A stretch of DNA of 62,699 nucleotides, filler included, from Globobulimina sp. (Eukaryota), in the NCBI GenBank assembly GCA_003354225.1. It is 27 parts of 27 records of this genome, joined end to end, with 100 filler letters (N's around TTAATTAATTAA, not from the genome) between each part and the next. Parts side by side here need not be neighbours in the genome. Positions count along the whole stretch, not along the records: positions 1 to 2,228 come from PIVH01008044.1; 26 more parts are not named here. One strand, 5' to 3'. A program made the translations under genes and the position numbers. Positions 1 to 62,699 of the stretch are shown piece by piece. The notes beneath the pieces are model-generated. The model searched no databases. It had not been told where the DNA came from and was given only the letters and a program-made list of their open reading frames with translations. How positions within the stretch are numbered: position 1 is the first letter of the stretch; every line of letters begins with the position of its first letter.

Positions 1-579
1 GGACCTCACTGGAAAAAGGACTGTCCAGTACACTTAAAGAGTGCTTTAAGAGATTTGAGGTATAAACAAAGAAACAGACCGAATGCGAGAAGAAGAGATA
101 CTGAGCCATTCAGGCCATATAAGCGCAGAAAGTTTGAGTATGCTCCGCGTAAAAGGTATGATAATGATAAAAATCGGCGATATGAGCGTGGTGTTGGGCG
201 TAGAGATAATTCGCGGTATGAACGGCGATATGATCGTGGCAGTGACAAACGTAGTGATAAACGGAGCGATAATCAGTATGATAGACGTAGAGAGCGATAT
301 GATTCGAGATCGCGTGATGTTGGCTCATATGATAATGATCGACAAAATCGCCGTAGAAATGACCTGTATATAGATAAGAATGGATCGACTTTCATTGCTG
401 ACAAATATTTTGGAATTGAAGCATGCAGATTCTTTGCGCGAGGTCATCTTAATTGTAATAATAAATATAATTATCGAAATTGTTATTATCCGCATTATTG
501 CGAAACGTGTGGCATAGCAAATAAGCATAGAACGGATGACTGCCCGCGAGCACAGGATAGGCACTTTGGGGGCTTCTAA
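1..579 (+). CDS. Gag-like protein (C-terminal part) of a DIRS/Ngaro-type retrotransposon
   Basis: Frame is open from base 1: GPHWKKDCP (tail of a CCHC knuckle), an Arg/Asp-rich tract, then CRFF..C..NCYYPHYCETCG..KHRTDDC (Cys/His finger like those in YR-retrotransposon Gag). It lies upstream of an RT ORF. Confidence 0.7.
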   Translation, partial: GPHWKKDCPVHLKSALRDLRYKQRNRPNARRRDTEPFRPYKRRKFEYAPRKRYDNDKNRRYERGVGRRDNSRYERRYDRGSDKRSDKRSDNQYDRRRERYDSRSRDVGSYDNDRQNRRRNDLYIDKNGSTFIADKYFGIEACRFFARGHLNCNNKYNYRNCYYPHYCETCGIANKHRTDDCPRAQDRHFGGF

Positions 580-1201
580 GTAGGGCAATCATAGGCATTT
601 AAAATTGTATTGTAATCTGTTGCAGTGATAAATGATTAAAATATGGATTTGGATCAGTTATTGTTATGATACTATTCATGTTATGTTATATGGATAAGAT
701 TCAGAGTGATTGATTGATCTCTATGTTATGGATATTTATCACTTTAATTATTATATATTGCTGCAATTTAAATGTAGAATGGATTAATGAATAAAATAAA
801 TTGTGACATATAAGCCCATTATGTCGCTAAATGACTGCATTCTCTTTCTTCACGAAGCAATTGTTGTTGCTTTTGCTGATAAAAGTTTGAGTTGTGCACA
901 CTAAAAAAGCTTAAAAAAGCTAGATTTATTATTTAAAGTTTGAAATATTCTGTTAGGAGTAGTGACATAGTTGCGCGTTATAATTCTGCCTCTTTATGCA
1001 ATAGCAAACTTTGAAAAAGTCTATTATGCAGTAAAGGGACTCTCTAGCGGGCCTAAGGTGGCTGCGTTAAAACTGGAGAGTGATTTTTCTCAACCAATTG
1101 AGTTTTTGCGAAGAAATGAAATTGTCAACAAATCAATTTAAAAAATAATAAATATCAACAAATCAAATGATTTAAATAAATAAATTCAAGATACAGAGAA
1201 G

Positions 1202-2228
1202 TTGGCAATCGCAGCATTTAGACAGGCATATGGAACGTCGAAATATAAGCAATCAAAATTATTAATAAATAGTGCAATTTGGTATGTAGAGATACTGCCA
1301 TTTGTGGAGCAACATAGTGATGACAATTATTATGTGCTGTCACAAGCAATGCATCACCATCTAAAATTTGGATGGCAATTAGGAATAACGAATACGAAGA
1401 ATGTTAAATTAAATCAGGAGACATATGCAGATGATGCAGGAGGGAGAGTTGCGAGATTGGCGATTGCCAAAGAATTGACAAATGATATGTGCAGAGGGAA
1501 GATTGTTGGCTGGATGGCGGAATTAAATGGTTTTGTTCCATTATTTGTGAGGCCCAAAGAGATTGATCCCATCACAGGGGATATCTTACAATGGCGTGTA
1601 ATCAGAGATGGCACGTTTGGATCAGAACGTTTTCCATCAATAAATATGTTAACTGGTGATGATAAAGCCAGAATTAAATTGTTCCATGTCAGAGAATTAA
1701 TAAATTACTGCTATGTGTTCTATTTATTATGGGGCAAAGGATTTTATTTAGCAAAGACTGACTTAACGTGGGCGTTCAGACAGCTTCCTTTGGCAGTAAC
1801 GGAACTTAAAAACTGTGGCTATCGCTTTGATGGCAAAATATTGGTGGATTGCTATGACTTTTGGGGAACCAGAACAGGTTCAAAACACACACAAGATGTT
1901 GGCCAATTGGTGTGTAGATATTTTAATATTAAAATCAATGGTATACAGTTATTGAATGATCTAAATATGATATTGGAGAAAAATAATGTGGTGTATTTTT
2001 ATAAGAAATTTATTAATGAGTTAAATAATGAGAATATAATGAATTTTGATTATATTTATGAAAATAAACTGGTTTATAAATGGAATAGTGATTTGGTGGA
2101 GAGATGGTGTGATCAGAATGGTTTATTTAATGTAAAAAATATAATTTTAAAACATTGCTATAATGGCTTAAAATTGATGGCAGCAAACAGTGATATGTTG
2201 AATGTGAATATGGCATTTAATGAGTTTC
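1202..2228 (+). CDS. Reverse transcriptase, DIRS/Ngaro-like, truncated at contig end, with SAM-like segment at ~2072-2228
   Basis: PLFVRPK..WRVIRD..SIN; motif A region KTDLTWAFRQLP; motif B region FWGTRTGS. No YxDD before the contig end. Confidence 0.8.
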
Positions 2229-2328
2229 NNNNNNNNNNNNNNNNNNNNNNNNNNNNNNNNNNNNNNNNNNNNTTAATTAATTAANNNNNNNNNNNNNNNN
2301 NNNNNNNNNNNNNNNNNNNNNNNNNNNN
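2229..2328. other. Artificial contig spacer (first of 26): N44-TTAATTAATTAA-N44
   Basis: An identical 100-nt block recurs every ~2325 nt. TTAATTAATTAA gives stops in all six frames. Contig lengths fall steadily from 2228 to 2224 bp. Confidence 0.99.
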
Positions 2329-2493
2329 ATTGATTTAAAAGTGAGATCAGCAACGTTTCTGCCCTTATTTATTTGTCGTCGGAGCTTTTAATGCAAGTCA
2401 AGGACAAAATCATTCATTTAAGCTGGTTTTAATCTTGGGCTATGATAGGTTCAGCAAGTTTTTTAATTTAAACATCCCTCCTTGCACAGTAGT

Positions 2494-3279
2494 TTATGAC
2501 TTGTGTTCCTTTGTTTTCGTATTTGATAGCATCCACATCAATGATAATCCCACGGTATTTGACCATTTAGCTTCTTTAAACATTCCCTTTTTATAGTATG
2601 ACATAATTTGTTTTAAAGTCAAGTATTTTATCGACATTTCCTCTGTTTCATCGGAATATTTTTGTAATTTATGTACTTGTTTTGCTTTACGTGCCAAGAA
2701 AGTATGACAGAAACCAACGCCACGGTTCACGTCAGTTCTATATCGGCCAAAGTCTATCCACTCCTCGCTTACCATTCCCATTTCTTCGAGCAACTCTCGC
2801 TTAGCAGCCTTCAGTCCATCATCATTATCCTGCGGATCGATATGGCCACCAACTGTCGCATAGCTCAAGCCATTATATCCATATTTTGTTTGTTCAAATA
2901 TCACAAATAATTCCTTGCCATCAATCATTGTGGTGACCATTACATTTATTTGATTGGCTGTATCAATCCATAACCAATCAGCTATGATTTTATTATCTTT
3001 TATTTTAACTGTGTGTTGAGATAATGATAACCATTTGTTTTCAATTAAAACTTTCCTATCGATTGTTTGAGCTTCGTTGCTCCATTTGGGCCCTTCGTAG
3101 GTTCCCATTATTATTGCGTCATCCTGCAATATGTCAGACAGACTGCACTTATTCCCACCAAAATAAATATACGCTCTAATTAATAATATTGTACTTATCA
3201 CAGACCATAAAATTGATGCGATGACACAACATGATATACATTGTCTATTTGTTTGCGATGACAGTATATATGTTTTCAT
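2494..3279 (-). CDS. Nudix hydrolase with N-terminal TM anchor
   Basis: Nudix box GGHIDPQDNDDGLKAAKRELLEEMG; hydrophobic N-terminal segment; first ATG at 3279 (the ORF track uses an upstream TTG). Confidence 0.85.
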   Translation of the reverse strand: MKTYILSSQTNRQCISCCVIASILWSVISTILLIRAYIYFGGNKCSLSDILQDDAIIMGTYEGPKWSNEAQTIDRKVLIENKWLSLSQHTVKIKDNKIIADWLWIDTANQINVMVTTMIDGKELFVIFEQTKYGYNGLSYATVGGHIDPQDNDDGLKAAKRELLEEMGMVSEEWIDFGRYRTDVNRGVGFCHTFLARKAKQVHKLQKYSDETEEMSIKYLTLKQIMSYYKKGMFKEAKWSNTVGLSLMWMLSNTKTKEHKS

Positions 3280-3479
3280 TGCTTTTTTCAAATTGCTCCA
3301 TGACGCTGACTGTCTGCTTTGTGGGCTTATTCTTCGATGACGCTGTCGTATTGTACATTGAACAATTAATGACAAACTTATTAATAGAATTGAACCAAAC
3401 TAGTTCGTGATGCATTTCTATTTTCTACTTCTACTCTAACAGTTTTCAAACAAAAAGCGCCATTATCATCAGACAACCC

Positions 3480-4065
3480 ATGATGAGCCGGACTATTTCA
3501 TTAATGTTGATAACACTATTTCTCATTTTAAAACTTGTATCAAACCAAGCAGAAACCTATGGTATATTTAATCTTTATACAAAGTACTGTACAAACATTA
3601 AAATAAAACGTATTGTAAACAGATGACACTGGCAGTGATGAGACAGCTATCTCCACACAGAATGATATTACAGATGTAAACAATTCTGATTTATCTGTTA
3701 TTAATTCAGTTGATGATGATGATAACGACGATATTGAGGATGATGATGATAATGAAGAGTATGGAACAAGTGATGATGATGACGATGATGAGAGTGAAGG
3801 GAGTGATGGTTCAAGCAACGAGGAACAATTTGCAATATTTGGTGTTAACAATATTAATGATGATATTAACGGAGTTAAAGATGCAAATCTTGAGAATGAT
3901 TATAATTTAATCATTTTATTATTAGGAAATCTGTGCTCTTTGCTACTTGTATTTGTATTAATGAACTGTGTATTTATTTATTTTTATTATAAGCACACAG
4001 CAAATGCAAATCATACAATTAAGACAATTAAATCTGAATGGTCTGACTCACCGAGCGATATATAA
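3480..4065 (+). CDS. Asp-rich type I membrane protein, 2 exons (intron 3562-3622)
   Basis: Splicing GTATAT..AACAG joins signal peptide MMSRTISLMLITLFLILKLVSNQA to DDTGSDE..VDDDDNDDIEDDDDNEEYGTSDDDDDDESEG.., then a TM helix (LIILLLGNLCSLLLVFVLMNCVFIYFYY) and TAA at 4063-4065. Confidence 0.75.
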
Positions 4066-4303
4066 TTAAATATAAATTAATTCTATTTACTTTTATTTTA
4101 TTATCAAATATTTGCTATTATTTATAATTATTGTATAAATTATTTGTATTATCTTTTTTTTCCTTATTTTTTTTTCCTATGATAAAATCTGTTGGAATAT
4201 CATATGTCATAAAGTGCTTTCTTGTAATCTACGTTCCAAAGCCGTGCATGATGCGTTTTTTTAGGAATAGTTGAGTGACACGAAAACGATTAATTGAAGT
4301 TCA

Positions 4304-4556
4304 ATGTCACAACAGGCAACAAGCAGAAGAAGAAAAAAATCAAAATCAAAATCTCCATCATACCCATTAATATCGGCAGCAGCAAAGAAAAAAAGAAAGA
4401 AACTGCGCAAAAAAGAGAAAACCGATAGAATTAAAGACAATGACGACAGCGATGAAACAGACAAAACAAAAAAATCCAAGGCATATGTGAATAAAAATAA
4501 AACAAAGAAGCCAAGCCGATATTTAAGAGGTACACTGTCGTTGCTATTATTGCTAA
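4304..4556 (+). CDS. Lys-rich N-terminal fragment of an unknown protein
   Basis: ATG-initiated basic low-complexity ORF running into the contig end. Confidence 0.4.
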
Positions 4557-5315
4557 NNNNNNNNNNNNNNNNNNNNNNNNNNNNNNNNNNNNNNNNNNNN
4601 TTAATTAATTAANNNNNNNNNNNNNNNNNNNNNNNNNNNNNNNNNNNNNNNNNNNNACTGGTTTATGGTGTTGGTTTGAGATCTGTCGTACGACATCTCG
4701 ATAAATTTGAAGTTCCGAACATTTCCAAAACTTCACAACTGTGTTTTGCAATAATATTCACTTCAACAGTTCAGCTCAATTGTTATTTCTGAAAAGGTTT
4801 CCATCTCCGAACACTAACACGCAGCACGAGCGTATTATTCAATCTATACGTTTTTCAATAAAAACAAACCAGAAATCGAAAGAAAAAAAAACACACAAAA
4901 AAATGGATTAAACACAACAAACGAACGTACAAAGCGATTAAAATTATCAAATTCCAAGCCATCCAAATTTGGTTTTTAAAACTTGCCAATTACAATTACA
5001 TCAAAACCTAGATCTTGTGCCAAACGACAAAATAAAATTAAACCAAAAATGGATACTATATTAATCACTTTGCAATTGTTCTTTAGAAATAAATATTTAA
5101 CAAAAAAAGAAACCTACACACAAACACACAACAACTGTAAGGACAAACACAACGTAAATAATCTTTTTCAGATATTTACGAGCAAAATATCACAAATTGC
5201 CAAAAAAAACCAAAAAGCGCGTACAAAAACGGTTTTTTTGATAAATTTTTGATAATCTGTTATTTCTGAAAAAAAAACACACAATTAAAACAATCATTAA
5301 AAAATAATACAGCTA

Positions 5316-6508
5316 TTAAATTGTTAAAAATTGAGTGTCATTAAATATATCATCATCAAAATCGACCAGTTCCAAATCAAAATCAAAATCAAATGGATTT
5401 TCTAAATCTAACGAACCTTTACTTTCGACATCCTCATTACCATAAATATAACTAAACGATGGGCCATGTATCGCAGCATAGGAATAACCGGACAATGCTG
5501 TATTGCTACCATTGCTATTCACCTCTATTGGTGGCGGTGAATATTGCTCATCAAATACCATAATCTCACACTGAGCAAACAGTGATGGTGATGGTGACGG
5601 AATAGGTGGTATCTTATATGGATGATATCTGATTGGTAGACTCGGTGTGGATGGTACCGGTATTTGCGCATATTTTGATTGGTGATTATTATTTGAATTG
5701 TGAGTGTACGGCAATTTGATTGGTGGCACGTGCACCGGAATGGGACCATTAATATTCAACCTGTTGTATGCAGATTGTTTTTGTTGTAATATGTTAAGTA
5801 TCCATTGTTTGACATAGCTACGAACAATGACTCTGTAATTACCATTGCTCTGTGCATGAGAACGAGATCGATAATTATTGCAAACAAAAAAGAAATGGAA
5901 ACAACTTAACGAACATCGTTGCTATTTATGGGCACTTGCCATGGCATACAATTTTGGCGTCCAATATCATGAAATAACTGATCTAAATTCTTGGATTTAA
6001 TAAACGATTGATCTAAAATCAAGGGCTGTGCTTTGGAGCGATGATAATGTATTTCTGCATCCATTACATTTGAGAATATCTCAAAATATAATATTTCAAT
6101 CTCCATTTGATTTGTTGTAATATGTGTGATGTATTTATATAATTCGCTTTGTAATAATGGGTAAAAATAATGGTCGCCAATCCATTCCGCTTTGTATCTG
6201 TTCCAATAATTATCCGCTCGTTTGTGATATTGACGGAATGTTTTGGGCCTTTTGTTCATTGCTGAAATATTAACGCCTTTCCATTTATCCACGTTAGAAA
6301 ATATGGCAAGCAATGAAATTGATATTAATGAATCTGGCGAATAGGTGCTCACTGCACCGGAGATAATGCATTTTATTCTACAGTTTATGAGTTCTGCCAA
6401 TTTGGCTCCTCGTTTAGTTATATTTGACCTGATTTTCTGTTTTAATTCCATTTTAGACTTTGCTTTCCATTCAGTAATTTTGCATCCGTCGACTTTACAG
6501 TCAGCCAT
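5316..6508 (-). CDS. Hypothetical protein, 2 exons (intron 5850-5914), Pro-rich and acidic C-terminus
   Basis: Intron GTTCGT..CACAG joins ..NSND|SNGNYRV.. in frame, linking ORFs 5906-6508 and 5316-5759. Confidence 0.65.
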
Positions 6509-6585
6509 GATTCTTATTTAAACAATCTTGTATCTGCAAAACTGGCACTTTAAAAAGTATAGTAGTAAATTATAAATAGTAAAAA

Positions 6586-6883
6586 TTAATTGCTCGCCTT
6601 ACCATAGCAAGACATGCAATACTTATACAACATTGGTACATGCACAGTCACACAATACGACAACAACATGTTTTCTATCATTTCCCCAGAACAATATGCC
6701 TTGGATTTCGCCCATAATATCCATCCAAGAATTGGCCACACAAATTGGAACAGCACAGCGGGCACGAAACACAAAGCCCAGCCAATGAGCCACGCCTCCT
6801 TTTGTGAGTCAAATAGTTTGTTGAGGACCACATGAACACTGATCCAGACTGACAACAACAGCCAAACCATGCAGCCACCCGCT
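6586..6883 (-). CDS. 3' fragment of a multi-TM membrane protein
   Basis: Hydrophobic ORF open from the contig edge. Confidence 0.4.
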
Positions 6884-6983
6884 NNNNNNNNNNNNNNNNN
6901 NNNNNNNNNNNNNNNNNNNNNNNNNNNTTAATTAATTAANNNNNNNNNNNNNNNNNNNNNNNNNNNNNNNNNNNNNNNNNNNN

Positions 6984-8141
6984 CTTCCAATCTTTAACCT
7001 GATCATTATAATTATTCGTAGATATTTTGAAATTATACAAACGATAAAAAGTGCCTCTAAATCCATATTTTTTTCCTGCAACCATAAATTCAAAAGATAT
7101 TATTTTCTCATTTTGACACAAATATTTTGTGTTTTTTATATATTCTGTCAATATTGTTGGAGTAAATAGTTCTTTTACTTTGGAAGTTCCATTCTGCAAT
7201 AAACTCTGACGGAATTTGTGTATTGTTTCATTATTTAAATATGGATCCAATTCTTTAGTATCATCGATATCGATATCATTTGAATGAGTTTTCTGTTCTT
7301 GAACGGGTTCATCTTTATTTATGTTTGAATATATTTTATTATCAATAATATATTCAGCAACGTGTTCCATATCACCCTCAGAAAACAGATCAATTAATTT
7401 ATTATTATCCCCATTCACGTGCACTGACAATAAACGAATTTGTGTGGAAGACAATTGCAATGGTTGCGATTTGCAAAACATTTGTTTTGGCAATGCATAT
7501 TTATCGCTATTTTTATCATTTAAGTTTCTTATTCTTTGTTGAACCATATTTGCAGTGTAATTATAATCATTCTCTTCCAACCTATTATCGACACAAATTG
7601 TTCGCAGAAAGGTGTCATGACTTGGCGGTATTGCAGCTACTCCCAAATCCACGCCATGTAGCCATACAATATCAAATGTACTTTTCTTTAAGTTGGTATG
7701 TTTTAAAATGCGTTGGTACATTTGCATAATTGTCGCTGTTGGATAAATAAAGTGGTTTGCAAAACATTCATTGGTGTCAATCATACACCAATTTAAATCT
7801 TTTGTTGCTAACTCAATCATATTTAATCGATGATAATGGGAAATGTATTTTTGATTTTTTCTTTTCATTTTATTTGAACAATATCCATTCCAACATGGCG
7901 ATATATAGCCACCTATAACATTAAAGCCATTGGACTCTAAATATTTTCTGGCTGCACACAAAGCATCCACATGACCGTGATGAGGTGGAGCAAACGTGCC
8001 ATTATAAAATATTATACATGGCCGGTCATGATCATTGTTCATGGGAATTGTTAATTTACGAGTTGGCAATGGTTGAAAAGCATCACTTATGTTCCATTTA
8101 TCTGCAAAATTACTTGGTGTGGAAACATGATCATTACCCAT
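6984..8141 (-). CDS. NMNAT/cytidylyltransferase-like nucleotidyltransferase with an extra C-terminal domain (truncated)
   Basis: NGTFAPPHHGH (HxGH), GGYISP, HRLNMIELAT, LSSTQIR, VAEYIIDNKIY. Confidence 0.85.
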
Positions 8142-8182
8142 AATTATAATTATAATGTTTTGAGTGAAAACTGTAATTCAAA

Positions 8183-9103
8183 ATGACGACTTGCTTGCAA
8201 AGTTCGTTAAAGCAATTCCAGAACGTTTATGTTTATGGTTTATGTTGGATAGTCTTCATTCATTTTATATTTTTATTTATATTAGACGCAATCCACTTAG
8301 ATGAACAGAATGAATATCATGTCGGAGTGGCTGAGTATTGCACAATGTCAGTGATGTTAGCAATAGAATGGATTGTATGTATTTACCAATCAAAATTATT
8401 ATATCGATATCTATTCTTAACTGGTATCAAGCCAATACTCTGCTTATATGTCAGTAAAGTTATTGCATATTCAGACATTTATTTATTGCTTTATAAAATA
8501 CAATCGACACAATTTTATATTCCAATCAATGGCGCAACATCCAGCAATCCATCATATATGACGTTGTCATTGTTGTTTTTCAATTATTCTGCAGCAACAC
8601 AAACATGTACAGGAGTTGCAGATATTGTTGCAATTGGTGTCATTGTGGAATTATTTGCTATTTTACAAGTACTATTATTGGGTATAACATACAATATATT
8701 TATTTTGTCTTTAGCTTTGCTGCGGTTTTCAGAGTATCAAATTGATGAATCCAAAATTAATTACAATTATACTCCATCAAATAATAATATCTTTAATTCA
8801 CTTACATTCTTTAAAAGACTTAAAAGTTCCGAATCAAACTTTTTTTCACATGAACAGGCTTCATCAGATCTCCTCAATTTTGAAAAATTCTCAATAAATC
8901 AATACGAGACATGCTTGAAATATCATCAATTCACTTATAAATATATGCTATTAATAACTGTTATAATTGAATTACCAAAATTAATCATTGTCTATTTTGT
9001 ATGTTGCCGGGCATCGATATCACTCACTGCTCTTGTAATGGATGTAATAATTCTCTTGCTATGGATATGCTGTATGATTATTAAGGTACTACGCAATTTG
9101 TAA
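8183..9103 (+). CDS. Ion-channel-like membrane protein (K+ channel pore-like region), probably continuing past an intron at ~9087
   Basis: Multiple TM segments; FNYSAATQTCTGVADI aligns by eye with the YFSxxTxTTxGYGDI pore helix and filter. Confidence 0.55.
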   Translation: MTTCLQSSLKQFQNVYVYGLCWIVFIHFIFLFILDAIHLDEQNEYHVGVAEYCTMSVMLAIEWIVCIYQSKLLYRYLFLTGIKPILCLYVSKVIAYSDIYLLLYKIQSTQFYIPINGATSSNPSYMTLSLLFFNYSAATQTCTGVADIVAIGVIVELFAILQVLLLGITYNIFILSLALLRFSEYQIDESKINYNYTPSNNNIFNSLTFFKRLKSSESNFFSHEQASSDLLNFEKFSINQYETCLKYHQFTYKYMLLITVIIELPKLIIVYFVCCRASISLTALVMDVIILLLWICCMIIKVLRNL

Positions 9104-9310
9104 TGCAGTTGCAATCCAAAAACATTTTGTTTACAGTATAAAACTATAAATTAAAAGTGTGTTGTATTTTATATATACTGCAAATAAAATGTTTTTGTTG
9201 GTTTAAGCTGNNNNNNNNNNNNNNNNNNNNNNNNNNNNNNNNNNNNNNNNNNNNTTAATTAATTAANNNNNNNNNNNNNNNNNNNNNNNNNNNNNNNNNN
9301 NNNNNNNNNN

Positions 9311-10941
9311 CTAATTTCAATATCTTTTTTTCTTATTTCTTTGGCTTGCTTCAATGTCATACCACAGACAGCATACTCACAGATTAACATTGCTATCCCC
9401 TCCGCCATCTCACCACATCCATATTCCACAATAATCGCAGCATAATCTTTTCGTTTTAATGTGGAATAAATATTTGTTGAAATCCTTGTATTTTTGTCCG
9501 GATCGATGATAAAAAAAGCTAAAAATGCTCGATATCTTTTCTGGCCATCACCGATCACATTTTTTAACATTTTTACTCGATGAACTAAATCGTTATTATC
9601 AAATACAACGGCCGTTCCTTCCTTAGTTTCAACAGAATTCTCCGATTCTAACCAACCTGAAAAATTTAAACCTTTCTCCTCATCGCCAAATGCAACGCCA
9701 TGTTTATTCTTATTCGCATCCCAATCAATATCATATTTCTTTTATATTTATTTAATATTATACTTTTACAGCATTTATAGCACCGAAAATGTAATATTTA
9801 TATAACGATATACCTCATGCTCCATATCGGCATATTCGCACTTATCAGATTGGCAAATCCCAAATGTATTTCTAAATTTTAAATCTCCGCCTTTTAAATT
9901 CGCATCTTTTTCAAAATAATATAAGCCCGCAACAATAATATTTTCTGTCAATCCTTCCTTATGCCAATGTCCTTTGTATCCCATTCCATCCTCAATGCAG
10001 TACCTCTGCGATTTGACAATAACTTGAAAAGAATCATTTTTTCTATCTTTAAAGGCTGCGTATTTATTAAATAAAGGCAACATTCGCTGAAATACATATT
10101 CAACGCCTTGGTAAATATTCTCATATTTTGCTCTCGGCGCTATATTATGGATGGACGACGTAATTTGTATGCGATTATTTTGCTTATTTTCATGGAATTC
10201 AGTGGCTATCCATTGATATGCGGCTCTTTGGAAATATCCCTTTTGTTGGCATTCATTTATCCATTCATTGTCATCCATTAATTTTAGTGGTTCATCGTCA
10301 TTCAGATATTCGTTCCAATTGGAATGTTCGGGTTTGAATTGTTTCAAATATTGCATTTGCTTTTGTTTATTATAATATTTATAAACATACAAATCGGGAT
10401 CAATTATATTTTGTATCGGTTCGTTTTCTCGCCAATCATTATTGGTTTGTGCCAATTGAATTAATTCTTGTTTTAATGAATTTATTTTATTCTCATCAAC
10501 ATTTAATTTATTACAAATGTAAACATTCCATTTTAAAAGGACGAGTTCAACGCCATCGCGGGTTACAATTTCTCGATTTCTCGCTAATTTATAAATATAT
10601 TGATGCCGATCGTATAGTAATGGATCAATTTTATGTTTTGTATCATATAAATGTTGATAATACAAAAACCAATCCATTTCATCCCATTCTTGTTTAAAAT
10701 CGATGTCATCCTCATCCATATCGGTCTCTTCATCTTCATCTTCGTCTCCATGTGAAATAGGTTCAACATCATCCGTTTCTTGCTCAGCTGTTGATTGTTG
10801 GCCATTTTTTTGTTTTTTTTTAGGTGGTTCATCCGGATCCATTGACTGATTTAAATCATTCTTATTTTCCTTATTCTCAGGATTTTCTGCAGATTCAGTA
10901 ACTTTTCTTGTTCGCTTTCTTGAATTATTGGTCGATTGCAT
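9311..10941 (-). CDS. DUF4246-like (2OG-Fe(II) oxygenase-fold) protein, intron 9739-9813, truncated
   Basis: YQWIATEF, ITSSIHNI, QVIVK, GHWHKEG..ENIIVAGLYY; after splicing EGTAVVFDN..VHRV..RAFLAFFIIDP. Confidence 0.8.
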
Positions 10942-10945
10942 TCCT

Positions 10946-11237
10946 GATGACTAGCTCACTTCAAGAAAATCTTAATATCAGGGTTCTCACCTCATAGACG
11001 ACAGTGCAAGGATAGATTTTTCCAGGATTATAGCATATGAAAGAAGACAAATCTATGCAATAAAGGTAAAAATGAGAACCCTGATATTAAGATTTTCTTG
11101 AAGTGAGCTAGTCATTAACAAATAGTTATATAACTCAAGTAATGTTGTAATGTTACAAGATTGCAAAAAAACATTACAAGATTGCAAAAACATTACAACA
11201 TTACATGAGTTAGTAATTAGTTATTGAGCTAGTCATC
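10946..11237. mobile_element. MITE-like element with 13-bp TIR and 7-8-bp target-site duplication
   Basis: CATTCCT|GATGACTAGCTCA ... TGAGCTAGTCATC|CATTCCT. Internal perfect 43-bp inverted repeat (10947-10989/11073-11115) and a 24-bp inverted repeat with one mismatch (11131-11154/11189-11212). Confidence 0.8.
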
Positions 11238-11637
11238 CATTCCTGGTCGATGATTGGAAGAAAAAATTGTTAATTAGTAGTGAAAAAACAGTCAACCAGA
11301 ACTCAGGATCAAGCCCGGCTCCATACTCGCAGATTGCTTAATTTTTCATAATCCTATTTATAATTAAGTATATATTTATAACTTATACTACTAACTTAAA
11401 AAATATTTTTAAGCAAAGAAGTTCAGTAATCTTGGAGTTAAATTCAAAATATCAAATACATTGCAATTGTTTTGAATCACATATTTTGCAGTTTAAATTC
11501 CAATGTTCAACATATCCATTAATTTTACAATTTGAACNNNNNNNNNNNNNNNNNNNNNNNNNNNNNNNNNNNNNNNNNNNNTTAATTAATTAANNNNNNN
11601 NNNNNNNNNNNNNNNNNNNNNNNNNNNNNNNNNNNNN

Positions 11638-11788
11638 TTGAGGACAAACCGAGGACATATATATTAACTTAATTGAGGACAAACCGAGGACATATATATT
11701 AACTTAATTGAGGACAAACTGAGGACATATATATTAGTTTAATCGAGGACAAACTGAGGACATATATATTAGTTTAATCGAGGACAAA
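11638..11788 (+). repeat. Tandem 35-bp repeats (4 full plus a partial copy; iteron- or centromere-like)
   Basis: Unit TTGAGGACAAACCGAGGACATATATATTAACTTAA with minor variants; followed by an AT-rich tract and parA; the array runs to the contig edge. Confidence 0.9.
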
Positions 11789-12018
11789 TTTTTTAATCTA
11801 ATTAAAGATCTACTTTTAAAAAAAATATATATGAAAATATATCTTCCACAAAAAAAATAATTTTACGGCACGGATGATAAATGCACAAAAAATAAATACT
11901 GTGAGTAAATATTCCAAAAGTGGTAAAAAGAAAAACTTTTCTACACTATTAAATTGCTTTTTTAACAAAAAGAGTTAAAATACTAGTTTTATGTTAAAAG
12001 AATGGAGTGCAATAAATA

Positions 12019-12990
12019 ATGCAAAATCTTAGACTTCCACAGCTATCAATGTTAACAGGAGTGAAAAGACATACTTTAAATGCTCGTGTTAAAAGCAGCA
12101 TTCCTGCACAAGAAATAAATAAAAATAAAGCAAATCAAGTAATTTTAAACCAACTACAAACAAAAAATATTATAAACGATATCATAAATGAAGATCAAAG
12201 CATGATCTTATATATTGGTAACTTGAAAGGGGGAGTCGGAAAAACCACGCTATCATATTTATTATCTAATGCAACGTCTATGTTAGGGATAAAAACTTGT
12301 GCAATAGATATTGATATTCAATCTAACTTAACAAGCCAATATATAGATATAAACACAGAGCAACCCGTATTTCTAGATATAATAAAAGGAACAAAAAGCT
12401 TAGATGAAGCAACAATTACTATTAACGAATATTTATCAATCATTCCATCTTCATTGAGAAATAGTCTCGTAGAAAAAGAATTATCTATGCAAAAATCCAA
12501 ACATCTACTTAATTGGATTAATGAATTATGCATAGAAGAGTTAAAGAGTAAATATGATGTGATCATCATAGATACTCCGCCAAGTTTAACAACACTAAAT
12601 TCTGTATTTTGTCTGGGATTATCTGGCAAAGATAGAATTGTAATCCCAGTATGTGCTGAAGAATTCTCCGCAGTAGGAGTAAAGATGTTTTTGGGAGATG
12701 TAATTGAAATTAGAAGTTCTTATAATGTTACAGAAGAGCTAAATATATCTATTGTTATGAATAAGTTCTTTCAAACCCAAAAGAACAATTTACAGCTACT
12801 TGGCAAGATGTCAAATGAATATGAAGGAATACTATCAGAAATCATCTTTAGAGATAATGCCCAAATTAGAGAATTAATGAATAATAAAACCCCTATAAAT
12901 GAAATTAAGAAGGGTAAAGAGATCTACTCTATGCTTTCAGCTCTATTAAAAGAATTTAATATTCTTAAAGAAAAAGAAAAGGAAATTTAA
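12019..12990 (+). CDS. parA: ParA-family ATPase with N-terminal extension (bacterial, plasmid-type)
   Basis: KGGVGKTT deviant Walker A, DIDIQSNLT, IIIDTPPSL; GGAG Shine-Dalgarno-like sequence upstream. Confidence 0.93.
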   Translation: MQNLRLPQLSMLTGVKRHTLNARVKSSIPAQEINKNKANQVILNQLQTKNIINDIINEDQSMILYIGNLKGGVGKTTLSYLLSNATSMLGIKTCAIDIDIQSNLTSQYIDINTEQPVFLDIIKGTKSLDEATITINEYLSIIPSSLRNSLVEKELSMQKSKHLLNWINELCIEELKSKYDVIIIDTPPSLTTLNSVFCLGLSGKDRIVIPVCAEEFSAVGVKMFLGDVIEIRSSYNVTEELNISIVMNKFFQTQKNNLQLLGKMSNEYEGILSEIIFRDNAQIRELMNNKTPINEIKKGKEIYSMLSALLKEFNILKEKEKEI

Positions 12991-13864
12991 GTGGCAATCA
13001 AATTACAGGATATGCTCAAAAAAGCTCAAGTGAAAGGGTATACTACCAAAGCTCATATCAGTCCTTGGCAATCTAACAGTAATGTAAGAACTGATTCAAA
13101 ATTAACGACGCCAATTTCTCAAGAAAAAAAAGATGACAAGATAAAAACTCAAGAAGAAATAATAATAATAAGTGAGGACAAACCGAAGTCAGTATTAAGG
13201 ACAAACCAGGGACAAAAGAGAAGACAAAACGAGAACAAACAGGAGACAGTTCAAGGACAAACTGAGGACAAACTGAGGACGGAACCGAGGACAAATCGAG
13301 AACACTCTCATAATACAATAAACTCGTATTATGCTTTATCAGGCCTACAGCGAAAAATTGTATTATATATATATCATATTTGTTGTGTCGCAAAAGATTC
13401 TTTAACACCACCTATAGCTTTACAGACAATTACAAGTCATTGTAAATCCACAACTTTTTCCGTGAAAAAAACAATTCAGAGATTAATACAAAACGATATT
13501 TTGATTAGAGCACAATATAAAAGCGGAAGAGGGGGATGGACAATTTATAGCATCTCCAAAGATATACATAATGAGATTTTACTTGATAAAAATTTTAGCA
13601 TTTCTAACACAAATTATTCAGATAATGCTTTTAATTCGAGGACGGAAACGAGGACAACTGCTCCTAGTAGTAGTAGTAATACAAATACTACTACTGAACT
13701 GTCTAGTGAGTGGACACAAATAAATTTTGATGATTTGCAAAGTTATGGCTTTAGTAAAAACCATATCCAGCAGATAGCCAAGTTAGATACGATGTCTCCA
13801 ACTGATTTGCAGTTAGCAATTGATTGTTTTGTTTTTGATTTACAGGAAAATGGTAAAGCCAGTG
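12991..13864 (+). CDS. Putative plasmid replication initiator / winged-helix protein (truncated)
   Basis: GTG start abuts the parA stop, with AAGGA upstream. wHTH-like segment LSGLQRKIVLYI..SVKKTIQRLIQNDILIR..GRGGWTIY. Contains internal GAGGACAAAC repeats. Confidence 0.6.
13174..13305 (+). repeat. Intragenic ~11-bp repeat array (AGGACAAACTG-like)
   Basis: About 10 variously degenerate copies at 11-12 bp spacing with the same core as the 11638-11788 array; two more at 13638-13660. Confidence 0.85.
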
Positions 13865-14305
13865 NNNNNNNNNNNNNNNNNNNNNNNNNNNNNNNNNNNN
13901 NNNNNNNNTTAATTAATTAANNNNNNNNNNNNNNNNNNNNNNNNNNNNNNNNNNNNNNNNNNNNGATGGTGGTTCCATTATCACCATTCTAAAAAAACTG
14001 AAACGAAATCCTTTCGAACCATTCTACAGGGAAAGTATATGTTTGTAAACTAAAGGGGCCACATTCCAGCGTATATATAACTATCACATATACAGCAGTC
14101 AGAAACATGAGAAATAGAACACAAAGCCGCTTGTTTTCGCGGATCGATATCTGTTGTGATTGTAACAACTAACAAATTGCTCATATCGCTTTAGTTTGGG
14201 GGTTGGCACTTGGCAGTCATCTGTAGACAGTAATTTAAGAGTTGCAGTTGACAGAAAAAACAGTGTTAAAGATTAGTCTAAAGTTATTCAACGAGGTTCG
14301 TCTAT

Positions 14306-15457
14306 CTAAAGTATTGCGGCTTGAACCATAACCCACTGATGATCACTACATCGATGGTCAACATCTCCAACACATTTGGCAATCACTTTAAATGATTTTG
14401 ACAATAAGCACCAATCCAATTTGGCTTTAAACAAACCTTTGAATGAATAAAATGTAAAATCATTCACTTTGTGAAATGGATCACGAAAATCCAAATCATA
14501 TTTTAAGTTTCCATAATTAACAGCTTCGCAATTAAAATATTCCGATTCTGACATTCCAAGAGTGCCTATCATTGATTTCAAATCTGGCGAGACAACAAAA
14601 TTCAATCTGGCAATACCGGTACAAACAGTATTGAAATCACCACATAATATTTGATATTTTAATTTGTTTTCGATCCTTTGCTGTTTCACATTTTCTAATA
14701 TTTGAAGGTATTGACTTATTCGTCCAGCCACACCACAATAATGAGGCTCTAAATGCAGCGAATAAACGCCAATGCAAATACCATTCACCTTAATAATTGA
14801 GGCACATTCGGTATGTCTCCCTCTTTCATGTTTATGTTTTGTCCGCACACAATCTATGATTAAACCATTTGTATCAATAAAATCATATTTGCTCAAAACA
14901 GCATTTCCTTCATATCCATATCCATTCATTGTTGCTTGTTTCTTATTTATTATCTGTTCACAGCAAAACAATGTATTCAACTTTAATTCGCTACCAATTT
15001 CACCCAAAATATCCACATAATTTGCACGTTGTGTATTAATATCAACCTCTTGCAAACAATAAATATCTGCATCCAATGATTGAAATAACTTTATTATCGC
15101 ATCAATTTTTCTTCCTTTTTCAATGTTAAAACTAACAATCTTTAACTGAGTTGTTTTCTTATTTTCTGCTGATTTATCTCTGAAATCTCGAATCAATGTA
15201 TCTCCAACGCTTAATTTCTTCGTTAGAATTGGCAATAATTGTGATTTTGGTTTGGAATAAATAACGAACGGTGAGAGGAATATGGAATCAATACCGCTGA
15301 AATATAATTGACGGTAATATGCAAAGATTAGTTTCAGAGCGAAAATCAATGCGATAAGCACAGTGGTACCAATTAAAAGATTCCAAAAAGAGATGTCAAC
15401 GCTTGATAATAACTTTACAATTAAACCAGAAACCATTACAAAAATACAGATCGCCAT
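14306..15457 (-). CDS. Endonuclease/exonuclease/phosphatase (EEP) family protein with N-terminal TM segments
   Basis: SFNIEKG, ADIYCLQEVD, GNAVLSKY, SLHLE, CGDFNT, KLDW, SDH. Confidence 0.92.
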   Translation of the reverse strand: MAICIFVMVSGLIVKLLSSVDISFWNLLIGTTVLIALIFALKLIFAYYRQLYFSGIDSIFLSPFVIYSKPKSQLLPILTKKLSVGDTLIRDFRDKSAENKKTTQLKIVSFNIEKGRKIDAIIKLFQSLDADIYCLQEVDINTQRANYVDILGEIGSELKLNTLFCCEQIINKKQATMNGYGYEGNAVLSKYDFIDTNGLIIDCVRTKHKHERGRHTECASIIKVNGICIGVYSLHLEPHYCGVAGRISQYLQILENVKQQRIENKLKYQILCGDFNTVCTGIARLNFVVSPDLKSMIGTLGMSESEYFNCEAVNYGNLKYDLDFRDPFHKVNDFTFYSFKGLFKAKLDWCLLSKSFKVIAKCVGDVDHRCSDHQWVMVQAAIL

Positions 15458-15602
15458 GTTTCGTTTAGCATAAAAGAAAGTTTTTTCATCAACAATCTAC
15501 TTTAACTAAAACACTCTTCCTCCCATCACCACTCCTTCTCCACTCACAAACGTTAACAAACCCAAATCCAAACCCAAAAAAAAGTAACGTACAAAAATCA
15601 AA

Positions 15603-16191
15603 ATGATTAAAACCATCTTCGCCTCGTTGTTTGCAGCTTATTCATTAACCTCCGGCCAAGGAGTCGAAGTGCCAGCGCCAGGCCAAGGAGCAGGAGCAGG
15701 AAGCCCACCGGGATGGGTTCCAGTGCCAATCCCAACTGGCGGCGCCGCACAATCCACCGTCTTGGAATGCGTATTAGCTCACACTGATCCCGCCGGATGT
15801 GCAGGAAGAGCCACCACCATCACCAATGCGGCCACCAATTTCAAAATGGAATGCAGCAACATCGGCGCCTGCGCAGCCGCACAGATTTCGTTTATTTATG
15901 AGAATTCCAACGCCGAGCGAGTGGAACAATTATGTTTTAGTGAGCAATATGCCGGTTATGGTGCGACCGTAATAATGGACTCCACCAACTCTGCCATCAA
16001 ACAATATATCGATAAATTCGAGTGCAAAGCGTACGGTGCCTGCGAGAATGTCAATGTTAAATTATTTGGCGGCTCTTCTATCAATGACGTTGATTGTGGT
16101 CGTCCTGAATATTGTTCTAATTGCAATATCCATGAATGTGAATGGGGCGCCGCTGATGCCGAAGGTAACCGAGTCGAATTATGTGGTACCC
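15603..16191 (+). CDS. Secreted Cys-rich protein (truncated)
   Basis: Signal peptide, Gly/Pro linker, repeated C-x4-AC-type motifs; higher GC than flanks. Confidence 0.75.
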
Positions 16192-16681
16192 NNNNNNNNN
16201 NNNNNNNNNNNNNNNNNNNNNNNNNNNNNNNNNNNTTAATTAATTAANNNNNNNNNNNNNNNNNNNNNNNNNNNNNNNNNNNNNNNNNNNNATTTTCTTT
16301 GTACAGTCTTTCTTCTGTTCATCTGAGTCAATGCAGCATTTTAGTGTCACCACTTTGTGTGTAAATGACGTTGACATTCTCAAAACAAGAAACGTTTGAG
16401 AAAAGTTTTTGCAATTGTTTTGCATCGAATATTTGTGCTGAAAACAGGTTCTTTTTTAGACTCATAACGTTTTTATGTACTTCTAAAGTTTGTATACCAT
16501 CGAGAAACGATCATCAAAAAAAATATATAATTAATTATACTAACCGAAAGCGAGCGAGAGAGAGAGAAAATGTACGTTGGCCAATATATGTATATATATA
16601 TTACCACAATGTAATCAAACAAAAAGTATATACAAAGGAATAAATAAATAACAATAATATAGCTTAGATTTGAACATATAA

Positions 16682-18333
16682 TCATAATGTATTACCACTT
16701 ATATATGGTCTTAATGTTTGAATCATTTGTTTTGTTTTCTCAATGATTGCTTGGTTTTGTTTCTGTGTTTCACCATCAAATTGTTGAAATAATGACTGTA
16801 TGTTTTGATAAATATGATATGATTTATTATAATTACCTTTTGTACACAACACATCGCTCCATTCATATAAGGCTTGCACATATTCAGTACTATGCGTTGA
16901 AAATAAATGCTTTACAATTTTGACGGTTTCAAGATAAGCTTCGGCGGATTTATCCCAAAATTGCATCGACTTTTGTGTGTTTTTAACAGCATATGTTTTT
17001 GTAGAATTTATATAAACAACGCTGCAAAATTCTTGTGCTATACATTTGTAGCATAATGCCTTATTTTTTATGTTGTTTTTAAATAAAATATGTATATTAA
17101 ATTCTGATTACAAATAAACGAAACTTACAGTATTACGGTATAAATCCCTATCATATAAATCGTACGGCTTTGCTTTACTTTTTTGTATTTCTAACAATAA
17201 TAATATTGCTTTATTAAATATTTGTGCTGCAGCATGCAATTGTTTTGCATCGAATAATGCTCTGCCTTTTGTGCATAATATGTGATAAATAGCTTCTTTG
17301 TCGTGGCTAACATAAATAGCTTCCTCTAATAAGCCAAATGCAGTTAAATACTCTTCTTGTTTTATATATACATCAGCCATACCTCGCAATATATATGCTT
17401 TTAAATTCTTAAATCTATTCCCATCCAATTCATACAATAATTGTGCCTCATTATACATTGTCAGCGCAGAGCCTAACTGAGACAGTGTATCCTCTGTGTT
17501 CTCTGTATTCGCGCTCGTATTCTCCGTATATAATAAACCTAAATTCAGCACAATATTCATATGTTGACCAATAATATTATTCTTCTCTATTTCTGATAGG
17601 AATAATGTTGAATTATATAATAAATATATGATATTTAAGCATTCAACAAAAGATGATACTGCCCGTTTTCTTGTATTCTTGTTACTTATTAATGAATTTG
17701 CGCGGTCATAAAGAATACGGCCACATTTTAATAATTCATCTTTGCTCATTTTACTATATTTATTGTGCGATATTTTTGCAATATTTGCTATGCCTCTCTC
17801 CGTATTAAAGTTTCTATGTTTTACATCAAACATAATATGTTTACATGATATTGTTTTTAACAAAAACATTAAATACAAACAAACTTTGCAATAAATTGAT
17901 TTATTAAATCATTTTTCTGTGGTACTGACCATGTATTTGGTCGTTTTGGCGGATATTTCTTTGCTTCAATCTTTTCATCGTAATGTACAGATTCGTGATC
18001 ATCATCACTGACACGGACAGATGCTGAGGCTGAGTATGGATAAGGATGGTTATCATTGCGTTTATTAAGATATCTATATTTTGATCTGTATTTTGCATTG
18101 TTATATGGTAAGTTACTCAAATGTTTATTGTTATTGTTAGTGTTTCTAATCAGAGATCGTGAATTGGAATTTTTTGAATGTGTGGTATAATTTATTTGAA
18201 AATTGGTTGTCATTGAATCAGAATTATTGTCATTTGATACAAAATCATAAAATGATTGTAGGTCTTGTTGATCGTCGTATGTTGTGGATTCTGTCGTCTT
18301 TCTTGTTAATTTAAGGTCTTCTAATGTATGCAT
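16682..18333 (-). CDS. TPR-like protein, 3 exons (introns 17814-17884 and 17060-17128)
   Basis: GT-AG introns join ORFs 17869-18333, 17108-17878 and 16682-16966 in frame; TPR-like helices (ILRGMADVYIKQEEYLTAFGLLEEAI). Confidence 0.75.
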
Positions 18334-18863
18334 TGCTTGCTTCTCTAAGTTTTTTTACAAGTTTTCTAAAAGATAACATCTGGAAAACAGACGGTTATGA
18401 AAAAATAATTCAATTTAATCGCAAAGAAAAACAAATAACAACTGATCATGACCACGCAATCAATTGCAAAGAAAAACAAAATGATAAAACAATTAAATAT
18501 TAGATAGTTAAAAAACGTNNNNNNNNNNNNNNNNNNNNNNNNNNNNNNNNNNNNNNNNNNNNTTAATTAATTAANNNNNNNNNNNNNNNNNNNNNNNNNN
18601 NNNNNNNNNNNNNNNNNNAACCTCTTTGGTAGTGGCTGTACAACTTTCTCTTGTTTTTGTTTCTATTTCAAACATATTATTTAAAGTAAGTATTTTATAC
18701 AATGTTTGAATCACAGGATCATCCAACATCACTGTCATCACATTGAAAACATATTTATCGTGACATGTATTCCTTACATACCTAAGAGTGCATATTTTTT
18801 AGTATGTATGTTTTGTTTTGCTCAGCGAAAAAAACAAGAGCCTTTTAATATATCGATTAAAAC

Positions 18864-20845
18864 ATGGGTGCTATGTTTGCAGCGATAGCTAACTCTACCG
18901 AGTTTGAAGCAACTTTGGATGACTCAATGGTAATAGGTTCCGGACGTAAGAAACTGCCAAATGTCAACACAATTGAACAAATCGTTGAATTAATTAGAAA
19001 CTCATCCAATATTTTAGTACTGACAGGTGCTGGAATATCTGTATCAGCGGGAATCCCTGATTTTCGATCCGAAAATGGATTATATTGTAGCTTAAAAGAA
19101 GAATTCAATTTGGATGATCCGAGTGCCATGTTTGACATTCATTATTTCATCCAAGATCCATCGCTGTTTTATTCATTGAGTGGTCACATTTGTCCAGGAT
19201 TTGATGAGAATGAAATTAAATATTATCCCACGCCAACTCATTATTTCATAAAATCATTGGAATTAAAATCAAAATTACTCCGAAATTATACGCAAAACAT
19301 CGATACGTTAGAAATGAGAGCAGGTTTAAAAAATATTGTAACATGTCATGGATCATACAGTACAGCGTCGTGTATTAATTGTCAATTTAAAGTGAATGGT
19401 ATTCATATTGAAAAGCATTTATTCAATGCAAAAATAGCATTTTGTCCTTATTGTTGTCCTCATAAATCAGATTTGAAATATTTATTAAAAGATATCAACA
19501 ACGAAAGTAACACACATAAAGCAATTATTACACAAAATAAAGGTGCAAATATCTTATTTATACGCTTACCAAAACTGTTATGTTGCCTGCAATATTTGGA
19601 AAAATGTCCCATTTTGCTCAGTTTTGACGAAAATATATTACAAAAAGCAATATATGATGTTAATGAAATAGATGTGGATGATACTAATAACAATTTTAAA
19701 ATATTGGTACTAAAATGCAATGATAGGATGCTATTACAAATATGCAAAGATGCAATAATGCAATGGCTGCAAACTGATGTTATGTTAAACTCATTTGGCT
19801 GCATAAAACCTGATGTTGTATTTTTCAATGAATGTTTATCTAAAAATTATCGAAGTACGTTGCAAGCAGATATAAAACAATGTGATTTATTGCTAGTTAT
19901 TGGTACATCATTGCAGGTTGAACCCGTCAGTCTGATTCCAAATATGATCGCAAATAACATTCCGTGTGTCTTGATAAACAGAGAAGTCGTTGGATATCCA
20001 AATCTAACATTTGATGTTAACTTATTAGGAAAGTGTGATGATATTTGTATGACATTGATGCATAAATTAAATTGGAAAGCTATTAATGAGACAAAGGAGG
20101 AAAGCAAAGACTTTATTGACTATGAATTTATTCCACCAAATTACTATTTATTTCCAAATGGAAAATTACCGCCACCGAGTTATGTATTTCCAGAGAGAGA
20201 ATCTCAACGTACTGCCACAATATTATCTGATGTTGATATGATTGTTAATGATATAATAAAAGAGGAACGGGGGAAAAGTGGGAATAAACCAATTGAAACA
20301 GTGGAAATCCATAAATGTGACATTCATTATTTCAACAAACAACTATTAATATATGGATATATTCGGGGTTTATCAAATAAATTTGAATCGTTGCTGTTGG
20401 TTATGGATATAATCTGTAATTTTTATACAAGAATACCAATGTTAACCAATTGTTTTTTTATGTATGGTGCTTTGAGAGATGATATTGATATCGATGGTGA
20501 TGGCGAGGGTGCCAATGAATGGTGTGATGGATGCGATGGATATTTAGGGATTGTATATGGATTTAAATTGTTTGGGAGTAATTATGATAGAATTCCATTT
20601 GCAAAACAAACTGGAAATAAGAACGATTATATTATTGGAAGAATTATACATTTTGGGGATGATTTAGAATTTGAATGTCAATTAAATTGGGCGGATGCTG
20701 TAAATGGATATGATGCAAATGTTGATGATTTGAAACAGAATAATATGTTTATAAGGAAATATGTGCAATGTTATATATTTGATGAATTAAATGATAAAGA
20801 ATTAAACCAAATGGGTTATTATGATACGAATACCATTATTGATTT
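18864..20845 (+). CDS. SIR2: Class I sirtuin (Sir2/SIRT1-like) with a Zn-domain insertion and a C-terminal GGCT/AIG2-like domain (truncated)
   Basis: GAGISVSAGIPDFRS, YTQNID, CHGS, CxxC..CxxC, IKPDVVFFNE, GTSLQVEPV, INRE; C-terminal FFMYGALRDD..GFKLF..PFA..IIGRII. Confidence 0.92.
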
Positions 20846-20945
20846 NNNNNNNNNNNNNNNNNNNNNNNNNNNNNNNNNNNNNNNNNNNNTTAATTAATTA
20901 ANNNNNNNNNNNNNNNNNNNNNNNNNNNNNNNNNNNNNNNNNNNN

Positions 20946-22883
20946 AAAACGAAATCAATTACAACTGATCCCACCGAATCAACTCCATTGGACATTATCA
21001 AGACCTCATCGTCAGATCTTATTTGCCATACAATAGGCTCCAAACAAAGTGTATTACGCATTTGTAAATGGAATGATAATAATAAATTAAAAAACGGATA
21101 CACATTGCCTCAAAAACACGAAATAAACGGAATTTCACATTGTTATGATTATTTTAACCAAGAAACAATAATTTTGTCATGGACTAAACACAACGCAGTC
21201 TTTCTGGGCATGAATGAATCTAAAAATAACTATAAATTTGATGTAATTCAAGAATTTGAACCATCATCGAATGCCACATTCCAATCTGGAATATTATGTT
21301 CATTGCCTTTTGTATGGAACTCTGGCATTGAAGATTGTGCATTTTTCACCTCCAATGGATATCTTTCATTTTGCCAAAACAATGGCGATAAAACTAGGAA
21401 AATGGCATTATACAAAGACAAAGAGATACCATTTTGGAGTGAATTGATATGGAGCACACATCCACGGATTATACGGTTTAGTTCGGATATGGAGCTGTTG
21501 ACAATTGACTTGCGGATAAATAATAAATGTGCGCAGAAACATTTATATTTTGACCCGATTACCGGCATAAATGCACATAAAAATTTTATATCCACGGTAG
21601 GATTGCAAGGCTTGTCCGTGTATGATGATAGAATGTTGGCTAAGCCATTGATAAAATGGAGATTTTATGAGTTTGATTTTTTGATTGGCGATGATGTATT
21701 TTCTAAGTTACAAATCTATCCTTTGAATGATACAGACAGCGAATATTGGATCATTTGTTATGGTCAGAGTGGCAGGGTATTAATTTACCCATTTTATGCA
21801 AAAACAGACAGTCCACTTCGGTCAACAATGCCGTTCAATATCAATAAATATGTGCAATGTTTGGGAAATGGAAATGTTGATATTGGGATAAATGGTGTCT
21901 TGGCAGCCAATCATAAAAATAAACATCACATTATTACAATGTCTCGGTGTGGTACGTTATTATGCAATCAATTTGAACTAAAATTTCAAAATGATGAGAC
22001 TGAGATTGATTTAATGGAGTTACAAAATGCATTGCATGGAAAGAAAAAGAATGTAAATGTTGTTTATAATAAATGGAATAAACAGATTGGAAATGAATTA
22101 ATGAATGATAACAAATATGTACATGTTAATGTCATAAATCAAAGTAAAATGTTTTATCTTTGTAAAGAAATAGAAACACATAAAAACGATATTTTACTTT
22201 TCACAAAAACTCCTAAAAACATTGAGGACATTTATGGTGAGTTTAAAAATAAGTTTCACGATTTAAAAGGTTTGACATTGTTTGATTATTTTGATGTATT
22301 TATGAACTTAGAGATTGGATTGAATGTATTTAAAATCCAAAGTATTGCCAATATGGAGACAATTGAGGATGTGAACATATTGAATGTTATTAATACGTAT
22401 TTTGTGTCACAATTATTGGATGAAAATTATTTGCTGATTGAGGATAATGATATTGATGAGGAGGGAAAGGAAGAGACATTAGATGACGACACGAATGATA
22501 CTATTAATTTGAAACAAGAGGATAAATTGGATTTGAGTTATTTTTCTCAATTATCACAAGATGCGGCATCACAGCAAACAGAAACAATAGATTTGAATTG
22601 GAATAATATAAGTGATGGACAAGCAGATATTTTCAATGTGAATATTGATGACAATGATAATAATGGCACTCATTTATTTAATACAAGAAACGAAATAACT
22701 GAAACTTGCCAAACTTTATTGGATTCATTGTGTAATAAATGGCTGAATGGTGAGAATAACTATGTTGTCAATGATTGGAGAGTTCAAAATGGAAAAAATA
22801 ATATTGATTATAATGGAATGGCTGGAAAACGAGGATCTGCTCCAAAACACTTGAAAAGAAGACTAAAACGTGTTTGGTTATAA
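20946..22883 (+). CDS. TAF1C/Rrn6-like beta-propeller protein (5' truncated)
   Basis: WSTHPRII..TIDLR and VYDDRM..KPLIKW resemble RNA Pol I factor TAF1C/Rrn6 motifs; acidic C-terminus. Confidence 0.55.
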   Translation, partial: KTKSITTDPTESTPLDIIKTSSSDLICHTIGSKQSVLRICKWNDNNKLKNGYTLPQKHEINGISHCYDYFNQETIILSWTKHNAVFLGMNESKNNYKFDVIQEFEPSSNATFQSGILCSLPFVWNSGIEDCAFFTSNGYLSFCQNNGDKTRKMALYKDKEIPFWSELIWSTHPRIIRFSSDMELLTIDLRINNKCAQKHLYFDPITGINAHKNFISTVGLQGLSVYDDRMLAKPLIKWRFYEFDFLIGDDVFSKLQIYPLNDTDSEYWIICYGQSGRVLIYPFYAKTDSPLRSTMPFNINKYVQCLGNGNVDIGINGVLAANHKNKHHIITMSRCGTLLCNQFELKFQNDETEIDLMELQNALHGKKKNVNVVYNKWNKQIGNELMNDNKYVHVNVINQSKMFYLCKEIETHKNDILLFTKTPKNIEDIYGEFKNKFHDLKGLTLFDYFDVFMNLEIGLNVFKIQSIANMETIEDVNILNVINTYFVSQLLDENYLLIEDNDIDEEGKEETLDDDTNDTINLKQEDKLDLSYFSQLSQDAASQQTETIDLNWNNISDGQADIFNVNIDDNDNNGTHLFNTRNEITETCQTLLDSLCNKWLNGENNYVVNDWRVQNGKNNIDYNGMAGKRGSAPKHLKRRLKRVWL

Positions 22884-22951
22884 ATGCATTATTGTTTTGT
22901 CTTGTTGTTATTACAAAGAGATTGTTTGCAATGCATTTGCTTAATTTTGCT

Positions 22952-23042
22952 CAAAAATTGTTATATAAATTGACTAGATCCAACTAACAATTTTTGTATG
23001 TATGACTTAGTTGGATCTAGTCAATTTATATAACAATTTTTG
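22952..23042. repeat. Perfect 36-bp inverted repeat with 19-nt loop
   Basis: CAAAAATTGTTATATAAATTGACTAGATCCAACTAA (22952-22987) and its exact reverse complement at 23007-23042. Confidence 0.92.
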
Positions 23043-23271
23043 CTATGATCAATATGATCATTATATGATCACACACTACATATATCAGTACATAGAAATT
23101 TAATCATATCTATATATGATCACATGACTACATATATCCGTACAGTGGTGTATCGGATAAGATGCAGACGCNNNNNNNNNNNNNNNNNNNNNNNNNNNNN
23201 NNNNNNNNNNNNNNNTTAATTAATTAANNNNNNNNNNNNNNNNNNNNNNNNNNNNNNNNNNNNNNNNNNNN

Positions 23272-23489
23272 AGATTTAAGGATTGGGGGAGGGGGAGAAA
23301 TTTGCAGTTTCGGTAATTGGTTTTGATTTTAAATCTGTTAGTCAGAATGATCTTTCCTGTATGGGTTTGATGGGTATGTATGAACGTGCCATCCTGATCG
23401 GAGCTGTATTAACCGTGGAATCCTCTGTTGAGAAAGGGACAACCATCCGGGTGCAAATTATGCAAAGGGAGGAGGAAAATGACAATTAA
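23272..23489 (+). CDS. C-terminal fragment of a bacterial sensor histidine kinase (HATPase_c, NarX/DegS type)
   Basis: GFD..MGLMGMYERAILIGAVLTVESSVEKGTTIRV; followed by GGAGGA-ATG as for a coupled response regulator. The DxG of the G1 box is missing. Confidence 0.65.
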
Positions 23490-23559
23490 TTAATCATTTT
23501 AACATTGCATACCGGTAAGTAATACTAAGTATAACCAGTAATTCTGTATCTTTTCATCC

Positions 23560-25217
23560 GAAACCATTCCGTTGCTATTAAACTGTTTCTATGTGAATAC
23601 CGCGAACGTTAACTGCTTTATTTTTTGTATACTAAATAACAACGCATTGAGTGTAGTATAAGTCAGCAGCAGCAGACCGATGTACAACACATATAACATA
23701 AATGCCCGGCACCTGCGGAAATCGATAACATTTTCCTTTGGTTTTTCTATGCAAACTCTTTAAAAAGTGTGAATCTCTTCGATCAGAATTCTAGCATAAA
23801 ATATACTGCACAGCAACGCACCAATAATTATTCGCCCAAAATAAGTTGATCCAAATGGAATGCATAAAAAGTGTTTCCAAATGTGGACATATATCGATAT
23901 AGCAACAAAAAACGTGTACGTCGATTTCCGCAGTAACAGTAACAGTGTATATTTAGGAGTTGATAATAATTAATTATAGCATTCGCAGCGATTAGTAATA
24001 GTGATTCGTGTTTTATTGGGGCCGTCATCCAAATCAAACAAAATACGCACCAAATATGGGCAAACATGAATTGCTATGTATGACTGTATGTAACACAAAT
24101 AAAATATTATTTGTTTATCTCATACTAATTAAAATATTACAGCAATTCTAAAGAATATATAACAACAATAATTAATTATATTTATTATACATTGATCAGT
24201 ATTCGTTAAGAGTTGTTCTGATAAACATCATTATTAATCTTACAATACAAAGTGGCATTATTTAAATTCCGAATTCGTTCACAAATGATTATATTTTATC
24301 CCATTAATATTTGAACAATCGATGAGTGCGTACTTTTAAATATTACTTGGGCTTTGCCAATATCCATATGTTTCCATCAGAAACCAATCAGTTGCTATTA
24401 AACTGTTTCTATGTGAACCTTTTGACGAATTACTCAGATGCAGTAAAATTCCACTGTTTTCTTTTTTGCACTAACTAACTAAAAACAGTTATCTTATCAG
24501 CAGCAGACCGATGTACAGCACATTCCAAAGTCCAAACATATGATATTAATGTGCCGCAGCTGCGGAAATCGATAACATTTTGCTTTAGTTTTTCTATGCA
24601 AACTACTTAAAAAGTGTGAATCTCTTCGGAATTCTATCATAAAATACACAATATTCAGCATTATAATTATTCAGCCCATAATAAGTTGCGCCAAATCAAA
24701 TGGAATAAAATACACGAAATGTGTTTCCAAATGTGGACAGATATCGTACGAGTTCCGCGTAACAGTGATAGTGTATATTTAGGAGTTGATAATAATTAAT
24801 TATAGGATTCGCAGCGATTAGTAATTGTTGATGATTAAATAGTGATACATCCAAATTACACCATCCTAATAAATATTGAATGAACTGAAGCCAAAACAAA
24901 AAAATAAATTGATATATGTATGTATTAAACACAAATAAAATAAAGGAAAAATATTATTTGTTTATCTCATACTAATTAAAATATTACAGCAATTCTAAAG
25001 AATATAACAACAATAATTAATTATATTTATTATACATTGATCAGTATTCGTGATGGGATAATTTAATGGCTTGAATGAAGAGGTTTATATTAAGAGTTGT
25101 TTCTGATAAACATCATTATTAATCTTACAATACAAAGTGTGAGCCAAATGTCATTATTTGAATTCCGTTATTTAAATTAACAATAGATCGATGAGGATGT
25201 GTACTTTTTAAATATTA
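23560..25217. repeat. Diverged tandem duplication, two units of ~820 bp
   Basis: Collinear shared blocks, e.g. GTTGCTATTAAACTGTTTCTATGTGAA (23571/24391), CAGCAGCAGACCGATGTACA, TGCGGAAATCGATAACATTTT, AAATATTATTTGTTTATCTCATACTAATTAAAATATTACAGC. Confidence 0.9.
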
Positions 25218-25597
25218 ATTGTTTATCCACGTTTGTTTGTGTCTTTTGTGATCGCTATTATCATTGAGTCTGCCTTGATGTGGTTGAAAAATAAACTGTT
25301 TTTTATTTAGTATTATCACACATCGCTAAAGTAGCCCTAAATATACATGTGTACTGCTAATGGACAAATATGACTCATGATCACTGATCAAATCAATGAT
25401 AGCAAAATGTTTAGTAACTGCAGAAAAAATTCATATAATCAAACTAAATAAATTATTAATATCAATTCACAAATTAGCAAAGTATACAAACTGCAAANNN
25501 NNNNNNNNNNNNNNNNNNNNNNNNNNNNNNNNNNNNNNNNNTTAATTAATTAANNNNNNNNNNNNNNNNNNNNNNNNNNNNNNNNNNNNNNNNNNNN

Positions 25598-26478
25598 TCT
25601 CTTTTACACTTATTATCCACTGACACATTCACTGCGCGTTCGTTCGTTTTATTGACGTTCATTTTATTAACATGCATATGAGTACATCGCAAGGACTCAA
25701 TTACTTTGTCTTTTGATTGGATTTCTTTCTCTAACTCACCTAATCGTTTCTGAAGATATAGCATATTAGTTTTATATGCATCGTCATCATTATTTATTGG
25801 ACATTTTGTATCCTCCTCGATCTCAGCTGGACTTTCTCCAATCTCTTCCATCAAATTATCCATTAATTTATCGATTTCTTCATCTTTTCGTGCCTGCGAT
25901 TTATTGGATTGTTCATCAGTGAGCTCTGAATCCAACACAATAATTTCTACATCTTTTTTAGTGGTTTCTCCACCGTTTTTCATTTCGAATTTCACTCTGT
26001 TTCTGAATTGTAATTTCGTTTTGTTTTTGTGTTTCGTTGTATGCGGTTTTTTATATTGTTTAATATATTTAATATCATCAACAAACACATATTTTATTAT
26101 CACTTTTTTGCCTTTAAATATTGCGCGTTGTTTATCGATCCATTTTTGTTGCTTATTTTTAAATATTTTCAGCGATCGGTGGTACCATTTTTTCTCTTTA
26201 TTTATAGTCACCAAAGTTTCTTTCAATAATTTCATTTTTAAGTTATAATTTTCTTTCCGCAATTCGCCAATGCGAGGATTGGATGACTGCTTTGCGTGTT
26301 TTTGCTTTTTACATTTTAAGTGTAGCAATTGCGATTTTATCACTTTATTCTTTTTCTCACTTTTGTCTAATTTTTGTTGCAAAGTAGCACATTTTTTTCG
26401 TTCGTCTTCATATTCTTTTCTCATGTCACTTTTTATTTTTTTCTTATCTTTGGGTTTATAAAACGTATTATTGATCAT
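25598..26478 (-). CDS. Lys-rich coiled-coil hypothetical protein (truncated)
   Basis: Open frame of ~290 aa with heptad-like K/E/L pattern. Confidence 0.55.
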
Positions 26479-26913
26479 CAGTAAATTAACAATTGATGTG
26501 TTTTTATGTTTATATCAATTGTCAATGTACCAATGATCTGTCAATTGTTATATTAATATTATATTAATATTATACTAATATTATACCGGTGTTCCTTTGC
26601 TTTCGTAATTGTTTAACTGTTTTTGTTTGATGATTGAACTTTGATTTCATTTGTTGCAATTGGTCCAGTAATTGCTTATTGTTTAAAGCACCTTTTACTG
26701 GTTTATTATTCATGTTGAATGAATGTTGTCAAGTTTAACCCTTTAAATGTGCAATGGCCGCTTCTCAAAAAAAAAACCTTTTGCTAAAACCAATCACCTA
26801 ATTTATAAGCGATTATTTGTAGCGTCCGCATTCGACAACAATCGGTGTCGTCGGTGCGTATGGATCATTAATATTATAGTTCCTGAACATAAAATTCATC
26901 AAAAAAAAGTGTT

Positions 26914-27663
26914 TCAAAGATCAAGAATTTTTTCTGTTGTATGAAACACATCATCTGTTGTCATGTTTTCATCCACATCAATCTGAAACGTTCTTGGTTC
27001 ATTTTGTTGCATAAGCTCAAATCCTATAAATCTCACAGAAACATCACTTTTATACTTTTCAACAGAATCAATGCCGAAACTGTCTATATATTCCTTTAAT
27101 GTCTGGCCACGTCCTTCTGCTGATTTGGTATCCCTGGCAATAATACGTTTTGTAAGCAATGTGATTGGCGTATTAAGAATTATAAATATCAAATCTTTAC
27201 TCAATACACTTCTTAAATATTTTCTAACAGAATACGGATAAACCGATTGAGAACAGATTATATTTTTTTCATTGTATTTGGAACTTACTTTTAGAATTTC
27301 CTTTGCCAATAAAGCATAGAATGGTTTCCATACAGATAACGGCGGATTTTCACCTTTGAACAATGCATTCCATCCATGTTTAACTGCTAAGTTATCATAC
27401 ACATCAATCAATTCCTTTGATCTGTTTTTTAATGATTGAGGAGCAATGGCTTTACCAGCATCGCGCAATGGATCTTGTCCATAGGCCCATTGATCACAGT
27501 CAAAATGGACCCAATTATGTCTTTTTTTGAAATTCTCACCCAATGTGGTTTTGCCTGCACCTGAACATCCAACAACAAACACTAAAATACCTTTCTGTGG
27601 TTGGTTTTCAAATATTTGAAGAATATCATCAATTAATTTAATAGTGATTGCTGACATCATCAA
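26914..27663 (-). CDS. P-loop small-molecule kinase (gluconate/shikimate/nucleotide kinase-like)
   Basis: VVGCSGAGKTTLG, WVHFDCD, FIILN..LLTKRIIAR. Confidence 0.8.
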   Translation of the reverse strand: MMMSAITIKLIDDILQIFENQPQKGILVFVVGCSGAGKTTLGENFKKRHNWVHFDCDQWAYGQDPLRDAGKAIAPQSLKNRSKELIDVYDNLAVKHGWNALFKGENPPLSVWKPFYALLAKEILKVSSKYNEKNIICSQSVYPYSVRKYLRSVLSKDLIFIILNTPITLLTKRIIARDTKSAEGRGQTLKEYIDSFGIDSVEKYKSDVSVRFIGFELMQQNEPRTFQIDVDENMTTDDVFHTTEKILDL

Positions 27664-28165
27664 ATAACTTCAAAAGTTTTTATATTAACAATTAATGTTT
27701 ATAATATCAAGAATACTAATATTCTTGCACAGTACACAAAATGTAACTAACTGACAAAACAATAAAGACATGCACAAAATTAACATATTTCGCTTATTTT
27801 ACAGAAACAAAAAAACAAAGACTNNNNNNNNNNNNNNNNNNNNNNNNNNNNNNNNNNNNNNNNNNNNTTAATTAATTAANNNNNNNNNNNNNNNNNNNNN
27901 NNNNNNNNNNNNNNNNNNNNNNNCCCTAATATTAATCCCAAAATATGCGGTTTTTCACAATTAAGTGAATTAACTGTATACTGTTATTACTGTATACTTA
28001 TTTGAAATAAATTGCTGATTGCCGACGTCCAAATAAATTGCATCTAATAGTATAGTATAAGTATATGCAAAATTAAAAAAAACTTAAAAAAAAAAAAAAA
28101 TAATTAAAAAAAAATAAAGAAAAATTTAAATTAAAAATAAATCATAATATTAATAAATATACTTT

Positions 28166-29188
28166 TCACAAATCATCCCATACAGTTTGTGATTGCATTT
28201 CCGATGTATGCAATTTTTGCATCACATAAGACGTTATTACTACGCCCATAACAGACACCATAGTTAATAACATAATCAATTCTTGAACATTTTTCATCGG
28301 ATCTGTATAATCAGCACCGTTATTAATAGCATTTGCTGCGATAATTGCACTATGAAGCAATGGATCATAACATTCAATTCTTAGTTGCGATGTCGATGAG
28401 TTACTGTCTGATCCTTCAGCTAAATTGCCTGAAAATTCAATGGTATACGCTTCACCAATATTAAAATCATTAAATTCCATTTTATGCTCATGTCTGCCAC
28501 CAATATTCATACTAAATTGCAATTCATTCATATCATCATAAACCTGCACCAAACACCAACCAAAATCGCATATAAACACAAACTGTGAAATATACGATGG
28601 ATTATCCGAATTTACATGTGTTTCTATACAGAAACGCTTAATTTCACCATTGTTTGATGTGATTGTCTGCCCACAAATATTTTGATCACACTGCATACAT
28701 TCAACAGTAACATCATGTGTTATATTAATTGCTGGCGGGATTAGTCTCAACGGAATTGAAATATTGCTACTTTTATGTGGATAATAATTATCCACATCAA
28801 ATCCATAATATTTTGTTAAATATCTGGTTGCTGCGGGCGGAATAAATATATTTGGATTATACGATCCATCAACGACATCAGCTGTGATACAACCAAAATT
28901 ATGATATGGTGCGGATAATATTAATTGATTGGTATTGGAGGATGTTTCTACGCATATTACTGCAAACTGTGATGCTTTTATTGTGATTGTGTCATTGCAA
29001 TGCATTACTGATTGGCATTTTTGGCTTGATTTTAATTTTTGATGAGCATTTGTGTGATATTTTGCTTTGTTTCTCTGTGGTCTGTTTATGATTGATGTTG
29101 ATGTTGATGTTGATGGATGTGTCGAATTAACAATTATAAATAATAAATATAATAATGATACAACAGTGTTAATGATATTAATGTGCAT
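28166..29188 (-). CDS. Type I membrane protein with Cys-containing ectodomain
   Basis: Signal peptide, two related C..TI..CxET modules, C-terminal TM helix. Confidence 0.7.
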   Translation of the reverse strand: MHINIINTVVSLLYLLFIIVNSTHPSTSTSTSIINRPQRNKAKYHTNAHQKLKSSQKCQSVMHCNDTITIKASQFAVICVETSSNTNQLILSAPYHNFGCITADVVDGSYNPNIFIPPAATRYLTKYYGFDVDNYYPHKSSNISIPLRLIPPAINITHDVTVECMQCDQNICGQTITSNNGEIKRFCIETHVNSDNPSYISQFVFICDFGWCLVQVYDDMNELQFSMNIGGRHEHKMEFNDFNIGEAYTIEFSGNLAEGSDSNSSTSQLRIECYDPLLHSAIIAANAINNGADYTDPMKNVQELIMLLTMVSVMGVVITSYVMQKLHTSEMQSQTVWDDL

Positions 29189-29376
29189 AATTCACAAATA
29201 TAATATTTGTACTTAATTTGTACTTTAATGAGGTGCCATGGAGTTGCCTTCACGGACTTAAACAGTACACAAAATTTTGAGCTCGAGCACGAAAAGATGT
29301 ATTTAAACAATGCTAAATCTAAGATAAACAATTAATTTCTTCTAGTATCCAACATGATATTGTACATTTAATATGT

Positions 29377-30149
29377 TTATAAAGACATGCATATAAATGC
29401 AATAAAAAATGCGGATGTAAACATATCAATGGCAAACATTAAACTCGCAGTCGCAGAGCTTGTATTAAGTGGGGCATTGGATACAATGCCAGTAATTTTA
29501 CAATCAATCATTTCAAATTCAGGTTCGCAAAACACCATAAATGTTGCAACATCATCTTGAATCTCTTCTGATAAAATATCATTTTTCTTTTGTGTGTCCG
29601 TAACAATTTTATCAAATTGTTTTTGTGCAATCAAATCATTGTCAAATACAACATCCAATTTAAATTTAATCGCATATTTATCTGTACAAACATTTTTAAT
29701 ATTACTTTCATCCATGTTAACAACAACTAATTCATCACAAAGCATATCATCCAAATGCCATGAAATATCATATTTGCGTGAATAATAATCATAAAATGAT
29801 TGCTTTAGACATCTCATAATAACTGCATGATCCGCAGGTACTGCACAGGCATTACATTCTCCATCAATAGTAAAAAAATCCAATGTATCATCCGTGACAC
29901 CATCACAATATTCATCTGAATCTTCATTACTATCATGGTCATGGGACTCATGGCTAGTGAGTGTTGGATCAATTATAACCTCTGATGTAATGAATGTAGT
30001 CTCAACTGCAATGTTTGTTAATTGTGTGGTGTCGATAATAAATGTGCTGGAAACCTCTGTCTGTTCAGGTGTTGCTGTTGTTGTTGTCACATTATTCCAA
30101 CAAACTGCATGTGCTGTATCAGTTATTGTTGTCCCTGAATAGCTGCTTA
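29377..30149 (-). CDS. Thr-rich, acidic cell-surface protein with hydrophobic (GPI-signal-like) tail, 5' truncated
   Basis: TTTTATPE tract, HESHDHDSNEDSDE, terminal hydrophobic stretch. Confidence 0.65.
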
Positions 30150-30438
30150 NNNNNNNNNNNNNNNNNNNNNNNNNNNNNNNNNNNNNNNNNNNNTTAATTA
30201 ATTAANNNNNNNNNNNNNNNNNNNNNNNNNNNNNNNNNNNNNNNNNNNNCGAAAAAAACAAAATAAATTATTATACATTGCTATAGGCAAAAAAAAAAGT
30301 GTGATATATATATAAGAACAATTCAACAAAAAGCAGCAAAAGAAGCAGAAAAGAGAATATAAATATAAATATTATATATAATTAGCAAAAATAATATAAA
30401 CCCACTTTAATTCAACACATACAGTGTACGAAACAGCA

Positions 30439-32297
30439 TCACTTAATCAATGGTGAATACTCATCAATTACATTTTCAACTTGTTGCGATCGAATATATC
30501 CGTTAAATATATCGTTGCCGTGGACATCCTTAGCTTGCATCAATGCTTTTAGCTGTGTTTTATTATTAAAATATTGATTTAAAACCCATTCGACCACGCA
30601 AACATTATCAGATTGGCATGCTTTCATCAATAAAGTGACCTGATCACAGTCGGTCATATTTAACAATTCAAATATTTTATTTTCATCGTTGGACTTAAAT
30701 GAGCTCTGAGTATATTCATAATATTCCAACAAATCATCGGCAATTCCGATACATGGATTAGTCGTCGCAATCATCAATAGGTTGTAGCCACATTCATACC
30801 TATAAAACAATAATTTATTGCCCAATTTTATACCAATATATGATGATATAATTGCCTGTAAAATAGCACTCGCATTGTGTCTCGTTGCTGACTCTAACAT
30901 TTTAAAACAATTTATGCCGTCCGATTCATCAATGGATATCTTTCGCAATTTAATGAGTTCCTCAATGTATGATTTATCACCGCTTTTTATACATTTCTCA
31001 ATCATATCCCATTCGTGCTTCTCTTCATTATCATTTGCACCCTCTTTCTCTTCCTCGTCCTCTTCATTATCATTTGGGTCCACAGCACTTAATAAGCCCT
31101 GTATATCCACTTCCGAATGTTCATCAAATATCTCGTATTGCAACAATTTATGCTTAACAACATTTAATTCTTCCTGCAATGACAATAACTCCTTACCAAC
31201 ACTGTGATTATTGTTTGATTTATATTCTTCAAATTCGTTTTTAATATTTGAATTATCCGTTTTTAAGCCATCCATTTGTTGCAACTGTTGCGTGATTTGT
31301 TGTTTTAATGACATATTCATATTTTGCAACAATATCATTCTCCGCCGCATGGCTTTCATATTAGGCATATTATCAACGTCATCGCTAAAGTATTCCTCCT
31401 TGGTTTCGTACATATAATTTTCTAATGGTTCCTGTTTCTGTATAATGCAAATAACACAACATACAAATTCAAATTTAAAAAACACTTTTTTGTATACAAG
31501 CAACGAAAACACCTAACAATATGCTGAATAATTGCGTTTTTATTGGTGGGCGTAGGAATGGACACATTTTGAGCGGGCAGAATTGGCATCATATCGTCCG
31601 AAGACATGGACATATTTTCAAATTGGTGGTATTCAGAATGATGCGCATACAACGTATGCATTTTAGTCATAATGTCATCATTCATAATATCATGGATAGA
31701 CATATCGTAATCGGGTATGGGTACCACCACTTTCTGTGCGTCAATATTATTCATAGTATCCTCCTCATCTTCATCCTCATACTCATACTCATATCCATCC
31801 ATATCATCAAAATTAGCCTTCTCATCCATTTTATTCTCTTCTTGTACATGGATATCGGCTGCATATTCTTCTTCTTTTTCGTCATCACCAAAGCCATCAA
31901 ACTCAACACCAACATCAACATCAATGTCATCATCATTTACAATGCTATTTATAAGGTCAATTGTGTCTCGTTTCTGCAATGTATACTTCTGCTCATCCTC
32001 CTCACCGTCGCTGCTGTCACAGCTCCCATCGCCAAGCACATGCAACTCGTCCGCAATAAAGGCGGTGATGGTATGCTGATACGCTTGGTTCAGAGTTTCT
32101 TTTTTCATATCATCCATTATCACATTCAATTGGTTTACAATCTCTGTGTCGGTTTCAGAGCGAACTACCGTGCTGACAACGGATCCGATCTCGGCAAATA
32201 TAGCACCGGTTGCACTTACACTGCGCACAGTGCCTATACCGCCATCTACATCGGCCACGGTCATATCTGCCACGGGGACATGTTCGCTGTCACTCAC
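30439..32297 (-). CDS. Acidic coiled-coil protein with C-terminal ankyrin-like repeats, 2 exons (intron 31438-31517)
   Basis: Intron GTTAGG..TACAG joins QHI|KQEPLE in frame; ankyrin-like GYNLLMIAT, TLLMKACQSDNVCVVEWVL, KDVHGN. Confidence 0.7.
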
Positions 32298-32575
32298 TAC
32301 GCTTCGCTCACTGTTCCAACTCCTTTATATTGCATATAACCACAACATTTGTACGTATTATATATTTGATGTGTATATGGTACAAAACTGTAAATGCAGT
32401 GCGTTGAATGATGGCGAGCCCATTTTAGATTTATAATTTTGATCATAAATATAGGCACCATACGATTGGGAGACCNNNNNNNNNNNNNNNNNNNNNNNNN
32501 NNNNNNNNNNNNNNNNNNNTTAATTAATTAANNNNNNNNNNNNNNNNNNNNNNNNNNNNNNNNNNNNNNNNNNNN

Positions 32576-33818
32576 ACCGCCAAAAAGAAGAAAAAAGACA
32601 ACGAGAAGAAAAAGAAAAAGAAGAAAGGCAAGAAAGGCAGCAAAGGTTCGTCCGCCGACGAGGAAAAAAAAGAAAACAAAAAGAAATCAAAACTCTCCAA
32701 ACAAGGCATGCTTTTTTTTATTTTTCCCGCCTTCAATGTCCGATGAAACCCAAACATGAACAGACGAGGAGTTCCGGTCCAGGTTGGAGGCAGATATTAT
32801 ATCGGAAGCGCCGGACATTTGTTTCAAGGACGTGCAGGGTTTAGCCAATGTGAAATTGGCCTTATATGAGACCATCATATTACCCGCAATGCGGCCGGAA
32901 TTGTTCACCGGTCTGCGGACCCCGACTGGCGGCTTGTTACTGTTCGGGCCGCCCGGAAACGGCAAGACTATGATCGCAAAGTGCGTGGCAGCCGGCTGCG
33001 GCTCTACTTTTTTCAGCATCTCTGCGTCGTCCATCACGTCCAAATTCGTGGGCGATGCGGAGCGAATAATGCGTTCATTGTTCGATTTGGCTCGCGAGAA
33101 GTCGCCGAGCATCATCTTTATCGACGAGATTGACAGTATGTTGACGGCGCGCGGCGGTAAGAACGAGGCGGAGTCGTCGCGGAGGATCAAGACGGAGTTT
33201 CTGATCCAGTTCGATGGCGTGAAGAAGGCGTCGGATTCGGCCAAACGAGTGCTGGTGATCGGTGCGACCAATTTGCCCGCTCAGTTGGATGAGGCCGTGT
33301 TGCGCAGATTTGGCAAACGGATAATGGTTCCTTTGCCGGATAGCGACACTCGGAGAGGCATATTGCGACTGTTGATGAGCAAACAAAAGACAGTGTTGGC
33401 GGATGAGGATTACGATGCCATTGTGTCTGGCTGCGACGGTTATTCCTGCAGCGATTTGTCCACTTTGTGTAAGGATGCGGCCATGGGACCCATTCGCAGT
33501 TTGGGGGCCAAGATATTGGAGATCAAGAACCAAGCGGATATGCCTGCGATTAAGAAGTGCCATTTCGACGAGTCGTTGCTAAATGTGCGCCCCTCGTTGA
33601 CTCAGGGCAGTTTGAATTATTTTAAGGAATGGAATGATAAGTTTGGGTCCAAGATACATCTGAGTTTGAGCGCGTTGCCGGAGGATATGAGGCCGTATAC
33701 GCTGGAGCAATTGCGCGAAATTGAGAGGAAGCGCGAAGAACAGGAGTTGGCGGATAAAGCGGCACAGGAAGCGGCTGAGAAAGCTGAGCAGGAATCGAGT
33801 GATGAAGATAGTGATTAA
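32576..33818 (+). CDS. SPAST: Spastin-like microtubule-severing AAA ATPase (5' truncated; intron ending 32763)
   Basis: LRTPTGGLLLFGPPGNGKTMIAK, ISASSITSKFVG, IFIDEIDS, SRRIKTEFLIQFDG, GATN..LDEAVLRRF, WNDKFGS. Confidence 0.9.
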
Positions 33819-34160
33819 ATGACCTTTTCTCTTTCGAATATCATTTTGCGTTCTTTTGCATATATATCATTATATTTTCTGATATTGTTTTGCTATGCAG
33901 TGTAGATCAATTGTTGCGTTTTTTTTTGTCTGTTTTTCGATGGCGATATGTTATGTAATTAATACTTTGTTAATTGTGTTATTTTCCTTATGAATGTTTT
34001 TTTCTTTTTATAGATCACTTATTTTATTTTCTATTTGTTTTACTTGCGTTATTTCTCATTATCATTCACCATTTTTTTTATACATACTAGTGACTGCAAA
34101 TATTTTTTTAGGTATTTGTGAATATTTATTATATTAAAATATGCACCGCAATGATTATGC

Positions 34161-34356
34161 AATTGACTTTTTAGGCTTAAACTTCTAAACACTTCTTTTG
34201 TGATTGGCAAGGTTTTTGGGTTAGCTAGAGTGGTTTTCAACTTTGAATACTATGATTCGAAACCTAGGTCAACTTCGAATACTAGGTTGTAGCTAGCCCA
34301 AAAACCTTGCCAATCACAAAAGAAGTGTTTAGAAGTTTAAGCCTAAAAAGTCAATT
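34161..34356. mobile_element. Palindromic MITE-like element, family A, full copy
   Basis: 60-bp perfect inverted arms (34161-34220/34297-34356); near-identical sequence at 46263-46426 on another contig. Confidence 0.85.
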
Positions 34357-34363
34357 ATCCCTA

Positions 34364-34801
34364 ATGACCAAATCTTATATTTTCCAACTTTCAAATGAAA
34401 GTTTTCACGTAAAAATGCTGAACTCCATTATTCCGTCATGGATGAAATATGGCCAAGAGCCAGACGACAAAGATAAAGAAGATGATGAGGAAAAAAAAGA
34501 AAATAGCAACGATGATTCTGGGCAAGAACCGGTTTTTGTTGCGAGTCTATCTGACTTTAATAATACTGACAGAAAAATAGTTCATATAACACAAATACTT
34601 AAAAAAAATGGAAAAAAAAATGAAAGACCAATAATTGTTTTAAAAGTGTCAAATGAATTTCATGCGTTAGATTTACGATGTTATCATGCGGGCGGCCCAT
34701 TATCAATGGGTGATATTGAGGATATTGAGGGTAATTTATGTATCAAGTGTCCATGGCATGGATATATTATCAAAATAGAAACTGGGGAGGGATTATATTA
34801 T
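34364..34801 (+). CDS. Rieske [2Fe-2S] domain protein (RFESD-like), truncated
   Basis: CYHAGGPL..GDIEDI..CIKCPWHGY..ETGEGLY. Start is uncertain (ATG at 34364 or 34416). Confidence 0.88.
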
Positions 34802-34901
34802 NNNNNNNNNNNNNNNNNNNNNNNNNNNNNNNNNNNNNNNNNNNNTTAATTAATTAANNNNNNNNNNNNNNNNNNNNNNNNNNNNNNNNNNNNNNNNNNN
34901 N

Positions 34902-35169
34902 CTGTTAATTGTTTCAATGATGAATATTTAGTAGCTGCATAGTCTAAACCAATTATTGGGTTACATTTTGGGTATAAATTGGTGTTGTATACGTAAAGTG
35001 GTGGTGGTCGGCATGCGTAAGGTTTAGGTTTATGTTGAGGTTGTACAGTTGTTGGATGTGTTACGCTGTTTTCTGATAAGTTTGGAATTGGATCTCCAGC
35101 GTAGACAAATGGATTATTTTCTGGCGCTGCTGTCTCATTTGTTTTACTTTTACAGGCTTTAGAGCCCAT
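34902..35169 (-). CDS. N-terminal fragment with myristoylation/palmitoylation-like start
   Basis: MGSKACKS start, Pro-rich, runs into the contig end. Confidence 0.45.
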
Positions 35170-35220
35170 GACACCTATTTTAAATATAATTTTATAGACG
35201 AAAATAGTGGTGCTTTGACC

Positions 35221-36582
35221 ATGACACTTATTAACAATAATTTTAATTCAACGATATACGATTACAACTTAGTCTCAACAGATCCAACAAAATTGTTTTA
35301 TCCGGATCCATCAGCTGATGGTGCGACACCCAGAAATGGAAAAGGAACACGAGATCCAACACAACCTCGACAAACTCCACTACCAAAAGGAACCAATTCT
35401 AATGCATCATTTCCACCGCCTCCTTCTGCTAAGGGCGTCAATAAAATACCATGGCGAGAGGACGAAATTATATTTACATCAATACAATGTATCGCGTTTT
35501 TTATTTGCATCATGCCAATCATTATTTTCTTATATTTATATGCTAAGAAAGATAAAAGAGTGGTAAACCAAGCAAAAGGATTAAAAGTGTTTTTTGTATT
35601 TTTGATAGTGTGTTGTGTTTGTTTTGCATTGACAGCCTTGTTATCAGTCATAAATGCAATATGTTTGGAAGAGAATCTGTATGAATATGACCAAAACAGT
35701 GCTGCTTATAACTACGTTCAAATGCCATTGCAAATATCATGGGTTACAGCCCGGACATTGATGTATATTTTCTTTATCATTCGACTACATTTTGCGTATC
35801 AAACAAGTACATGGCAATATTCCCCAACGTTTATCGCAACATTGGTTGTTATAATATCCATATTAGGAATGTTTCAAATAAGCACTAAGATATTGGGACA
35901 TTTAGGAATGGTGCAAATATTCCAAGGTCATTACATAAGCATTATCATGCTCATAAAGGAGATAATTGTCTCCTTATTCTTATTGTATTTATTTATCCGC
36001 GTTTTGTGGATATTAATTACTACACAGTCAAAAAATAGATTCATTGAACATACAAAAAAGCACAGTCGAGGAACTGGAGAAATATCCATTGGAATGTCGG
36101 TACCAAAAAAGCGTCATAGTTCGTCATTTGCGGATAGATTTCGGTCCGTTTCTGTAGCCACACTCGAAGAATATCATAAATCTGAAGATATTCTCCAAAT
36201 AATCACAAAAGTAACGATTCTTACTTTTATTTCGTTGATTTCGACAGTGATTGTTCTGTGTGTTGAGAATATATTGTCGAGGAAAATTAAACATGATCCA
36301 ATTTATGATCATATTGTATTAGCTATGTTTGCCGTGGATTGCAGTGTCAATGCTGCTTGTATTTATTTATCGTTTTCAATGTCACAAAATCAGTATCGAT
36401 TCTTATGTAACTTAATGAATAAATTATGTTTAAAATGTTTAAAATTTATGGCAAATGCACGGGTTGCATGTTCAAGAGATATCGAAAGAGAGTTTGAAAT
36501 TTCCATGCGACAAAGTCGCGGTGTTAATGTAAAAGTAAATTCATCACAATGGACACCATCATCATGTGACATTAATTCATAA
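35221..36582 (+). CDS. 7TM GPCR-like membrane protein
   Basis: Seven hydrophobic segments, long third intracellular loop, TM7-like AVDCSVNAACIYLSF. Confidence 0.75.
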   Translation: MTLINNNFNSTIYDYNLVSTDPTKLFYPDPSADGATPRNGKGTRDPTQPRQTPLPKGTNSNASFPPPPSAKGVNKIPWREDEIIFTSIQCIAFFICIMPIIIFLYLYAKKDKRVVNQAKGLKVFFVFLIVCCVCFALTALLSVINAICLEENLYEYDQNSAAYNYVQMPLQISWVTARTLMYIFFIIRLHFAYQTSTWQYSPTFIATLVVIISILGMFQISTKILGHLGMVQIFQGHYISIIMLIKEIIVSLFLLYLFIRVLWILITTQSKNRFIEHTKKHSRGTGEISIGMSVPKKRHSSSFADRFRSVSVATLEEYHKSEDILQIITKVTILTFISLISTVIVLCVENILSRKIKHDPIYDHIVLAMFAVDCSVNAACIYLSFSMSQNQYRFLCNLMNKLCLKCLKFMANARVACSRDIEREFEISMRQSRGVNVKVNSSQWTPSSCDINS

Positions 36583-36792
36583 AGACATCAAAATGTTTTA
36601 AGTACAACTTTATTATTTTTAACTTTCAAAAATATTTTTAAACACTTGCCGTCGGCTTATACATAATGAATATTTGCTTCATTAAATTTTGTTGGTTTGG
36701 ACGTGTTCGATCAAGATTACTAGCATCAGATACTGATATTATAATAGATATTATTAATATTATCAGTATACGTATCTTGGACACAATCTCAC

Positions 36793-37126
36793 TCACTTAT
36801 CATCATCACTGGACTCTATCATATCTGTCCCTTTTGTGAACTCAGGATCGTCGGCTTGAAACACACAAAATATCAACACTTGATAGTCTGCTGTTACTGA
36901 TAAACTTTCTCCGTTATTTTCCCCATTGTTATCAGTGTTATCTCCTAAATCAATATACTGACTTCCTCGCGGCCTAAATTCCTTTGACTTCCATTTTGTA
37001 TTTGTCTTTTTATATTTTATCCTGCAGTCACATTTGAACAATGTAAAACATGTCAACTCAAACTTTTTTTTACATCCTGGACATAAAATCAAGCCATTCA
37101 GAACTTCATCAAATGGCTTTATTTCC
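36793..37126 (-). CDS. 3' fragment of a Cys-containing hypothetical protein
   Basis: CPGC..CFTLFKCDC; open to the contig edge. Confidence 0.4.
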
Positions 37127-37424
37127 NNNNNNNNNNNNNNNNNNNNNNNNNNNNNNNNNNNNNNNNNNNNTTAATTAATTAANNNNNNNNNNNNNNNNNN
37201 NNNNNNNNNNNNNNNNNNNNNNNNNNAGCATATCTGTCCCAAATGCACTTCTTGGTTGCCCTGCCGCTATTACTTTCCCCTGCAATTCGAACTCTGCAAC
37301 ACTTTGACGAAGCTCGCCGGGAGTGTACCACATTGCAAATCCTGGAGAACTGGGTGCCCATCCTCGTGCAGCATCATCATCAGTTCGCAATCGTGCGGCA
37401 ATGTTCTCATGAGCCTTGCACCAA

Positions 37425-37995
37425 TCCTTCAATGTTTTTACGTCTCAAAAGGATTTTTGAGTAGCTCCGTCCCAGTTTATCATCATAATATTCGTACGAT
37501 TTTTTAGCCCAGTCCAGGGCAAGATCCGTATTACCCAGAACTTCGTTCGCTACTGCAATATTGAGACTGGCCCTGCCCGCCGTTTTTTGTTTATTATGAT
37601 CTGCTAATTCAATCCATATCTCGATAGCACCTTGCCAGTTAGCTACTTCGGCCCGTCGGTATCCTGCTATAAATTGATTTTTCGCCGATCCGCTGGTTCT
37701 TTTATACAAATCTCTTCTAACTACATAGAAACCTGGCAAGAATCGTTGAATGTAACTGATACCAGCTGTATAGGCAGCTTCGGGAAGTGCAGTCGGTGGA
37801 AGAACGCCTCCATTGGTATCAAAGGAGTAGTAACTGGAGTGCTGGTATTGATCAATGATCGATTTTGATCCAGGATGATACAGGCGCCAATAGCATACCA
37901 CATTCATTTTAACCTGACTGGGTAAAGTTGTTTTTGGCGAACCAGTTGAAATGATTGAAGAAACCTGTTCTGTTGCCGTCGAAAGCAACAGATCC
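37425..37995 (-). CDS. Fragment of a Bacteroidota-type TPR lipoprotein (DUF6340-like)
   Basis: YWRLYHP..IIDQ, WQGAIEIW, AGRASLNIAVANEVLG..ALDWAKKSY..Y..IL..R. Boundaries approximate; embedded in a mosaic contig. Confidence 0.65.
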
Positions 37996-38021
37996 GAGCC
38001 GCCAGAGACCAGCAATACAAA

Positions 38022-39085
38022 ATGTACGGCAACATTAGTGATATGGGACAATCCATGCAATCGTTGACCAGTGACCTTGCCGGCTTCGGTTTGCGCGACC
38101 AAATGGACGACGTAACGTCGCCACTCAACGATGCAGCAATATCGCCAGAAAATGATGTATTGCACTTAGACAATAATACAAAACAGGAATTGGAGGATTT
38201 TAAACGAATGCAAACTATGGAAGCAACTGTCGACTTAGAAGAGGATATCTACGATCCCGATAACGATGTTTACGAAGCGGATCCTCATTTATCCAACAAC
38301 AGTTTGACCGATTTAATTGCGGGACAAAGCAAACAAAAAGAAGAGGAACAAAAGGCATTGTTACTGTTAAAACAGAAGAAATTCTTCCTGATGGATGATA
38401 AGTATCTATTTGAAGAGAACAATGCGTATAACAGCAAGATCCGCGACGAACTGAATGAGTTTATACCGCTGTTGCAATGGGACAGCAATATGATTAAAAC
38501 GTGGATTAAAAGCGATTTATTCCACATTGGCATCAATGATATCATTGACGATTATTTCCCGGATTATATCAATGGATATATGCTGCTCAATTTCATACGT
38601 TATCCGTATGAGATTTGTAAAAATAATTTGCGCGAAGGTGGGTATAAATGGCCCGACAGATTTTTCAATGGCTTATGGTTGGCGAGCAAGGTATGGCCAG
38701 TCACCATTGCAACCAATCAAAAAAAAAACATGTTTTCCTGATTGGTTGCATGCAATTTTTTCAATATCATGTCATTAAAAAAAAATCTCAGGAATTCCAT
38801 ACCAAATATTTATTAGAATTGGGTATCAATATCGTAGGTGAATGTTGTGGGCAAATCGCTGCATTGAAGATAGAATCCCATCGATTGTCGCACATCTTGC
38901 AAGAGAATGATATCGTATATGACCCGCAATATAGTAAACAGTGCGTGACGCAGGAGCTAATTGCGCCGGCTTTCGAGGAGTTGTTGGCCATCGAAGACGG
39001 GAAACATCCGCGTTGGACAGACAACGACGCGAAGCAGCTCAAGAGTTTGTACTTGCGGCTGGCGAGCAAACTGGAAGCCCAATGA
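38022..39085 (+). CDS. Eukaryotic SAM-like domain protein, 2 exons (intron 38691-38791)
   Basis: AAG|GTATGG..CTCAG|GAA joins LWLASK|EFHTKY in frame; SAM-like LLQWDSNMIKTWI..YINGYMLL. Confidence 0.7.
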
Positions 39086-39117
39086 GCACATTTTGTCGCA
39101 CCTGAGTCCAAAAGTAA

Positions 39118-39451
39118 GGTTTTCTTGCTCACACCTTAGCTCAGGCTCCTACATACCACCAAGTTGCTATCTTTTTGGCACTGTCGTTTCATGCCATAAC
39201 CCGTTGGAGTGACATACACAGAGTCAAGGTGAAGGATATCCAACGTCAAGATCACACTATGACTATTCAGCTTCATAAACGCAAAACAGATCAGTTTAGG
39301 AATGGCACCACGCTATGGCTAGCGACCACCCCTACATCTGACTCACCAGCATATTTATGGGACAGCTTTGAAAGAAGATACTCCCCACAAGATCACCATT
39401 ACATCATGTGTGACCACCAGACACGGGGGTCGCGGGGATCAAAGAAGAACA
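39118..39451 (+). mobile_element. Tyrosine recombinase fragment of DIRS-retrotransposon type
   Basis: LSFHAITRWSDI..VKDI (catalytic Arg box) and IQLHKRKTDQFRNG (KTDQ catalytic Lys motif). Confidence 0.75.
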
Positions 39452-39551
39452 NNNNNNNNNNNNNNNNNNNNNNNNNNNNNNNNNNNNNNNNNNNNTTAAT
39501 TAATTAANNNNNNNNNNNNNNNNNNNNNNNNNNNNNNNNNNNNNNNNNNNN

Positions 39552-41434
39552 TTATTTTGGTTGAATAAATTAGCTTTTATGCCGTGTAAAAACCGGACAA
39601 TAAGCTGCATCTTTGGGGAAATTGGCAGCCATAATTTGTTCCATTTTTGCACTGCAAGAGGCTGGGACACCAAACCATATCTTTGCAGCGCCAAAATGTA
39701 AATAATTGATAGCCCACAGTGCACGGTCTTCGATATGCCACGCAAACATACTGCGCCATGAACCAAAATATAAATATGGTTGGGTCACACCTTCGATTTC
39801 TAACGAAAGTAAGTTCAAAATGCTTTTCAACGCTCCTAAATTCCATGCTTGACTCGAATGAAATAATGAGCCAATGGTATCAGCGCCATATAACGGATGA
39901 CGATAAGTTAAATTGCGTTCAATCTCATGTAGGATTTCAGGCAAATGTTGTTCAATCTCATCAGCAGCGATCCACTCCATTATTTTTTTAATTTTTTTCG
40001 ATTCTGCAATTTCAGCCAATAATTCCAACCGTGTTTTCTCATAAAAATAAGCAAGAGACATTCGTTCATGTTCGACGACATTCACACAATGATAAACACC
40101 GCCTGCTTTTGCTATGGGTGATTGATACACATTTTGTCGGATTGGTGCACAAATTATAATATCTGATAAATATTTCACGTCTGAATTTGTTTCTTTTTCG
40201 TTGTTTTTTAATTTCGATGCTGCGATTAAATCGGACAAGGAATGCGATGCTCGACCTGAATAATTTGAGATCGATTTGCCATCTTCAAAATAACAGTCAT
40301 CTTCATACGAGGTCATATTCATTGAGACGGATGAATTTATTTTATTGTATGGTATACGACCAATACTGCGCAAATGCGATATATTTGATATTGCACGCAA
40401 ACGCTTTTCTAATTCATGTGCAAGCATCGGGGCACAAGTATCACTATTTGAGTTCGGCTTTTTTTCCATTTTAATTATAATTATTTCATTCGGATAAATT
40501 GTAATTTTATTATTTGACTCATCAGCAATTTGATTCTCATCATTTCCCTGGTTTATAAATAACTGGATATCGCATGAATTAATTACCAAATTAATATCAA
40601 TTATTTTCGCATGATACCATAAATGATCATAATTTAAATAAACATAAATATGAATACCAATATGTTGCGGTGATAATGTAGTAATTCTCTCGCCTGTCAT
40701 AGCTGTTTGTAAATCCATTTTATTTAATAATTGATAATTATCCGAGGCATTATGAATAATCTGTGATTTATCGTGCTTTCTTTTCATGTAACAACATGTA
40801 TGATTTGTATGAATATTAAATAATGAGTCATTCTCATCATCACCAAATATATTACACAAACTACATAAACATTCTGGGGTTGTGTTTGTGGATGATTTCA
40901 TATATTTATCTGCTTTCGTATCACGACCAAATTTGTTCTTGTATCTCATAAAATTGTTTTGAAAAACAGATTCTTTATTTAGTTTATTAACATCATGATC
41001 ATGCATATGATCACTGCTATTACTCGAGGTATCTTTTGGTGTCTAGTATTTTTGTATATGCATTAAAAAAAACACGAAATATTAATATATAAGTGGTGGA
41101 ACTTAACTTTATGTTTGCATTCATTCATGAAATTACCAGGACCGCAAAGACATTCTATAGAATGTCGTGGATTCCAACTGGGCGGAGGAATGATCTGTAG
41201 TTAAATAGTACAATATACAGTGGGAATTTATTGAAGAGAGTTGGTTGTATTACATTACATAAACCAACACATTCGTTTTGTTATTTTTTTACATTTAGTT
41301 TGTTATTGACAATATACAGTACGTACCTTACAGATCCCATGTTTTATTGCAATATGTTCAATCGATTTTATGTATTCTTCTGGATGAATAAACTCTTGAT
41401 ATGTTGGTCTCAAAACTGGGCAATATTCTGTCAT
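39552..41434 (-). CDS. KDM4: KDM4/JMJD2-type histone demethylase (JmjN + JmjC), introns 41195-41326 and 41043-41107, 3' incomplete
   Basis: Spliced JmjN MTEYCPVLRPTYQEF..HGICK|IIPPPSWNP; JmjC YGAD..GSLF, WNL, IEGVTQPYLYFG, FAWHIED, INYLHFGAAKIW, RHK. Confidence 0.9.
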
Positions 41435-41620
41435 ATTGGCTAGAAACGTCTACTCATTCAAGAGACAGATGCAAGCTACAGAAAAAACAACGACTTTTGT
41501 TTTTGAGTCAGTCCAAGAATCTTTAGTCTTGAAAACAAACTAAGGCAAGTGTTTCTGGCTTACGGTGTTATTACTCTGAGTTGTTTAAAACAAAACTAAA
41601 AAAAAAAACAATAAATCATC

Positions 41621-41776
41621 ATGCCGTCGAAATTAGAACTCGCTTTATGCGTCAGCAAAGGCTCAATGATTGATATTTTTGATATCCATACTGGAATACA
41701 CGTGCGTCATATGGCCGGTACTTTTGGCACTATCACCGCATTACATGATAGTTTATTAGCCTGCTGCGATGCAAAT
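41621..41776 (+). CDS. N-terminal fragment, possibly a WD40 protein (WDR18/Ipi3-like)
   Basis: IDIFDIHTG beta-propeller-like start; only ~52 codons visible. Confidence 0.4.
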
Positions 41777-41876
41777 NNNNNNNNNNNNNNNNNNNNNNNN
41801 NNNNNNNNNNNNNNNNNNNNTTAATTAATTAANNNNNNNNNNNNNNNNNNNNNNNNNNNNNNNNNNNNNNNNNNNN

Positions 41877-44101
41877 GAATATATCCAATCAATCAACGAA
41901 AATATCGAAAGAAACTCGAACATTATTTCCAACGGCAAACTATTTATAAACAAACAGCTTTTGATTACGATGATTTTTTGTTTCAAAATAAAAATGAAAA
42001 CTATAAACGAATACAAATTCGACCCACAATTCATTATAATCACGCTGCTGAGTGGAATATTGTCGATCTTTGTGATCAATTTTATGGCAAATACCATTCC
42101 AATCCATTCAATCCAGTCCATACTAAAAAAAAAATGAAAAATATAAATGCGGTCCGGTCATACCAAGAATGGAAGAGCGGAACAAAAATACTACAAAAAA
42201 CAGCTGCAGATACAGATACTAATACGGCTACAAACAAAAACAAAAATGCCGTCATGATCAAGCCATACCAAGCAACAAAAAAAAATGATCCATTCATATG
42301 CCCGCAATGTAACATTGATTATGATTCATATAAATCACAGTGTGCATATTGTGTGAATCAAAGGTGGCTACAATCGTTATTTGCAGGCATTGCAGTGGAT
42401 ATATTTGACAATGAAAACAAACGTTGGTATGTTGGCACCATAACCAAGGTCCTTAAAACAAAAACGCAATTATACGTTTTAGTGCATTATAATGGATTTA
42501 AATCACGTTATGAGTGGGTACAATTTAATTTTGCCGCCACCACTGCAATGGATAAGGATAAAGTAACAAAATTAAATAAAATAAAAAAAGTGCATGCTGT
42601 AACACCGCATCATCATTATGAATATAATACGCATAGCGATAGCACACAATGTACTGCACGAAAGTATAAAAAATGTGTGTTGTGTGATGTGAAATATTGT
42701 AAAATATGCATGAATGTAGATATTAATAAATATAATCAATGTAATAAATGTTTAAAATTAATTGAAAAAAATAAATGGTTGACAGAGGTAAAAGAAGATG
42801 ATAAAATGGATGTGTATTTGTATGGATATCGCGGTGCTAAATATAATCATCAATGGTATTGTGGCTGGCATATTGCTACAGTTATTCAGGTCAAACAAAC
42901 AGGAAAATCAGAGAATAAATTTAAACTATTTGTCAGTTTTGATGGCTTAGAATCAACCTCAGCTGAATGGATTGATGTGGATATTTGTTCGAAATTATTA
43001 GGGAACAAATTAAAAAGATTAAATAAAATGACATTTTTGCATAGTTACTTATTAGCTGACAACAAGAATATCGCTGTTTGTGTGGAAAAGGATAAGTGGG
43101 AGAAATGCATAGTATGTCGTCGCACATTTTGTGTTTGCTGTGTTGTTGGAGGTATTGTCATTGATGGTGTTGGTTATAAATGTTTTAAATGCGGAGTACG
43201 ACAAGAAAATAAAAATCTATTTCGTATTATTAAGCAATCGTTGTTAGGCACATTAATTCATATGAATATAATTTATAATATTTATCAATATTCGCAAGGT
43301 ATTACAGTACGATGTTGTAATCAAATGAAAAACTGTCAAAATGAAATTAATTTCGATACAACATTTGAAATGGAAGTAAATGCGCAACAAAATATTAAAG
43401 AATCATTGGAAGTGTATCAATATTATTTGTATAAAAACCAAACCACAAATACAAGCCCGAATGTTCGAGTTTATCTTTGTAATAGAAAAAGAAGAATATT
43501 TTGTGCTGGATGTAGCAAACATGAATTAATTAAATGTGTGTTGTGTAACAAAGCGAAAGAAGTAAAAGCCAGCTTTCAATGTGGATATAATACCTATAAA
43601 TGTCAGCATTGTGTAGAGTTAATAATAAATGAACAGCAAAGAAAAAGAAAAGAGCTGAAAACCGTGAAGGAGGAGACGAAAAAGGATAGTTTTGATAAAG
43701 TTGTGATGAATAAATATGTGGATGTTTCTTTTAAAAAGTTTAAAGATTTGGTGGTGCCGGAGATTGTATTAAAAAAATCCAAAACAAAACAAAATATAAA
43801 ATATGTTCGTAAAGTATTGGGAAAACATGGGATAAATGTATCTGAATTGCCGTATAATATTTGGAGCATGGAATGTAACTTAATGCCAAATTGTTATCGC
43901 AAATATTGTGCATTTTATCATAACGCGGAAGAGAAGGAGTTGGGGCGTGTTATATCAATGCTGTTTGAACAAAGAAAATTTGAACAACGCATTGTTAAAT
44001 CAAGATATTATGTGATGAGATGCAATGAACATTTGATGGATTATGATTTTCATTTAAAATATTTGGTATTAAGAAGGGGAAAATTGAGGAAATTTAATGT
44101 G
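41877..44101 (+). CDS. Multi-domain protein with two Tudor/chromo-barrel-like domains and several CxxC clusters (both ends open)
   Basis: RWYVGTITKV..VLVHYNGFKSRYEWV and GWHIATVIQV..FVSFDG..AEWI; many CxxC pairs; CCCH-like CNLMPNCYRKYCAFYH. Confidence 0.75.
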
Positions 44102-44201
44102 NNNNNNNNNNNNNNNNNNNNNNNNNNNNNNNNNNNNNNNNNNNNTTAATTAATTAANNNNNNNNNNNNNNNNNNNNNNNNNNNNNNNNNNNNNNNNNNN
44201 N

Positions 44202-44445
44202 CGTCTACTAAATAATACATATCTATTTTCTCAGCAGTATTAAATGAACCGTCAGTTAGATTAATATCATACACCGCCCCGAATAACTTGTTAGCTATCT
44301 TACTGTTAGGTATCTTAATAGTCTTTGAATACGTTGACTTTCTTTTATCGGGTTGGCTAATGTCCGCAACCGAATAAGTCAAAGAGGGGTTAATACTATT
44401 TAATAATGGTACTTGTATGTTGTTTAAAAATAGTTGCTCTTTCAT
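44202..44445 (-). CDS. Phage structural/tail-associated protein, N-terminal fragment
   Basis: LTYSVADISQPDKRKSTYSKTIKIP..NKLFG resembles marine Bacteroidota-phage structural proteins; ATG abuts the stop of the upstream ORF. Confidence 0.65.
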
Positions 44446-44915
44446 CTATCTACGTTGTCTATAATTATCGTTTGATAACGTTATTATTAAATCTACATTG
44501 TACAAGTTATCTACTCTATCCGTTTTAATTTGGTATGTATTACCTTGTATCTCAGCCACCGCAATAAGGTTTACAAAGATTTTACCACTCTCCGTTATTT
44601 CTTCTAAGTAAATCTCTGGACTTGTAAATAATTCCTCTAACCAAATACTTTGTTCCTCTGTAATATAGTCAGCATTTAATTGTATTTGATTGCTAGATTT
44701 AATATGGTAGTTTACATTTGTTCTGTCTGACTTGTCGTAGTTTAATTGACCGCTTGCATCTATTCTATTAGGATTGAATTTATAAGACTTCTTTTTAATA
44801 TTAACCGATTCTTTACTAACTAAATCAAAGTTAAAAGCATTAAACGCCCCTAGTTTATTTTGAAAGTGTAACCTACGTCTTGGATAGTCACACGCCTCTT
44901 GAATATTAAATGTAA
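44446..44915 (-). CDS. Phage structural protein, C-terminal fragment
   Basis: LHFQNKLGAFNAFNF..LNADYITEEQSIWLEELFTSPEIYL. The N-terminal part of ORF 44446-45015 appears to be unrelated flanking DNA. Confidence 0.65.
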
Positions 44916-45099
44916 GTAAATGTGGCTTTGACCATTTTACGATCAGAACAATTATTATTATCCAGATATTTGTCAACTTGAATACCATAGTGGTCCCAAT
45001 AATGTCTGCAAACAAACTAAGAATTTTGTACGATATAAATTAACTTTTTATATAGTCGACCAACGACTGACACAAAACTTTAAACTAAGCAAAACTTTG

Positions 45100-46227
45100 A
45101 TGTTTAACATTCAAACTCTGTTTACAATTATTTCATATGCAATCATATTCAATCACATACAGTTAAGCAATGCCATGATAGATGCAGCCCATGCATGTGA
45201 AGCAATAGTTAATATTTTGCCAAATTTCCATTGGACATCTCACTCATTTTGGACATTCTTACGCTCTAATTCTCAGCTTTCAGATTCCAGAGAAGTCTCC
45301 TTATGGATGTTTGAAGAATGTGTTAAAAGATACGAAGAATTAATTACACAAACAAATCGAAATCAAAAAATATTGACAGCACCCAATCAAACACATGATA
45401 CATTAATGCCGATTTCCTTAAACAAAAGCAAACATATCATGTTAGTGCTTGATATGGATGAAACACTTTTGTATCAAAGATATTCCATACCCATTTATTC
45501 AGAAACTGAATGGTTGCAATTGCACAAAACTATGGCGGATGTACATAATGCAAGAGATTTATCATTCAGTTTAAAGAGATCAAACCATGGACTTTGCGGT
45601 TATTTGGTTATTTATAGAACTTTTTTAATGCAATTTATAAGACAACATCATGCATCATCTCATTTTATTATTTATTCGTTAGCAAACACACAATTCTTAA
45701 TATCACATTTAATTGTGATTGAAATGTATTATAATTATGTTTATCGATTATTGAGAATACCTCAATCCTCTGAAATTCCATCCGTATTTAGGTTTGATTA
45801 TGTTATCACAAAACTACATGACAAACAACATCGGACTTTGCCCAAATCGCTACCTATAATGATGCAGTTAGTGGATCTATCTCGTTATGATAAAATTGTG
45901 ATTGTTGATGATATGGCTGGGAATATTTGGTCAAATGAAATACCACATATACTGATGAATAGTTCATGTGATATTTTTGCAATTCATGCACAGCAATTTG
46001 CAATGGAAAAGCCGGTATCAACGCACATTTATACCAATAGTGCTATTATGAAAAGCATCACAACATTAAAAATGCAGAGATATCTCGATCAGTATTTGTG
46101 GCTGTTAATGCATTTTATTATGCAAATTAACATATTTCCAGTGCTGAATGTTAATGACAGTCTGTGGTGGATGACACTAAACTCCACAAAATACTCTGAC
46201 TCTGAGAGCGATAAAAAAATAAATTAA
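45100..46227 (+). CDS. NIF/FCP1-like HAD phosphatase with a signal-peptide-like N-terminus
   Basis: LVLDMDETLL (DxDxT), VIYR..LMQF, IIYS, IVIVDD. Confidence 0.75.
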   Translation: MFNIQTLFTIISYAIIFNHIQLSNAMIDAAHACEAIVNILPNFHWTSHSFWTFLRSNSQLSDSREVSLWMFEECVKRYEELITQTNRNQKILTAPNQTHDTLMPISLNKSKHIMLVLDMDETLLYQRYSIPIYSETEWLQLHKTMADVHNARDLSFSLKRSNHGLCGYLVIYRTFLMQFIRQHHASSHFIIYSLANTQFLISHLIVIEMYYNYVYRLLRIPQSSEIPSVFRFDYVITKLHDKQHRTLPKSLPIMMQLVDLSRYDKIVIVDDMAGNIWSNEIPHILMNSSCDIFAIHAQQFAMEKPVSTHIYTNSAIMKSITTLKMQRYLDQYLWLLMHFIMQINIFPVLNVNDSLWWMTLNSTKYSDSESDKKIN

Positions 46228-46262
46228 GAATTTCCGCAGAAATTATAATTTTAAAAAAACTT

Positions 46263-46426
46263 TTGACTTTTTAGGCTTAAACTTCTAAACACTTCTTTTG
46301 TGATTGGCAAGGTTTTTGGGTTAGCTAGAATGGTTTTCAACTTTGAATACTAGGATTCGAATCCTAGGTCAACTTCGAATACTAGGTTAGAAGCAACTCT
46401 AGCTAACCCAAAAACCTTGCCAATCA
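46263..46426. mobile_element. Palindromic MITE-like element, family A, copy cut by the contig end
   Basis: Matches the 34163-34316 part of the full copy closely. Confidence 0.85.
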
Positions 46427-46526
46427 NNNNNNNNNNNNNNNNNNNNNNNNNNNNNNNNNNNNNNNNNNNNTTAATTAATTAANNNNNNNNNNNNNNNNNN
46501 NNNNNNNNNNNNNNNNNNNNNNNNNN

Positions 46527-46752
46527 CGATTCGACACAATATTAAATGTTTTTGATGATTTGTGAGCGAATTTAGTTGTTGAATTAATGGTTGTGTGTAT
46601 TCCTCCATCTCTGTCAGTAGCACAGATACTCGCCGATTTCTTTCCGATTGAGATATTGAATCATTGTTAAATGTTCCTTTGATTTCATTCACAATGTCTC
46701 CAACTTCATCGTTATAGATGTCATCAGATTCCATCAATTCATTTAATGCCAT
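46527..46752 (-). CDS. N-terminal fragment of a hypothetical protein
   Basis: ATG-initiated ORF running to the contig edge. Confidence 0.4.
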
Positions 46753-47127
46753 TTTTTATCAAAACTTAACTGTTCAGACAAATAAATTAATTGAAAGTAA
46801 AGTAAACAAATACAATCATAATTTACTATCATTATGTCACATTTGTATCAAGCGGAAGTAAGTGTACTCCATTACGATGCATGTAGAGTAGGCACTTTTT
46901 CTTCAGCGCTCAATTAAAATCGGTGTTTTTGCACAAGAAACGTAATTGCTGATAGAGAGGCGTTGTTGGGTTGGTTAAAAAAAAAAAAAAGAAGAAAGAA
47001 CCGAATGAATTTAATAATTTGAAAACTAAAAAAAAATATAAATAAAGAATTTTGTCGTGTGATCAATGTCGTTGATAATGAATTGAAACAGTATATATTT
47101 GTGTTACTTGAAAGTCGTATTCTGGAA

Positions 47128-48751
47128 TTATGAGAACCCAAACCCTTGTGAACATTCTCTGATCGCCAACATGATTTTTGATTTTAATATTATTTTGGTA
47201 GAATATTTTGGTAAATCCAATTGATTAAAACAAGTATGCGCCGAAGGTAACAAATTATCCGTATTTTGCGAGTTCATTTGTCCGCAGGAATGTATTTGTA
47301 ATCTTTGTATGCCATCCATGCCCGGCAAGGCTTTAAATCCACCAATCGGCACTTTGGATGTTCCCGTAATAAATTGTAGTAACAATGCTCTTTCTTCTTT
47401 ATCCATTTCTTGCACACATTGCCAAAACCATTTGATCTGTTTCGTATTTTTGGTTAATCCGCCATGATACTCTGTGTTTTGCATCATATCTTTAATATCG
47501 ATATCCGGCAGACCGCAAATCAATAAATCCAACTCAGGCCACGTAAATATGGAGATCAACCAATGCGGGATCAAAATATGTAATCCTTCGCAAAACGCTT
47601 TAATTTGCTGCGAGATTTGTTTGGTCATTTTAAAATCTGCGATTAATTTAATATATTCTTTCTTATTCTGATCGTTGACATCAATCGTATCGCCATCTTT
47701 TTTCAACACATATTCCTTTTTCACTCCATACGTATTCACATTGTATGTAAACGTCTCAAATATAACGTTATCGATTCTATGCTCCAACATCCATTTTAAA
47801 TTTTTATAATGCTGAAAGTCCAACGATTGTAAGTCATGCCAATTTGGCTTAATTCCCAACACATGCTTCAAAAAAGAGCGCGTGAAGTATGCATCCAACA
47901 CTTGTTCGTCATAAATGGCTTTGGCACACATCAGACCCACAAACTTAAAGTCTTCCAAATGGCTCTGATTGGCATAGCCACTGTTTAAATTGGGCTGGAA
48001 TACGGATTTATTATCATTGGTAGGTATAAATAGGGAATAATTGGGATTAAACATCTCATACGACATTGCTTGATAGAATTCACGCGTTAAACCGCCGGCA
48101 TCCACGCCATCTTCGCCCAAAAACTTGACACTTAAACGACTCATTAATTCGCGACGAGTCCATTGTTTAATTTGTGAGAAAGCGTCGGCGAATAATTGTT
48201 TCCTCCGCACACAGATTCGGACTCTTCCAACGCCGCCGTCAAACCCTCGACGCGATAATAACAATTTTTCTTTCAATTTCTTCAACTCATCGCGTAAAAA
48301 CATCTTTTTATTATCGAAATCCAACACACGTTTTGGATGCCACACCAACGCCGCAAATGCGCCATATTTATTGCTCACATTCTGCGTACGCGGAAATGGA
48401 TAAATATTATCATTCTTGATATCAGATATTAATAATTTCGGTTTATGCGCGATCAATAAATTAAATATATTGCGATGCACATCTGTAAATTGCAGAAAAT
48501 ATTCATATCTCGACACTAAGTACGTGGACGCGATGCTATTCTCGCCGCCGTCGGCAATTAAGTCATTATGCAGCTGTTCGGGGGTTTTCTCCTTCAAAAA
48601 CTCATCCACACTGTAAAAGTCATGCAAAATGAAGAAAGCGCGGATTAATGGCTTTAAGCGTTCCACGGAGGACGTGATCCGCGCATCTTCTTCTTTGTTG
48701 GTCTGCTTTTTCAATATGGCGTGTTGCTGATTCATTTTTGCTTTCATGGCC
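47128..48751 (-). CDS. HECT E3 ubiquitin ligase, HUWE1/Tom1/UPL1-like C-terminus
   Basis: LDFDNKK, F.GEDGVDAGGLTREFY, LLQFITGTSKVP, LPSAHTCFNQLDLP, ending EC..GFGFS. Confidence 0.95.
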
Positions 48752-49101
48752 NNNNNNNNNNNNNNNNNNNNNNNNNNNNNNNNNNNNNNNNNNNNTTAAT
48801 TAATTAANNNNNNNNNNNNNNNNNNNNNNNNNNNNNNNNNNNNNNNNNNNNCCTGACTCTTCTCGATCTTTTTTTTCGTTTGCTACTCATTCTATGTGGT
48901 GATAGCTTTAGAAAGTTCAAACTTTAAATTCAACCGCCATGGTCCAGGTAAAAAACGAGCAGAAAAAGTAAGTTAGAAAATACACTCACACTTTTTGATT
49001 ATTAAGATTTTACAACTTTTTTCTCACACAGTTCACTAACAATTTTACAACTTTACTTGACAAACTTACTTAATTGTTTACTATCTGTAATAAGTGTAAT
49101 T

Positions 49102-50571
49102 ATGGCCGATTACCAAGTTCCTGAATGGTGTTTATATGTTACCATCGGGTTAACAATAATGAATGAACTAGTTTTCGTCCCAACTGTCATTTACTACACT
49201 TTGAAATGCTGGAACTTACGGCATGATATATTTTTCATTAAACGCAGACCAAAATTAATCGTATTATATTCATTTTGCTGTGCAATCAACCCATTATTGC
49301 GCCCATACCAACTGTACCGATATTGGTACCACACAGAACCACTTTGGGTGAAAATGATGGCATATATTCCATGGTCCCTTGCCGCAACCATTACATTCTT
49401 GCGTTTCTGGCTCACATTATATGATTTCAAATATAACGAAGCAATATATTTACAAAAGATACGTAGCTATGTCAAAGACGATCCATCCACGAAACCATCA
49501 TCACAGACACACACACATTCAGATCCATATTCGTTCGAATTAGCAATGCCACCATTACCAATCAACAATGTTGCAAAAAATAGCAATTCCAAAAGCAAAA
49601 CGGAAAATGCACGTACAACCACTTCTGGATCGATATCCATATCATTATGGATTAAATATAGATTATATTTTGGCACATTAAAAGGCTCCGTAATCACTGT
49701 ATCGATTATATTTATGTTCAATTGTATCATAGTGACATATTTAAGAACTGTGTCAAAGATTCTTTGTTTAGCCTTTCATTTTGCATATTTTGCACTGGCT
49801 ATCGGGATTTGTGTGGTTGCCAATAAAAAGATATCCAAATACAGAGATGAATTTTATATTGGCCAAGAATTGAAAGTGGCTACAAAACCGGCTATTTTGT
49901 TCATGATATTATTTGCTATCTCGATTGTTATTGAACCAATCCGCCCGCCTCTAACTAATATAATTTCCACCATATTGACATTTGTGGCAACCTCAGCGGG
50001 TATTTCTGTGTTTACAATTGTCAGTTTGCGATGGGGAATTAATTCATATCAGAATGTATTTTGTGTGAATCAGAATATTAATATGCAACACGAATATGAT
50101 AAAATGATAGATATTAATGAATGTATACAAAACAGAGAAGGCTATTATTTGTTTTTTGAATATTTGATCGGCGAAGTCAGTGTGGAAAGTTTGGAGTTTA
50201 TTACCGATGCTATTTACATCAAAAACAAGTTTCAAAGTAAGGAATTGAACGCAATTTCAAAAGACGAGAATTTTGAATGGCCCAAATTGTCAAATAAATT
50301 GTATATTTCGTCGGTTATGGAATGTGAAACGTTTTCCGACGCAGTTACGATGATCAATGAATTGTATATAAAGAAGAACTCGTTGCGGGAAATTAATATA
50401 TCGTATACACTGAGACTTGAATTGAGATCAAAGATTAATTGTATTCATAGTGTAAATATTAATATATTTGATAGTTGCATTGAGGAAATATTATATTTGT
50501 TGAAGCAGTCATATGTGCGATTTCAATTAACTACAAAATATCAAACGTTTGCAGTAGCGATGAAGACATAG
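49102..50571 (+). CDS. 7TM-RGS protein
   Basis: About 7 TM segments with KRRP after TM1, then an RGS box GYYLFFEYL..EVSVESLEF..YI..S.REINIS..IFD..EI..LL..SYVRF. Confidence 0.85.
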   Translation: MADYQVPEWCLYVTIGLTIMNELVFVPTVIYYTLKCWNLRHDIFFIKRRPKLIVLYSFCCAINPLLRPYQLYRYWYHTEPLWVKMMAYIPWSLAATITFLRFWLTLYDFKYNEAIYLQKIRSYVKDDPSTKPSSQTHTHSDPYSFELAMPPLPINNVAKNSNSKSKTENARTTTSGSISISLWIKYRLYFGTLKGSVITVSIIFMFNCIIVTYLRTVSKILCLAFHFAYFALAIGICVVANKKISKYRDEFYIGQELKVATKPAILFMILFAISIVIEPIRPPLTNIISTILTFVATSAGISVFTIVSLRWGINSYQNVFCVNQNINMQHEYDKMIDINECIQNREGYYLFFEYLIGEVSVESLEFITDAIYIKNKFQSKELNAISKDENFEWPKLSNKLYISSVMECETFSDAVTMINELYIKKNSLREINISYTLRLELRSKINCIHSVNINIFDSCIEEILYLLKQSYVRFQLTTKYQTFAVAMKT

Positions 50572-50745
50572 ATTCAATCAAATCCATATTTAAATTGTTT
50601 CATTTGTTTAAGATTGTTATTATTTTTGCCATGTATGATAGTCAGATATATATGTATGATTTGTTTGTTTGTTTGCTTAGCTAATTGTTTGCTTGTGTGC
50701 TTTGTTAATTCAATGGTTATTAAACCATCCAACATATGCTTTTAA

Positions 50746-50875
50746 TTTCGTTTCATTTCATTTCAACGATTTGCAAGGTTTTTGGGTTAGCTAGAGTGGT
50801 TTTCAACTTCGAATACTAGGATTACTAGGATTACTAGGTCATCTTTGCTAATCGTTGAAATGAAACGAAACGAAA
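50746..50875. repeat. Palindromic element with family-A core but different arms
   Basis: 31-bp inverted arms with 2 mismatches (TTTCGTTTCATTTCATTTCAACGATTTGCAA) around GCAAGGTTTTTGGGTTAGCTAGAGTGGTTTTCAACTTCGAATACTAGG. Confidence 0.8.
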
Positions 50876-51176
50876 CTATTTGTATATTTTAGATTCAGAA
50901 TAGTATAACGCATCATGTTATGTTATAATTTAAGAAAAAAAGTTTGAATTCTCACAAGTTCTTACGACGCAAACGCATACACCTTTGTATACATTTGCTA
51001 GCGAACCGTTTCTGCACCAAATGTATACTAATTATCGACCAGGTATTGAGGTGGGGTTTATCTTTTGAAATATATCNNNNNNNNNNNNNNNNNNNNNNNN
51101 NNNNNNNNNNNNNNNNNNNNTTAATTAATTAANNNNNNNNNNNNNNNNNNNNNNNNNNNNNNNNNNNNNNNNNNNN

Positions 51177-52684
51177 ACTTTCAGCATTCAGTGGCGAACT
51201 CGAAATGGTTCAAAACCTTTGGTGACCAATACTCATTCTGTCAGGATGGGGTTAGGTTTGATATGACGGCTGCTTTTGGGGAAACAGATGATCAGATTTT
51301 AATTCACGTGCCTTCAAAATCATTGTTGTTACCTGGAGGTATATACAATATTTTGTTTCATCATTACTCTGACAAATAATGCACAAAATATATGCGTTCA
51401 GATAACATTTATCGCGCTTTTCCAAATATTTATGCAATCCGAGGTGTCGAGCCTCGAAATGCTTATTCGTGGTACCAATCCATTGAAAAAATGCTAGAGT
51501 ATGTTGAGAAATATAATATTCAACATCTGGCACCATCGCATTCGCAGCATGTCGTTGGTTATAATAATATCGTGGATACATTGGGTGTTTATCGTGATGG
51601 CATCGCATTTGTTCATGACCAAACCATACGGTTTTTGAACCAGGGATTTTCGCAGAATGAAATTATCCAAAAAATACAGGAAAGTAAATCAAAGACATTG
51701 TTTCAAAATGCATATTTATTGGAATTTTATGGCACCATTGAATGGTCGGTGCGCGCTGTTTTTATGAAAAATATGGGCTGGTTTTCAGGCAAAATTGATG
51801 ACTTATTCCCAGCTTCAAAAGTTGTGAAAAGCGAAGGAATGACGAAAATGATGCAATATATTACAGCGCATCGCGAAGAAATGGATAAATTCTCAGTGGA
51901 ACAGAAAATGATTAAATATGTTGAAATTTGTAACGAAGAGAAAAAGAGGAATAACTTATTTAATTTGAGCAGAGATGAGACAAATCGATGGATATTAGAA
52001 TTAACCACGCAAATTATGATTAGATTGCAATTGGATCAGTCAAGCGACTCAGGTCAACATTTAAAGGAAAGGGTAGCGGACGTTCGATATGATGTAATTC
52101 GCGATTTGGCCAGTTATCAAACATCGGGTGCCGCGCGAAATTATTTATTGACATATTGGTTGGAGGAAAAATATGATTTGGAATATAAAGGTGGCAGAGC
52201 TAATTTTAGTGATATTATCATGGGGAGACCAATACATTGGAGCATCAAAACCTTGCCATTCCATGTTGATCCAGTTAAATGTGAACAGAATTTGGATGGA
52301 ATGATTACTGGAATTATTGAGTTGTGTGATATTGGGGAAATATATCGATTGCGATTAAAAGAGGTTGGCGTGATGCAATTGAGTGTGATGGCTGGCTATG
52401 ATGTCAATGATGCTTCAATTGATTGGATTTTACAAACAAATGAAAAATTATTGAAATATATTTTAACCGATGAACCAAAAGAGACAGAAATAGAAGGAAA
52501 GAAAGAGATAAAATCAGGGCATTTGATACCGAGAGTAAGAACTGTGTCCGGTGCATTGATTGCGGTGTTTTTTGGAATGGTTAGTAATCAAAAAGATGCT
52601 AAAAAAAATGGATTAATTAAAGGACACTCAGAAGCTGTTGAATTTTTTTCTTGTTTAGAATTTAACGTTATTTCCAAATTGTGA
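51177..52684 (+). CDS. Alkyl sulfatase (SdsA1/Bds1-like MBL-fold hydrolase), intron 51339-51401, 5' truncated
   Basis: GETDDQ..LLPG|DNIYRAFPNIYAIRG..R, PSH, YRDGIAFVHDQT, EFYGT..WSVR..GWFSG, ARNYLLT. Confidence 0.92.
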
Positions 52685-52868
52685 GATGTATTATGTTCTG
52701 TATTAAATCGAAAAACGAATAAAAGCCACTCGAAAAAAACACCACTTAGCATGCTCGCGCAAGAATCAGGTATAAAGATTAAATGCGTTGTTTGAGCGTA
52801 GTAAAACATATATGTAAACTACAGACATTAAACAAGAAGAAAACGGAAACAATAATATAAATAATCAA

Positions 52869-53366
52869 ATGGATCTGAAAGTACATAAACATAGAAAACA
52901 TAACAGTTATCACCACCCAAAATTCATGCTGAATAATGACGAAAATGATCCATATATTTCTGCAATTAATCCTCATTTCAAACATAATGAATGTGATTGG
53001 ATTATTGTGAAAAACAAAGAAACGGATAAAATACGTATCCCTTTATTTGGCGAAATACGATGCAATGGATACATTCAGGATGTTAGAAAAATGAGGTTAG
53101 AAATTGGAAATTTTGAACAAAATGTATGGATTGCTTTGAATAAAAACAATGCGCCGATTGAATTGAAGCAATCCAAAGAAGTACAAAGATTTGAATTTGA
53201 CATTGATGATGAAAATATTGTTACAATTTCACAAATGATGAAACAAAGAAACTATACGCATTTTAAATTGACTTTGATAGAAAATTATGGAGCTAAAGAA
53301 GAAATGTACTCGAAATTCGTCATCGCGACGTTTAAATTGTATGCAATTATTGTTGGCAAGTATTAA
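52869..53366 (+). CDS. Hypothetical protein (possible beta-sandwich/discoidin-like fold)
   Basis: Complete 165-aa ORF; DWII..VRKM..FKLTLIENYG pattern. Confidence 0.5.
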   Translation: MDLKVHKHRKHNSYHHPKFMLNNDENDPYISAINPHFKHNECDWIIVKNKETDKIRIPLFGEIRCNGYIQDVRKMRLEIGNFEQNVWIALNKNNAPIELKQSKEVQRFEFDIDDENIVTISQMMKQRNYTHFKLTLIENYGAKEEMYSKFVIATFKLYAIIVGKY

Positions 53367-53502
53367 TAAAGCAAAATTGGCAAAGAAAATATGGAATGAT
53401 TNNNNNNNNNNNNNNNNNNNNNNNNNNNNNNNNNNNNNNNNNNNNTTAATTAATTAANNNNNNNNNNNNNNNNNNNNNNNNNNNNNNNNNNNNNNNNNNN
53501 NA

Positions 53503-55618
53503 ATGGATGATCCCTTTGTTGAAACAGAAAAACTCAAAAGATACCATCAATCTGCTCCTAGTCTGACAAAATTGTTTGAATTAAAGTCTAATGCACCGTG
53601 TAAATTAGCCCGTCGCAAAACAACCGTACCAAATCCAGAGGATTATTACGATCCACGTGTGGTCTTAGAATTTGTCTTAGAAGCACCACAAGAAGCATAT
53701 ATTGGTATTGGCTATTCATTAAAACCTTTAATTGAACGCGTTATACAGGATTTGCAAGAAGAGCATGATCACATTGATGACATACAGGCAGCTGATCAAC
53801 AATTAATCGATAGCACCTTATTAAGGTACCATTACAGCATAGCACATTATTTAATGTCAATGCATATAAAAACATATATAATATATATATCTTATATACA
53901 GCTTAGGAATGGAATTAGAGGAATTTAAGTCGTTTATTCCTTTGAAAGCTGATTTAACAATTTTTAAACAGGTATTAGAACGGAGATATACGTCAAGTTT
54001 AGTCAAGGCAATATGTCATGCATTGATTGGTTCCTTTTTAAGTGGTTACAATACATCGTTATTAAACGTGCCAGCAACATTAATCCAAACCGAATGTAAT
54101 TTAAATATAACTTTATTCAGTACATTACAATCATTCTATTGTGTGGGTGGTTTAATTGGTGCATTGTGTACAGGATCTATTGCCGATAAATTTGGTAGAA
54201 AATTGACACTCATAATTGCAAATTGTATGTTTATGTTAAGTGGTTTGATAGCAATGCTATATTCATTTGATGTGTTTGGAGCCCACAATGAGCCGAGCTT
54301 AACTTTCATATATTTCATTATTTCGCGGATAATATCTGGCTTTGCCTCAGGATTATCCACAGCGATCGTACCGACATATTTGGGTGAGATTGCCCCACCG
54401 ATAATTCGTGGCGAAATTGGAACTTTAAATGCATTTATAAACGCTGCTGGATTGTTGTTTGCAGAGCTTATTGGTTTCCAGTATATATTCGGAAATGTAT
54501 ATTTATGGAAGTTTTTGTTTATTGTTAATATCATACCTGGATTGATCCAGTTGATAGCTTCGAAATCGTTGTCTGAATCGCCTCAATGGCTACTGATTAA
54601 TGGTAGGAAAGCTGCGGCAAAAAAAGGCTTTCAATATTTAAGGTATTCAATATATTTTAGGTGATAATTTGCAGAATTTTTGATAGCAACAAATTGCATG
54701 TTTTGGGTGCATATCACAGTTGTCCGAATGCGAATTTTTTGTGTCAAACACTGTGATAATTATCAACTTAATTTGCTTGTATTCAGACAATGTGACGATG
54801 TCGAATTTGATATGAAATCAGTAAAAACAAAGAAATTAAATCGAGCGATTACGAGAAGAAAAAGTAGGTTAAATTTACAAGCGGCGAAAACTCCCTCTTC
54901 GCCGTTATATGATATTGATGAAAAAGTTGATGATTATGGTTATGGAGCAACTGCCGCCTTAATGCAACCAAGAAGAAGAAAGAGATTTAATGTGGTTTTA
55001 TTTTATACATTTTCAATAACTATTTTATTACAAATATTGCAACAATTCAGTGGCATAAACAGTGTGTGGTATTACTCGAGTTTAATGCTACAAAATGCCG
55101 GTTTGACCTCATCGGTTGGACTGTGGATTGGTAATGTTTTAATTGCATCATCCAACTTTTTGGGGGTTATCATTCCTGTAAAGTTAATTGAAAAATTAGG
55201 GAGGAAAAAATTAATTTATATGTCTTGTGGTGGAATGATAATATCATCCGTTGTATTGTCAGTAGTGTTATTTTTTGCGGATGAAATGAGAGCAATATCG
55301 GGATATTTGTCGATTATTGTTTTAATATGTTATGTGATATCGTTTGCAATGGGCTTAGGACCGATTGTGGGATTATTGACAGTCGAATTATCACCGTCGT
55401 CATCAAGAGGCACGATTGTGTCGATTGCGTTTTTTATCAATTATTTAGCAAATTTATTTGTGGCGCAATATGCAAATATGGTTGTTAAATATGCATATTA
55501 TTTGCCCTTTGCTGCTGTTTGTATACTTGGCATTGTTTTTACATACTTTATGATTCCTGAAACAAAAGGGAAAAATGAGAATGATATACAAACTGCTATC
55601 GCCAAAAAAGTCAATTAA
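53503..55618 (+). CDS. MFS sugar porter (GLUT-like), introns 53826-53901 and 54643-54786
   Basis: GYNTSLLN, DKFGRK, YLGEIAPPIIRG, ESPQWL, QQFSGIN, GRK, GLGPI, PETKGK. Both GT-AG introns restore the frame. Confidence 0.93.
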
Positions 55619-55973
55619 TAGAATTTATTTATATAACTTTTTGTAATTAAAATTTATTATTAATCAATAATCACCGCACATGAATTGAATTCACTTAATA
55701 TCGGATTTTTTAATAATGGTTACTTANNNNNNNNNNNNNNNNNNNNNNNNNNNNNNNNNNNNNNNNNNNNTTAATTAATTAANNNNNNNNNNNNNNNNNN
55801 NNNNNNNNNNNNNNNNNNNNNNNNNNAGATGTTTCGTATGTAAACCGCTATCGTAGTTTAAAAATCCAATCTCGGCTAGAAGTGACTGTAAAAGTGACAT
55901 GCTTTCGAATGTTTAACCTCCGAACTTAATTGGCAGTAGTCAATTTAGTAGTCGAAAACCTTAACCTTTGCAG

Positions 55974-57804
55974 ATGATGGCTCTCAACAGATATTTATGC
56001 CTCATTTGCATGTTTATATCACTTTTTACATCCACAATAAATGGGCAAGCCTCAACCTACACATGTGCAGCTGGCTCTTCTTGCATGGTCGACTGTACAA
56101 ACGTAGCCAATTTCGAATGCAATACCAAAGGCACAGGAATATCTACCATCAATGCAGTGGCCGCACGCGATTTAACTGTATTCTGTTACGAGCCCGATGC
56201 GTGCGCTCATATGTTAATAGAATGCCCAATCACCCAAAATACCGAATCATTCTGCGTCATAAATTGTGATTTAGGTAATTCATGTAACTCATTACTAGTC
56301 CATACACATAACACCACCAATGTAACCTTATTATGCGGCGCAAACGAACTCGACAGAAATACTGCCGCCGATACACAATGTACAAACATTACAATTGATG
56401 GCAATTATGGCTATAAAGGAGACAATCCGCCACCAACACAAAATATAACCATCGTTTGTAATGATGAAAATTACGAAGGCGTCGATACCCCAACTTGCAG
56501 TGATATCAGTTTAGTTGTTCCATTTCTGTACCTTCCCGTACATCATACGCAAAATCGCAAAATACTATATTTTAGAAACCCGCAACGTCGCTCAAATGGG
56601 TCCATTGATTCCAAATTCCGTGGTCACATTAAACATATTATGCACCGTAGACTGGGCCGGCGAGGAACAAACGCAAGTTTGTGACCTATTGTATATCGAT
56701 GCGGGCAAAGCAAAATACGTCAATTTGTACATCGAAGGCGATTTAACCAATTCCCACTTCAATTTGACCGACTTGGCGCTATTGGAGGTCACTATCGATT
56801 TATTGAAGTACGGCACGGTTTGGAATACGACCATCAATGCGCCGCAAGTCCAGAATAAATTTTATATAAACTCGTCGTCGATTATTGGCTTCTTAAGCAG
56901 CCATATCATTGGTCCCTATGTGCAGTACCAGACCGCCTGCGAGATTGAGACTTATTATCCGTCGCGGTTCGAGGCCTCCACCTTTGAGGGCCGCTTTTAT
57001 ATTCATGGCGATGGCTGGTATTTGGACTCTGTGTTCAATGCAAAGACCGCGGGTTATGTGGACATCCAATTGGGCGAATTGGGGGTATGGGAGCGCAATA
57101 AATTGATTATCGAAGACTCGAATGCATCGTTGGTGTTTTTTGGGCTTACCTCTGGTTATGTGGATGCCCGAAATAGTGCGCAATTGTCAGTGATTTGTAA
57201 GTCGAAGTTCCCGCAGGAATCGTGCGTCGGATTGGTGTTAGAGGTGCCGCCATATGTTATGGTGGAAAATATTAAGAAACAAAGAGCGTTTTTGGAGTGT
57301 ATAGACTATGGCTGTACGAATATTACAACCATATCAGAAAATGGTGCGGATGATATTGCGGTGACGGCGGTGTTATGCGATTGCGAGCAAGGCGGGAATG
57401 GCGAGAGTGGCAATTCGTGCATAGGGCAAATCACAATTGGATGCGGTGAGAGTGAGGCAAATGCGGTATTTGATGGAGAGCATTGTCATGGCAGCAGTGA
57501 GTGTTGCGGGCCCATCGCGGCGGAGACAACCAATGCGTTATGTAATCGAGACAGTGGTTCGAACGGATTGAATGATTGGGAGGTTGTGGGCGTTTTTATT
57601 GGGGTCTTGTTTGGTGTATTATTACTAACATCGTTGTTTTGTTATTGTACAAACCAAAGCAAGATAAGAGATCACATCAAAAGGACGCAAGCCACAAATC
57701 CGTATACTCAGACTATTGTGGAGGAGGAGCAGAAAGCGAATACGATACAAACGGCTCAAGCCGGAGCCGCTGGATATGGCTCGGTGACTGATGAGGCGGT
57801 GTGA
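55974..57804 (+). CDS. Cys-rich type I membrane protein, probable intron 56509-56575
   Basis: Signal peptide, repeated C..C modules, TM VVGVFIGVLFGVLLLTSLFCYC. Intron GTTTAG..TTTAG joins the two overlapping ORFs. Confidence 0.75.
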
Positions 57805-58151
57805 TATTATTTTATTTTTGGACTTTACTCTAATAATTTATTGTTAAGAGTTGACATGTTTTTTGTTTGTTGATAATGTTTGTTTGTTTTGATAAGTATG
57901 CACTATATAAATAAGATGACATTAAATAAATTAATTATTATGTAGACGTAGTCAATAAAATAAATTCGATACTTTTTTCATGATTTCATCTGTTACTTTT
58001 TTTTTTGAAATTAAAAGTTTTGAGGATTCAAAAAAAATCGTTTCGAAAGTANNNNNNNNNNNNNNNNNNNNNNNNNNNNNNNNNNNNNNNNNNNNTTAAT
58101 TAATTAANNNNNNNNNNNNNNNNNNNNNNNNNNNNNNNNNNNNNNNNNNNN

Positions 58152-58669
58152 CATCAAAGAAAGCATTGGAAGGAAAATGGATTTTTGGATCCTTACAAAA
58201 AGCAAAGGAAATATATGAACAGTTGGCAAATATTCAAAAGGGTGTAACTGCTTTAGTTTCTGATGGATTTTGTAGTAAACAAAGTTGTATGAAAAGAAAA
58301 AATGAATGTATACGGGATGTTGGTGGTGGATTTGAGACGTATTGTTCGACAAAAATAATGGACCGAGGTACAGTGTTAAAATGTCGTGGGAAATGTAAGA
58401 AAAAATGTGATGTATTTAAAGAAGAAACAAAGATTGTGAGGTTTCCAAATGTATTGATATTTGCAATCGATCGATATATCAATGATCAGAAATTTACGAA
58501 AGTTGTTGGTTATCAGGAATATGAAACATTTGATGGGAATAAATATGAATTATATGCAGTGTGTAATCATTTGTATGGTAGAAGGGATTGGACATTTGTT
58601 AAAGGAATTGATGATAATATGTGGTATAATGCAAATGATGCAAGTATGAGTATAATAAATATTTTATAA
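58152..58669 (+). CDS. USP (peptidase C19) C-terminal fragment with degenerate His box
   Basis: FPNVLIFAIDRY, YELYAVCNH.G, WY..ND; the usual GHY is replaced by RRDW. Confidence 0.65.
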
Positions 58670-58841
58670 AAAAACAATATAATAATTATTGGACATTTGT
58701 AAAGAATTGATGAGAATATATGGTATAATGCACACAAACAATGTCATGCTAATCATTAAATTGTTAATTCGATCTTGCTGTCTGATCGAGCAGATAACCA
58801 TTTTGTGCAAGCCAAAAACTTTAGCTACAGTACAATAAATC

Positions 58842-60375
58842 ATGGGCAATACTGTTGATACCAATTCAGAAAATCCACCAAAAGCACAATCACAAATACC
58901 AAACATCTCAGATGAAACACTACCTAATGATACAACACCATTATTTGAAGTAGGACAACGAGTGCAAGCTTCAGATTTGAACCGTGGTCGATGGACATGG
59001 TATAACGCAATCGTTAAAGAAGTTGATTCACAGACTAAAATGGTTAAAATTGGCTGGTTAAATGATAAATGGGCAGATTCAAAATGGGATGTTTGGATTA
59101 ACGACATCAACGCAAGAATCCGAGATCCAGACACTAAACAACCGTACGCCTACACAAGTACATATGTAGCAGCAGCAAGTCCCGCAGCACAGACAGATAA
59201 CAGTCACACAAGTGCAGCACCTAAGATATTAAACACAAGTAAAAAACCGGTGTGCGTGAATCCAGCGCATGTATCCACATGGAACACAAACACGATTATA
59301 ACATGGATCCGATCAATGCAGAAACGAATTGAATCCGCAAGCTACATACAAATAAATCCTTTGATTGCCGCTATTAAACGAAAGAAAATTACTGGGATGG
59401 AATTAATTCAATGTTCAACGCAATTACAATTTGCCGACTTATTTGAGCAAGAACCGGCTCCCGATTATTGGATATTGCGCTGCAGCTTAAATATTGAGAA
59501 AAAGGCATGGGAGCTACGCGAAACAAGTAAAGGAATGATTAAAAATGGCAGATGGACACCGAGAGTGGGCGAAAAAATAAGATGTATTGATACCAGATAT
59601 AAATCTAAATCGTATGAAGCGAGAATAAAACAGGTTGAACAGCATAGAATTTTAGTGCATTATGATGGTTATTCTGGAAATAATGATCAATGGGTTGCAA
59701 AAAAAGAATGGGTGGATAGAATTACAATAATTGAGCAACCTGATTCTGATAATCAGTCAAGAAAAGGGCCAGTACCTCCAACAAAAACATCATTGGCTGG
59801 ACCGAAATATATAGCACCATTTCGGAATAAAATTATTGCAAATTGGAGTGTGGATGATGTGGGTGACTGGGTTGATGAACTTATAATAAGTACAAGAGAT
59901 AAATCCCAAACGAAAATAAAAAAGCAGAAGAAAGCAATGAAAAATATATTGGCTGCGAATCAAATCAATGGGGCGTTATTACTTTCGTATGAGAATGGTG
60001 GCCGTCTGTATGATTTATTTGGTGATACGGGGGGAGTAAGTAAATCATTTTGCGATAAATTGTGGCAAGAATTGACGGAATTATTGAATAATCAGAAAGC
60101 ACGGTCACAACCAATATCGCAACCGTTTGTAGATGCAAAACAAAACGACATTGGATACGTTGAAAACCCACAAAAACCGATTGCAATGTTTGAAGTGGGA
60201 CAAAGAGTGGAAGCTTCGGATTGGAACCGTGGTCGATTGGATTGGTATGCCGCAATCATTAAAGACGTTAATAAAAGGAACAAAATGGTTAAAATTGGCT
60301 GGCTGAATGATAAATGGGCTCGTGAGTCATTTGATAAATGGTTTCATAGTCATGAGATTGAGAAACGAATTCGTG
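58842..60375 (+). CDS. Myristoylation-motif protein with Tudor/Agenet-like and SAM-like repeats (truncated)
   Basis: MGNT start; duplicated FEVGQRV.ASD.NRGR..WY.AI.K domain; Tudor-knot-like ILVHYDGYSGNNDQWV; two SAM-like segments (VSTWNTNTIITWI..ITGMELI; NWSVDDVGDWV..INGALLL). Confidence 0.8.
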
Positions 60376-60987
60376 NNNNNNNNNNNNNNNNNNNNNNNNN
60401 NNNNNNNNNNNNNNNNNNNTTAATTAATTAANNNNNNNNNNNNNNNNNNNNNNNNNNNNNNNNNNNNNNNNNNNNGTAATCATTTGATGTTTTCGTTTTG
60501 TAATCCATTTTGGAACTCTTTTCAAAACATGATATGTTTTAAAAAGCAACAGAAATGTGATAATTAAGATAAATGTGTCTCTCACAGGCTTGTGAGCCTC
60601 AAATCGGACATTTTGTACTAATATTTGTAGTTTAATTGTGTGCCCTTTTTTCGTTGAATATTTGCATGCATTAATTAAATATATATATATGTGATAAATG
60701 AATGATATATATATTTGATGTCGTATTGGACATCAAACTCCGCTCGTTTTCGGTGTGTTTTTTTTATTAATTTCCATAATCATTGTCGAGTTTATTGTAG
60801 TAAAGATGAGTTCTGATGGATATATTTGGTGATAGGATTTCGTTTAGATTGAAAACAGCTTAAATAAATCTTTAAGTTACTTCACTAAAAACGTTTGCTC
60901 TTGTTTTTAATGCTACGATGCTGCAAACCCATTGCATCATTCTATCTCAATTATTTGCGCTGTAATAGACGTTTGATCCTAAATTCA

Positions 60988-62691
60988 ATGGCCTCAAAGC
61001 GCAAACTACTAAACTCATCAAAGCACAAAACTGGAATAAAAAAGCAGCACATCACTCAACGATCTCAATCACAACCATTAATTCAACAATTTCTAAAAAA
61101 ATCTAAAAAACAAAACAAGACACTTCATCCAACAAACATTGTTAAAAAAATAGCACCGTACACTTCACCCTATCACAATCTGACAGAATGTCCAATGTGT
61201 TGCAAGCAGTTAAATGGACTCACTGTTTCTCATCGAGATATCCATATTAATATGTGTCTAGATTTAGCATTTAATGCACCAATAATTGATATTAACACAA
61301 ATGCAAACAATCATAATCACAGCACCAACCATTACAATTCAAACAACTCTGTAATACCAAAGTATGTTAAAAAATCGTTCAACGCTCGATATTTGAATCG
61401 GAAAAACAGAAATAAAAACAAATTAAATCGTTATTACACCTCAGCAGTAAGCAACACAGCTAATTGCATGTCGACAATGTCAGAAAAACAGACAAAGAAA
61501 GAGTACTATGACAGATATAAAAGATTGGATGGGAGCAACATTATAATTGATGGCTTTGTCGGCGCGGCTTCCTTTGCACCGTGTAATGCCATTTACTTTT
61601 TGACGCATTTCCACAGCGATCATTATAAGGGATTAACAAATAAATTCAATGCTGGTTTGGTATATTGCTCCGAGATAACTTCTCGTTTAATTTATGCGCA
61701 AATTGGAGTCAATCCTGAGATAATACGGCCTTTACCAATGTATAATCTGTATAAAAAAAAATGTGAGATTGAGGGCAGTGTTCCTTTGACATATGTTACT
61801 TTATTGGATGCGAATCACTGTCCCGGAGCTGTCATGTTTTTATTTGAAATGCATTTCAGTAAAGAAAATATTAAATATCAGCTGCATATTGGCGATGCAC
61901 GATGTGAGTTTGAGAGTAATTCGGTATTTTATCGCAAGAATTATCATATTCTGCGTGATTACTATGGTAAAATTGATAAATTATATTTAGATACAACGTA
62001 CTTAGAAACTAAAATGGATTTGCCGCGGCAGTCAGATGCAATACAATTTATTGCGGATAAATGTAAAATGTATCTCAATGACTATAATGATGATTTGGTG
62101 ATATTAATTGGGACATATAGTATTGGCAAAGAACGGGTTCTTAAACAAGTAGCAGAGGAATGTAAGAAACAAATATTTGTTACAGATAATAAACAGCATA
62201 TTTTTAATGCAGTTTATGTTGAAGAAAGTGGGGGAAATAACATATTTACAAATGATAAAAGCAAAACAAATATTTATGTGGTAGGAATGGGGGAGATTAG
62301 TTTTGGTACAATGTGGAAGTATCAAAGAGGAAAAGATACGAAAGTGATTGGGTTTAGACCAACGGGTTGGGCCTCGAATACATATCAGAGAAAAAAGGAA
62401 AAATATGTAATATATCCAGTGTATGAAAATAAAACAAGTCATTCTAATGTTATTTATGAGGTGCCGTACAGTGAACATTCTTCCTTTGTTGAATTATGTA
62501 AGTTTGTGAAAGATATAAATCCAAAAGAAATAATTCCGACAGTGAATAATAGGACTTTGGATAAAGTTAAATGGCAAATTGGAATTTTAGATCAATATAA
62601 AGATAAAGTTAAATATGAATATCATTCATTGTGTGAACATGATGAATCAAAACAGACAACGCTTGAAAATTATAATTTCATCCATGTTTAA
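60988..62691 (+). CDS. DCLRE1A: DNA cross-link repair nuclease SNM1A/Pso2 (MBL/beta-CASP) with UBZ finger
   Basis: CPMC..HINMCLD (UBZ4-like), FLTHFHSDHYKGL, DANHCPGA, HIGD, YLDTTY, GTYSIGKE, PTGW, VPYSEHSSF.EL. Confidence 0.93.
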   Translation: MASKRKLLNSSKHKTGIKKQHITQRSQSQPLIQQFLKKSKKQNKTLHPTNIVKKIAPYTSPYHNLTECPMCCKQLNGLTVSHRDIHINMCLDLAFNAPIIDINTNANNHNHSTNHYNSNNSVIPKYVKKSFNARYLNRKNRNKNKLNRYYTSAVSNTANCMSTMSEKQTKKEYYDRYKRLDGSNIIIDGFVGAASFAPCNAIYFLTHFHSDHYKGLTNKFNAGLVYCSEITSRLIYAQIGVNPEIIRPLPMYNLYKKKCEIEGSVPLTYVTLLDANHCPGAVMFLFEMHFSKENIKYQLHIGDARCEFESNSVFYRKNYHILRDYYGKIDKLYLDTTYLETKMDLPRQSDAIQFIADKCKMYLNDYNDDLVILIGTYSIGKERVLKQVAEECKKQIFVTDNKQHIFNAVYVEESGGNNIFTNDKSKTNIYVVGMGEISFGTMWKYQRGKDTKVIGFRPTGWASNTYQRKKEKYVIYPVYENKTSHSNVIYEVPYSEHSSFVELCKFVKDINPKEIIPTVNNRTLDKVKWQIGILDQYKDKVKYEYHSLCEHDESKQTTLENYNFIHV

Positions 62692-62699
62692 TTAACTAT

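Follow-up and report, generated by a model that had tools for sequence, protein, structure and literature searches.

A SAM domain inside the reverse transcriptase palm of a probable tyrosine-recombinase retrotransposon from Globobulimina sp.

The window considered in this study, a stretch of 62,699 nucleotides from Globobulimina sp., consists of 27 unlinked contigs of 2224-2228 nt each, sorted by length and separated by 26 identical linkers. These linkers (N44-TTAATTAATTAA-N44; the first at 2229-2328, with no strand) are artificial contig joiners and have no biological meaning. Contig 1 (1-2228) carries three features on the plus strand. The first is the 3' part of a gag-like ORF (1-579; 192 aa plus stop), which is cut by the contig start and was recognized by motif reading and position. 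A truncated ..HWKKDC knuckle lies at its first residues, its middle part is R/D/Y-rich, and a second Cys/His knuckle-like sequence, CETCGIANKHRTDDC, is found near its end. This ORF had no match in Pfam or NCBIfam, and its scores against the Atlas (≤0.82) were uninformative. The second feature, delimited by ORF scan, sequence, and GC content, is an AT-rich spacer of 604 nt without a long ORF (580-1183), for which comparison with a variant Logan contig lists 6 substitutions and 1 indel between 952 and 1108, with 12 letters differing in total. The third is the N-terminal part (348 codons) of an RT-RNase H ORF (1184-2227), which was identified by ORF scan, 53 relatives, and alignment, and within which the contig ends while the reading frame is still open. 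A shared strand and contig, as the sole basis for such a link, suggest that the gag-like and RT ORFs belong to one element. There is no in-frame ATG where the relatives begin, with a TTG at the position of the Met of relative P0002, and this absence together with the 604-nt gap implies that the copy may be defective or that the two ORFs may be unconnected. Neither the 3' part of the element nor another copy of it was found on the other 26 contigs of the window with tblastn and blastn, and a single-sequence tblastn of the window ORF against phages gave nothing usable.

In the RT frame, motif A (KTDLTWAFRQLP; 1754-1789) contains the catalytic Asp, D193, and in an alignment of 14 sequences its residues K191, D193, A197, F198, and R199 were invariant. 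Motif B (FWGTRTGS; 1859-1882) is followed by its helix up to ∼1942, as judged from the alignment and the P0001 model described below; W227 and G228 were invariant in the same 14 sequences, and R230, G232, and S233 nearly so. Motif A precedes motif B, which is the order expected of an RT of the LTR-retroelement or retroviral type. The initial annotation had reported that these motifs are followed by about 115 in-frame residues without YxDD, and we could confirm this for the frame of 348 codons: 115 residues separate the end of motif B (1882) from position 2227, and they include the sequence VYKWNSDLVERW..., which begins at 2072. Directly after motif B the GC content drops from ∼40% to 17.5-19%, and it stays at 17.5-23% across 1921-2160, a composition at which stop codons would occur at an estimated frequency of ∼0.1 per codon. 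Since the frame is unbroken through this stop-prone region and is conserved as protein in relatives, the open RT frame is not a product of chance. An intron read in frame was also considered for the AT-rich stretch, and it was rejected in view of conservation as protein and a confident predicted fold. As a single sequence, the RT ORF gave nothing usable in Pfam, NCBIfam, or PDB sequences, and RVT_1 was not reached.

The relatives of this ORF amount to 53 representatives at E≤0.001 out of 1.84 billion; the SAM-bearing RT family is rare and eukaryotic, and the homology search returned no relative of the window RT from viral contigs. The best relative, P0001, matches query residues 3-337 with 50% identity (E 5.4e-96), P0006 is 90% identical to the window ORF, and full lengths in the family are ∼660-760 aa. 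All 13 full-length relatives in the alignment have WGTRxGS, then ∼145 aa, and then Y[IV]DD, which is followed in each of them by the RNase H motifs DGATNG, HFE, TDN, and D..SR. The YxDD motif that the initial annotation described as missing is thus present in the protein family, and it probably seems lost in the window copy only because contig 1 stops at 2228, inside the SAM domain. In P0001, residue 354 is aligned with the end of the window fragment and the YIDD begins at residue 389; the YxDD of the window copy would therefore be expected ∼35 codons past the contig end. This motif, the RNase H domain, and the recombinase of the window copy are extrapolated from relatives at 27-50% identity.

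In typical RTs, motif C lies ∼30-40 residues after motif B. We determined this spacing for the 33 of 63 collected proteins in which both motifs were found. The long spacing implied by the initial annotation recurred in 24 of these (114-190 aa), while the nine others, which are more distant relatives, have a normal spacing of 32-41 aa. The full-length model of P0001 (pLDDT 90, pTM 0.85) had Ty3 RT as its best match (4ol8_A, 6e-12), followed by CaMV, foamy virus, XMRV/MMLV, and HIV RTs; other fold matches included 8r0s_A, 7o0g_A, and 4hkq_A, with E-values ranging from 6e-12 to 1e-8. The fingers-palm-thumb and RNase H fold is accordingly one seen in the model of this 50%-identical relative rather than in the window fragment itself. 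Pfam scores for RT_RNaseH and RVT_3 in the relatives were just below or near threshold, and RVT_1 was missed or far under threshold in this family.

The additional residues after motif B form two parts. The first (1937-2059), defined by the insert alignment and the P0001 model, comprises two helices plus a linker that is variable and of low complexity; in the model, the motif B helix (243-265) is followed by helices 267-278 and 282-289 and by a linker of low pLDDT at ∼290-300. The second (2060-2227), assigned by profile and fold match, consists of the first 56 of ∼76 residues of a SAM domain that is cut by the contig end. Alignment to a model of L002, a metagenomic relative, places about the first four helices in the window, and the family-invariant residues W300, W308, and G328 are all contained in this part. 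A profile built without the window row matched window residues 252-338 with an E-value of 2.8e-16. When the insert profile of 21 sequences was searched against PDB sequences, all 37 matches at E<0.01 were SAM/PNT proteins; they included liprin-beta (5.3e-10) and the SARM1 SAM domain, in which residues 16-91 of the chain aligned to profile positions 35-112 (6.5e-8). As a separate observation, the insert profile also gave a weak match at ∼38421-38588 in the window (E 1.3e-4 among 552 window ORFs).

Pfam searches with the 21 individual insert members recovered SAM_1 in five (best E 0.001), SAM_PNT in two, and SAM_3 and SAM_TNK in one each. None reached a SAM gathering score (against a cut-off of 23 bits, P0015 scored 16.8 and the relative L001 14.4), and the window fragment had SAM_TNK at E 0.16 only. 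The comparison with SAM profiles suggested in the initial annotation thus stayed below gathering for single sequences in Pfam and was positive for the family profile against solved SAM domains; the low single-sequence scores are a limit of sensitivity, and profile and fold together settle the identity. In the insert model of L002 (355-690), helices span 46-55, 62-65, 71-75, 79-86, and 89-111, with pLDDT >90 over 41-112. VIA-align returned Z-scores of 9.0, 8.7, and 8.5 at an rmsd of 2.2-2.4 Å over 68-73 residues (2.4 Å over 73 residues for the top match), values that are to be read with the caveat that Z below ∼13 can come from common helical arrangements. Among the fold matches listed, 46 of 50 were SAM/PNT by title, and every match listed by Foldseek was a SAM or SAM-containing protein (probability up to 0.99, best E 0.18). 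Within the full-length P0001 model, pLDDT of the insert was >88. The insert profile, the AlphaFold model, and the fold match agree, as proposed initially, in identifying the residues past motif B as a true SAM domain, sited between motifs B and C.

The initial annotation had further proposed that the element captured this domain, with plentiful donors at hand. We built a tree without the insert columns from 21 SAM-bearing and 10 insert-less rows, using a 'quick' search and an assumed root. The 21 SAM-bearing rows formed one clade (SH-aLRT 99) nested among the 10 insert-less rows, so that a single change is needed; this clade has long internal branches, in a tree with several long branches overall. 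A single deep SAM-bearing clade means that the SAM domain was gained once and long ago. Its presence in the RT palm stands, whereas its capture in this particular element does not. The argument from donors fails as well, because the window concatenates unlinked contigs and no Pfam SAM was found in its 47 other ORFs of ≥110 aa (E≤0.001); the two ORFs that had been put forward as host SAM genes had no Pfam SAM even at E≤1.

Diverged copies were present among the contigs of a public run. Of the 16 ORF differences listed between copies, 15 are at third codon positions, and the remaining one pairs with a third-position difference in a Leu-to-Leu change. Another copy diverges after 2124 and continues in frame as a related SAM sequence. 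At the level of nucleotide comparison, these differences show that purifying selection acts between the copies. Independent contigs of the public run overlap across 1723-2128, and the RT-SAM junction with its insert, varied in sequence, is present in 24 collected sequences from NCBI, ENA, Logan, EukProt, and JGI. The recurrence of the same junction across these five sources removes the earlier concern about an amplification chimera.

Information on the downstream part of the element came from the two metagenomic relatives L001 and L002, in which ORFs of 470 and 480 aa lie directly downstream of the RT-RNase H ORF. Between them, these two ORFs share 33% identity (E 2.6e-71), and they match Phage_integrase with E-values of 1.3e-5 and 0.0045, at a score below gathering (25.5 versus 27.1 bits). 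They share LRGAE, HGLRKGFA, AGRW, and a Tyr, and the Atlas clusters closest to them are annotated with Phage_integrase and with ALOG+Phage_integrase. ALOG reportedly goes back to DIRS1-type recombinases. A two-sequence profile of L001 and L002 found no solved recombinase among PDB sequences, and the ORFs of these relatives had no match to the rve integrase. The RT-RNase H ORF itself stops ∼60-70 residues past the last RNase H motif and has no extra domain. Because L001 and L002 carry a tyrosine-recombinase ORF right after RT-RNase H, the layout is of the DIRS order and Ngaro-like, with the qualification that the order gag, RT/RNase H, recombinase is pieced together from different copies (gag-like ORF in the window, recombinase in L001 and L002). 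The original assignment to a DIRS/Ngaro-type RT is supported by this recombinase in two relatives, by the conserved motifs, and by the similarity of the P0001 fold to RTs from Ty3 to HIV. As to the terminal repeats of the DIRS order (ITR+ICR, or split direct repeats A1...B1A2B2), L001 has only a tandem duplication of ∼130-138 nt at its 5' end (1-85/139-223 and 98-139/227-268). A matching repeat at the 3' end was seen neither in L001 and L002 nor in the window contig, all of which are too short.

Altogether, we consider it highly probable that contig 1 is a fragment of a tyrosine-recombinase retrotransposon with a SAM domain inside the RT palm. Such a fragment would carry the last part of a gag-like ORF, then a spacer, and after it the RT-RNase H gene up to codon 348. 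The insert of ∼110 residues would occupy the palm loop that leads from the motif B helix to the motif C (YxDD) hairpin, and within it two helices and a variable linker would precede a SAM domain with all five helices. The YxDD motif, the thumb/connection, RNase H, and the recombinase gene would follow beyond the contig end.

As to function, we tentatively favor the view that the SAM domain is a protein-protein module, which may mediate formation of an RT dimer or oligomer, or may tether the enzyme to a SAM-bearing partner in reverse transcription or integration. Across the 21 members the net charge of the SAM domain ranges from -6 to +6 (median -1, median pI 6.0), only core residues are invariant, and no conserved interaction surface was evident. 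SAM domains of the TEL/Ph type polymerise head-to-tail. A more far-reaching version, which we regard as rather improbable, holds that the SAM-in-palm RTs are an undescribed deep lineage in marine and other microbial eukaryotes whose RT polymerises in this head-to-tail manner via its SAM domain; the resulting scaffold or condensate of RT molecules on the RNA template would then replace or organise a capsid-like replication compartment.

Some SAM domains, such as those of Smaug and Vts1, bind RNA hairpins, and the insert could likewise recognize a hairpin of the element and give the RT template specificity or cis-preference. The location in the palm of a polymerase that must choose its template would fit such a role, as would the basic SAM domains (pI 9.2-10.3) of 7 of the 21 members. 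We nevertheless think it unlikely, given that the range of charges implies no conserved basic surface and that the SAM domains matched best in sequence and structure (liprin, SARM1, CNK/Hyphen, Scm, DGK-delta) bind proteins; neither Vts1 nor Smaug was among the matches listed, which is weak evidence. About as doubtful is recruitment of a host SAM protein, for instance a chromatin factor, by which the SAM domain would steer the pre-integration complex in the way of chromoviral chromodomains. Many of the best structural matches are heterotypic SAM pairs (CNK2/Hyphen, Scm/Sfmbt, Ph/Scm, liprin alpha/beta), and variable surfaces around a conserved core would suit co-evolution with different hosts, but this proposal comes without a candidate partner, and targeting modules of retroelements, which are normally on the integrase or recombinase, usually sit elsewhere than in the polymerase palm.

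A domesticated host gene, in which a retroelement-derived RT with SAM serves a cellular role, would be in line with the strong purifying selection between copies, the deep conservation, and the rarity of the family (53 representatives of 1.84 billion). It is nonetheless very unlikely when one considers the several diverged copies in one sample (with P0006 at 90% identity), the recombinase ORF linked in two distant members, the gag-like ORF upstream in the window, and the intact catalytic residues of RT and RNase H. An artefactual RT-SAM junction, whether from a chimera in assembly or amplification, from an AT-rich intron left unspliced and read in frame, or from helices resembling SAM by chance, could be suspected from the fall in GC past motif B and from the highly fragmented assembly, but it is hardly credible against the same junction in 24 varied sequences of independent sources, public-run contigs spanning 1723-2128, the confident insert in the P0001 model, and profile E-values against solved SAM domains that are far past chance.

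The SAM-in-palm RTs, as we interpret them here, bear on enzymes that are among the best studied, and in which motif B and YxDD normally lie a short and constant distance apart. The replication of DIRS-order elements is poorly understood. The fact that the SAM domain was kept across a deep radiation, with catalytic motifs intact and under purifying selection, implies that the palm tolerates a large insertion and that this insertion is useful to the element. SAM-in-palm RTs lend themselves to asking what RT oligomerisation or partner recruitment contributes to DIRS-order retrotransposition, they represent a new kind of retroelement innovation in that the capture is internal and not terminal, and they may interest engineers of RT fusions. 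We found no paper in the open literature that ties a SAM domain to a YR retrotransposon or a retroelement RT; the search returned papers on SAMHD1 or Asz1, and subscription-only papers, Repbase reports, and supplements were outside its scope. The word 'sterile' occurs 0 times in PMC6681497, PMC3783388, PMC12440569, and PMC8547959. With standard Pfam annotation, neither the RT nor the SAM domain of this family is picked up, so that counts of these elements in protist genomes are probably too low.

Among known elements, YR retrotransposons are treated in general in PMC6681497, and the ORF layout and recombinase motifs of Ngaro are described in PMC8547959. In the latter description, Ngaro has the same gag-like ORF, RT/RNase H, and tyrosine recombinase, the last recognizable by H-x-x-R and a catalytic Tyr. 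Like Ngaro, the SAM family is without an rve integrase, a protease, and a methyltransferase-like domain, a likeness that is one of description and not of phylogeny. The SAM family differs from Ngaro in having a SAM domain and two extra helices between RT motifs B and C, and in the strong divergence of its RT, which leaves RVT_1 undetected or far under threshold; the split direct repeats by which Ngaro is defined were not seen on the short contigs of the SAM family. DIRS1-like and PAT-like elements also combine an RT/RNase H related to LTR-retroelement RTs with a tyrosine recombinase, and the ALOG+Phage_integrase cluster among the nearest Atlas clusters adds a link to the DIRS1-like group, but the SAM family lacks a methyltransferase-like region after RNase H. 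RTs of Ty3/Metaviridae, caulimoviruses, and retroviruses likewise run from motifs A, B, and C through thumb/connection to RNase H; compared with these and with the insert-less relatives, the SAM family has ∼110 extra residues between motifs B and C. The insert resembles cellular SAM domains (SARM1/TIR-1, liprin, CNK/Hyphen, Scm/Ph, DGK-delta, TEL) in profile over the whole domain, in the common five-helix fold (2.2-2.9 Å rmsd), and in the core patterns W..V..W...L and NG..L. Unlike them, no SAM-in-RT member passes the Pfam SAM gathering scores, and whereas cellular SAM domains are terminal or linker-separated modules, the insert is internal to the catalytic subdomain of an enzyme. Chromodomains are present in chromoviral integrases, and a DNMT has reportedly been captured by dinoflagellate and charophyte retrotransposons (PMC5890265). 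In these cases a cellular regulatory domain likewise became fixed in a retroelement lineage; the chromodomain and DNMT, however, are appended at the ends of pol domains, whereas the SAM domain described here is embedded within the RT palm.

The window was found to be an artificial chain of small unlinked contigs. The sequence TTAATTAATTAA occurs in it 26 times at a regular spacing of ~2325-2328 nt (0.06 copies expected by chance), and each copy has 44 N on both sides, which makes up an N44-TTAATTAATTAA-N44 six-frame-stop linker at 2229-2328 and 25 further sites. Splitting at these linkers gave 27 contigs, ordered by size from 2228 down to 2224 nt, with GC contents of 29-44%. Since the contigs are unlinked, neighbouring genes are uninformative on linkage, and neighbourhood inference across the joints is invalid.

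On the first contig, an open reverse transcriptase (RT) frame of 348 codons (1184-2227, + strand) runs directly into the N linker. RT motif A (KTDLTWAFRQLP, 1754-1789, +) and motif B (FWGTRTGS, 1859-1882, +) are read in this frame; no YxDD occurs in the 115 in-frame residues that follow, in full agreement with the initial annotation. The meaning of this absence differs from the one given there: the contig end truncates the ORF, and all full-length relatives carry Y[IV]DD. Position 2227 corresponds by tblastn to residue 354 of P0001, the best protein relative, in which YIDD begins at 389, so that YxDD is expected ~35 codons past the contig end. GC content drops from ~40% to 17.5-23% over 1921-2160; the frame nevertheless remains free of stops, and relatives conserve this stretch at the protein level. 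At the other end of the ORF (1184-1210) there is no in-frame ATG where the relatives start; the Met of relative P0002 is matched by a TTG (Leu), and an in-frame Met first occurs at residue 56. Upstream, beyond 604 non-coding nt, lies a gag-like ORF (1-579), in which CCHC-like knuckles were recognised by direct inspection. This RT copy may be expressed in a different manner or be defective.

As a single query, the window ORF returned nothing usable from Pfam, NCBIfam, PDB sequences or phage genomes. When 1.84 billion representatives were scanned in full with HMMER, 53 relatives were obtained at E<=0.001 (22 of them at E<=1e-30) from NCBI, ENA, Logan, EukProt and JGI, and these matches indicate a protein family that is real but rare. 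P0001 (728 aa; full-length members have ~660-760 aa) shares 50% identity over query residues 3-337 (E 5.4e-96). When the window ORF was aligned with 13 full-length relatives, K191, D193, A197, F198 and R199 of motif A, W227 and G228 of motif B, and W300, W308 and G328 of the segment after motif B proved invariant. Farther on, all 13 relatives have Y[IV]DD, then a thumb/connection region that is also conserved, and an RNase H carrying the motifs DGATNG, HFE, TDN and D..SR; RT_RNaseH and RVT_3 matches in relatives lie just below or near the Pfam thresholds.

Full-length P0001 was predicted to fold as an RT with an insert (28-row alignment; pLDDT 90.0, pTM 0.85). The insert helices (267-378) have block pLDDT values of ~88-94, with a linker (~290-300) at 58, and the motif-C hairpin follows (strands 385-389 and 392-397). 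The best Foldseek matches of this model were Ty3 RT (4ol8_A, 6e-12), CaMV RT, foamy virus PR-RT, XMRV/MMLV RT and HIV-1/2 RT, and the predicted structure thus identifies the protein as an RT of the LTR-retroelement kind.

We then compared the distance from the motif B W/Y to the Y of YxDD among the 63 stored proteins, 33 of which matched our search patterns for both motifs; the other 30 are fragments or have motifs outside these patterns. A long spacing was measured in 24 of the 33 (114-190 residues; near-duplicates among them are P0054/P0003, P0055/P0015, P0056/P0022 and P0058/L001), whereas the remaining nine, which are more distant relatives (P0027, P0037/38, P0040, P0041, P0043, P0045, P0046 and P0050), showed a spacing of 32-41 residues. 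By alignment, P0047, P0049 and P0063 are likewise insert-less, and the extra ~110 residues start directly after the motif-B helix and stop just before the YxDD-bearing beta-strand. Pfam RVT_1 is absent at E<=0.01 from P0027, P0038 and P0041, the closest insert-less relatives of the insert-bearing group, which points to a wider divergent RT lineage that is invisible to standard annotation.

Sequence profiles and predicted structure both indicate that the insert contains a genuine SAM domain, as had been suspected. A profile of 21 inserts (two metagenomic loci, L001 and L002, and the window from DNA; 18 parts of stored proteins) gave 69 matches at E<=10 against all PDB sequences, and all 37 rows at E<0.01 are proteins known for SAM or PNT domains. 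Among them are liprin-beta-1 (5.3e-10), the SARM1 tandem SAM (6.5e-8, profile positions 35-112) and DGK-delta (2.6e-5), with TIR-1, ETV6/TEL, Shank2/3, SMS1, neurabin, aveugle, ERG/FLI1 and Scm also at E<0.01. When the inserts were searched singly against Pfam (E<=1), SAM_1 was matched by 5 of 21 (best E 0.001), SAM_PNT by two, and SAM_3 and SAM_TNK by one each. No member seen reached the Pfam SAM gathering score of 23 bits (P0015 16.8, L001 14.4 bits), which explains why the domain is unannotated. The L002 insert (112 aa), modelled with AlphaFold2 from a 21-row alignment, had a mean pLDDT of 80.9, and >90 over residues 41-112. When this model was compared with 48,161 representative chains by VIA-align, 43 of them scored Z>=5, led by liprin (Z 9.0, rmsd 2.4 Å, 73 residues), Hyphen/Aveugle SAM (8.7), CNK2 SAM (8.5) and SARM1 (8.1); 46 of the best 50 rows are SAM/PNT by title, and the other four are mitoribosomal chains. 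Z values below ~13 can reflect a common helical arrangement with this aligner, but the homogeneous match list and the independent significance of the sequence profile remove this doubt. The top Foldseek rows were also all SAM entries (probability up to 0.99; best E 0.18, none <=0.001). The window copy has the same insert, since a profile built without it, searched against 552 window ORFs, matched its residues 252-338 (E 2.8e-16); W300, W308 and G328 are intact, and ~56 of the ~76 SAM residues precede the contig end.

Capture of the domain by this particular element, as originally proposed, is not what the phylogeny indicates. In a maximum likelihood tree (IQ-TREE 'quick', LG+C20+F+G4; 31 rows, 577 columns, insert columns removed), all 21 SAM-bearing rows form one clade (SH-aLRT 99). 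With the root placed on the three most distant of the 10 insert-less rows, this clade sits inside the insert-less set. A single change accounts for the insert distribution, and terminal branches within the clade measure 0.3-1.4 substitutions per site; the window ORF pairs with P0001 (support 95). With the caveats of a quick search, several long branches and an assumed root, this argues that the SAM domain was gained once, long ago, and kept. Contigs of a public sequencing run sharing 61% of the sampled words of the first contig cover 291-2128 in pieces; several are exact and span the motif B-insert-SAM region (1723-1888, 1919-2128), although the run may be the window's own source and so is not independent support for the assembly. 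Other pieces are diverged copies. Fifteen of the 16 listed differences inside the ORF (1753-1942) are at third codon positions, and the sixteenth (1805) makes, together with 1807, a Leu-to-Leu change. A further contig diverges after 2124, and its first 30 letters are still in frame as related SAM sequence. These observations point to several coexisting copies under purifying selection.

Alignments and models thus show that, in an RT-RNase H of apparently active type, the loop from the motif-B helix to the YxDD hairpin accommodates a complete SAM domain. Homo- or heterotypic contacts between proteins are the usual role of SAM domains, related RTs act as dimers (the Ty3 homodimer, the HIV p66/p51 heterodimer), and the equivalent loop of HIV-1 RT (~175-178) lies on the palm underside near the second-subunit contact. 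For these reasons we tentatively favour a role as a self-association or partner-tethering module of the RT, while considering it somewhat short of an even chance. Some SAM domains bind RNA, and RNA recognition would be an unlikely but conceivable role here; recruitment of a host factor seems about as likely as RNA recognition. The invariant SAM residues are those of the core only, and net charge ranges from -6 to +6 across members, which disfavours a fixed interaction surface. A purely structural role takes up the remaining probability.

SAM-like segments had also been reported in host-type genes of the window. A single weak match to the insert profile was recovered, at 38421-38588 (+) on contig 37227-39451 (E 1.3e-4 among 552 ORFs), which may be one of those meant. 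It lies in ORF 37959-38738, which partly overlaps an opposite-strand DUF6340 ORF and in which Pfam finds no SAM. Nor did Pfam detect SAM in the long ORF 58839-60374 (+), which has a weak MBT-repeat match (E 3e-4) and Tudor/Agenet-like hints and may encode a chromatin reader of a type often with a C-terminal SAM. Pfam domains in 47 other window ORFs are mostly eukaryotic-type (HECT, RGS, JmjC, MBT, Sir2, sugar transporter). Three contigs (32576-34801, 37227-39451 at 43.5%, and 55827-58051) have a GC content of 41-44% versus ~30% in most others, and one of them carries DUF6340, probably a family of bacteria. More than one organism may be represented in the assembly.

The class of the element is indicated by its relatives L001 and L002, obtained in one scan of metagenome contigs. 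At both loci, RT-RNase H is followed on the same strand by a further ORF, 470 aa long in L001 and 480 aa long in L002. The two share 33% identity (E 2.6e-71), match Phage_integrase at E 1.3e-5 (25.5 bits, cut-off 27.1) and 0.0045, and have in common LRGAE, HGLRKGFA, AGRW and a conserved Tyr, which we equate with the active-site residues of a recombinase (Arg, His-x-x-Arg, Trp and Tyr). Their nearest clusters by language-model features are eukaryotic, with Phage_integrase in 27-34% of members, and include an ALOG+Phage_integrase cluster; a two-sequence profile found no solved recombinase. Judged from these sequences, the element belongs to the tyrosine-recombinase (YR) elements. Since L001 and L002 represent separate subclades within the SAM-bearing clade, the common ancestor of the group probably already had the recombinase. 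In L001 a single TAA (2487-2489) separates RT-RNase H from the recombinase in the same frame (first recombinase ATG at 2649), whereas the two ORFs of L002 differ in frame, and a read-through signal common to both loci is thus lacking. The only repeat seen in L001 is a 5' tandem duplication (1-85/139-223 at 91%, 98-139/227-268 at 88%), which may belong to the terminal repeats of the element; it lies directly upstream of the RT-RNase H ORF, and the available 281 nt hold no gag ORF.

None of the full texts searched, YR-retroelement papers included (but not subscription journals, Repbase and supplements), assigns a SAM domain to the RT of any retroelement, and we rate a DIRS-order retrotransposon with an internal SAM domain in its RT as a new variant within a known kind of element. 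Taking the gag-like ORF from the window and YR from L001 and L002, the composite layout would be gag-like, RT/RNase H, YR, without a methyltransferase-like domain. With contigs of only 2-4 kb, too short for the defining terminal repeats, the likeness to Ngaro is one of ORF layout, which in PMC8547959 is likewise gag, RT/RNase H and YR without a methyltransferase-like domain. The composite layout also fits the general account of YR elements given in PMC6681497.
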